NCBI GenBank assembly: GCA_050575255.1
Contig: JBNZDD010013386.1
Span: 124,001 to 188,000, forward strand
DNA from: Harriotta raleighana
Lineage: Eukaryota
Reading direction: 5' to 3'
DNA: 64,000 nt
Shown: one piece after another, positions 1 through 64,000 of the stretch
How positions within the stretch are numbered: position 1 is the first letter of the stretch
How the letters are laid out: each line of letters opens with the position of its first letter
Position numbers and translations under genes: made by a program
Notes under the pieces: model-generated
Databases searched by the model: none
The model's input: the letters and a program-made list of their open reading frames with translations, nothing else
Told to the model about the DNA's origin: nothing

Positions 1-1361
1 TTTGGTTGTCCTCTTGACACAGAAGCATATTTTTTTACTGTTGTTTTAATGTCAAATGTACAGTTACAAACCAAAGTGAATAATCCATTTATTGCTGTGG
101 TTTTCCATTTTAAGCCAAACTTTACAAAATAAATTAGACCCTAAACTGCCCGGAAAGTGGCCCCATAAATCGACGACTGTTTACATACAGTCTCAGTCGA
201 TGTCGGTGTAAGTCATAACTCAACCCTTCCAGGACAATGTCTTCGCTGCTTGTAGATTGATTCACTTCAACGGCTGAATACTCTAAACAGCTCACTTCAT
301 CTTCATAACAAAATATTTGCACTGAAACAGACCCACTATCTGGAATGTGCCTCTTCAATAGCCTTACCCAGGCAATGCTTATTGATCTGTTCATCAACCA
401 AGGACAGAGCCCTGAGTAACAGCACATGTGATATGTTGGAAGAAGAACAGTTAGCAGAGACAAATTGACCAGTATTCACCAGTCTGGTATCCAGAGCCAT
501 TTGATATGTCTGAGTGGTCATTAATGTCCAGGGATTAGGGTAGAGGACAAGATCAAACAACAAGATCCACAGGAGTGAGTGAGACCAGAACATTGTATTG
601 AGGAAACAGTTTACACTAAACAGGAATTGAATCTCATGGAAACTGGTGATAGAGAATCCATCTCTGGATCCAGTCGGTGGATTTATAGGTCTCACTGACA
701 GCAGAAATCCTTTTATATCCAGTCATAAACCCTAGCTGGATTTCTGAATTTATTTCTGGCTGCTGTGGATTAACAGCAGGTTCAGCCCGTGGGAGATCTT
801 TAGGTACCGACTATATTTATTGTTGCTTTGGTCCTTTTTGTTCTCTCCTGTTTGCAATGACTTGTGTCTGCCAAGGTTTCCCCAATGTTTGCTAATAAAC
901 TGGGACTACCCTGCACTTTAGGGCTCTGGCTTGCGATGTTAACAGGACAGAGTGTCTCTAGTGATTAGTCTGTCCTTCAAAGCCCTACTGACTAACCAGG
1001 CTGGCTGTGCTGTCATCAACAGTGTCCTGGAGCACTGTGGACCTTGTGAACAGGTAACAGCTGTTGGTATAAACTAAGTCAAGTGTCATCTGAAGGTTAC
1101 AGCCCAGTCCGAACCAAAGTTTTTGCTGTTTGATGGAGATGCCAGCCCGACAGCAGCTCCCAACTGATCTCAGGAAACACAACACAGACCAGTAATGGAG
1201 TCTGGATATATGTGGATCAGTATACCTTTGTGTTATACTAGATTAGTGCCTTTACTTACAATGCCATCAGCCAAACAAAGGTCTGCTGCTTGAGTAAAGT
1301 GCCTGACATGCAATTGTTGGGGATTTTTTGCTTTCGGATGCAATGCAGCCTCTGAGCTATT

Positions 1362-1655
1362 GATAATAATAATCTTTGCATTTGATTTAGTGCCTTGTCA
1401 CATCGCTGAGATGCAGCAGCCAATTGTGCACAGTAGTGTTTCACAAACAGTGGTGGATTGAGTGACCAAATTGTCTTATTTATTTTGAAGGGATTATTAC
1501 CCCCAGGGAGAGCAATCGGCTAAGCAACTGGGTTCATTACTGGTTTCATTACTTATTGCAAGGTAAACAGCAAGGCATGGAATGAGGAAATTTACCTGAG
1601 GTTTTTGTTATACCCAGGAATCGAACCCAGATCCACTTGTTTGCCAGTGGTCTCA
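1362..1655 (-). mobile_element. Diverged tRNA-derived SINE
   Basis: (AAT)n-ctttgcatttgat tail, gcagccaattgtgcacag core, ggaatcgaaccc B-box complement. Confidence 0.75.
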
Positions 1656-4600
1656 CCATTGCTCCAATCCTACTGTCTCCAGCCCACCGTTACCTGCCTC
1701 CTTTGGCCTCCTCTGGGTGCTGACCTCTGCCCAACAAGCTCAGAAAATTGTTGGAAAAAAAACAAAGCAAAAGAGTTTCCATTTGGCAGCGAGCTGCGGA
1801 TTCCTGATGGCTGAAAAGAGCTTAAGTGTTCCGAGAAATCTCCCCCAAAATATACAGTAAAGTCGCTTTGTTACGACAAGTAACTCTTCCAGTAGATTTA
1901 AACAGTATTATTCTTCATTGTGGAACCCAGAGATCGGGTGGGTGGGGGGGCGGAGAAACTGCTTCTGATTAATGTCAAAGATTTTAATTCCTCCCCCTCC
2001 TCCCACCCACCCCCTCCCCCTTCAGTTTATCCATTACCTGCCACACGATCTGAATTAAGATCATGTCATACCATTTTGTTATTGTTCAGGCGAGAAAGTT
2101 TAAACCTCCTCCTCTCCTCCCCTCTATTGTCAACACTCACCACAAAGGAGAAAAAGATAAGGTTTATGGATAAACAAATGTTTCAGGGGTCCACTCGGGG
2201 AGGTGGCAAAGAATGGCCACAGGTATTCAAAAAACACCCATAAACTCTAAAACAGTGTCTTTTCCCAACTCCTCATCGGAACGACAGGTTAAAGGTCAGC
2301 GAGTTTGGATAATTCCAGACGAGGAAGATTGTCATTTATTTTTCCAGAGATTCCAAGCAGTTGTTTTTAACCGAGTGGCCCAGACCTGTTAATGAGTCAG
2401 CTTCCAGAAATCACGCAACCTCTCAGATTTGAAGGGAAGGGAAAATAAGCTTCTCACTAAAACAAATATTAATTCTTCTCTATTTCCACATAATGTTGGC
2501 CCCTGTGAATTCTCACAGTAAACTCTGCTCGCAGTTAGCCATGCCCGAGTGGTAATTAGCTGAATCGGTGGGCTCGGACACGCAGAGCTAGACGGAGCTC
2601 AGTGCAATATGGTTGACATGTGTTTGGTGGGGGCTCCAGGAGTGAAACACTATTTCTTTGTCCTCAATCTGTTATTACAGGGCAGTCAGTTCTGAACGTT
2701 TTGTAATTTCATTCTGACTGTTCTATCAAAGAGTGGCCAGAAGCAACTGAGCGCTTCAGAGATGTGTAACCCAGGACCTATTGCAGAAATGTATTTAATA
2801 CACGGCAAGAAACACAGAGCGTCATGTAAATCACAATTCATATCTTCCTAACAACTTCTGTGAGTGGTTTTGTGGTGCAATCCTCAGACACGTTGTGCTA
2901 AACTAGTGTATGTATTAGTGTATGGACGAGCAATTCTGCTGATTCTCCGAGCCAATGGCTTGTGAGAATGTGAAATGAACGTGCCCACAAAGCCCGGGAT
3001 TCAAAATCAACGGCAGTACTTAAAGAGCGCAAAGGAGCTAGGTACTGTACATGGGAAGTCAAGGGGTTTAAGGAAGATGGAGGAAAAAGTAAAAAGTAAG
3101 ATTAGAAAAACAAAAGTAACTATTACAACTGTTCAACCTACCAAATAACTATTTCCTTCCTTTCCTCTTTCCCAAATTTATAGACACTGGTCCTGGCAAT
3201 CCAGAACTTGCCAGATGGTTTGAGACAATTGTGGATATTCTAGTAAAAAAAAATCAAATAAACAATGGGTGCACCAGGATTAAAACATATTTAAGGTAAG
3301 AATTAAGGGCCATCAGTAGCTTGTGAAAGTCTTCAACCTTACATACAGCTGTAAACTTAGTGTCAATGTCACATCTTCCCCAAAGAGGAGTTGCATATTC
3401 ATTAATTACTATAATCTGGGTAATCAAAAGCCAGACAATAATGTAAAAGACCTCAAACGTTACTGGTCCTAGGTTTGCTGCTCTCTAAAGCTGTGACATA
3501 TTGAGAAAACACATGTCTAATTTTACACTGAGCTGCAAAAGGATTAGAGGAACCACAAACGGGGTTGACTGAGACTCAGGAGTTGGGCTGAGATGAGGTG
3601 AATGAGAGTTTCACAGGAAGATCAGAATTTTCTTTGGTCATCCAGGTTTCTGACACATCCAGAAACCCATCCGTCTGCTTCACTGTATCCCAATGCCACT
3701 CTCTCCCCAGAGGGATGCCTCTGTCTTGCCTTACCCTGGAGAATTGGGCAAGTTTGGTTTGAAATGAAAAGCCCGAAGCAGGATTGGAGATCAGAAGAGA
3801 TTTCCTCCCCAAAGGTTAGTGGAAGAAACTCGCAGAAAAAGTAGCCGTTTCTGCGGCAACTATCACGTTCTACACCACGTGGGGTTAAGTGTCTTGTAAT
3901 AGAAAACACGTGGACAGCGAACGAGATAAACAGAACTAAGAAAATAAAGACCTCAGTCGAGTTTGTAAAGAAAAGACACATTCTTGTGCCTTCAGGAGTA
4001 CTGATCAATGTCAGCTCACTGCTGCAGCCACTCCGACTCCAGCTCGGCTCCCAGTGAGTTAGTGAATGTGGGATTGCTGAGACCCTGCGTTGTGTCTGGA
4101 GGCTGACACTTCTCAGGCTCTATCGGGTTTATCACACCCTGAATCTTGCCTGGGCCAGAACCCAGAGTCCACAGCAAGTGGCACTTTCCCAATGGTTAAA
4201 CTTAGGAGCAGAGTGTCAGAGGAGAGAAGCCTTTATAGACAAGACGGACACTCCCAAAGAAGCAACGGTTCTCTGTGTTACTCCCCGATCAGGATCAGGT
4301 CTCTTGTGCGATGCTTCATGTGTAGAAATATCTGAATGACTAGCTCATCCACTAGCAGTGCAAGCACATATCTGCAATTTCATAATATTTTAATGTAGCG
4401 GACACTTTGGTCATTATTTACACAACAGAAACTTGACAGTATATTTACTCAGACAGTTCAAAATGTACAAATGTCTTGACTGTCTGTTCTAGTGAGTTTT
4501 GGACCCTCCACTCTTCCTTGTTCGTTCCAGGCAAAGTCTTATACTGCAGGGCAACAACACACACTCAGTCATTAAGAGCTTTCTCGAGCCCTGATAGACT

Positions 4601-7029
4601 ATAGAAAAGAGGAAGTTAAACCAGAGGGAACTGAGTGAGACAAGAAGTGAAGCAAAGAGGAAAATGCTGTAAAAGAACTGTTTTTGTTTAGGCCAGTCTG
4701 GACAGCTGACAAGTGAAAACCCATCACCATGTGTAAGAGTATCCAAAAGAGATTGAGTTACACATGTATGGCACCAACAAATGGAAAAATAACTGAGTCT
4801 GGAATAGATTGCAGACACTCTCCCTGGAGAGACACATCCTAATAATGCCAGACAGTACTGTATTAGATTGGTGAGAGCCAAGGCTGAGTACGTTAGGGCA
4901 CTGCTAGAGTTCAACCGGGCAAAAACTGCTTAACTCGCCATTGACAGCACCATCCAGCAAGCTTCCCAATGCTTAACCAATGAGTTTGACCCGAATCATC
5001 AGGGGTTTGACTAGAGTCTAGACAGCCTGTTCATCAGCCTGGCTGGTGGGTCAGCATTGCCTTTGTGGCTCAGGTAATGCCACATCAAGAAGGCCACACA
5101 GGATTGAGTTGATCTGACATTTTGGTGCCAGACTTGTCACATTAGAGATCACTCGGCTCCAAGGAGATCCGGCTTAACTCCCACACAAGGAGGAGTCGCT
5201 TGTTGGTCATTTACAAAGATTATTATATCTACAGTAAGTCTGATCTGTATAAATCATATAAATTGCCTAAATCATGCATCTGCCCAAGTCCCTTTCAAGA
5301 GTTTATACTCCTCGCCAGCTTGATATAACTCAAACTTTGTACAAATGATAATAAATACATAGTCCTGATCCATACAATGTACGTGAGGTTTACTGTAGTA
5401 TTACTCCCCAGGTATTACCTGCGCACTGTAGCTTCTATGATAGATTGTAAAGGGACTAACGGGCATTGCCATCTAGATGTTTTTGTAGGATTGGGTCAAG
5501 GGGATGGGATGGAAGATGGTGAAAAGATCTTATGAAAGCACTCATTGCTTCCACAGCTGGCTTGTGTTGGATCCCTACATTATGCACAGGATCTCAGCTG
5601 TGGGAACTGTTCGTTTAGCTCACACACAACCACGTGTTCTGTCTCTCAGGCGCCCTTCATCGCTGACCTTACTTGTTCCTGGAAGGAAAATGTACAGAAA
5701 GTACAGAACAGAGCTGGGGGGAGGGGGTGGGGGGGTAGGAGGAAAAACACACATCTAATCTGAGTTAATAACAGATTAAGTAGATTCAAAATATGGGGCA
5801 TAAAGAAAGGTATTAATTGAGCAGATGTATCTTTCCCCACCTAGCCTAACACAGACACTATTCATCATGACTAACTGAATGGCTGGTATAGCAACTGATT
5901 GTTGAGAAATTCTGGCTCCCTGACTGAGGATCAGGAGAAATGTCTTAAATATGAAGTTGCTTTGCCAAGTGCAACAGGCAGTAAGTGTTACTGCCTTTTA
6001 CTGACAGAGCACTGCAGAAACGTTTAAACAGAACCTCTCAAGGATAGTATTAACCTATATATGGGTTTGTGAGCTGCCATTTTCTCATATTTTGCAGTTG
6101 GTAACATTTCACAGCTGGAATATAGTCTATGAACACTTGAAACAAAGAGCAGATCAGAGATCTAAATCTTCTGCCCCTACATTGACAGTGTGTGTTTTGG
6201 GGGGGTGTGGGTGGGCGAGGACTTTCCCACTGGCTTCTAGTTATATCTTCCCAGACGAGGAACACTATTTTATTATATTCTGTGCAATTTGTCCTTTTAA
6301 ACCCCTGTCCAAGCTCCTGTCAATTGTACTTAAAGACTGTTGGCAGCCAACGTGCATCAATACCATCCACGGGTGGGGTTTCACCAGGTGTCGGTGTGGC
6401 ACCGAAGATATCCAGCCACTTTTGGAAAGGGTTTATTATTATTATTCTGCTCAACAATTGTTCCTTTAAATGCTGTTACTGATGATGATTGGACAGTAGC
6501 TGTGCCCGTTCATTGTGATTAAAATCACTAAATGCTGATAAGATTTTTAAAAACTCAACAAGTTTAAAGATTCAGTGAGGCTGATGGGATCCTTTCAGTC
6601 TATCAGGATCTGATGAAGTATCAGTGATTCAATAGCTGTTTATAATACACATGGACAGTTATTGGGAGAGCGCATTTTCCAGTTTCATTACCAATAATAG
6701 AACATACGAAAGTAGGAATAACAGTTAGGAATATCAGTTGCCCATTTCCTCCACACAATGTGTTGTCTCATTGATGTACTTTGGTTTTAAATCTATGCCC
6801 TTTACAACAACAACAACAACATTACATTTGTACAAGGCCTTTCATGTCAGGAGGACGTCCCAAGGCGTTGTTTTCATGGTATCAAATCTGAGTTAATAAT
6901 AAATTAAGTAGATTCAAAATACGAGGCATATAGAAAGGTATTAATCTGTTAATATCTTAAATCTGTTTTCATGGTAAATCAAATTGCCATATTGTCCATC
7001 CCTCTCAGAATTATAAATGTACTCCATTG

Positions 7030-7245
7030 TGGAGTCCGGTAGCTCAGGTTAGAGCATTTGCCTTGCAAGCAAGAGACTTGGGTTCATTTCCAGACAGGAT
7101 GAAACATTGGGCAAGTTTCCTTACTAGATATGACTGATAATAATCCCTCAGATTAAAAATAATAATAATTGGTCATTTCAATCCATGACTGTTTGTGGGG
7201 ACGCTCCTGTGCTCAATTGGCTGCCGTGTTTCGCCCACAAACATT
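7030..7245 (+). mobile_element. tRNA-derived SINE, 3'-truncated
   Basis: gtagctcaggttagagcatttgccttgcaagc head; caattggctgccgtgtttcgcccacaaa core. Confidence 0.82.
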
Positions 7246-7828
7246 TCAAATTTGGCCCCACTGGATATTTGTTCAATGGTCTCAAGATGATACCTGTGAT
7301 CTGATCAGCTGATTTGCTAAAGCATCTTCTTGTTTGGGTCTAACATGAGAAATTTCATCAGTAAAAGTTACCAGAAAATCCACATTTTTTGTGTGTGGTA
7401 CATTGGGTGTTTGTGGGACACTTAGCAAATCAGCTGTCATGTTCACGTACAAAATACATAGTTAATAAACGTTAAATCATGTGAAGCACTTTGAGATGTG
7501 AAATCAACATACCAATATCAATAATTCTCTATCAAATGCACAGATTATTAGTTTAAATAAAGCTATGACAGAAAAATACAATACAAAATTACATGGGTTA
7601 TTTTAAAAAGGAATTAGTTCAGTTGTTTATAATTTTCGGTTACTAGTTGCCAAGAAATTCTTAGTGAATTGTAATATTTTGTAATGGTCAGGAAAAATGT
7701 GGAAAATGTGATAGGGTTAGCTATAGTAAACTGAGCTCAGGAAGTATGCTGGATATTTACGGTAGAGCAGATTTTGTTGCAGTTTGCCAGGACAATGCTG
7801 CAAATTGATCCCTTATTTTATGACATCC

Positions 7829-8157
7829 ATAATAATAATAATAACAATCCTTGCATTTGATATAGTGCTTTTCACATCTTCTAGACGTCTCAAAGCACTT
7901 CACAGAATATACTGTAAAGTGAATTGATATTTGTGTATATTTGTGGGCGAAATGTGGCAGCCAATTGTGCACAGCAGCGTCCCCCACAAACAGTCGTGGA
8001 TTGAAATGACCAATTTTATTATTGTGGTTTTTATTTTGGACGGATTATTATTAGGTGTGTAAAGTAAGGAAACTTGCCCAAAGTTTCGCCCTGACCTGCC
8101 TGGATTCGAACACTGGTCTCACACTTGTAAGGCGAGTGCTCTAACCACTGAGCTACA
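7829..8157 (-). mobile_element. Full-length tRNA-derived SINE, same family
   Basis: Reverse complement aligns with 17474-17815, including A/B boxes and the tail. Confidence 0.88.
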
Positions 8158-9741
8158 TAAATAATGCAGACTGCCCCCAATAAACACATGTTTTTATTTT
8201 TTAAATTGTGTTCATCATGCTTTAACATGGTTCTGCAACTCATTAAATGCAAAGGTTAAAACAATCTGAAAGAACTCCACCAGTGATTGCATTAATTATG
8301 TCCTCAACCCAAACAGGAAGAGATTATAAACTTACTTTGAATCTACATAAGTCTCAGGATTGTTCCTTCTGAATGCACGGAGATATTACTGTAAATATCT
8401 CTGTCAAACCGAGGTACAATTAAGAACTGTTAAGAAAATAGTTCAAACATATTAGATTTACGGATAAACAATAGAACTCAGATGAAATACTTCAGTTTCT
8501 TTCAAAACAGAGTATCGAGAAACTGCCTCTCCCAAAGCTCAACATTGACTTGCATCGATTCCTACAGAATAGTTGTGTAACATTTATCAAAGTGTTGGAC
8601 AGTTAAAGCTTTGCACCCGAGCTGGAGAGGTGGAGGCAGGGATGGTGGTTATAGGAAGGTTGAAGAGGAAGGTCGAAGAGACAGGCCTTGAAAGAGGAAA
8701 AGGAGGGGAAGGGAAGGGACTGTGGGATGGAGTTCCAAAGGGCAGGGGCAGTGATGGTCAGGGCAGGCCCAGGTTTGAACGTTAGGGAAAAATTGGTTTC
8801 AGTGTCCAGCATTCCAGCTGCTGGTCTCTAACCTGTGACCCAAGTAGAGATGTGGATGCTGTAGCCCAGGTGCAATGTGCCCATGTTTGTTCAACCTGAG
8901 AAGTTACACACGAGGCTCTGTGGAGCTTGGAACCGTATCCCAGTTGAAGTATCAAAATGAGTTAACAGTTTTGGGAGAGGAGGGGAGAAATTTTGGAAGC
9001 AGCGAATTGTTGAGAAAAAAAACTGTATGTAAAAGTACTGCGTTAAGTTCGGTATCTAATTCATCACTGAAGTGTCTGCCCCTGAAACATCAACAACAGT
9101 CTAGAAAAGTATAAATATTTCTCACTCTGAGGCCACATGAGGAGTTCAGCAAAGAAAGTTCAGAATAAACATATTGTTGGCGTCTCCAGCAGGAAGAGAG
9201 GAACAGGGGTCACAGACTCCACTGCGGGATGGGATGCTGGGAATGTAGAGAGATAACAGGATTGTAAATGTTTTATTGTTCTCAGAACACCTCTGGGCTC
9301 TGCATCACTTTGCGTTATGATCCTATTTTACAATATCCTATAATCCTATATTGTAGGAGGGAGAGATGGGAATGCGTGGTGGGATATGTATGAACATACA
9401 GTAAATCCAAACATGTCATTTCTACTACATTCCCATCCTCCACGACTATAGCAAACCCTCTGATCCAGGCATTGTGTGGTGGGAAATCAGAGAGAGAGAA
9501 AGACTCACTTCTCTTCCGGATCACCTCCAACAGACACTACCTTAAACTCAATTACTGACAAAAGATTTAGGCAAACAATTTTATTAGTAATTTGCAATCT
9601 TCAAGAGTCCACTTTTCAATGCTGATCTGCATATGATTTTGAACAAAAGCAGGCAAGTAGGTAGGTAGCTGAGAACAACAACAAAATTACACTTATATAG
9701 TCCTTTCACGTCAGGAGGACGTCCCAAAGAACAGGCTTAGC

Positions 9742-9763
9742 GTGTGTGTGTGTGTGTGTGTGT
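9742..9763. repeat. (GT)n microsatellite
   Basis: About 11 GT units. Confidence 0.9.
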
Positions 9764-10834
9764 ATTTCAGAATTGGTTTGCAACCAAATCTATTAAAACA
9801 GCAGAATATCGCACAACGACAGGCGTAATCATAATACGCCTGATGAGAAACACCTCCACAAAGAAGCGACATTCAGTAACAAAGGTTGAACGTGGACAGT
9901 CATTGAATCAACAAAGCTAATGAAATATCGTCTCTATAAGATGAAAGAGTTTATTGTAACCTTCTCAGTTCATGAATTTGATATTTGCAGTTTGGAGCTG
10001 ACGCCTTCAAAAACACTGAAGAACTGGAGAGGGTTCAGTGAAGAGCAATAAGGATAATTTCAGGGCTGCGATCGGAGGAAAGGGGTCACAAGATTCACCA
10101 TGTTCTTATGGTAAAGAAGAGAATATTTCCAGAGATTATAATACAAGAGAACACAAAAATTACATAATCTGGGGCTTTTGACCTAGTGAAAAGAATTGGA
10201 TGTTTTACATACAAGTTGTATCCCTATCGGGGCTTACATTAAACATTAAATAAGTTTCTACTTGGAGGGAAATCTTTCCACTCCAAAACCGTAGATATTG
10301 TAGAACAGATTCCTCAAAAAATAACAGCCCGGCTGGATTCAAAGGGGGAAGAAAGATATTGCCTGACAAACGTTGATGTTACTGATGGAGATAGTAACAC
10401 TCAAGTTCATTTACACTTTCAGGACATATTTTTCCAAGTTCCCGTCCTATAAAAGGAGTATCCCAGTTTAATAGATTGAGGGTCAAATATATCAAAGGAA
10501 CCTCGTGAAACATTGGATAGGCAGATGAAGGAGATTGATAATTAAACTTTTTTTGTGTTACACTATATCTCTGGCTTCATATTCTAAAAACAAAGTCTCA
10601 TCGTGTGATAGGAAGTTGTTAACTCAAAACCAGAATGTGACTCTCGGGGTAATAACACAGAAAGATTGACTGTGACAGTGGAATTTATTAATTCCTGCAA
10701 ACAAAACCCAAACAGAACAGATCTGACACGTTTGTAAATTTAGACGCATTATAAATGAGACGTTTGCAACGTTGTTCAGGCTTTTGACAAATTTTGAGTC
10801 ACGTAAATCAGATGAGTAAACTGAGAATCACCAT

Positions 10835-11392
10835 CAACAACAACAACATAATTAGGTTTCTGCGGCATCTTTCACGTCAGGACGTCCTAAGGCACTGGAC
10901 AGTTTCAGACCTGACCTGGGGTGGGGTTCGGGGAGGGTGGAGGAATAGGGAGGGGATTTGGGGTGACCGATGGGACAGTCAATCAGGAGGGTCTTGCGGC
11001 AGGAATTGAAGGAAGCCAGGGAGGGGGGTGGAGGAGGGATGGAATTCCAAAGGTTAGGGGTGGAGTGACTGAAGGCTCGCCTGCCAACGCTGGGGTAGAA
11101 GGGTCAGGGGATGTGGAGCAGACTGGAATCCACTGAGCAGAGGGAGCAGTCAGGTCAGGTTGGTAGGGGATTAGGAGGTCACAGATGTAGGGTGCGATGA
11201 GGCTGTGAAGGGCTTTGAAGGTAAGGACCAGGATCTTGAATTGAATCCTCTGGATGATGCGGAGCCAATGGAGTGGAGTGAGGATGGAGAGATGGGGTCG
11301 CGGAACTTGGGAGAGGTAGAGGACATGGGCCGCAGATTTGTGGAAGATGTGTAGCTGGTCGAGAGAGGAACTGGGAAGGCCACAAGCCTTCG
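10835..11392 (-). mobile_element. L2-type LINE 3' fragment
   Basis: (CAA)n tail, conserved tttcacgtcaggacgtcc terminus, remnants such as SLHPHSTPLAP and RIQFKILVL on the minus strand. Confidence 0.82.
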
Positions 11393-12026
11393 AACATCAA
11401 ACAGAACAACCTGAATTTAGCATTTGCCTTTTTCTGTGCGTTACATGGAGCTGGAGGCACATCTATAGCTACAATGCCAGCTGGCTCCAGAGAGCCCTCA
11501 AGTGCATTGAGGCACGTCGCAGGGTTAAAGCCAATGGACCTGTGTTCTTTTGGCCGTCTGGGTAAGGAGCATCCATTTTTCTGTGGCAATCTAATGTGTT
11601 GCTCTCACACTGGGCCAAACCAGCAACAATTGAGACACAGAATCAAACTCATCAACATGGAGAACTACTTTGGAACATCAGAGTGTCTGTCAGATACTGT
11701 CCTCACAACCGTGTCTGCGCCAGTCCGGATCTGTCATTGTAAATTCCATTCCCTACCTCCACACTGAAAATAGACTGCAGCAGCAGCCAGAGTAATGAGC
11801 TGAAGACATGGAGCTGCCAGGGAGACAAGGTGGGCCAAGTACCCCAGTTCCAAAATAAATGCGTGAGGGAGAAATTTAAATTATGATCTTCAGATAGAAC
11901 CTCCCTGAGCTACAGTCAAATGTACAGTTACAATGAGCTCTCACAGGCTAGGTTGATTCACAAATTTGCCCAAACATACAGTCACTCCACTTTGTGATTC
12001 CTTGTTTGTTCTCATAATAATGGAGT

Positions 12027-12731
12027 GGAGCCCTGTAGCTCAGTGGTTAGAGCACTCGCCTTGCAAGCTGGAGACCGGTGTTCGAATCCAGGTAGGTCAG
12101 GGCAAAACCTTGGGAAAGTTTCCTTACTCTACATGCCTACAACAACAACAACAACAAAATTACACTTATAGAGCGCGTTTCACGTCAGGAGGACGTCCCA
12201 AGGCGCTGGACAGATTGGTTCAAGGGAAAATGTTCAGGGCGAGGGGGGGAAGGGTGGGAGCAAGGAGGGGGTAGAGACTCGAGAGGGGCGTTGAAGGCAC
12301 GGTCGAAGAGAAAGGTCTTGAGACCGGCCTTGAAAGAGGAAAGGGAGGGAGCAAGGCGAAGGCACTGGGGGATGGAGTTCCAGAGCCTGGGGGCTGAGCG
12401 GCTGAAAGCCCGGCCGCCGATGGTAGGACGGTTAGGGCAGGGGACGTGGAGCAGATCAGAGCCAGAGGAACGGAGGGTACGGGCAGGTAGATAGGGGGAT
12501 AGTAGGTCAGAGAGGTAGGAGGGAGCAAGGCCTAATAATCATCCCTCAAAAAAAAATTGGTCATTTCAATCCACGACTGTTTATGGGGCACGCAGCTGTG
12601 GGCAATTGGCTGTCATGTTTCACCCACAAATATACAGGCAATTCACTTTAGGGTATTCTATGAAGCGCTTTGAGATATCTAAAACACATGAAAAGCACTA
12701 CATCAAATGCAAGGATTATTATTATTATTAA
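12027..12731 (+). mobile_element. tRNA-derived SINE interrupted by an antisense L2 fragment (12138-12530)
   Basis: A box TAGCTCAGTGG, B box GTTCGAATCC; body resumes at 12531 and ends atcaaatgcaagg(att)n. Confidence 0.88.
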
Positions 12732-12814
12732 TTTACTGTATATCCTTTGAAGCGCTGTGGGATATCCTGCATTATTAAACGCAGTCCTGGGGAACGCGGC
12801 GTTGGTAGAGTTAT

Positions 12815-13072
12815 GGCCCTTGAGATGTCAAACTGAGATTCCGTCTGTTTAGGGGGACATTATAGAGATCCCAGGATACTGTTGAGAAAGTGTCCTGGCC
12901 AATATTCTTGCCTCAGCCAATTTCACCACAGCTTAGATCATTTATTCATTCATCGCTGTCTGTATATTTCAGCATTTCTCTTTACAGTTCAAAATTAACG
13001 TATGTACATGAAGTGCTTAGAGATGTGATTTTTGGCATGTTTGGGTGCAATATTAAATGCAAAGATTATTAA
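12815..13072 (+). mobile_element. Deu-domain SINE fragment
   Basis: tgagatgtcaaactgag...gtgtcctggccaatatt...cctcagccaa, ending aaatgcaaagattatt. Confidence 0.6.
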
Positions 13073-16000
13073 TGTTTTTTTATTATCGTTGCCCTGGCAA
13101 AACCTCAAGATCTGTTAGCAACTCCAGGACATCATGCGCTCAGCTCAGGGGCTGAATGTCCGACAGCAAATCTTACTCGTTACTTTTCCATTATCAGGTA
13201 TATTTGGCATTTCAACAAATCTAAACACATCTCAAACAGAAAATAAAGTATTCATAAGGGAATGACCTGGGTCATAAATTTAATAACAACAACAACAACA
13301 AAATGACACATGTAAAGCACTTCTCACTTCAGGAGGACGTCCCAAGGTGCCGGACAGTTATAGTTTCAGACATTTAAATGTGTGAAACAAGTATCTTATA
13401 TGTGAAATTTAAGCGCGGTAAAGAACATAATTCTTATTCCTGCTCAAAACTGTGACAAATCCAAATAACCTGCAGATCTTCAGCAGCTCAATGCAACTCA
13501 ATAACTCAATTACAGCAGATTAATCCTATACACAAAGATTAATGACATCATGTTTTCTACTTATCTGTTAATGTGAGACGTAACAGGAATTGTTACCGAA
13601 AGGCCAATCATTGGGACAGGTTCCTTTCTCACCCGACTCATTCAAGAGGAAAAAGTTAATCTTCTCTATCAATAAAAGCAAAATGTGGTTTAAGAAGTGG
13701 AGTCACTTAGTGCTGGAGGCTTGTTAGAATTAGCATTTGCCAAACTAAAAATGAGCTCCTACTCTACTTGGTCAACATAAATACATTTCTTTCATAAAAT
13801 ATTAATTTGATGGAACCCATTTTTGGATGAACTGCAGTGGGTGACGTTTCACCTCTATGCCAGCCTGTGTTACGTAGAGAAAGGCCTTTTCTCTTTCAAT
13901 GCATCTCCTCTAATCTCCATTATAATCAGGACAACAACAACAAATAACATTTGTAGAAGCTCCTTTCACTTTGGAAGGACGTCCCAAGGCGCTGAACAAT
14001 TAGGTCGGGACCCGAGCAGGGCGGTTGGGGGTGCAGGGGGTGAGGGTCGAGAAGGACACTAATAATGTGGTTATGATTGGGTGTGTGAAACAAGTCAGAT
14101 CTGAGAACCTAGAGTCGCATTAGTCCATAGAAAACCTTAAACATCCACAGCACAGAATGAGTGTTGAACCCCTTGTATCTGCTCCCTTTTGCCCCATTTA
14201 CCTGCCGTTCCCCTTAACCATGCAGTTTACTCCATTTGAAGAAATCTAAAATTCTCCTGACCGTCCCATTTGTAAAATATCTAAAACATTTACCCTTGAA
14301 TCATCGACTCATCAAACAGTGCGAATAATATCTCTGTATTGACCAGCAAAAGCCCAGAGGATCATCAGCGGCAGCAGGATTCTCAAACTAACTAACTGCA
14401 GCTCCAGATAGTGTGAGTCGAACAGCCCCCAACAGTAGCGTCAATTAACACACAGCCCAGGGGGGGTGGAGGGTAAAATACCATTAATAAACCCTGATGA
14501 TGCCTCTCATTGGCAGGATAATTAGAGTAATGGGATTAGAACAAATCCACAACCTTCACCAAAACCAGAAGAAAAAAATACTCCAGAGTCAGTCCTCCAG
14601 CTGGTTAATGAACTTCTCCTGCAGTATGTTAAGAAGAATGAGGAACAAGTAAATTTATTTTGAAAACCTTTGGGATGTGGAATAAAGGAAGTGGTTTGGC
14701 TAAGATTTCTGACAGTTATTGATTAATAGTCCAAGGCTGGCACACATGAGGAAACTTAGCACAAAACCAAGGCATAATGGGGATCTCTGAGGTAACTTAT
14801 GAAGACATCAGAGAAATGTTAATATTATGTTAATTTAAAGATCACTTGATACATTTGCTGACGAACCATTAGAATGATTAGCCCCCCATTTAATACCATT
14901 TACAGTTCTGGCTGCAAATAGGTATTTGGAATCTGCGCTGGATTCAGATCCCTGGGAATGAAAGGGATTATTTGATTTGTCGAGAAGCCAAATTTATTGG
15001 GGTTTTTGTAATCTTGTATTAATGACAATACCCTTCCTACTTAATGACTTTATGTCGCGCTCTGTGTGTTGTGAGGCACAACTCGGGTTCATAATTCAAT
15101 AGGATTCAGATGTGCGAGTGCAGCTTATTAAAGTCGACTTTTTAAATTGATATAAAATCCATTAACCGTGAAGCTCCGCTAGACAGCTATGAACTTCTCA
15201 GTGTTTCAATAACAAACAAAGCCACAGGGATGGGCAAGAGACATTCTTGGAATGTGGATAGTTCAGCGATCACACAAGGTGAAGCCATGAATGGGGAAAT
15301 GGGAACGTAGAACCGACAAGGCTAGCTGCCAAATGGCGAGCGTTTCTCCTCAGATCACTCAATAAAGTATTGGTTGATGGTGTTCAGATTGTTATTTGAA
15401 ACCGAAACACAACAACAACAAAATTACATTTGTCTTGTGCCTTTTACGTCGGGAGGATGTCTCAAGATCCACCAACGTTAAAAGATGGAAGATGAGATGA
15501 GTCAAAATAAAATCTACATGTGTAATGTTAAACACGTCAAACTTGTCTCACACACAAACACAGACCTCACTCACTCGGGCTTTCCTTTGTGCTGGTCTTT
15601 ACTTCTGATCAACTCCATGTCCAGAGATGGATTATTCTTTTCACATTGATTATTTTCCAGATACTCAAAATCATCCAATTAAATTGAAAACTCAACAACA
15701 AAACATCTTTAAGATCGAAATTAAGACTTCTGGAAGATTATCAATGTCTGCTTATGTGTGACTCATGCCAGAGGTTTTAAATTAACATCATTATTATAGA
15801 GACCTGTAGCAATACATACCCAAAGGCGTGTCTAATCAAATGCACTTTGTCAACAAACTCTTTGCTTCCCCAGTAAACTCCTGGTGATGTTGTGCTAACA
15901 ATCCCACCACAATCCAGGCAAGCCTTCTAGTCGCTTGCTGCAGAAACCTGTTAAAAGCAGTTTTGCTTGTGTTGCTAACTATTCATTGGCAAATTGTTAG

Positions 16001-16729
16001 CAATCTAATCTCCCGTCCATTTAAAAACAATGCGTCATTCTGAATATTTGATACGATCCTTTTTAAATGTACTTCATGCTTGGTTTTGCACAGCTTTTTG
16101 GGAAAAACAAGTTACATTTCCACCCTCCCACCTACCCCCCAATATCCATTTTAAGCCCCTCAATGTAAATGGAGTAACAATTAAGTTTATTTCAGAATAT
16201 AAATATTGTGGGAGAGCAACTAATTTATAAGATTTAAAACCATGTCACACCTTGAAACTGTACTGATAATCCAGACTCACTCTTGCTCCAATGCCTTAAA
16301 GCTTACATTGTCCTTCCCTGTGAAGCGCTGAAAGGATTATTTATTACCATACTGAGAATTTATTTATTATTTTTAAAGCAAGTTTCTGGGATGAGTGGAC
16401 ATAGCGCTCAAGATTGGAGACAATTAAGAGTGAACCAAATAGAGGTGCTTTCAAAGGAAATTTTGAAAGGATTGAGTAAACAAACGGGGACATAAATGTA
16501 TAATAGCTCGTAGCCACAGATACAGAATAAGGAGTTATGGAAGAATTTCTTCATAGAGGTGGTGACGAGAATGTAAAATTCACTGGCAGAAGAGAAAGCA
16601 TTACCGTATTTAAGAGGAAACGTGTTGCACACACAGGAGTGAAGATAATAAGGAGTAGGGGCTCATGAGGAATACTGTATAATTTTTAGATTTGTTAGAG
16701 CATCTTTCATATTAGGAGGATCAACCCAA

Positions 16730-17165
16730 AGTGTTTCATAGAGTATACTGTGAAGTGTACTGACTGTGTGTAGTGGGCGAATAGAACAGCCGATTTGCAC
16801 ACAGCAATGTCCCACAAACAGCCGTGAAGTGAATGACAATAACAAAGTACAACAAAATTACATTTTTAGAGTGCCTTTCACGTCGGGAGGACGTCCCAAG
16901 ACGCTGTATAGCCAGGTCGGACCCGAGCAAGGGAGGATCTTGAGACTGGCCTTGAAGGAGGCAAGATAAGAAGTGAGGCGAAGGGACTGTGGGATGGAGT
17001 TTCAGAGTGTGGGGGCAGAGAGGCTGAAAGCCACTGATGGTAGGGCGGGTCGGGCGGGGGACATGGAGCAGACCGGAGCCCGGGGAATCCAGTGGGGTGG
17101 GAAGATTCATAGGGCGACAGCAGGTCGGAGAGATGGGAGGAGGTAAGGTCGTGAATGATCAATTT
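16730..17165 (-). mobile_element. SINE 3' half with an L2 fragment inserted (about 16837-17150)
   Basis: SINE core cagccgatttgcacacagc; L2 peptide PSPLSDLLSP-like / FQPLCPHTL; gtgaatga repeated at both junctions. Confidence 0.78.
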
Positions 17166-17473
17166 TACTTTCAAATTCTACAAACACCAGCACGCCTGAA
17201 TGGCCTGTTTCTGTGCTGTAATGTTTATGTAAATTTGTGCGATACACCTCAAGCACCAGTTAGTTAATTGAATCTGTAGGTGGTATCACAGCTCACTGTT
17301 GTGAAACCTCACTCTGATTCCATGTGATCATTAGGTTGTTAGAGCTTTCCAATTTCAAACAGATGTTTTTTGCTGGTTTAAGAGCTTATTTATTTCCCAA
17401 GAGTAAATATTTTTGCAGCATCTTCACTTACCTCGGAACATCAACAGGAAACATTACCAGATGAGAGCTCGTG

Positions 17474-17815
17474 TGGAACTCCTGTGGCTCAGTGGTTAGA
17501 GCACTCGCCTTACATGCCTTACAAGCATGAGACCTGTGTTCGAATCCAGGCAGATCAGGGCGAAACCGTGGGCAAGTTTCCTTACTCCACATGCCTAATA
17601 ATAATCCCTCCAAAAAAAAACCCACAATAATAAAATTGGTCATTTCAATCCATGACTGTTTGTGGGGGGAGACGCTGCTGTGCGCAATTGGCTGCCGCGT
17701 TCCGCCCACAAATATAGTCAATTCACTTTACAGTACATTCTGTGAAGCGCTTTGGGACGTTGATAAGATGTGAAAAGCACTATATCAAATGCAAGGATTA
17801 TTATTATTATTATTA
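17474..17815 (+). mobile_element. Full-length tRNA-derived SINE
   Basis: A box TGGCTCAGTGG, B box GTTCGAATCC, core gtgcgcaattggctgccgcgtt, LINE-like tail ending (ATT)n. Confidence 0.9.
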
Positions 17816-18919
17816 CCAGCTAATGTCCTCACTTTCCCCCCCTTCCCCGCACTCCCATTTGTTTTTGTCTGTGGTGCTGAACTCTTTAGCAGCCAATCAA
17901 TCATTAATCAGTTGGAGTGTGGGTGTGTTGACAACAGGTGACGGCAGCTTTAGACTAATTGCTGCCCAGGCTCAACATGACAATCAGCTGCTGATCAGAA
18001 GTTGTTGGAGATTCTGGAACCATATTTTACAGTGTTAATCTAACTAAACCTCATTGAGAAATTGTATAGTACAGTCAGCCAGTAACAGGTCCTCACATTA
18101 TTGCAGATGGCTTGACTTCAGCAAGCCTTCCTCCTCAAGAGATAATTCAACTCCAGGAAGACTCCAACATACAGTACCTAATTTACTCAAACTCTCGTCA
18201 TAGGGCAACCCCCTCACCCTAAGAACCAACCCAGTGAATCTCTGAGGCGAGTATATCTTTTCTTAGATAAGGAGACCAAAACTACCCATAATATTGTAGG
18301 TGAGTCTCACCAAGGCCCTGAAAATCTTCTTCATCTCAGAACCAGTTGAGCTGCAAGGAGTTCACACATCACTAATGTAAAGGCTAATCACTATTTATCA
18401 GCATCGCAAAGTTACCCAAAGGCTGAGGAACCCAACCTGGATTCAAATATAGAACTCTCTGGTCTCAAGCTCATTTGGGATTTTTAATGTTAATTGATGC
18501 AGTCTCCTGGCTTCCTTTCTATTCTGAATGGCAGATTGCATTGCACAAAAGTACCATTTCACAGTGCAAAGTAAGGTTTGGACCAGCTCACAGGATAAAT
18601 TTGAGCACATCACAGGATAAAAAGAGCACAAGCAAGTAGGGCCCCTCACATATAACTTATTCAAGTCAATAAATACAAGGTCCTTCTGTGTAATGATGAT
18701 CAATCCAAACTCTCAGCATGATTATTACTTTTTGAAGTCACACAAAGAAGATGTTTTTTTTTAAATGTTGGTAAGTGGACAAGAATAAAGTGACATTTGA
18801 GAGGCTGATTTATAAATCAGGTCTGAAGGTTCACGAACACACACACACACACCTACACACTGTACTCACATCCTATCCTGGCAGCAGAGGAACAAACAAT
18901 GAATTTGCAAACAGAACCC

Positions 18920-19091
18920 AAAGTGGTTTAACACAAGAGGTTTATTAATCTCTGTAAAAGTTAACAGTATACAATATGCCTTGTCGCTATTCTAAGTTAC
19001 TAGTAGGATGAATGTGATTGCAGTGACTGCTGGCACTGTAGGAGCGCATGGTGCATCACAAGGAGCAGCTCCTCAGAACGTCAGGGGAAAC
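18920..19091 (-). other. PSMD1: Probable non-coding terminal (3'UTR) exon of PSMD1
   Basis: Acceptor ttgttttattctgtag|GTTTCC at 19092/19091, AATAAA at 18946-18941, GT-rich downstream element; 3' end approximate. Confidence 0.7.
18941..18946 (-). terminator. Polyadenylation signal AATAAA for PSMD1
   Basis: tttatt on the plus strand; followed on the minus strand by ttgtgtt...tttgggttctgtttg. Confidence 0.65.
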
Positions 19092-19904
19092 CTACAGAAT
19101 AAAACAAGCAGATTACCAGCCAAGCTTTCACAAACAACCCACAGAAAAATATTTATTAATTTGGCACTTTTAATTAAAAATGAAAACTTGGAATTCTTAA
19201 CAGGGATGATACTGCACTTAATCATTGTGAAGTCTGCAGTAAATTAAGAGACTTGTGGAATCAACAACCCTGTAGACAAGTGAGTGCACTTTAATGAGGT
19301 AAAGCAGTTTTACACAGAGAGAATCACCATATTTAACCCTGTGTCGCCATTTTATTCATTTTAAAAGTATCTGATTCTCGTTGTAATCATATTTCCCAAT
19401 TCAGTTAAGAATCTTATATACCTGCCTTCCTATCCCACCTTTCAAGCCTTATATTCTCTTGTTCTCTATGGATTATTCCGAACATGGGCAAGCAGTGCAG
19501 TTTTCGTCTTTAGTAAATTTAAAAAGTCAATTAAATCTGTCACCCACAGAGCTACAACAACAACTACTTAAATTTATATACTGCCGAATGGCATCTTAGA
19601 GCGCTTATTGCTATTGCTCCCCAGCCAAGGCAGCCGCAGACATTCCCTATTAAAAACTATTGAAAAAAGGTAAAAGCAGTGGAAATATTTTATACAATAT
19701 ATTTTCAAATAATTTTGTTCATCCCATTGTTAATACCCAGTTGCAGCTTTGTTTTGCTATTTCATTGCTGACACTAATTGCTGAGAGTTAACAACAGGAG
19801 GGTGGGCTCCACAGGACACAGCAATGGTTGCTTTTTTGCTTCCACTTAGAACTTGTAGAAACTATGAAAAAGCTAAGCCTATCAATCAAAATCAAAATTT
19901 TATT

Positions 19905-20142
19905 TATATATAAAGCCTAGCGCCTTTCACATCAGGAGAACGTCCGTCCCAAAGTGCTGGACAGTCAGGGATCTGCACCCAAGCTGGTGGTTGGGATCGG
20001 GAGGGATGGGACATGGAGGTAGGAGGGTGACCGAAGGCAGCGTTGAAGGGGAGGGTCTTGAAGGAGGCAAGAGAGGGAGCAAAACCAAGGGACAGTGGGA
20101 CGGAGTTCCAGAGGGTGGGGGCAGAGAGACTGAAGGCCCAAC
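19905..20142 (-). mobile_element. L2 3' fragment in the PSMD1 3'UTR intron
   Basis: AFSLSAPTLWNSVPLSL peptide and the family terminus gcgcctttcacatcaggag. Confidence 0.8.
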
Positions 20143-20162
20143 TATCAAGGCCACTCACCAAT

Positions 20163-20342
<180 letters not shown>

Positions 20343-21410
20343 TTATTAAGGCAAAATTTAAATTCTTTCCAAGTTCTTTTTTTCAAAAAACAAAATACAA
20401 CAAACCTGAATCTTTTTTCCCCACAATCTCTGGTGCAATTTCAACAGAAATATCAAAAATATACAGTTGAATTGCTTTCCAGAAGCCCAATACTGCAAAT
20501 CATACAAAGATGCTCTTTGTATACAAGTGAGGATTGCTGAATGGATCACAGGTTGTGGTATATCATACGTTACTCGATAGCAAACATCTACTCCTGTATA
20601 GAGGAAATATTGGCGCAGCAGAATTGATCGAACTGTCTATTGCTCCACTGTGACATTAGTGCTCATGGCTCCAAGTCACTCACAAAATGAATGATTATAT
20701 GATGGTGACCTGCATTGGACAAAAGCATACAATTCAAGTTTCATAAATTGTCCCAGACAGGAAAATGCAAATACTGTATTAGAATTTACTTTCCATCAGT
20801 TTCAAATAAAAATTGAATACAAGTTACTTTGTAAAGTTTTCTTACATCTTATGACTTGTCATTTAAGCAGACTTTACACTAATGAGAGTAGCCATATGAC
20901 TTGAAATTGCAGAAGTGATCAAAGTGCTTCTTCCCTCAAATAACAGTTTCACACTGCCTTTGAATACACTGCTTGTACATAAAGGTTCCAACGCATCTCC
21001 TTGAAAAGCTCAGGCATCAAAGACTATGTTTCTCTCAAACAGCCACAAAACTGCCTAGCTTGGCTTTTAATAATGCAAATCTTATTCAGCAAGGTTTCTT
21101 TAGTCTGGCATTCAAACTGGACACATTACTCTTAAATCTTTGGGTTTGAAAGGTTTCTGATACAACCACAAATCTATCAGCATGTTTAAGAATCTCCATA
21201 TACTTCAGAACAATTATAATGGATTATAATGGATGGGGATGTATAAAATCCCAGCGTATCATAGACTGCTTGGCAGTCACTGACCTGGTGATAGCGATTA
21301 CATGACAAGAGGGGAGAGAAGGAAAGGAATCAAAAGACAATTGGTGAACAACTGGATCTCAGCGTGCATTAGTGCTCTCAGTTCCTCCTGCGCTCCTGTG
21401 ACTGATATAT

Positions 21411-21570
21411 GATCCAAATCATCCACTAGTGAAACCAACAAAGTCAACCCAAGAATGGAGTTAATATCTTTAAACGTTGGTCAGAAACAAGATCCAAATC
21501 ATCCACTAGTGAAACCAACAAAGTCAACCCAAGAATGGAGTTAATATCTTTAAACGTTGGTCAGAAACAA
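21411..21570. repeat. Perfect 80-bp tandem duplication
   Basis: gatccaaatc...tcagaaacaa at 21411-21490 and 21491-21570. Confidence 0.95.
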
Positions 21571-23695
21571 TATCAGGCAGAACAAATGATATGAAAAAGG
21601 TCAAGCTGAACTGCGACCAATGTTCCCAATCACAATATATAAAGTGAGTAAAACTGCTAATATTGTGGATCTCTGTTCCCAACAGTCCGTGTAATAATAA
21701 CCCATTATCCTGACATGTACAAGGAAACTGTGTCTTAGTGGTACATGTCTAACGTGTTTCTCTGTTGCCACAGTCCCTCAGTCTGTTGGATGTAATTCAC
21801 ATTCACTAAACACTTGTCATCACTTGGATTCACACAATCGCATAAGCGCCAATATGTCAGCTGGAGAGATACAGAATAGATCTTATATAAATATTTATGC
21901 GAGTGTGCTGGAGAAACATTTTGCACACGGATTCACTGTTCTCTACAAGTAGAGAAACACCAATGCTATTGTTGGAAACTAAAGTTTGGTCAAAAAAACA
22001 CAATGTGAGAGCCACAATTCTGCAATGTAAGAAAAGTCTGCAGATTGCCAGTTACAGTCACAGATGAAGAAATATTTGTGTTTGAAAGAAACAAATGCAT
22101 GGTTAAAAATCTATAAACTGGATTGTTTATGGTTTACTCAGGTAAGTCTTAAAATGAACAGGGAGCGAGGTACAGGGAATGGCATTGTGGCTTAAGGCAC
22201 GGTCACTGATGATGCCAAGGAGGGAGACGCATGTCTGCGTTGGCTGAGTGAAGAGGCTGGGCAGAGGAGTGGGAGCCAGAGAGGTAAAAGAGGGCCATTA
22301 GGGCATGAAGGGATTTCTAGGTGAGGATCTTAAATAGATCAGTTTGGAGAGAATAGAGTCCTGGAAATCCCTGAAACATTGCCAGGGAAACTTAATGTGC
22401 ACCTGAATCAGGCAGGCAGGATGTCTGGTTAATAAGATACGATACAAATACACAAAGGTAAACACTGCTGAGAAAGCACTATCCCAGCGATTTGCACCCA
22501 ATAGTTGAGGAAGCCGCAATATGTAGTTAAGAGGATAAACAAAGGAGCTTGAATCACTGTAACTGTGATTCTATCAATAAGAAATGTAAAACAAACTACT
22601 GTAGAACCTTAATGATGACACTCTGCTTAGGTCACCACTTTGAATGAAAATATCACCTCGCCCACAAAACCCACCGTCAATATTGACTGTTTTAGATTGA
22701 GACCTGATGTATTAAATTAATCAGCTTACAGCCCTCCGTCTTGATAAAGTTGTTGTAACTGCGATTCTAAATCTCTCTTTCTGTAGCAACTCACAATTTA
22801 TGAGTTTAGTCGAGTGCTGATGTATCTGTGGTTCTCTTTGATGATGTATTTTCCTGTGATATTTCTGAACCACATCAAATTGTTACGTGCTTTGGAATGA
22901 TAAACATGAAAAACATCACCAATAAAACGCTCCATCCCACCCACCCCGCTAGATTGCTGAGTGAGCGTTTTTAAATTGCTATGATGTTGGATAGGATTAA
23001 AATAGTCACTATCCAGTTGGAATCACTATGCACCAGTTTACAGTTGTTTTGGATTCCAGTCTGGTTCAAATATCCCTGTTTCTTTTGTACTTGCTCGGGA
23101 ACAACTGCATAACATCCCGATCAGGAACTTCTGTTGAATCCCTCAAGCTACAAGTCATTCCAGTTATCAAAACGCTGATGTTTGTGCCAGAGTTGTCACC
23201 AGCAGCTGTAAATGACGCGTAAACGGACTTCCTCCCTCCTCCCCATGAAAATCACATTATTCTATAAACACTCATTTGTTCCCCCTGATATCAGGATAAC
23301 GTTAGTTAGTTAAAATATTTACATACAGTTACAAATCTGACAAGTATATAAATACTGTATTCATTTTGGAAACAAAAAATGTCCAGCCGTTTTATATCTG
23401 GCTGGATATATGAAAGCTTAAGCGTGGATCTTGTAACACATCCCATGTTATAATTCCGGAAATCACCTGTGTCTACTTGTACTACAACAACAACATTACG
23501 TTCGTACAGTGCTTTTCATGTCGGGAGGATGTCCCAAGTACATTCACGTCTAAGATCGTTATGTGATCGTTACGTCCGCCTGATGTGAAAGGCGCTTTAC
23601 AAATGTAATGCTGTGCTTTTAGGTAAAGTAATTTTTAATCAGGAGTTTTATTTAGAATATCTGCTAGCCTCAGTGTGTATACAGAGCATATTGAC

Positions 23696-23854
23696 CTGTT
23701 TGAAGGGCAGGTATCTACACCCCTCTGGCATTGTCAGGACTTTGAGCTGTGCTGGCATGATTCGAGCAGGGTTCTCCAACAGTTGAAAATTTGGCTCTGG
23801 CTCTTTCTTCTTCTCCTTCTCTTTTTCTTCATCTTTCTTCTCATCCTTCTCCTC
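23696..23854 (-). CDS. PSMD1: PSMD1 coding exon (~exon 23)
   Basis: [53 protein letters not shown]; 159 nt; acceptor atttag, donor CAG|GTCAAT. Confidence 0.94.
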
Positions 23855-24414
23855 CTAAATAAATATTAGAAAGCAGCTGCATAAATTAAATGCAACACAT
23901 GCACTTCACAGTTACATTGATATAGCATTGATATAACTGCTAGTAGATAACAGTGTAAAAGCAGCCACACTTGTGGGACATATGTGCATGTGGCCTCCAG
24001 GAAGGTGGAAGGCGAACTAGATGGACCTTGGTCTTTTCTCGTCTGGCATTTCTTTCTTATGTTCTTATACTGTTATTGCTTTTAAACCTCAGGCCGTTTG
24101 AGCCCAAATATTTTGATCAGTTGTTCTAAAAAGGCAGAGAAAACGAAATGTCAAGTTTACATTTCAAAACAAAGAGAAGAGTTTTAATTTAATTTCAACA
24201 GTGAAGGTGAACTGTGTTTGTATTTGGATTTGTGGAAGAAACCAATTTCAGTGACAACTTTGGCAAATGCTAAAATGGAGGCCAGAAGGTTATACAGTGA
24301 CAGATTAAGTCCCAGAGTTGTCAAAGATCTTCTAGCAAATTATCTCATCTTTTCTTGTATCACATGTAGAAATACCAGATATGATCAGAAACTGTTGGCT
24401 TGTGCAGTACTTAC

Positions 24415-24516
24415 AACATCCATCTTCTCCTCCTCTTTGTCTTTTCCCTTTTCTTTCTCCTTTTCTTTCTCCTTCTTCTTTGCTTTGGCTGTGATCGACA
24501 GGACAGCAGTGGAAAC
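24415..24516 (-). CDS. PSMD1: PSMD1 coding exon (~exon 22), KEKE-rich
   Basis: VSTAVLSITAKAKKKEKEKEKEKGKDKEEEKMDV; 102 nt; acceptor ctgcag, donor GTAAGT. Confidence 0.95.
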
Positions 24517-25397
24517 CTGCAGGTTAAGAATCAAACGTCAGATCTAAATTACGAACGTAAACAAGGGAATGAATGGCTTTAGTGCAATTAGCTGTACAAC
24601 AACAAGAACAACAACTTGGATTCATATAGCGTCCTCCACGCTTGCTGGAGCAAGCATACTAGTTAGGATCCAGCAAACTAAATCTTAACAGTAGGAAAAC
24701 CATCGACTAGAAATTGAAAAATAGTTACAATTATCTATCCATTTAATTCCCTCTCCCCCCCCCGTACCACCCCCCAAATGTCTCTCCTGTAACATATGTT
24801 TTCCCAGCATTAATAGGGAAAGGACAGTTTCTATTTGCTTCCTTTGCAGACTGTTCATAAGTGTTTTTCAAAGACTTGAGATGATCATCCAGGTAACCAC
24901 TGGAAAACTAGTGGGAACTGAAGGACATTTTGGGAACTGAAGGACTTCATTCCCTTTGCTGTCGAATGAAATGCCGTTGTGCTGTGAAAGGGTTATCTGA
25001 CACAAGGGGTTGAGGTCTGCTCTTGGGTTCCAGGAGCTGTGGGATGTCGGGTTTGAAATAATCTGTGTGGTTCAGTTTGCTCTTTTCTAGAGTCAAATTA
25101 ATTCCGTTATTTTACAGAGAACAAATCCACTCCAATCTGAGCAGGGAACACAATACACTGAATAAACGATTAATGACTCCTGTATCCCATTGAGTAAAGA
25201 CTGATGTGGTACTATGGACCACCAGCTCTCACTTCTCTCAAGTTGGCAATGGTGCTGTCTCCTGGGCTGGAGCAGCAGATTACAACCTTTTCTGTTTATC
25301 TCAAATGTGTACAATGCAAAGAAGATATTTATTTAGGGTAATTAACCAAGAAATGTAAAAGCATCGCTTGACAACAAGCATCACAGCATCTCCATTA

Positions 25398-26381
25398 ACC
25401 AATTTATGATCCACTTTCCCCGATTTATAAACCTATTACTGTTAAGATTTGAAGCCACAATAAGAACAAAGTATTTAATCTTTCCAGATCAAAAGAGCAG
25501 CTCGAGGTTTATTATGTGGGAGCTGAAGTTCAAGTAGAAATGAGGACGACAAGTTGTAAGAAACACAATGACACGCGATACAGACCTTCTCTTTCTCTCT
25601 TTCCTTTGGCACCTCCAGCGCGGGAGGGTAGGCAAACGTTGATGCTTTGCAGTTTGATCGGTACTGGACTTTCGGCATCTACAACACAAAGTGAATATTA
25701 AAAACATGTCAAATACTTTTTGGCTTCGGAAATCAAACAGCTACCACTTGAAATCTAGATCTAGGGGAACATTTTGGAATTATTTGATCTGATTTCGACA
25801 TTTAATTACACAACACAGAAGCCATACAAATAACTAATGTGTAAAGTTTGTGTGAATCAAATTATTGACAACTAAAATATTGAGAGGTTGCACTGAAAGA
25901 TACTGTGATTTAATACTCACACAGCTAGTTTTCAGTATCTGATGAGTGTATGTGTGCACACATGTGCGTTCGTATGTATGCATATGTACCCTATTTACAC
26001 ATTAATTCTCTCATTTCATCAGAGAGTAGCCTCTGGTAGCACAACAGCATCACAACCAACTTCAATATTTATTGAAACAGAATTATTTTCCAATTATTCA
26101 GGACCAACAGCTTTGAATCATAGTGACAAGGACCACATTCTGCTGACAAAGAAGTTTCATTCATTTTTGGGTGATCGGCTCAGGGCACATCTTCTGGGGT
26201 TAATAGATCAAATGTTGAAGCCACCAAGTTTCCATCGTAAAGTAAATACATATTATGTGCAATCCCCTGGAGTATGTGGGGATAGGACAGATCATCAAGA
26301 TTAAATACTTTGTTCTTATTGTGGCTTCAAATCTTAACAGTAATAGGTTTATAAATCGGGGAAAGTGGATCATAAATTGGT
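25398..26381. repeat. Perfect 85-bp inverted repeat pair (25398-25482 / 26297-26381)
   Basis: Base-by-base reverse-complement identity; 814-nt spacer containing the PSMD1 exon 25586-25678. Confidence 0.95.
25586..25678 (-). CDS. PSMD1: PSMD1 coding exon (~exon 21), symmetric 93 nt
   Basis: [31 protein letters not shown]; phase 0/0; acceptor gttgtag, donor AAG|GTCTGT. Confidence 0.96.
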
Positions 26382-26516
26382 AGTATTGAAACAGCTAGTA
26401 TTGAAATAGTACATTGTCAGGGAACTCGAGTCGATGTTCATCTCTAGGTGAATGCTCTGGATGTGCAAGTAAGTAAGTTTTCCTGTACAAACATACCAGC
26501 TCTCAACTGTATTTTA

Positions 26517-26765
<249 letters not shown>

Positions 26766-26844
26766 TCACAAGATCAGACCCACCATCATCACCAACCCTT
26801 CCCCCATGGTGACATCAGCCGCAGAAACAAGGTTAACTAAGACA

Positions 26845-27540
26845 TGAATGTAGATGACATCCAACTCCATCTTTCTGCCTCTACCCTCGATTCCAGGATC
26901 ACTCTCTGTCTGACATCTGGAATGAGAGCTAACTTTCTATAGTTGAATATCAACAAGACTGAGAGCCACCTGATTGGCTCGTGCCAGCGCCTTCACACAT
27001 CAGGCATCGGCAGCATCAACCTCCATGGTTGCACACTCATCAAGCCAGTCAGGAACCTAAGTGTCTTGTTCAATCCTCAACAGTCTTTCCTCGCCCACAT
27101 CCAAGTCATGACCCGCTCTGCCATCCCCCACCTCCGCAATATTGCCCGACTCCGCATTACTTCACCCCTGAGGCCGCTGACTCTCATTCATGCCTTCATT
27201 ACATCTAGGCCCAACTACGCCCTGCTTGAGACAACTTTCAGGTGCGGGGTTGTGATGTGGACAAGTGATAGGAATGTAGCCTTTATTTTAATTCACCAGT
27301 CAAAGCAGATAAAAACAACCTGTATTTTTCTTTAGGTATTCCAATTCAATTGTCTAATTTTAGCCACTCTGCCTGTGCTCTCGGGGAATTCTGTCCCTCT
27401 GACTTGCCCCCTTCCACCCCATCTTCAAAGTCCAACTCAAGACCTACCTCTTTGGCCATGCTTTTGAACATCTTTCTCCTACCCACCCCCAGCTCAGGTA
27501 CATATCCATTTGCGTGAAGCGCTTTTAAGATAAAGCATAT
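26845..27540 (+). mobile_element. Degenerate L2-type LINE fragment (RT C-terminus and 3' end, interrupted)
   Basis: DDIQL motif, then LNINKTE...RNLSVLF...HLRNIARLR...LIHAFITSR with stops and frameshifts. Confidence 0.85.
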
Positions 27541-28169
27541 CGAATAAGTATAAAAGCTATAGAAACATAAATTGTATTATTCTCTATGTTGAGCCATGAA
27601 AACACAGGTTGTAAAAATCACACCAAGAACATTCAATAGTGGGAGCACGAATTGGAATTTGAAAGTGCAGTTATTGTGCTGTCAAGCTTGTTCCATTTAA
27701 TAGCTCACACATAATCATCTCATCACATTTCCCTTTAATGACAACCTTCTCCTCAAATTCTCATCAACTCACAATAAGACAGCACTGCATATTTCAGCAA
27801 GACATTCCACTCACATCTAGAGAGCAACATTATTTATTGAAAGGAAGAATCGAAATCTGTAATTACAGAATGCATTTAATGAAATAATGAAATGACATTC
27901 AATCATGTCAAGCCTGAAGTGGTTGATTCACCTTACTTATTGTGTCAAACCACAAATGATAGAATGCTGACAATCTCGGATATTTCAATTTGTTAAAAAA
28001 AAAACTGTTTTAAATCAAACTAATTTGTTTCAAAATACTGTAGTTGTTTCTGATGTGTTTTCTCAGACTTGTAGGTTTTCTTTATTTGTAGATTTCCCCA
28101 TTATCATTTCACCACGCTTGTTTTTTCTCCTTTCACCACGACAGTCCGGTTAAGCAGTATTAACTGTAA

Positions 28170-28500
28170 TAATGATTTCATTTGATACCGTGCTTTTCAT
28201 GTCGGAAGGAGATCTTAAAGGAATTCACGGGATGTTTGCTGCAGTGCCTGTGGATTTTTGTAGGAAAACATGGCAGCCAATGCTTTCTCACAAACAACTG
28301 TGAAGTGAATGACCAATTTTATTTGCGGTGATTGTTGGCCAGGATTGCTGGGAGAATCTCCGATCACTTTTCAATTTATGCCATGGTATCTTTAAAATCC
28401 ACCTGAACAGATACATGGGACATCGGTTTACTGGCTCATCCAAATACAGCACCTCCGATATTACACAACACTCTGAACACTGTATTGGGAGTGTCATGCT
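28170..28500 (-). mobile_element. Deu-domain SINE (SacSINE1/AmnSINE1-like), diverged
   Basis: Reverse complement reads tcggaggtgctgtatttggatgag...aaaccgatgtccc...caggtgga..ttaaagataccatggca..., resembling the Deu domain as recalled. Confidence 0.72.
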
Positions 28501-30090
28501 TCATATTGTGTCCACAAGTATTCATAATAAAAAGTGTTCTTAAGATCAAATTCGATCATCTGTAAGTGTATTACAGACCTTGACAGATCTGCTGATCTGT
28601 GTGCATCTGGGTTCAGTCAGAGATGGGATTCAGCCCTGTTACCACTCACCTACTATCCGAGACACGTGGCTTATTGTAACCCAAAGAATCAAGTGAAAAC
28701 ATTCCAATAGAAATGTTCTAACCAAGAAAAAAAACTATACAAAGACTAAAATCTAGAGTGTGGGATTTGCATCATCTGTCTATGTAGAGAGATTTAGATT
28801 CCTGAAAACAAGCCTTGCACAGAAACTGCTTAGTATCTAGGTCCTTAATTAAATGTCAGTGATGCTGGTCTACACTGCGGTTTTCCTCGCTGCTGAAACC
28901 ACAGATTTGTATGAAACAATCGGAGGCCATTCAGTCAATGTTTTAATGTTGGTGTTTGCTTCGTGAAGCCATCCACCTAACTCTCAATTTCCTGCTCTTT
29001 CCCCATATGCATTAATACAGTTCCTCTGATTGTGGCTGTCCAATTATTTTCTAAATACTCCAATTGATCCTTTTGTGGGTATGTAGTGCAGTAGTCACAC
29101 ACTGAAAGCTGAGATATTACCCGTCTTGACAGCTGCAGTTTGAATGTCAGTTGGAAATTCAAGATTAAATCAGGAAGCCATTTCTGAGAGTATTCATAAT
29201 CTCACCGCGTATTTATCAGAGTCTGGGATGACAGATAATGCCCTCAGGATAGTACTAAAGCAATATCCATCCGCACATCCAGTTCAAAATGTCTTTAGTG
29301 CAGCTCAAAGATGTTGTAAAATGTAATTATGTGTCTCTTCAGACTCCAAAAGTAAGACTTTGCCCTAAAACAGATTCTTTAGCTCCAAATCTCATTACAG
29401 TGGCATGTTTTTTTCCTTTGCTCCAAATCTATGGGCTCAAAGATGGAGGGTATTGAAGGATTAAACATTGCCTTGAAGTATCAGGGTTGAACAGCACATT
29501 ACAGTTACTGTATAACAGCCTCTGGCTAAAGATGTTTTCAGTTGATTGATATTAATTCAGATCGTTAGGTTTTGCTTACTATTTTGTAAACCATTTCAAG
29601 CATTTTATGGATTAGTTTTTGGATAAAAGGAGTTGATTATTACAGAGAAAGTGGCTAGGTTTTGAAATACAATACATGCATTTAGATGCTCATTCAGTTT
29701 GTTTGTATATTGCAATAATAATCCTTGCATTTGATATAGCATCTTATCACATTGTTGAGATGTCTCAAAGCGTGTCACCAAGTAAATTGTAAAATGGATT
29801 GACTGTGTATTTTGTGGGTGAAATACAGCAGCCATTTGCGCACAGCGTTGACTCCCAAACAGTCGTCGATTGAATGACCAATCGTGTTATAAAGTCATAG
29901 GTACAAAAAAATGTTTGGTTCATTTACCACAGATATGGTCTCTTACTCATTTTTCCAACGCAGTTCACCTCCCACATACAGGTGGAATCACCATTCAACA
30001 AAACAGAAGTGAACATCAAACGTTTACAAATGCGTAAAACATCTGCAGCTCTTCCATTCTCGGCTGAGTCACTCTCAGCTATGCACTTTA

Positions 30091-30264
<174 letters not shown>

Positions 30265-32009
30265 CTAATTTAGGGAACGCAGGGCAGACGTCAGTGAGGA
30301 ACTTGTAAACACATCAAAACAGACCAATTCAAACACAGAATTGTATACATTCACACCAGGGAGGTTTAAATTTGGGACCATCTAATAATGAGTGCATAGA
30401 AAAATTATTCAAACAATTCAAGATAGATGTTCACACAACAGGATTCACTATAAAATGCACACACTTATATACATACTCCAAAGGAACAGAGATGATAGGG
30501 GATACAGTTACATTAACAATTTGTCCACATTTGGTTAGATCTGAAAATAGTCAGCATCTGAAAATCACAGTCAGAGGCTATAAACATGGATCCCTCATGG
30601 ATGCTATTGAATATTTTTCTCAGACAATTAACCCTCATTTGTGGGGTACAACACTGTTTGCAATGGCAGTGAAGAGCCGAGGCTGGAGTGAAGGAATCAA
30701 ATGAATGCCGTGACTTGTCGCACTTACACTTTTTCCAGTTTAGATCTTTCAGAACCAAAATATTTACATTTCACACATGTAAATTATTATTCTTTTGGGC
30801 AGTGAAATTGCTGTTCATGCAACAGAATAATCTGAAGTACAATCTAAAACAGAACAGCTGACAGGAAATTGGGAAGTTAATGCCTGGTGCAGAAAGACTG
30901 GGAATAAAACCTGATGACCTGAAGAAAGATGTGATGTTCCAGCTCCATCACAGGAGGTGAAATCTATTTCAAAGTAAAGGATACTTACTTTTATAAAGGT
31001 TTTGAAATTTTGTTCATTTAACATTTCTGAACAAAACAACAAAATGACACTTGTATAGCATCAAGCAGCTGGACAGTCATTGTTTCAGAAAAGTAAAACA
31101 TTGAAATGCTCACTAAAAAATTCTTTACTCTCCCTTGAAATGCATTTGGAACATGAAACAGCAGAGTGCAAATTAATTTCCATTTGATTAACTTCAGTAT
31201 GGATCATAGGTTTTCATTCGGTGTTCAATCATCCTTGCTGACAGACCATTTATAATCTCATTTAGACATCTGATTAAATGGAAGTTTAAAAAGATCTAGT
31301 GCTCCCCGATTTATCAGTGAGAATAGTCACCATCCAATGAAAAAGTAAAGATACAAACTGGCTGGGCCCACATGGTGAAGTTTAGTGTTGTAGACATATA
31401 TTAGCAGAGATCAGTGCTCGCCAAACTGCCTGTGGGGATGTTCTGGCCCACAGGGATGTCAGGAAGCAGCCCCCCAAATATTCACACCAATCTGAGTAAA
31501 TCAATCAGTGTTTGAAGTCATCTGTGCGCAATTGGCTGCCGTGTTGCACCTACAATTATACCATCAATTCACTTTATAGTATATTCTGTGAAGCACTTTG
31601 AGACGTGTAGAAAATGTGGAAAGCGTTAAATCAAATGCAAGGATTATTATTATTATTCTGTTACCAGGCTTTTCTTGATCAAATGTTTTTGATTTATCGA
31701 GTGAGTGGGAAGGAGCTCTATTGCCAAGTGGATTCACTTGTACATCCATTAGCAGAAGAAGTCAGAGGGAAAAGACATAGGTGTGATTGGTCAGTCAAGT
31801 TTTCAACCTTTTTAAGGCGTACTGCTTCTTCACACCAATCTCCCATGGAAGACACTCTTGCTCTCTCCCATCTGGACTGCTCTAACTCTATATAAGGGTT
31901 GTGACTCAGGTGAATACTAAACTTGTGTTCTACTGGAAGTGCATGTTTTCCACACTCTCATTTATAAATTTCCATTTGAAAAACACAACATAAGTGTTGA
32001 GCACTATTT

Positions 32010-32075
32010 ACATGTACAATAGTCCAATTCACACATACAATCACTCGATTCACATGTACAAAAGTCCAATTCACA
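32010..32075. repeat. 21-bp minisatellite, about 3 units
   Basis: acatgtacaatagtccaattc / acacatacaatcactcgattc / acatgtacaaaagtccaattc. Confidence 0.75.
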
Positions 32076-32995
32076 GCTGTAGTTCAACTACCACCCAAGA
32101 ACTGCAACAGAAAAGTTCTGATCTCTGGAGGAGAGAGGGGAATGTTTGTACGAATACAGTTAAACTAACTATGTAACAGGGTTCCCTTCTGGAAGAGATT
32201 TCAACCTGAAAATACTTGCAGTTAAGGCCGTTATTTCAAAACACCTTAATATAAATAAATGGGTTTCTGTCAGTTCAGCAGCCAATCCCAATGGACTGTA
32301 GTGATTTAGCTTCTCTTGGAAGGGTTTGTTTAAATAATCTGAAGGATAAGAGACTAAGCCAAATACTTCAGTGCAAGCAGCAGTGATCAGTTACACAGTC
32401 ACAGTGATCAGGCACTATATGAAGGAGGACTGTGGTCCCCAAACTACAATAGCCGCAAAGTATTAGGCAGCTGACTGCCCAACAACCTGCTGCACACCAC
32501 TGCAAACATATTGCCTTCAGTTGTGTCCTGCTTTACACAAGCTAGTTTCTACCCAATGTTAATACAATTGGAATGCTTACCTTGGTTTAAGGAAGATGGG
32601 GAAGCTAATTGAATGTGAACATTTTAAAGACTGGAAGGCTGCACCAAACACAGCAGTTTTAGTTGCCTCAATGTTAAATTCCCTAGCGTAATGTAAACCC
32701 ACATAGCTCGCCACTGCGAGCACTGCCTGACAAGCTTTCCATGTTAACAAGCTTTCTTACTTCACGACACATATTGCAGGGATTGTGACAGCGAGAACTC
32801 CCTTTTCTAATATATTCACGAGCAGAGCAAGATCTTGGAAGCCTGAATAGTGTAAAACAAGAACAAATGCATTTACACAGCATCCGTCATGCCTTAACAT
32901 ATTAGGGAAGGGTGTCTCTCTCCAGGGAGAGAGTGCCCATTTGATTCCAATATCTCTGGAATTTCCATGTATAGACGGGAAGCATGAAACTCTCA

Positions 32996-33220
<225 letters not shown>

Positions 33221-34857
33221 TCAGGTGGAGTACACCAGATAAATACGCCCTGTGGATATTGAACTCGAATGGCATAGTTATAGAATGATTCAGCACAGAA
33301 ACAGGCCATTGGGCCCAACCAGTCCGTGCGGTATTTATACTCCACACAAGCAAGAGTATTCCTGGGCACCATCTCACAGAACCACAGGAGCACTGGCACA
33401 GACATGTCAGACTGGAGCTTGATTTAGGGATGTCAACACTCCTTTCCAACTATTAGACAGTGCAGTACGTTGACCAAAGTGAAAGAGATTATAATGAACA
33501 CACAGTAATTTGGGGAGATTTTGAATAGTAAGCGAGGTAGCTGCTGAACAGTAGTTTCCTTTCATGTCCACTGTGATTACTGTCGTCACTTGCTGGGAAT
33601 TATCTTTCTGTTTGAACTCAAACCAGAAAATGTTTCGATTAGAAACTCCAGTTAGGAGTGAGATGTGTGAGTATTAAGCTTTTACAGCCATAAACCTTTA
33701 TATACAGCGATTATGAAAGATTACTTAAGAACCTCTAAACACTACTAAACCTGTTAGGGCAAAGTAGAGAAATAAACCATAATTTCCCATGCAGTGTGAA
33801 AGAGAAGCCCTTTAGGACACCAGCAGTTATTTTTAGCTGGATGATGAAGAGGCCAGACCAGCCTTGAATTAATACTTCTAATGTTACTTACCCTACTTAT
33901 ACACTATGGCCATCTTTCCTACTAGTTAGTTTCTGAACATAGATTCAATGTCAAACACATTAGTTTAGCTGTGGTCATCTGTTCTCAATGATCTACCTCC
34001 AAACAAAATGACTGCACTGAAGGGAAATTAACTCAGTCATTCTGCTCCTCGAACACTGCACCAGTCATGCAGTCTTCAGCACAGCTACTTGACAACTCCC
34101 AACAGCATTTACACGTACTTTAACATGTTATAATAGAGGGATTTATGTTGATAATCTAAATCCCATCAGGCTGACAAAATGTGTGGTTATGTTATCCATT
34201 GCTAATGGACTTCATTCCAAACTAAAATGTTTATAGGAGATGTGAAAGTTTTAAAATTTTTCAGAACGTCGGGATTTATATTACATGCTCATTTATAATA
34301 GGATGGAAATACAGAAACTCCTATTAAGGGTATTCGGACTCCTAAAACTGACAGCTTCACAGCACAATACCAGGTAAATGTAGCCACCACAATCCATCCT
34401 CATTGAACCTACTCTACAGCCAAGTCACTACACAATAAGAACAAACACGATAGCATCGAATGCATGCAATCAAGGTTATCAAGTGTTTTTTATTTTAATG
34501 ATTATTTTAAAGCCAAGGAAATAAAGCCACATTATGCACTAATAAAGGCAGATATAAATAATATACATTAAAAATAAATAAAATATACCCCAAAATGATA
34601 CAAGCATAATTTATCCTGTTTGATTAAATGATCTGATTTTCATTCTGTCCTAATGGCTTTTGAAAGTTGAAATATGTAAATTAAAACATTATTATACAAC
34701 ACCATTAATCCTGAACATTGTCCAATTTAAAGTGGTATATTCATTATAAGTAGCACTATGGAACAATTAAGCAATATCTGTTTCACAGATAACAAGGTTG
34801 GGAAGATGACAGGATTACATACGAAACACTAATGGACGTTCAACCTAAATAAGCACT

Positions 34858-35755
34858 NNNNNNNNNNNNNNNNNNNNNNNNNNNNNNNNNNNNNNNNNNN
34901 NNNNNNNNNNNNNNNNNNNNNNNNNNNNNNNNNNNNNNNNNNNNNNNNNNNNNNNNNNNNNNNNNNNNNNNNNNNNNNNNNNNNNNNNNNNNNNNNNNNN
35001 NNNNNNNNNNNNNNNNNNNNNNNNNNNNNNNNNNNNNNNNNNNNNNNNNNNNNNNNNNNNNNNNNNNNNNNNNNNNNNNNNNNNNNNNNNNNNNNNNNNN
35101 NNNNNNNNNNNNNNNNNNNNNNNNNNNNNNNNNNNNNNNNNNNNNNNNNNNNNNNNNNNNNNNNNNNNNNNNNNNNNNNNNNNNNNNNNNNNNNNNNNNN
35201 NNNNNNNNNNNNNNNNNNNNNNNNNNNNNNNNNNNNNNNNNNNNNNNNNNNNNNNNNNNNNNNNNNNNNNNNNNNNNNNNNNNNNNNNNNNNNNNNNNNN
35301 NNNNNNNNNNNNNNNNNNNNNNNNNNNNNNNNNNNNNNNNNNNNNNNNNNNNNNNNNNNNNNNNNNNNNNNNNNNNNNNNNNNNNNNNNNNNNNNNNNNN
35401 NNNNNNNNNNNNNNNNNNNNNNNNNNNNNNNNNNNNNNNNNNNNNNNNNNNNNNNNNNNNNNNNNNNNNNNNNNNNNNNNNNNNNNNNNNNNNNNNNNNN
35501 NNNNNNNNNNNNNNNNNNNNNNNNNNNNNNNNNNNNNNNNNNNNNNNNNNNNNNNNNNNNNNNNNNNNNNNNNNNNNNNNNNNNNNNNNNNNNNNNNNNN
35601 NNNNNNNNNNNNNNNNNNNNNNNNNNNNNNNNNNNNNNNNNNNNNNNNNNNNNNNNNNNNNNNNNNNNNNNNNNNNNNNNNNNNNNNNNNNNNNNNNNNN
35701 NNNNNNNNNNNNNNNNNNNNNNNNNNNNNNNNNNNNNNNNNNNNNNNNNNNNNNN
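34858..35755. other. Assembly gap (898 N)
   Basis: Run of N inside a PSMD1 intron; the flanking exons join in frame, so no coding exon is missing. Confidence 0.99.
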
Positions 35756-36004
35756 CCTTTCTCCGCCCTTTCTCCGTCCTTTTTCCTCCCTGATTTTACC
35801 CCACCCGCGTTTTCCTCCGTCTCCCCCCTTGTCCCTTTTTCTCCCTTTCTTCCCTGGCCCCATTTCCGTGTGTGTTTGTGGGGACACTGCTGTGCGCATT
35901 TTGGCTGCCGCGTTTCTCCCCAGATATACACCTGATTTTCTTTCTCTCTTCCTCCTACCCCAACCCCTCCCCTTGCCCTCTTTCCCCCTTTCATCCCTGG
36001 CCCT

Positions 36005-36200
36005 CTCGCTTCCATGACTGTTTGTGGGACAATGCTGTGCGCAATTTGGCTGCCGTGTTTCGCCCACAAATATACAGTCAGTATTTTCCTGCTTTTCTTC
36101 CCCCGACCCCTCCCCCCAATTGACTGTACAGCGCCTTGGGACGTCCTCCTGACGTGAAAGGCGCTATATAAATACAATAAATAAATAAATAAAATAAAAT
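36005..36200 (+). mobile_element. SINE core fused to an L2-type tail, ending (TAAA)n
   Basis: ccatgactgtttgtggg...cgcccacaaatatacagtca, a C-rich linker, then gcgccttgggacgtcctcctgacgtgaaaggcgct. Confidence 0.78.
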
Positions 36201-36429
36201 AGTATTCTATTGGGTTTAATGGGGTATTCCTAGCCTGATCACATGCTCTTTAGACACTTGATTTATATGCCTTGCCCACTTTTCAATCCAACACCAGGTC
36301 CTTGTCACTGTAGCACTTATCACAAGATTTTCCCCAAATCTGGACAACTCAGTGAAGAACTGGCCATCTGTACGGTATCAGCACATTGATGGAGCAGATT
36401 GTCTGGTAGCAGAAAGGCGAGAGGCTCAC

Positions 36430-36544
36430 CTTGTTGCCAGTTCCAGCACAGCATATTCCCAGAGCCAGAGCAGCACCATATCGAACATGAGGATTGTAGC
36501 TTTCAGAAAGCAGGGACACCACACTTGGGCACTGTTCAGGAGTT
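36430..36544 (-). CDS. PSMD1: PSMD1 coding exon (~exon 17)
   Basis: (R)[38 protein letters not shown]; 115 nt; acceptor cccacag, donor AAG|GTGAGC; phase joins the exon ending at 61442. Confidence 0.97.
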
Positions 36545-39500
36545 CTGTGGGAAAAGCGACAAAACAAACAGGCTTATAATTCTGGACAGTTTTATCTTCA
36601 GTGTTGTCAAATAAAATGCATTTCTAAGCTGCAGCAAATGTCCTCCAGAGACATCAGTTAGTGCAATGGAAAATCTGAAGTCAATTAACAATTTCCAACA
36701 TGCAAGTAATTACATATTTAAAAGCATAATGCAATACCATTCATATTATGTCATCAAAACATTTTAAAGTGCTTCACAGGATCTTACTCTGAAGTGTAGT
36801 GAATATATATTTGTAGACAAAAATGGTAGCCCATTTGTGCTTAACAATGTCCCACGGCAATGAAGGGAATGCACAAATTTTTATTTGGAGGATCCTTGGC
36901 AGGAAACTGGAAAAAAAACCTCCCGTTTCTTTTATACCATAAAAGATGGATACCATTATTTTCTGTTTCTGTTTTGAACCACCAAGGAAGATGGAACAAT
37001 GAAACCCCAAAGGGTTATGCTTATAAAATTGAAAAAAATATTATTTTCACTTGACATCATCCTCCCTACATGAAAGGTGCTCTATAAATGTAATTTTGTT
37101 GTTGTGGTTTTAAGCATACTGATCTTCCTGCATTCCAACCTCAAGCTGAAGATGCTTTCTTTAGATAATGGAAGCTTCATTGATTTTCATGGAAATAAAT
37201 TGAGTTTGAATAACAATCGGCAGGTAGATGCGGGGATAGAAGAATTTTTGCTCAACATTGGCATTATGGGTGTTAATTAGGGGATGAAGGCAATAATAGG
37301 TCAGGTGAATGAGGAATAAGACACTGTCATGTGTGTCCAAAATGGACATCTTTTTATTTCAGATATGAATGACAGCCGCCACTGTTTGACCCTCACTAGC
37401 ATTTGCTTAAATAAATCAAAGTCTGGTTTTATCCATCATTTTCACAAAACCCTTCTGGGAACATGAAATTTCTAAAGTGACATTTAGATTACAAACTGAG
37501 GTTTGGTCCTGCGGAGGAGTCAACCTTGAGCTACACTTGAGGAGAAGGAAAGATTCACAGCCTGCTTATCAGCCTACACAACAGCAATGGCAAGACTGCT
37601 TTATGGGGATTAAGATTCCAAGGTTTTCCTTCTATTCTTTCTTTTTAGCGCTCACTAATTCACTTTCTTTACTTAACAAAAATAATATTCTATCAATCCA
37701 TGCTCTCAGGGCCTTGGGACGTGCTCCCAATGTGTGAAAGGCACTTTACAAATGTAATTTTGTTTTGTATGGCATTTGTCTTCTTTTGAAGCTCCAGGGA
37801 TTATGATTTGTTTCTCCCGAGAGAAAGCGAGAGAAAACAAAGTGCGGCAACAGTATAATGCATTTCTAAATGACGCAAATTTGGTTATAATGTGTTTGCA
37901 TGATGCACTCCATTCACCTTGAATGTGTGCAGACAGCCTGCTCACTCATCTACTGCACGTTTGGAAATTTCCTATCACAACGGTCACTTCTAAGGTGTCA
38001 GTTTCTCACCAATATCACTCCCTGTTTTCTGCACATGCTCAAAGCAGAACCTGACAACCCAGAGGTTTACTTTTTGAAAATAAAACATGGGAATTGGTCC
38101 AGCAAAGAGTGAACCAGTTAATTTTGGGTGAAGCCAGTCACCATAGAGCAAGTTGGGATTTTATGGATTCCACTGCTACATTTATAACAAGGTTCCACTA
38201 TACAATCTACCCTTGCCTGTGCCCACATCAGTTAGAAGAATAATGTACATCTATATTGTGCATTTCACTTAAAATAAATAGAGCATAAAATACAATAGAT
38301 ATGGCTAGACTTGAAATATTATTTCCACTATATTGCTACAGGGCTTAAAACTGAAGACTTCCTTTAATAGAAGATGCACCACAAATGAAAAGCAATAATT
38401 CACTGCATAACAGAAAGCAGAATTGCAGTTGCTAACACATGCAAACGCGGACAATTTTATCTTAGAAATTTTCCTCCACAGGAAGGAATGGAAAAGTTCT
38501 CGATAGTATGTGAACTTGGAAAATTAACGGTCGATGGCTTTCCAGGTGTAATGTTTCGTCACTGCATACTTTTCAGTTTACTCAGAATTTAGGAAACCAG
38601 TAAAGTTCAAACCACATTTTCAACAATATTTTAATACAAGCCTTCACTGGCAATCTCACAATGATTTGATACAGGTAAGTAAAGGGTCAATGTCTTGCGA
38701 ATAGACACTGTGATATTGTACTTAAGTACTGTGAAAGGTGCTATTTAAATGTAAATTGTAATATCTCATCTGAAGCACAACAAGTTTGACAATGTAGTGT
38801 TCCCACTAATACAGCACTGAGCATCTGCTCAGATTTTGAGCTCAAAGTCCCATGTAATCTATAACAACAACAACAACTTGCATTTATACAGCATCCTCCA
38901 CGTCAGACGGCTTCCCAGACCACTTCATAACAGCAGAAAACTTCCCAAAAGTGAATCATCACAAGTATTGAAGTTCTAAAATTCTTATTATCAATATTTA
39001 CAAAACTATGGGGAGGGAGAAATGTCACATATGCAAGCGTTAGTAACATTTCTGATTAGTATTTTGTATTAAACTACATTTCCCTGCCATACAACTTGAA
39101 TGTAATGTCTCCAGTGAGCAGATTAAAAGAAAGGCCCAGGGATTATTTAAAGGAAAGTAAATATATAGCTCCAGTTTCTACAAAGCACTAAATTAGACTT
39201 CCATTCACGATCAAAGCAGCACAGGAAAACATTGATGATTCACTCATTTGGCTTGACTGTTCTGGTAATGTTCAAATAATCATTAATAGTCCTAATCTCA
39301 ATTCTGCAGCACTGGTCTCACCCCAATTCCTTCTATGACAATAGAAAAAGATGAGCATTTCTGAAAGCCAACCACATTGGTTTAATTACTGGTTTGAGAT
39401 TGAGGATGGCAATTATTCAGTTCATTGATTTTTGACGGATTTCATAGATATAAATTGGTCCTTTAGACAAGTGCCTTTCCTTTATAGCTCTTTTCTCCTA

Positions 39501-39560
39501 CATATGGTGCTTGGTGCTAGGCTAACAATCGATGCATAACATAGGTTATCGATGATCCTA

Positions 39561-39723
39561 GATGGTTTAGTACAATGTAATCATAGCTAAGCCTGTCCCT
39601 TACCTCAAAGCCACATATTTGCACCTCAAGGATCCTTATAACCTTGAACGATCCTTGAGGTGCAAATATGTGGCTTTGAGGTAAGGGACAGGCTTAGCTA
39701 TGATTACATTGTTCTAAACCATC
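39561..39723. repeat. Hairpin with 74-bp arms (1 mismatch) and a 15-nt loop
   Basis: 39561-39634 is the reverse complement of 39650-39723 except T39571/T39713. Confidence 0.95.
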
Positions 39724-40778
39724 AGAAAGCGAGGACCTCCCCAAACTGGCGACCCCTGCACTACCCGTTGCTAGCTGACGGCTGAATACCCAGCAAACGC
39801 CAGGGCCTCAAGAGAAACGCAAAACTGTCTTTATGTCGGAAACTTCAATATGTGCTGAATCTCTAAATCTAAACATCCAGGACATCTGTCCACTCCACAA
39901 GACATACAATAACGCCAAAATAAACGATTTACTGAATCTGACAGCTAAGTAAATCTGCAATGATAACTCTATTAAGGCTCTTCCTTCATTCTTCTTGTAC
40001 TTAATGCAGCACAGCCCCACAGGTGTTTATCCAGCTGAGATTCTTAACAAATCAAAAGCATTTATGCCATATGGTTTTCACAAGCCCTATGAACCCGAGT
40101 AAACAATGGACAGACCAGTTTGAAATCTCATGCCAATTAACCCTTTCCCTACAAACCAGAGCAAAGGCAGTCAATTACTTCTAGTTTAGAAGTTTTGACT
40201 CCTCAGAAATAAAGGGTTAAGTAAGACGCAGCAGTGCGAGGAAGAGGACACGAACGATAAGACAGGCGATGAGTCTAATTTATCAGGGAAAACAAGACAC
40301 ATTTATAAAATTGAGAATGCTCCTCATAGTGCAAAATCTGGAATATAAATTTCTCCACAATGAAGGACATTCACTTTCTGCTCCAGTCATTCAGGGGATT
40401 ACCTTTAAGCCCGGTGGCTTTTTTCCAATAGTAAAAACATACATTTGTTTTCTTGCATTCGAGCATTTGAGGCTGATAGTGCCCCGAGAGCAACATTACA
40501 AAATAGCAGCGTTCTGATTCAGAGCAAATCAGCAGTGTGAGCAATCTCGGCATTCACCAGCACAGAGATAAACACAGCGCCATAGGCTGGGAGAGGGGAT
40601 CAGAAAGAAAATGTAGCAATAGTACTCTGATGTGACAGTACTCTACATAACTAAGGCATAAAAGGACAGTGAACAGAAGAGAGAAGTGAGTAACAGAGAT
40701 GTAATACAGCCAGAAAGAGCAGAGGCAGCAGGAGCAACTGGACAGCAATACACCAAATGGCTCAAAGTATGTCAAGCT

Positions 40779-40802
40779 GAGAGAGAGAGAGAGAGAGAGA
40801 GA
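40779..40802. repeat. (GA)n microsatellite upstream of the HTR2B start
   Basis: About 12 GA units. Confidence 0.9.
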
Positions 40803-41256
40803 AGCAGCCAAGATGATTTCCTGACACAGCAACGCAAACACCTACTCATTTTGCTGACTGATGACTGGATTTATGATAACTATTCTGGAGAATGTTTGAA
40901 AAGTGCCAGACTGACTGAGGCAAGAGGAATTGCAGAGCCTGCAGCGGCGTGCAGTATATTTAATTAGAAAACTGCATAACTTAATGGGAAATGTCGAGAG
41001 CAGAGAAATTCAGAGAAGCTGCAAGCAGAGTGCTGTGGTGATAAACTCCTGGCTCTTCTCTCATAAACGAGCTGGGAACGGTTCTGGCTCTGCCGGACAA
41101 GCGCAATAAAGATACCACAGCCCGCCCGAGAGACAAGAAGGCAAGGCAAGATGCAAAGTGAGAAATTAATATTCACCACTGCAGCACTACCAAAAGCCGG
41201 GAGGCAAGCTTTAAATTAAGCATCCCAGAGTGTAGACATGCCACTCTGACAAATGC

Positions 41257-41758
41257 ATGGCGGCAGTAGTCTATGAGATCGGTTTTCAGACCATGTTGCC
41301 TGATCCCCTCGAGTCTCCAAAACCAACCAGAGGGACAGCTATCAACCTTCAGAATACCATGTCTGGTTCAGCTGGGAACATCTTGTCCGACTCACCGGAT
41401 TCCACCAGATCTCTGGCCATTGACAGGATGCAGGAGTCTCTCAACCAGCTATTCAACACCTCCGGAATCAACACAACCCTCTATCTGACAATTACAGAAG
41501 AGTCCAAATTCCCTCCACTTCTGGACTCGGGATTTTTAAAAGGCGAGCAGTTGCACAAGAATGGGCTGCAATGGGCAGCACTTCTGATTCTAATGCTGAT
41601 CATACCCACAATCGGAGGAAATATACTTGTTATTTTAGCAGTGTCTCTGGAGAAGAAACTCCAGAATGCCACTAACTACTTTCTCATGTCACTCGCGGCA
41701 GCGGACATGTTGGTTGGATTGCTGGTGATGCCGGTCGCTCTTCTAAACATTCTATTCA
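41257..41758 (+). CDS. HTR2B: 5-hydroxytryptamine receptor 2B, coding exon 1 (N-terminus, TM1-TM2)
   Basis: [56 protein letters not shown] matches 5-HT2B TM1/TM2; donor A|GTAAGT, phase 1; the start codon is less certain than the exon end. Confidence 0.93.
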
Positions 41759-42279
41759 GTAAGTCTCATTCAATATTACTTTGTTGAACATGATAGGATT
41801 GCAGCTGGAAACCACGTACTAATCGAGTCATGAATCCCAAATTGTGTTTCAATCATATAGTGAGTCCTTTATATGAAACACAACCTGTCGAAGTGAATTA
41901 TACCTTTGGAATAAGAATCTAAAGCATTGTATTCAGGAAACTGAACCAGGAGATGATTTTCTTGTTCAGGTGTTGCTCATTTAAACTACTTAAAATCACT
42001 CACCATTCCTTCCCAAAAGAACTGCTTATCCATCTTTTATTAAATTTTGCACCTTGATTTTTTTTCTTCTAAAGAACTTAAATGTTGGAAATTTTGTTCA
42101 AAATTGTTACCACATATTTAAGATTTTGAGATGTTTTGACAATATAAACAGGAAATAATTATTTCCACTATCTGGTAAATTGATAGCTACAGCACATAGA
42201 TATAAAATACTGTACATTAACAAATAAGCAAAGCGAGAAAAGTTGGGAGAAATTTTGTTATACTGGGGTTTGTTGTGAT

Positions 42280-42465
42280 GTGGAACGCCCAACCTGGAAC
42301 AGTCATTGAGGTACAACTTTAGGGTTTAAGAGTGAATTAGATAAACATTTGAAAGCGTAAATATAAATAGCTATGGGAAATGGGTAGGAGAATGGGACTA
42401 CAAAGGTAGCTCTTTCAAAGGCACGAAGGACTGAATAGCCTCCTCCTCTGCTGTAACTTTCTACG
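42280..42465 (+). mobile_element. CR1 3' end remnant
   Basis: tggaacgc...tttaagagtgaattagataaacatttg...gactgaatagcctcctcctctgctgtaactttcta, similar to the 3'UTR of the 62655-63378 copy. Confidence 0.65.
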
Positions 42466-44689
42466 GTTGTTAAGCAGGTGTGATGCAAAGCAAAAAGCAC
42501 AATATTCAGCATATCTTCTTATATTCCTGCTACTCTCTTCCAGAAAGAATACTTCACAGTAGTTTTCTATTATTGCAAGTGCAGGAATACGATGCACATT
42601 CCATGCCAACTAATAGAACACTAAAACGAATATAAACAACAACAACATTACACTTATAGAGCGCCTTTCACGTTGGGAGGACATGAAAGGCACAGCACAA
42701 CCCCCAACCTGAGATAGCTTCATACACCAGTGGTAGACCTAATTACCATATTAACTGATAAGTTGCTTATTTTATTTGATAAAGCTGCTGTACTGTCAGG
42801 GACAGGAGTCATTAAACTCTACAGTGTACTGGATTGCAAGTATTCATTATACTCAAATTGCTCCATCTGGATCTGCCTCCAAGTTTGTAATAATGCTTTT
42901 AATTCATATAGCGCCTCATTACCTTATTGAAATGTCTCAAAGTTCGTTACAAGATTTACAATGAAAGGCAGTGACTTTAGATTTGTAGGCAATTAGATTG
43001 ATCTGTAAATCCTCCGTTTGATGAAATCAGACTCCCAGAAGGCTACATTAATATACATCAATTATATTCTCAACAGCACAGCACATTTTCATTTACTCAG
43101 ATTTTAAAAAAAAAGTATAACAAAAACTTGCCTTTGGGAGAAAAGCAATTTAGTTATATTTTACTTGTGATCACAGTACAAGACCCTTCAAACAGGCAGT
43201 TTTAAAAAGATGAATATTCCCACATATAGCACACGCTAAGGATTCTTATATATCCAGTGTGTCTGCATTTACAAATAGAAAATGCTGTTCTCTCAGGAAG
43301 GAAATATCCACAAGATTAATCAGAAATAGTTAATCAATTTATCGTTTTGAACTGTTGGTCTGTACCAGAATCAAGAATTATGGAATTATACAAAAACAGG
43401 TCGAGTAAGAGAGAGAAAGGAGGCAGAATGTCCACATTTAAAAAAAAAAAGCTATAAAGCTAATTTAGAAATAAATTCATGTCCACACAAAGAAATTTAA
43501 AAAATCTTTAGTAACTGACAGCAGCTAACTGAGCTCAGTTCATAGAAACATATTTGATAAGAAACTTTATGACTAATCAAATTGTATTTACCTAGTGGTC
43601 TTCGTATAGACTATGTCTGAAAATGTTTCGCCCATGACCAACATACAAGTGGTCAATTCACTTTACAATATTCTCTATTCTGTGTAGCTCTATGAGACGC
43701 CTCTAAGAAGTGATAAGGTCTACAACAAATGCAAGGATTATGATTATCATTAAACTTCATTACAAAGGTAAATACACAGACACAGAGTGGGACTCTGGTC
43801 TTGGGAGGGATTTGAGAGAATTTCAGAAACCAAGGGCAAAGTGTCTGACTACTTGCCCACTGGTGTTGAAGACTTGAATTAGTCATCAAATTAATTGGTA
43901 GTCACCACATTATAAAACCCATCGATACTAAAAGGACAACTTGCAGAGGAATCCAACACAGTGTTAAGCCCAATTCTTATAAACTTTTTATAACGAACAA
44001 CCTTTTAAGTTGTTCTTACATTCATTAAGATATCATCAGGATCGGCATGCAGACACATAACATCTTCTCTAACACCCCCGAGGTTAGCCTGAGTTTCTGG
44101 TTAAAACACTAAGGACAGCCTCTGGGCTAAATATACTAAATTCAAAGTGACATCACATTATGGCAAGTAATTCCTTTGCACAACAGATTCATCAAGGTCT
44201 AGACTATATCAAAACTCAATCTGTGACCCCTTAAATCATTGGTTGGGGTGGAGAAGTGAAGTGAGTGCAGGCAGAGTTCCACAGGGAAGAACAAGAAAAA
44301 GTATAAAATAAGTCTGATTGTTTGGAAAGTTCGGAAACATAGGCATACATAACTAGGTGTAGGATATCACGAAGGAGAGATCACTCCAGTACTCAGAACA
44401 GAATCTGCGTACCCAGTGTGACTTTTTAGAAACAAACATAAATGTGACAGTTAATCAGCCTCTGGTTTAATGAGAGCAAGCCCTAATGAGCAAGTAGCCT
44501 TTAACTATCTATTCTTAGCAATCATGTCCAATCCTGATGAACATTTCAAATACACAGGAAAGTCACTTTGAAAAGCAGGAAAGTTGTCACTTGTGCCACT
44601 AATTAGGGTACAGGCAACATCTGAGCATTTGGGCTATTCCGTATGGTTCCTGTGACATAAGTGCTTCAACTTCAAGTAAAATGAATAAT

Positions 44690-44975
44690 AATTATTGTAT
44701 TGAATATGGCATTGATTATGCCGGGAGGATGTCTCAAAGCACTTCACAGGATTTACTATAAACTGTAGTGATTGTATTTTATAGGTGCTTGCAATTTGCA
44801 TACAAGCAACGTCTCACAAACAGCCATGAGGTGGAGGATTCTTGGTCAGGACATCGGGAGAAACTTTCTTCTCTTGTCAAACAGTCCCATGGCATCTTTA
44901 CAGTCCACTTGAGCAGGTAGACAGAACCTTGGTTTAATGCTTCATCCGAAGGATGGCACATTTGACAATGGGGGC
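44690..44975 (-). mobile_element. Deu-domain SINE fragment
   Basis: gtgccatccttcggatgaagcattaaaccaagg...tgtaaagatgccatggga on the reverse complement; similar to 28170-28500. Confidence 0.7.
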
Positions 44976-45047
44976 TGGTACTGAAAACCAGTAATAATTT
45001 AGAATATGTGACATACAACTTGACATGGGACTTGTGTACCTTTCTAT

Positions 45048-45148
45048 ACCCGCCCCTGGCTCGGTCCCGAGATCCGCTATTGTGAAGCACTCTGGGACGT
45101 CGGCTGGCGTGGAGGGCGCTGTATAAATCAAAGTTGTTGTTGTTGTGT
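45048..45148 (+). mobile_element. Short L2 3' tail, same subfamily as 45400-45830
   Basis: ctcggtcccgagatccgctattgtgaagcactctgggacgtc...(GTT)n. Confidence 0.75.
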
Positions 45149-45399
45149 AGCCCAAACCAATTAACAACATTTATTTAAAAACAACATACAGTATAGTATT
45201 TATATAGCAAATCCTTCTTCAAACAAGGCATGGTTTGGAACCATCAGTTTGGGTATCAGCATTCCCATACGTTTGGACTGATTAAGTGAATGAACCCAGG
45301 TTTTCAATGCAATGGATTTGAACACTTCCTCTGCTGAAAAACTGTTTAATAACCCAACCTTATCAATATAAGAGCAGCCCCACCCTACATTATTTAATA

Positions 45400-45830
45400 C
45401 AACAATAACAACTTATAAAGCACCCTCCATGCCGGACGACGTCTCAGAGCGCTTCACAATAGCGGATCCTGGGACCGAGCCAGGGGCAAGGGTAGAAAGG
45501 TGACCAAAGGCGCGGTCGAAGAGAAAGGTCTTCAGCTGGGACCTGAAACTGTAAAAAGAGGGGACGAAGTGGAGGGAGTGAGGAAGGGCATTCTAGAGGC
45601 TCGGGGCATAGTGGCTGAAGGCACGACCGCCGAGGGTGGAGCGGAGGATTCGGGGGACATGTAGGAGGCCAGACATGGCAGAGCGAAGGCAACGGGTGTT
45701 GGTTTGAGAGGGAGGAGGTCAGAGAGGTAGGGGGGTGCAGAGGAGTGTAGGGATTTGAAGACGAGGGGTGAGGATCTTGAAATCAATCCTCTCTGGGATA
45801 GGGAGCCAGTGAAATCTGGCAAGGACTGGG
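45400..45830 (-). mobile_element. L2-type LINE 3' fragment (second subfamily)
   Basis: LVFKSLHSSAPPYLSDLL peptide, (CAA)n tail, gcgcttcacaatagcggatc terminus. Confidence 0.82.
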
Positions 45831-48071
45831 TTTAATAAGGTTTAAACACGGATCCTTCCCTTTATGTTGCTAACAATTTACTTTAAAACTAATAGTCGGC
45901 CACAGAAGAACTGAAGAATATGATGTTTCTTTATGTTTTTCAATAAAACTGAGTGAACTCACATTACCTTGAAAACAGGCTACTATCCATGTAACATTGC
46001 TTCAGCCATAAAAAAACACTTTATTTCTATAACACAGCTTATAATACCTTCAAAGCGAATCCCCCGGCTTCCATAAACACCCAGTATAAGAACACACAGT
46101 TGGTATGATGTGCTACCTGGCCTTTCCTCTCAATGTGATCACTCTTGCTATGTGGGAAATTCTCTCCTAGTTTCAAAATATCCATTTCTCTTGTATCAAC
46201 CTTCCTGTATGATTCAGTATTCATTTCATGGCATATTCAGCTTGTGCCTTCGGAGGCAGAAACAGCCTAAGTGGGAAGTTTGGGTTTCCACTTTATCCAA
46301 CTCACAAAGGCCCCCTCCCACGAACAGGTTGCTGCGTGCAATATACAAGCAATATGTTAAAAAAGAGGCATGAATACAAAACTTAAAACAAAAATGATTA
46401 TGAGGCCAGTAAATCAAAATACTCTCTTCAGGTAGTTTATGTAGCAGTCCATCAAACTGCATATGTGTTTTCTGCTAATTATAAGTTACTTAGTTAATTA
46501 GGAACTCAGTTGTTGATCAATTGGCAGATCGCTTTTCCGGGGGTAATAATCCCTTCTATTTTTTAAAGTAAATAATACTTTGATCACTCAATCCATGACT
46601 GTTTGGGAGACATTGCTGTGTGCAACTGGCTGTCGCATTTCCCCCACAAAATATACAATCAGTTAACTTTACAGTATATTCTGTGAAGCGCTTTGAGATG
46701 TCTCAAAGACATAATAAGGTGTTGTATCAAATGCAAGGATTATTATTATCCAAACAGATATCACTCTTGCCCAACTAGCTTCATGCCCAGCAATTCTGAT
46801 GGTTATATCATTCCTCCCCTGAACAAATTACTGACCGTGTCACCAATATGGTTAATAGTTAATGGGCGAACGGATTTCAGTAGATACTTGATAAACTCCT
46901 GAGAATAATGAATGCAACACTGCATCAAAACTGGGGTTATATTGGAATAAATTTAAGGTCTATTTTTCTTTAACCTGCCATCATATTTCCAGAAATCTTT
47001 CAATAGAACAAGATATGAATAGTCATTAGTTATGTTTGTAAGAAACCAAATGAGATGGAAATTACATTGAATCATAGGCTGAATGGAGTAAACATGTCGC
47101 ACAAGCAAATTTTAACAATCAGCTCAGGCTGCTCAACTTCCAAGGATGCTAATGGGTGGATTACTGGCTGCTGGAATTCATGTGAAATCAGTTGTTGATT
47201 TCTTTAACATTTTCAGAAAAGGGGGTAGAATGCTTAAAAAATAGTGTATTTCAAAATCTTGAAAAAAAATCCAGAATTCTTAGATGTAAGGTTTTTTTTA
47301 CTATAAAATAAGTTCACAAAATTACACACTTTATTCTATTCCGGGAGACTTCAAGATGCTCATCCCCACGTACAAATTCCTTTATACCCTTTCAATACCT
47401 CCACTTTTGTGATCTTTGAGGTTCAGTCTAATGCTCGCCCCCTTCATTTGCCAAACTCCTGCCCAAGCTCTCCACCAGATCATCGTTAAATCTTCAGTCA
47501 TTGTAGTCCTACCTTCTGGCTCTCTCCTCCCAACCTGGAAACCTACTTCCTCATCAATCATATGGTCACTCACCCCCTCCATGTCTCCATTGTCTGTAAA
47601 GTATCTCAAGTTGCTTCTCTAATCATATTAGATTAGTTGCTCTTCAGCATTCCATTGCACAAACTGAAAGTTTACAGAGTCAGTCGACCCACAGAGACAT
47701 AAAAATGTATAACTGCGTAAAATTAATAATACATCCTCACATTATATAAATGCAAGTGCTTTAAAATAAGTTTGTGTTCACAAAATTATTATAGTCCTGA
47801 ATTTCTTCCAAACCCAATTTGGAAAGGGAACTTATTCATGCAAATGAAAAACACTCCATCAATCTTATAAATATCTGAAGACAAATGTTGATCTTCACCT
47901 TCTTTGGTTTAATAAAGCACATTTCATGAACCAAAATAAAACAAATGTTCTTTTTAGCAGAGAAACCCAGGTCAAATGGTTTAGTCAAGATCAGAAATGC
48001 AGAAAATAACTCTCATGCATAGTTTGCTTTTTAAATAAATCATATAGTGCCCAATGGAAACATACTGTTCT

Positions 48072-48455
48072 ATTGCTCAGTGGTTAGAGCACTCGCCTGG
48101 CAAGCAAGAGACCTGGGTTCGATTCCTGGCAGGGTGAAACCGTGGTCAAGTTTCCTTACTGCACACTTGATAATAATCCCTCAAGAAAAAAATAGCGATT
48201 TGGTCACTGAATCCATGTATGTTTGTGGGATAGTCATGTGCGCAATTGGCTGCCACGTTTTGCCCACTAAATACACAGTCAATTATTCTGTGAAGCACTT
48301 TGAGAAATCTAGACGACGTGAAAATGACAGTTTAAATAAAAGTGCTTGAATTATGTCTGAGGTGAAAAAATTTAATTGTGATATTATAATAATTGTGGTA
48401 TTATAATACCACAATTACTTGCATTTGATATTGCAATATCAAATGCAAGTATTAT
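48072..48455 (+). mobile_element. tRNA-derived SINE with its 3' end disrupted by a palindrome
   Basis: A box ttgctcagtgg, B box ggttcgattcc, family core; terminal atatcaaatgcaag displaced to about 48436. Confidence 0.85.
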
Positions 48456-48537
48456 AATACCACAATTATTATAATATCACAATTAAATTTTTTCACCTCA
48501 GACATAATTCAAGCACTTTTATTTAAACTGTCATTTT
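48321..48537. repeat. 217-bp near-perfect palindrome with no central spacer
   Basis: Centre gatattg|caatatc at 48433/48434; the left arm carries 9 extra nt. Confidence 0.95.
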
Positions 48538-50702
48538 ATTTCCTTAACCAGAATTTTAAAAATTCTAGTGCAATACAAACCATATTACTGTTGAAAATGT
48601 TATATCGAGTGCTGATATAGCTAATATTCAGCTTTACAGCTCACTGTACGAGACAATGGCAGCATATGGTCCCATAAACAGCGAACAAATTCTGCCTTTG
48701 TTTATTTGCTTTGGATCTATGCGGCAAAGCTTAATACTTCTAACTTCATGAATGTCATTAAAATTGAGTTTTCCAATCCTTCAAGCAATCTCCAACAGGG
48801 TGGAAAGAGTGAGTTTATAACTAAATTGGAAAACAAACATATTTCTTGCTGGTATTAACCCACCACAGAAATAGAACAGCATTTATATAAATACAAAGAT
48901 TTTACTACTCCTGCAAAAGCAAAACACAGAGTGAACAGAAGAATATCCAATTTATTCCATTTGGGATCAACATCCATAAATGGTTACTGGTGATTTACTC
49001 AGCAAATCAGTAAATCAGTTACTCAGTACTCAGAAGTGGATATTCCACCGTATGCAAGCAATTTTATAATTGTAAATTTAATGTGCACCTGTATATTGGT
49101 TAGGATCATTTTGTAAATTGATTGGGATAAGTGGATGCTGTAGCCAACCCAATAATGACAATGTTACAGAGCTATGACAATCAATAAAAAAAAGCTAATT
49201 ACCATCTGAACCACTGAATTATACAACTCAGACTTCAACTATTTAAAATGACCAGGCTAACAACTTTCATCTACAATGATTCAATACAACTGAGGGAATC
49301 AAATATTCAAGCAATAAGGGTTTTAAATTCGATTTCACTGTTAATTTATTTTAAAAGACACCCAAAGCCATTGATAACTGAGGTTTGGTTCAGCAGAGAT
49401 ACAAATTGATCTATTTTAACTAGAGAAATCCTTTAAAACACATTTGGAATAGAACAGAAAAAATGACTAATCTAATTGTAGTTGCAAAACATGAATTATC
49501 TTTTTTTTCAAACAATAAATGTGACTCTTTCAATCCATCAGAGACCTGTACAGCTGGAAGTTTATTCCCAACGTTTACTTACACAAACACATTAACTGTT
49601 TCAAGTTTACTTTGAAGCTTGAAATAACAGTCTTTGCTTACATTTTTGTTCAGGAACTAAGGCACAATGCTCGGCAAAATTTCAATTGGATTTCAGATGC
49701 GCAGAACAAGGAAGTAAAACAGTCCAGCTTCCAGTCTGACAGATCAGTGCCTTGGGATGTCCTCCTAACATGAAAGGATCTATAAAAATGTAATTTTGTA
49801 TAGTATCCCCAAGTGCTTCTTATAAAGAGGCCGAAGAATATCAATACCTGCATAAAGGCTGCATTTCACCATCTAGCAGCATATTAAAGACAGGGTCACC
49901 CTCAGATAACAGTGCATGTCTCACTTAGCTTGAGCACCAACCAGAACTAACTGTAAATTGGACAGGGTAAGCTCACTAGTTTGGTGTCGGAATTTAATTT
50001 TGATCTCTATTGTGGGAGTATCATTGCTCAAATGATTGCAAGCCCAAGCACTTCATTCATCAGCTTCAATTTAGTATATTACCCATCTCCCTTCCACCAA
50101 CGTCTCAAAGCCAACTTTGCACACACCTCTTGAAACCCCTACTTGCAACATTTTTGATTGTCTAAGGAAGTAAATGGTGATAATTTTAAGTCGGTGGATC
50201 TCAGTGGGTTAAAAATTTAAAGGAAAACATCTGGCTCATATTACACAGCAAATCTCCATCTGCTGTAGTGTTTATTGCTGCAATAGAGCTGACTTCTTAA
50301 TCTACTTCAGTCAGTGGAAGGTTAAGGAAGCATTTAAAAACTACACTCATCAATCAGTCAATTTCCCATGACACGACTACAGTGCACTTGTTTAATAATC
50401 TTACAAATGGTGCTCTGCCGAGGAAAGAGAGAATATACCAGCCTCTGCTGACTGATTACCATCGATTGGCAGAAACAAGCAAAGGTCAATTCCAAATGCA
50501 CTTTAAAACAGGAAGAGGTTTCCTGCAGAATTGGTTGAAATAAATTATACAAGATATAAATTGTATTTTGTACCACATGGAAACACAATGAGAATTTAAT
50601 GTTTAGCGACTGGGATGATCTCATTTTGGCAGCAGAACAGTGCTTTAGAAGCAACTGCAAGAGAAAAACAGCTCAAACTGAACGAAAAACCATGGAGCAG
50701 TG

Positions 50703-50912
50703 CAATCAATCAATCAATCAATAAATACTTACATTTATTTACAGTAGCGCCTTTCATGTAGGGAGGACGTCCCAAGGCGCTGAACAGTTAGGTAGGGGCG
50801 GTGGGGGAGAGGGGTCAGGGAAAGGAGAGTCGGAGAATTGACTATATTTGTGGGCGAAACGCGGCATCCAAATTACACACCGCAGTGTACCACAAACAGT
50901 CATGGAAGTGAA
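50703..50912 (-). mobile_element. SINE core fused to an L2-type tail, ending (TTGA)n
   Basis: Same architecture as 36005-36200 on the opposite strand. Confidence 0.78.
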
Positions 50913-50994
50913 TACAAATGTTATGGAACAAAGAGTATTATTGTAATCTTCACCAGCATCACCACTCGTACTAATCAATTAATCTGCCTTTCAG

Positions 50995-51195
50995 ACTCCG
51001 AGTGGGTTTTACTCTCTGAGCTGTGTCCTATCTGGATCTTCCTGGATATCCTTCTATCCACAGCCTCCATCATGCACCTGTGTGCAATCTCACTGGACCG
51101 TTACATTGCTATTAAAAAGCCAATCCATCACAGCCGCTTCAACTCAAGGGCCAAGGTTCTTGTTAAGATCACTGTGGTGTGGCTCATCTCAATCG
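50995..51195 (+). CDS. HTR2B: HTR2B coding exon 2 (TM3-TM4)
   Basis: [35 protein letters not shown]...[10 protein letters not shown](G), with D3.32 and DRY; 201 nt, phase 1/1; acceptor ctttcag; only the G|GCAAGT donor keeps frame at the homologous position. Confidence 0.95.
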
Positions 51196-51624
51196 GCAAG
51201 TACTGGATTCCTGCCTCTGAACATGTATCTCAGCAACACAGCCCAAAATTACACACCCACGCAACAACAATCCTAAAGCAAACACAACATATAACCATAG
51301 AAATCTATGATTTAGATATTTGAAAGAAAATCATCACACCAACACCAGTCATGCAAATCATTCGAAAGAACTGGGGGGAGGGAAGAAGTTACATTCCTCT
51401 CTAATCAAACAAGTCCAACCCACATTTCAGGTATTTTAAGCAATTTTAGTGATTGAGAGAGATTTTACTAATATACATGTAGACTAAATGCAACCCTTTT
51501 ATCCTGGAACCTTGGTCAGTTCCCATTGGCTCTCAGTTACTGACTGCGGACAGATATCACTCAATAGGGTTTCATTCATGCTTCAAACTCCTACCCAATT
51601 TACAATAATCTAATACAAACACAA

Positions 51625-51800
51625 TGATAATAATAATCCTCGCATTTGATATTGTGTCTTATCAAGTCCCCAAGACAACTCGAAGCGCTTCACAGAATAT
51701 ACTGTAAAGTTAATTGACTATACATTTTGTGGGCGAAATAGAGCAACCAATTGCGCATAGCAATCCCACAAACAGTCGTGGATTGAGTGACCAATTATAT
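51625..51800 (-). mobile_element. SINE 3' half in the last HTR2B intron
   Basis: (AAT)n tail and caaccaattgcgcatagc core; similar halves at 29715-29885 (-), 31520-31657 (+), 43620-43750 (+) and 46540-46750 (+). Confidence 0.75.
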
Positions 51801-51941
51801 TTTAAAAAATATTTAACAGACTGATAGCCGCCAGTGTAGAAGTGTTACACAGCCAAGGCATTGCTTACATGACCAGCATCAATAGTCATTTTAAAACAGC
51901 TTATAAACAATTAATATATTCTAAATAATTGTCTTATTCAG

Positions 51942-52813
51942 GCATTGCTGTTCCCATTCCCATCAAAGGCCTGCAGGATAAAACAAACACCTTCATGAAC
52001 AAATCCTGCATCCTCAAAATTGATAAATTCAAAGATTTTATCATCTTCGGATCAATGGCTGCGTTTTTCATTCCCCTCGCCATCATGATCGTAATTTACT
52101 TCCTGACAATTCAAGTGCTGAGGAAGAAAGCCTATCTGATCAAAGCCAAGTCACCCCAACACTTCAACTGGGCCACTGTCTCAACAGTGTTTCAATCCAA
52201 TACGTCTCCGGAGAAGGTGGCAATGCTAAATGGTTCCCACAAGGACAGGACACTTTCGCTCTCCATTGACAACATGCCCCTCAGAAGACTCTCTACCTTG
52301 GGCAAAAAGTCTATGCAGAGCATCAGCAATGAACAGAGAGCGTCCAAAGTTTTAGGAATTGTATTCCTCCTGTTTTTGGTCATGTGGTGCCCTTTTTTTG
52401 TAACAAACGTTACTTCTGCGCTCTGCATGAGCTGTGACCCAGAACTCATTGGAACACTGATGGAAATCTTTGTCTGGGTGGGTTATGTCTCCTCAGGGGT
52501 CAATCCTCTTGTCTACACTCTATTCAATAAGACCTTCCGCCAGGCTTTCTGCCGCTACATTACATGCAACTATGCAAGAAGTAAACCAGTGAAAATGCTA
52601 AGAAAATGCTCCAGTCGGATCTCCTTTAGAACTTCCATGAACGATAATTCCAGGTTCTTCATGAGACACAATGGGCTGAACCCAATGTATCCGAGTCCTC
52701 TGCGACTGCGCAGATCTGCTCCTATTCAAACCACATCATCAGTCATGTTAGACACATTACTGCTCGCCGAGAATGAAATGGAGAAAGCAGAGGAGGCCGT
52801 GAGCTATGTGTAA
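51942..52813 (+). CDS. HTR2B: HTR2B coding exon 3 (ECL2 to C-terminus)
   Basis: GIAVPIP...FGSMAAFFIPL...NEQRASKVLGIVF...MWCPFF...SSGVNPLVYTLFNKTFR...VSYV* (PDZ-binding end typical of 5-HT2B); total CDS 1575 nt = 524 aa. Confidence 0.97.
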
Positions 52814-55576
52814 AAGGTGGTGTGTGGGGGGAAGGGAAAAAATAGCAAGTTTAAAATCTGCAGTGTGCAGGGATCGAGCTTGTGGATCAAGGCTTTACCA
52901 AGTAAATGTTTAAAGATTGCATAACGATCTTTGTGGTATGTTACTTTAATAGTTGTTTACAATACATCATCCCAGGCTGAATAGGTTTTGGATGCACTTG
53001 GATTCCTGTAAAATCACATATGAGATGCCACAGAGGACTTAACCTACTATAAACATGAACTTTGATGTAATTTATAAAAGATAGTACAAAGCCATGGCAT
53101 TCCGAATAATTTTGTTCTGCATTTCAAACTGTTATTTTATGAGCTATGTTTATCCATGTTTAGATTTACATACTACAAATTACATATTTCAGTATTTCAA
53201 ATGTGGAAAGACATGGTGTGACTTTGCACTGCAGTGAAGAGAAGTGGAGCTGCATCCTTGATACTGTACTGCTATTTACAATGGACACACGTCTGCACTT
53301 CTGGAGCTTCTCTCGTGCTCTAAGCCCCAACAATCCACTGGAAATGATAGAACAAGTGGCTTGCTAGGACACAAAATGCCACAGGGTTATTCAAGGTGGA
53401 CTTTGTCTGGTAAAGGAACCTGACCTTTTGGGAGTTGAAGAGATTTCACTGCAACAATTAAAAAGATTAAAAATTGTGTAATGCTTCAGAACTGATTTTT
53501 AAAAAAAAAATCTATTTTGACTTAAACTGTAGAGCAAGAGCTCTAATAATTGAATGTTAATGTGAACTGTTGTGATCCTTGCAGGTAAAATCTCTATATG
53601 TGTACATTTAATAATAATAACAAAGCAAATTACTGTACAATCGTGTAAAATTATGGTCCGACAAGTCAATTCTATGGTTAGATTTAATATTTCACTTGTT
53701 TTAAAAACATGACAGGATGTAAGATTGTCGAAGCAAGAGTTAAGTGAGCTCCATGTTAGAGCCTAAGAGTAGTATTAACACTGGCAGCTGTGGCATCGGG
53801 AGCTGGGTTGCCCTGGCCACTCTAGGCTTCCTTTTGCAGAAATGCCTCCCTGAAGGTTCATGCATGTCAACAAAACAGCAGTAAATTCAAGGATATTTCT
53901 GTTCATTTATCCATCTGTGTCAAAGGCAAAGACGGAGGTACAGTTCCACAGAAATAAACCCTGCAGTATCTCAAACAGATGTTAATTTTGCTTTATGTAC
54001 ACTGACAGGGAGAGTAAGCAGTCCATTCAATCATAGGGGCAAATCCACCCACCCGGGTCACAGCCAGCAGCGTGGGTGCATATTTATATATATTGAGGGA
54101 GGGATAACGACACTGGATAGAGGTCAGGAGTTTCTTGAGTACCAGGATGCTGGGATTAGTTACAACACTGTCATTCCAATTTACATTGGCTAGCTGATCA
54201 AAGGTTCAAACCTGTCCCTAAACCTTGTATGTAACAGTGGCAATTTCATGGGCAAGAGAGGAGTTGTCAACAAGCTTTTATCAATGTGCAGCTTTTAAAT
54301 GGTATTATTGCAGTGAAGAAAGTCCACAAATTGAAAGAGGGATTTTAATTCACAGATTGGAGCCATAATCCACTTGACAGTATATCCTGACAACAGTTAC
54401 ATTCTTTACTTGTAAACATTCTGCCTTCTTCTCAGTGAACCACCTAGAGAAAGGGGTGCGCAGGTAAACTCTTTCGGTCAGAATATTGGGATCCAACTGA
54501 TCTGCAATGGCCTCAGTCAACTAGTTCCTGAGCCAGGCAGTCTGCAGTATTCCACAGTACTGTTGATGACTGACAAGCTTGGCTTGTAAATTGATCTATT
54601 GGCACGCAGCTAAAGGCTGGGATTCTTCCAACTCAGCTCTTGTTAACTTGAAAGTCAAAGCTCCAACTGGTAGAATAGTCCAGGCTGGACAAGCTTGTCA
54701 GTGTTCTCAGTGGTAAATTGTGTGGTTTCTTTCAGCTGATTAAACTCCAGCAAAATCTCTCTGGAGTTCTCAAGTCTTGGTTCTTGACAGCCTAGACCTA
54801 AACTCTCCAAGGAGTTAAGCATCTCTGGGTTGGGGGAATGCACACTGCATATCAGACAAATAGAAAAAAACTACAAATAATATTTATAATGCTTTCCACA
54901 TGAGAATAAAGTCCCAAGGCACTGTATAGTCAAGAGTTCGCACCTAACTTGGAATCAACAGGGGGAAACTAACTTCAAGCAAGCCTTAAATGTAGTGCTG
55001 TTTTTATATTTCTCTCTTCCAACAGATCTGTCTGCAGCAGTTAATGTTTTGTCAATTATCTTCCTTTCCTAAAATAGGGGTAAATATCTGGTTGGTGACA
55101 GGATTTAGAACTACATGGATAGGTACCTAAGAGATATGATGGAATGCTATATGGAACATATTGCCTCTAGCCACTGGGACTATGGAAATTCCACATCATA
55201 AGAACACAGGAATGTACAGAACAGGAGACCAAATCTTTCAACTAAGCTGCAAGATTTATCAGAGTGGAGTTCAATTTATCTTCTGACAACTTGGGACTCC
55301 TAGAGAAATGACAGGGGTTGAGGAGGGGGCTTCAAAAATGTAGTAAAGTTGATGGTACAAACAGGCTCAAAAGACAAATGGATTGCTCCGGCTCACAGTT
55401 TTCTTACATTGTCAATCATCAACTGAGACACAGACCTTCAAATTAAACAATTTTATTTTTATCCAGCTTGTACTGTATTCAAATAACAGTAATAGTAATA
55501 GACGGTTACCATTCCGGAGAAGTGCTGTAAATAGTTGGTGTACTAATGATTTCCTCCCACCACTGTGGAAGGGTTT

Positions 55577-58351
55577 AAAAAGCTACACATCACTCTCTCG
55601 ATAGTCTGCTTCACAATAAGGATCGAAGGCAGTGAGATAAATGGCACTTTGCAAAGATGAAAATGAATGCTGACAGGAAACTGTCCAACAGGATGTAAAC
55701 TCCACAAATTATCAACCTTTCCAATTTACGAAAAATAAACTTTTTAGTAACTGATTTAATCACTTTGTTTATCTAGTCACAGATCATCTGCACAATTTCT
55801 GAATTCGGCTACAAATCTACTGAACAGGCAGTCCAGAGATTTCCACAGATTTCTTGGACAAGCAATGTAATTCTTTGATAAAATGTAATCCTATATGGGT
55901 GGTATAAAATCATCCTTTCACACATGAAACTCAAAGCAGGGCAATAATTCCAAATCAAATTTACAGGGTAATCAGTTACACCAAATGCAATGTTTTACTA
56001 TCAAACGTCTCCTGTAAATAATTTCAACACATTACGCTCTATTGGGGAGTGCTACACGTGGTATATAATGCTAACTAGACATCAAAACATTACACAAAAC
56101 TAGGAAGAACTACTTCTCAATCAATGAATCTACCTACCACTAAATTGAACAATGTTTAATGCGTAAAAGTCCAGAGAGAGGGAGGATACTAGGTTCAGAT
56201 CTCTCTGACCATGTCATTTAGGCATAATATTCTATTCCTTGTTTCCAGTTTTACAGTTCCACCAACATTGGCAGGTTCCTGGTCACTATTCAAGTCAGAA
56301 TCCATACAATTGGGAAATGCGGGAGGGACATTTTAGCTGATTGATATCTTGTCTACATAGCATTTGGTAAACTTGAAAGGAATCAGGAGCAGGAAACAGG
56401 TCTATGTTCCCCTCGCTCTATGGTTTGGGGCAAGGAGGGGTGCAGTGTACCCTACTGTCGTATCTGTAGCATAGCTCGAAGAACTCAGCGTTGTTCAGGA
56501 ATTGTACTTCCCCTCTGAATGGCTCATAAGTACAATACACCAGTAAATCAACAAAATAATTTCATCAGTGACAAGTAATTGAAATCAGTACTTTAAGAGG
56601 GTAGCAAAGATGTGAAACAGATTGCCCAGGAAGGTAGTGGAGGCGGATAGCATTGATAATATCAAGAAGGAATTAATAGGATTGATTGTGGTGGGGAGAA
56701 TGGGGCAAACAAGATAATGAGGAGAGGTATTTAGAAACCAGAACGAACCAGACAGACCTCAATGGTTGCTTCTGCACTTGCACATTCCTGTGTTGCAAAG
56801 CTGATTTACCACAACCTGTCTGGATCACAGTAGACTTCTTATGAAATTAAAATACCAGTTTCATTTTTTGGGTACTATTTTTCCCAAAGTATAGCATTAG
56901 ATTTTCCAAACGGACTTTCCATCTATGGGATATTAAGCTTTTGGCCTGTTGGGGCTCTTGTTCNAAAAAGCTACACATCACTCTCTCGATAGTCTGCTTC
57001 ACAATAAGGATCGAAGGCAGTGAGATAAATGGCACTTTGCAAAGATGAAAATGAATGCTGACAGGAAACTGTCCAACAGGATGTAAACTCCACAAATTAT
57101 CAACCTTTCCAATTTACGAAAAATAAACTTTTTAGTAACTGATTTAATCACTTTGTTTATCTAGTCACAGATCATCTGCACAATTTCTGAATTCGGCTAC
57201 AAATCTACTGAACAGGCAGTCCAGAGATTTCCACAGATTTCTTGGACAAGCAATGTAATTCTTTGATAAAATGTAATCCTATATGGGTGGTATAAAATCA
57301 TCCTTTCACACATGAAACTCAAAGCAGGGCAATAATTCCAAATCAAATTTACAGGGTAATCAGTTACACCAAATGCAATGTTTTACTATCAAACGTCTCC
57401 TGTAAATAATTTCAACACATTACGCTCTATTGGGGAGTGCTACACGTGGTATATAATGCTAACTAGACATCAAAACATTACACAAAACTAGGAAGAACTA
57501 CTTCTCAATCAATGAATCTACCTACCACTAAATTGAACAATGTTTAATGCGTAAAAGTCCAGAGAGAGGGAGGATACTAGGTTCAGATCTCTCTGACCAT
57601 GTCATTTAGGCATAATATTCTATTCCTTGTTTCCAGTTTTACAGTTCCACCAACATTGGCAGGTTCCTGGTCACTATTCAAGTCAGAATCCATACAATTG
57701 GGAAATGCGGGAGGGACATTTTAGCTGATTGATATCTTGTCTACATAGCATTTGGTAAACTTGAAAGGAATCAGGAGCAGGAAACAGGTCTATGTTCCCC
57801 TCGCTCTATGGTTTGGGGCAAGGAGGGGTGCAGTGTACCCTACTGTCGTATCTGTAGCATAGCTCGAAGAACTCAGCGTTGTTCAGGAATTGTACTTCCC
57901 CTCTGAATGGCTCATAAGTACAATACACCAGTAAATCAACAAAATAATTTCATCAGTGACAAGTAATTGAAATCAGTACTTTAAGAGGGTAGCAAAGATG
58001 TGAAACAGATTGCCCAGGAAGGTAGTGGAGGCGGATAGCATTGATAATATCAAGAAGGAATTAATAGGATTGATTGTGGTGGGGAGAATGGGGCAAACAA
58101 GATAATGAGGAGAGGTATTTAGAAACCAGAACGAACCAGACAGACCTCAATGGTTGCTTCTGCACTTGCACATTCCTGTGTTACAAAGCTGATTTACCAC
58201 AACCTGTCTGGATCACAGTAGACTTCTTATGAAATTAAAATACCAGTTTCATTTTTTGGGTACTATTTTTCCCAAAGTATAGCATTAGATTTTCCAAACG
58301 GACTTTCCATCTATGGGATATTAAGCTTTTGGCCTGTTGGGGCTCTTGTTC
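55577..58351. repeat. 1387-bp tandem duplication separated by one N (likely assembly artefact)
   Basis: 55577-56963 and 56965-58351; one difference noticed (G56795 / A58183). Confidence 0.9.
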
Positions 58352-60324
58352 CCCATTTGTTCATCAAGGTTCACCTCAGTCTTTTCCATTCGGTGAAACA
58401 AAAAAAGACAAGCATCTTTTCTGAATATCCACCACTCACTAAGTATGAAGTAATCTACAGCTAAATTGGATTGCAACCCAAGATGCAGCTTTCCTATTAT
58501 TTCCTACATCCCAAGTTAAACATTATTGAGAACAGAGAAAGGAAGAAATTGAACAGACAAATAATTTAATATTCTGAAGTTATGCACTCAGGTATAATCA
58601 GTTAGGTTGTAGTTTCCTTCCTTGTTATTTTTTAATTCTCTTTGCTCGGCTTTCACACAGCGTGTGAATTCATCAGTGTAGTTTTCATTAGCAATGCCGT
58701 GGAGGCAGTCTATTCCACGTGTCTGCCATTTGTAAGTATTCCTTCAAGTATAGTGAGTTTATAATATGAACAGTCCTCCTTTCAGAACTGAAGAAAAAAA
58801 AAGCTGGCAAACCCAGATTAATTAATTATGTGGAATGTCTTTCATAGATCGAATATTGCTGTCACGCAGTCATTAACACAGTCGGCTGTGTTACTCACTC
58901 TGGATTTAAACTGGAACGTTGGAACCACAGCAGAAATACATCCGAGTCTCATTTCTCTTTTGCTACATTTTCCACACTGCACAGCAGTGCCTAACTATGA
59001 GGTCCATTTACCAACTACTTCCGTAGAGCTTCTATACCAGATAGTCCCACATAATATTCTAGGTGTGGCCTAACAGCTTTAACATCTGTAGATTGCTCAA
59101 TATTATATTTTCTTTTTCAATTGTGTCGTAAATTATCTAGACATTGAGCCATACCTGCTACTCCTAGATCCCTTTCCAAGTTTCCCCCAAATGTAAATCA
59201 GTGACATTCGTTGTACATTATGTCCCACATTTTTTGGCCTCTATGTAATGCTTTACATTTTCCAGTTTCTGTCCAGTTGCATAACCTATCAAAATCTTTT
59301 TCTGCAAATATTCTTATGCATTTACCATCCCTATCATTCCTTAATTTTGGGGCTATGGTTACCCAATTATTAATGATAATATTATTGCATTTGGTCTAGT
59401 GCCTTTCACATCCGAAGGATGTTTCAAAGACCTGCACAGGCTTACCTGCAAAGTGTAGTGACTGCATATTACAGTAAAAGAACACAGTAGTCACTTTGGA
59501 CACAGTGATGTCTCACAAATAGGTAAAAGTTTATACAGTAGTAGTTTTCAGTATCCTTGCCAATCATGTAGATCATAAACAAGAAATGTCCAAGCACTGG
59601 GCCCTTGTGGCATTCGCTCAACTCTTCCTGACCTTGACACTCTTATTTCCAATTCTTCACCAATTTTGCTTGTCTTACGCTCTACCCAAAGAACCTGATG
59701 GCTTTGCTGAAATTCATTCTTAGAAGATTCAAATTGAGTTTTCTCAAAAGACCTTTAGTTAACCCAACATCATACTGTCTATCTATCTTATCTCATGGGT
59801 AGATAGGGATTTTCTGGGAAGTGAAGAGATTTAATGAGGATGACTAAATGCTAAGAAACAATTGTAATTGCCTTGGAGAATAAATATACAGAAAGTTATA
59901 GTGAGTCAATCTCAGGTCTTTCTCAGAAAAACAATGGTTGAACAAATCATCTGGCCTCGGTCCTGGAATGCTCCAACATTTGTTATTGTACTCAGGTGGT
60001 CTATCGCTCCTGGCTCAACAAGTCATAACAAATCTGATTAGACTTCACCTTCATTCTCTCAAAGCAAATTCAGGCAGGCAGGAATGTAAACTATCATTAA
60101 ACAAATTAACACAACTCATAACTTAAGGGCTCTGAAAGATGGAGTCGAGTATTACAAACATTTGAAGAGATGACCACTGCAGAATATATTCCTCCGCCCA
60201 ATTAACCTTGTTCTTTTTAGCTGCATCAAACAATATTCAACAAGAATTGCTGTGATTAAATAAACAAGTATGAAGATTCTTCAGCATTACTCAAAAACTT
60301 ATAGGCAGTGTAATAACAACTGGC

Positions 60325-60545
60325 AGGAGGGGTTTCTGCCCCCTGCCTCTGGAACTCCATTCTCTGCCTCGCTTCGTCTCTTGCCTCCTTCAAGACCCAT
60401 CCCAAAATCCTCCTCTTCAAATGTGCTTTCAATTACCCTTCCCAAACCGACACCCAGCTCGGGCCTGAAACACTGATTGTCCATCACCTTGGGATGTTCT
60501 CCTGATGTGAAAGTCCGTTTACAAATGTAATTTTGCTGTTGTACT
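60325..60545 (+). mobile_element. L2 3' fragment
   Basis: ctctggaactcc...cccagctcggg...ccttgggatgttctcctgatgtgaaag...aattttgctgttg. Confidence 0.72.
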
Positions 60546-61290
60546 AAATTTACCCCAAAAAGTTAAAACTAGATTCAAGAATCTTATCATTGTTGGTGGG
60601 CCACTGTTGAAACAGATTTACTGCTATTTATGACTATAAGATCCAGCTTTCAAAGCACTTAATTTTGTGAAGGTCGCTTATTATTTAAAGATAATAGGAG
60701 GATTGCCAAAGAAAGGTACTAATACTTCTCCTGGGTCAGTCCACCAAGAGAGGCCTCAGATCACAAGGGAAAGAACACCGACTCCAACAATTTTCTATTC
60801 CTTTCTTCCCTCAGATGACGTGGAATAGACTGACAAAAAAGTAACTGAGTCCAAAGTAAATCAGTTCAGAGTTTGAACTTGGGTATCCTTATATACTGCT
60901 CATACAGCTTATGAATTCACGTCTGGCAAAATTACAAAGTAATTCAGTATTTTTATATTCAACAAGGAACGTATCCAATCATATTTTTTTCCATTGATTA
61001 AATATGACAATTTTCTAAATGGAAACCAAACTTTAATCTCACCCAGACATGTATTTTCAAGGGGAGGAAAGGATTTTTGTCCTTCCCGAAGGAAGTCACT
61101 TCTTGTATATTATCACTAAGTCTAAAATGACATTTAAGTCTCACTTCAGTTGCAACTAACAACCAGGAACCAGACTGACTGTGTAACACTCAGAGAAACA
61201 ATCTGCGATAGAATGTCTGGGGGAGAAGTGGAAAGATGAAATAGACTGAAAGGAATTTCTTTGTGTATACACAAGAATTGGTTCTAATCA

Positions 61291-61506
<216 letters not shown>

Positions 61507-62334
61507 CTAAAAGATCAAAGCAACACACTCAATGTGGAGGAAGTTCCTCATATACTCATTGCAAGTCATATTCCAGAAATACCCAGAAGTTAGAGTCAGC
61601 CATTGAAATCCTTCCACATAGTGTAGAACAGGCAAAACAAAAAAAACTAGAAGAACCCAAATGTAAACAGCCAATTACAAATTTGTAAAATAATTTGGGG
61701 GAAAGGTACATATTGGTTCTCTGAGTTATTCTGAGGCTTGTACTGCATTTTTCTCACCTGGAATTTAAAAGAGCCATTCACCATGATTTAGAAACCCCCA
61801 AAAAAATCACTGAAACTTCCAGAATTATGTTGTTTATTTTCACGACTCAAGGGTTAAATAATTTTTTTCCTTGATGCCTCACTATATTCCCCAGCGCTGC
61901 CAGTTTCACATCTGGTCTCTAACCAGTTTGCCTCACACATTTGATGCAACATAATTTTAAAAAGATGTTGTAAAGTGACTGAAAATATAAATCGCGCAGT
62001 TGGAACATGCAGTAATTATTTAATGAACTTAAATTTAAAGACTTTTTGGTCAATATTCACGTCATAGTTCCTCTCTCACTCTCCCAATGTTCTCATTGTT
62101 GAACGTTTGCGATCCCATAGATAACAAACCAAATCATAGCAGTTATCTCTACTCGTTCCAATAGTTCTTCCTTGTATATAACTGTTCATCATATTTAAAC
62201 TTTTAGCACTATTTTAGTTTAACTTGTTAATATTATTGCAGCAAAATATAATTTATAAATAAATTCATACTAATTTTAGGAATTAAACTTGCAGTAAGTT
62301 TTAATTTTTAAAGAGAAAAAATAGGATCCATTTA

Positions 62335-62544
<210 letters not shown>

Positions 62545-62654
62545 CTAAGTTTCACATTTGAAAGACCTTCCATTTATGCACAAATAAAGACTTTAGATGA
62601 CTTTCACTGCTTCCAGCTTTCTGGAAACTTCTTTCTAATGTACTTTCAGTGTGT

Positions 62655-63378
62655 GAAGGGGTGTGTAGGAACAGAGAGACCTGGGGGTTTATATGAGTAA
62701 TTCTTTGAACATGGCAGTACTGGTAGACAAGGCTGTCAAAAAAGCATACAGGATACTAGGCTTTGTAAATAGGGGCATAGAGTACAAAAGTCAGCAAGTT
62801 CTGACTAAACTCTACAAAATTTTGGTTAGGCCTCACCTACAATTCTGGTCACCACACTTTAGGAAGGATATTAAGGCGTTAGAAAGGATACAGAGGAGAT
62901 TTACGAGGATGGTACCAGGAATGAGGGACTTCAGCTATGAGAAAAGGCTAGAGAGGCTAGGTTTATTCTCATTGGAACAGAAAAGGTTGCGAGGAGACCT
63001 AATAGGGGTTTTTAAGTTCATGAGGGGCTTCGACAGAGTAGACAGGGAAAACTGTTTCCACTGGTGGGCGTATCAGTAACTCGTGGTCACAGATTTAAAA
63101 TAGTTTCAAAAAGAAGCAGACGGGAGGTGAGGAGAAATGTTTTCACTCAGCGAGTTGTTCGGATCTGGAATGCATAACCTGAAAAGGTGGTGGAGGTTGA
63201 TTCGAAAACAACTTTTAAAAGAGAGGTAGACATTTATTTGGGGAGGACGGGTTTGCGAGGTTATGGGGAGAGAGAGAGCTGGGGAACGGGATTAAATTGC
63301 TCTTTTTAAAGAGCCAGCACAGACTTGATGGGACGAATGGCCTCCTTTTGTGCTGAAAGATTCTATGATTCTATGAAA
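62655..63378 (+). mobile_element. CR1-type LINE, 5'-truncated 3' end
   Basis: ORF2 C-terminal peptide KLYKILVRPHL...ALERIQRRFTRMVPG...YEKRLERLGLFSLEQKRLRGDLI, a frameshift, and an (ATTCTATG)n tail at about 63360. Confidence 0.92.
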
Positions 63379-63416
63379 TCTTTTAGAGCTTTCAACCTCC
63401 ACAATGCCAACAATCA

Positions 63417-63737
<321 letters not shown>

Positions 63738-63896
63738 TTAGGAGGATGAGAGTCACGAGTCGACTGATCTCAACTGACAATGTCCTTGTGTGAAAATAGG
63801 TCTAAGCAGCTTCACAGCACCTCAGGAGATAAACCATCTCTTATTTCAAAACGTGTAATTACTGGCAACCAACAAACATGATTTCTCCTTCCTTAC

Positions 63897-64000
63897 CAGT
63901 TACTGCATCATCCTGATACAGGTTTGTTTTGAGCAGGTCATAAACATCCTGTCGTGCAGTACCCAGCGAAGCCAGACCAAGTCCCAGACACCCGCCATGG
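63897..64000 (-). CDS. PSMD1: PSMD1/RPN2 coding exon (~exon 13, truncated by window edge), PC-repeat region
   Basis: Reverse complement translates [34 protein letters not shown](G), matching RPN2; donor G|GTAAGG at 63896. Confidence 0.96.

Follow-up and report, generated by a model that had tools for sequence, protein, structure and literature searches.

A perfect 85-bp inverted pair encloses a single exon of PSMD1, the gene for the proteasome subunit RPN2, in a 64,000-nt stretch of Harriotta raleighana DNA (the window), which holds the 3′ half of this gene on the minus strand. We consider it likely that the pair is a scar of repair or template switching with a stable predicted stem, one that would cause at most low-level skipping of the exon and some A-to-I editing, and that it is no regulated switch. 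The two copies, at 25398-25482 and 26297-26381, proved on recomputation to be complementary at 85 of 85 positions across a spacer of 814 nt, as the first-pass annotation had claimed. The 85-nt downstream-intron arm (25398-25482) lies 103 nt from the donor of the exon, and the upstream-intron arm (26297-26381; 85 nt, 29% GC) lies 618 nt from its acceptor. The loop thus holds 618 nt of the upstream intron, the exon itself (25678-25586 in the direction of the gene) and 103 nt of the downstream intron. Re-reading the sequence also bore out that the exon is 93 nt long with phase 0/0 and that the upstream intron, which follows the exon at 26568-26737, has a GC donor (AAG/GCAAGT, at 26567). The next exon downstream, 102 nt at 24415-24516, would supply the acceptor of any skipping event. 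The donor of the enclosed exon (AAG/GTCTGTAT) had been called weak, but it is only moderately so, since it agrees with the U1 consensus in eight of 11 places.

Chance is ruled out as the source of the pair, the expected number of 85-nt matches within 5 kb of each other in the window being ~1e-41; a further match of the arm, 14 nt at 24680-24693, is at about the chance level. Because inverted pairs in this genome mostly consist of repeats, we then considered whether the arms might be the inverted ends of a transposon or a dispersed repeat present twice. A sample of the genome outside the window, made up of 160 stretches no longer than 10 kb (1.52 Mb free of N; each scanned singly, so that pairs crossing a border were missed), yielded 72 exact inverted pairs of at least 28 nt within 5 kb, of which 62 had more than two other hits in the sample. 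The arm sequence from PSMD1, however, matched the 1.10-Gb genome at two places, both at this locus, in a search that passes over very common words. Its read depth is that of single-copy sequence, the arms enclose a native exon with its introns, and a search for a target-site duplication outside the pair found none. An origin from a transposon or dispersed repeat is therefore scarcely credible, and the specific case of inverted termini from a DNA transposon or MITE was rejected on the two genomic copies and the single-copy depth. An inversion of the segment between the arms was likewise rejected, as the enclosed exon still reads in the direction of the gene.

The first-pass annotation had named raw reads that support both copies as a point on which its claim depended. 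Four DNA runs from two studies, some possibly from the source sample, were mapped onto 24300-26900. Read depth over the arms was 0-5 per run, whereas two true repeats within the mapped region reached hundreds. A contig from X1 (26262-26416) covers the upstream copy from end to end, extends 35 nt past it in both directions and agrees with the assembly throughout. A second X1 contig (25275-25425) crosses only the outer edge of the downstream copy and reaches 28 nt into it, short of the 31 nt of our bridging rule. Direct support for the upstream copy was thus obtained, whereas for the downstream copy only the outer edge was crossed and the inner edge was not bridged; raw X8 reads gave depth in the bins of both arms. 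No joint or gap was seen at the arms in the mapped runs, whose depth was too low to rule on a second allele. The read support is thin (depth 1-5, with X1 or X6-X8 perhaps being the source sample), and the window does contain a tandem duplication split by a single N, which is typical of contig overlap (55577-58352; 1,388 nt, 1,386 of them identical, with the N at 56964; probably a contig-overlap artefact). Both points speak for an assembly artefact in which one copy is absent from the animal. Against it stand the error-free X1 contig over the upstream copy and its flanks, the outer edge of the downstream copy in another contig, the X8 raw-read depth in both arms and the origin of the runs in two studies. 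We conclude that the pair is probably no assembly error and regard the artefact as highly improbable. The window also contains an 898-nt gap of N at 34858-35755.

The two copies differ in their surroundings. The flanks of the downstream arm are not unusual, and this arm is likely the template. The upstream arm adjoins a patchwork junction at 26381-26410, which consists of an 11-nt local duplication (26381-26391 repeated at 26396-26406, the small repeat that had been noticed beside this copy) and overlapping pieces of 9-11 nt that match sites within 650 nt (25735, 25921, 26070 and 26531). Local matches cover 29 of 35 nt of this flank, a value reached by 1.4% of real windows from the region and 0.08% of shuffled windows, and 0, 13 and 23 nt of the other three flanks; the statistic was chosen post hoc, it concerns a single flank among four, and the pieces have a core in common. 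The junction gives good, not decisive, support to the view that the upstream copy is likely the derived one. No empty site was recovered for the PSMD1 pair in this genome, there being no repeat around either copy, and the direction of copying therefore rests on the junction statistic. The suggestion that the pair is a templated duplication with the 26297 copy derived held up, given the patchwork flank and the presence of the same class of pairs elsewhere in the genome.

These features point to a locally templated inverted insertion, an origin that we hold to be very probable. One arm repeats, exactly and in inverted orientation, a sequence close by that has no further copy in the genome, and, on the post hoc statistic, the junction carries short local duplications from several templates. 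In the mechanism that we propose, a break near 26381 would have been filled by microhomology-primed synthesis, which would first have used short stretches nearby as templates and then, on the opposite strand, an 85-nt template lying ~0.9 kb off. Two described processes, microhomology-mediated templated insertion in the germ line (MMB-TI) and the SD-MMEJ or polymerase theta insertions, resemble the PSMD1 pair in producing an inverted copy of nearby sequence and a multi-piece junction (PMC8421209; PMC7407515). Both are present as germline variation, a further likeness. In people, 33 of 103 and 26 of 99 germline templated insertions were classed as complex, with several templates (PMC8421209), and synthesis-dependent end joining (SD-MMEJ) likewise leaves multi-piece junctions (PMC7407515). 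In contrast to the PSMD1 template, which lies 814 nt away, those sought in the MMB-TI survey were within 100 bp only (PMC8421209).

The same kind of event is visible elsewhere in this genome. We defined the class as exact inverted pairs of at least 28 nt, within 5 kb, with a spacer of at least 100 nt and no more than two other hits in the sample, a pair being called unique within the 1.59-Mb sample only. Of the ten sampled pairs that are not repeat pairs, two are short-loop hairpins without other hits and eight are low-copy pairs of this class (51, 50, 40, 34, 34, 32, 28 and 28 nt). Their density of 5.3 per Mb extrapolates to ~5,800 per genome (95% range 2,500-11,400), and the three of at least 40 nt extrapolate to ~2,200 (450-6,300). 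The PSMD1 pair stands at the long end of this class, since no low-copy pair of at least 85 nt was found in 1.52 Mb (upper bound 2.4 per Mb). For two of the eight, the empty site is visible in other copies of the repeat that was interrupted. At L082:5047-5097, 51 nt replace 16 nt inside a known repeat with microhomology of 3 and 4 nt (13 of 28 paired hits), and at L104:7024-7063, 40 nt replace 10 nt inside a known repeat with microhomology at one end, 5 nt long (19 of 22 paired hits). These empty sites establish that templated inverted insertion, from 0.4-1.5 kb away, occurs in this germ line. A third pair, L074, has a repeat segment of the same length at the site rather than an insertion, and for the other five an empty site was sought and none was found; L089 (50 nt), L107, L122, L043 and L139 are further candidates for templated inverted insertion. 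With roughly one exon per 5 kb, as an order of magnitude, an exon would fall by chance into about one in ten of these loops, which would amount to some hundreds per genome.

The 25-kb intron of PSMD1 contains two further fold-back structures. One is a hairpin at 48321-48537 with perfect arms of 89 nt and a 39-nt loop, and the other a hairpin at 39561-39723 with 77-nt arms at 97% identity (63 nt perfect) and a 9-nt loop. Neither had other hits in the 1.59-Mb sample, and elsewhere no single-copy perfect arm of at least 60 nt was found in 1.52 Mb. Inverted copying may have a local hot spot in PSMD1, or the two hairpins may be products of assembly. The same intron carries a serotonin receptor gene on the plus strand, antisense to PSMD1 (41236-41787, 50796-51323 and 51929-52813), the last exon of which has 5-HT2B as its best match among solved structures (E 2e-91); in mammals, HTR2B is nested in PSMD1. 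Other PSMD1 introns contain an exact 80-nt tandem duplication (21411-21570) and a 15-nt near-tandem duplication (24912-24945).

The stem itself is predicted to be very stable, as the first-pass annotation had supposed. The arms were fully paired in both the minimum-energy and the centroid predictions, with a predicted duplex energy of -138.5 kcal/mol at 37 C and -207.7 kcal/mol at 4 C, and the single arms fold only weakly (-2.4 and -9.9 kcal/mol). The arms contain 31 and 29 adenosines. When the downstream arm was blocked in the calculation, the mean unpaired probability of the exon, its donor, the acceptor region and the GC donor shifted by no more than 0.05. Occlusion of splice sites by the stem was therefore rejected, the predicted pairing of the splice signals being the same with and without the arm, and the computed stem leaves splice sites, branch region and exon uncovered. 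Any effect on splicing would thus have to act through loop-out geometry and timing, because the stem hides no signal: the arms would pair around the exon at about -138 kcal/mol and leave the splice signals clear. Back-splicing of a single 93-nt exon would probably be inefficient. The idea that the pair forms a splicing switch found no support, as there is no sign of regulation or of conserved arms, the predicted duplex leaves the pairing of the splice signals as it was, pairs of this kind appear to be common (hundreds around exons by our estimate) and the known skipped protein models come from far lineages.

In anatomy, with arms in both introns flanking one exon and a stable predicted stem, the pair is on this modeling like a TBXT-type loop-out. 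The closest parallel is the engineered mouse allele Tbxt-insRCS2, in which a 220-bp piece of intron 6 was placed backwards in intron 5 at a CRISPR cut; with the resulting perfect pair around exon 6, the skipped transcript was more abundant than the full-length form (PMC10901737). Both Tbxt-insRCS2 and PSMD1 have a perfect inverted pair around one exon, formed by a unique piece of the downstream intron that lies as reverse complement in the upstream intron ~1 kb off (PMC10901737). They differ in that Tbxt-insRCS2 is engineered, has 220-bp arms, and has been shown to cause skipping, with tails ~10% shorter, whereas the PSMD1 pair is natural and has 85-bp arms. The inverted Alu pair of human TBXT likewise straddles a short exon and leaves the splice sites uncovered, but Alu arms are ~300 nt, imperfect and transposon-derived, whereas those of PSMD1 are shorter, perfect and of unique sequence (PMC13019944; PMC13019027). 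Exon-straddling pairs of unique sequence are a category already known, generally unique elements making up 4.69% of the pairs predicted in human (PMC13019944).

These precedents lend some weight to a stronger outcome, in which the same accidental insertion would loop the exon out in at least 20% of transcripts, perhaps dependent on tissue or temperature, and so produce a real RPN2 isoform that lacks 31 residues, as a counterpart in nature to Tbxt-insRCS2. The PSMD1 stem is perfect over 85 bp and gains stability in the cold (predicted -138 kcal/mol at 37 C and -208 kcal/mol at 4 C) with little competing self-structure, one arm lies only 103 nt from the donor, and the exon is in frame with a moderately weak donor. 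The GC donor upstream may also slow the removal of its intron. This donor is, to judge from protein comparison, not general among animals: in 34 of 36 read-through proteins a V, which corresponds to a GT-type donor, stands where this PSMD1 intron has GC (26566-26567). It does not favour skipping by itself, because inclusion and skipping both make use of it. Annotated models from seven species skip the exon, and Tbxt-insRCS2 (PMC10901737) sets a precedent. In addition, deletion of one inverted Alu lowered skipping in seven of eight reporters, by ~1 to >40 PSI (PMC13019944). A sizeable effect is still conceivable because Tbxt-insRCS2 and these reporters show large shifts. However, the PSMD1 arm has 85 nt compared with 220-297 nt in the Tbxt alleles, and among human exons with flanking inverted Alus the stability of the stem is nearly the same for skippable and constitutive ones (d = -0.12; PMC13019027). 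The closest protein models, P0002 and P0121, both include the exon, although they are models only and perhaps from related species. The segment, moreover, is length-invariant across eukaryotes. Taken together, we consider skipping at this level unlikely, and the still broader claim, that the insertion forces substantial skipping of the exon for RPN2 residues 797-827 and that hundreds of like scars make lineage-specific isoforms independently of transposons, is rather doubtful.

Our preference for a scar of small effect depends mainly on what the exon encodes. Comparison with human PSMD1 confirmed the earlier proposal that the exon equals residues 797-827, which lie within the RPN2_C domain; the protein encoded by the upstream exon is 100% identical to shark PSMD1 and 89-96% identical to that of other vertebrates. 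P0002 and P0121 group apart from sharks and rays; P0002 has the 93-nt exon and lacks the peptide of the next one, probably a quirk of the gene model. Across 54 further homologues, which range from fungi to mammals, the segment has 31 residues in 52 (one has 32 and one was not anchored), and 23 of its 31 residues are invariant in 25 vertebrates. Skipped forms lose positions 1-39 of the RPN2_C profile, and their score drops from 155 to 89 bits. AlphaFold2 models of the inclusion and skipped forms had pLDDT <50 over the whole C-terminal region, and a search of the PDB with the 31-residue exon peptide returned only seven vertebrate chains and no yeast Rpn2. On this comparative evidence, strong skipping would likely cost functional RPN2, with the harm from loss of residues 797-827 judged from conservation. 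As RPN2 is an essential proteasome subunit and the exon encodes a part of it that does not vary in length, we would expect selection to remove alleles with strong skipping, so that an allele that has persisted would probably be small in effect.

Proteins that lack exactly residues 797-827 do exist as models. Among the best 120 of 701 proteins, 80 have the segment, four lack exactly this part and 36 continue into other sequence; three more without exactly the segment were found among 76 further cluster members. The seven come from five mammals (Microtus, Canis, Neovison, Catagonus and Enhydra) and two teleosts (Salvelinus alpinus and Chanos) and share an identical junction, which agrees with the statement in the first-pass annotation that a form without this segment exists, with the qualification that they are gene models and may be partly projected from a human isoform. 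A human PSMD1 isoform without residues 797-827, which we take to exist, was not found among the 40 of 880 cluster members examined, nor was a further skipped representative among the 120 listed of 335. Of the 15 shark and ray proteins listed from 28, 13 have the segment, two stop short and none is a skipped model. These annotated isoforms would use the same junction as a PSMD1 skip in Harriotta, but they are models only and include no cartilaginous fish. In the literature, no title or abstract was found on skipping of PSMD1 797-827 or on a natural templated insertion that causes skipping, and PSMD1 is absent from the text-format supplements of PMC13019944 (three files) and PMC13019027 (one file).

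The presence of the skipped form in the annotation of both mammals and teleosts could also be read as a sign that the pair is an ancient RNA structure under selection, with a role in regulating the splicing of PSMD1, whose perfect match has been maintained by selection or by conversion of one arm to the other. Zero mismatches in 85 nt would allow an age of up to 9-35 million years at assumed rates of 2-0.5e-9 per site and year. The sharp, undecayed ends, the repair-type junction and the genome-wide class of like pairs argue against such a structure, as does the fact that regulatory stems are usually short and imperfect, and we consider it very unlikely.

If the PSMD1 pair is a scar only, it is one of a few thousand in this genome and of minor weight by itself, and its value is as a record that a cartilaginous-fish germ line commonly undergoes templated inverted insertion from distances of 0.2-2 kb. 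If skipping were true, the pair would be a clean natural case in which a repair accident produced a splicing isoform of an essential proteasome subunit without a transposon, and the genome-wide set of pairs would offer a ready test of the length of perfect stem needed to loop out an exon.
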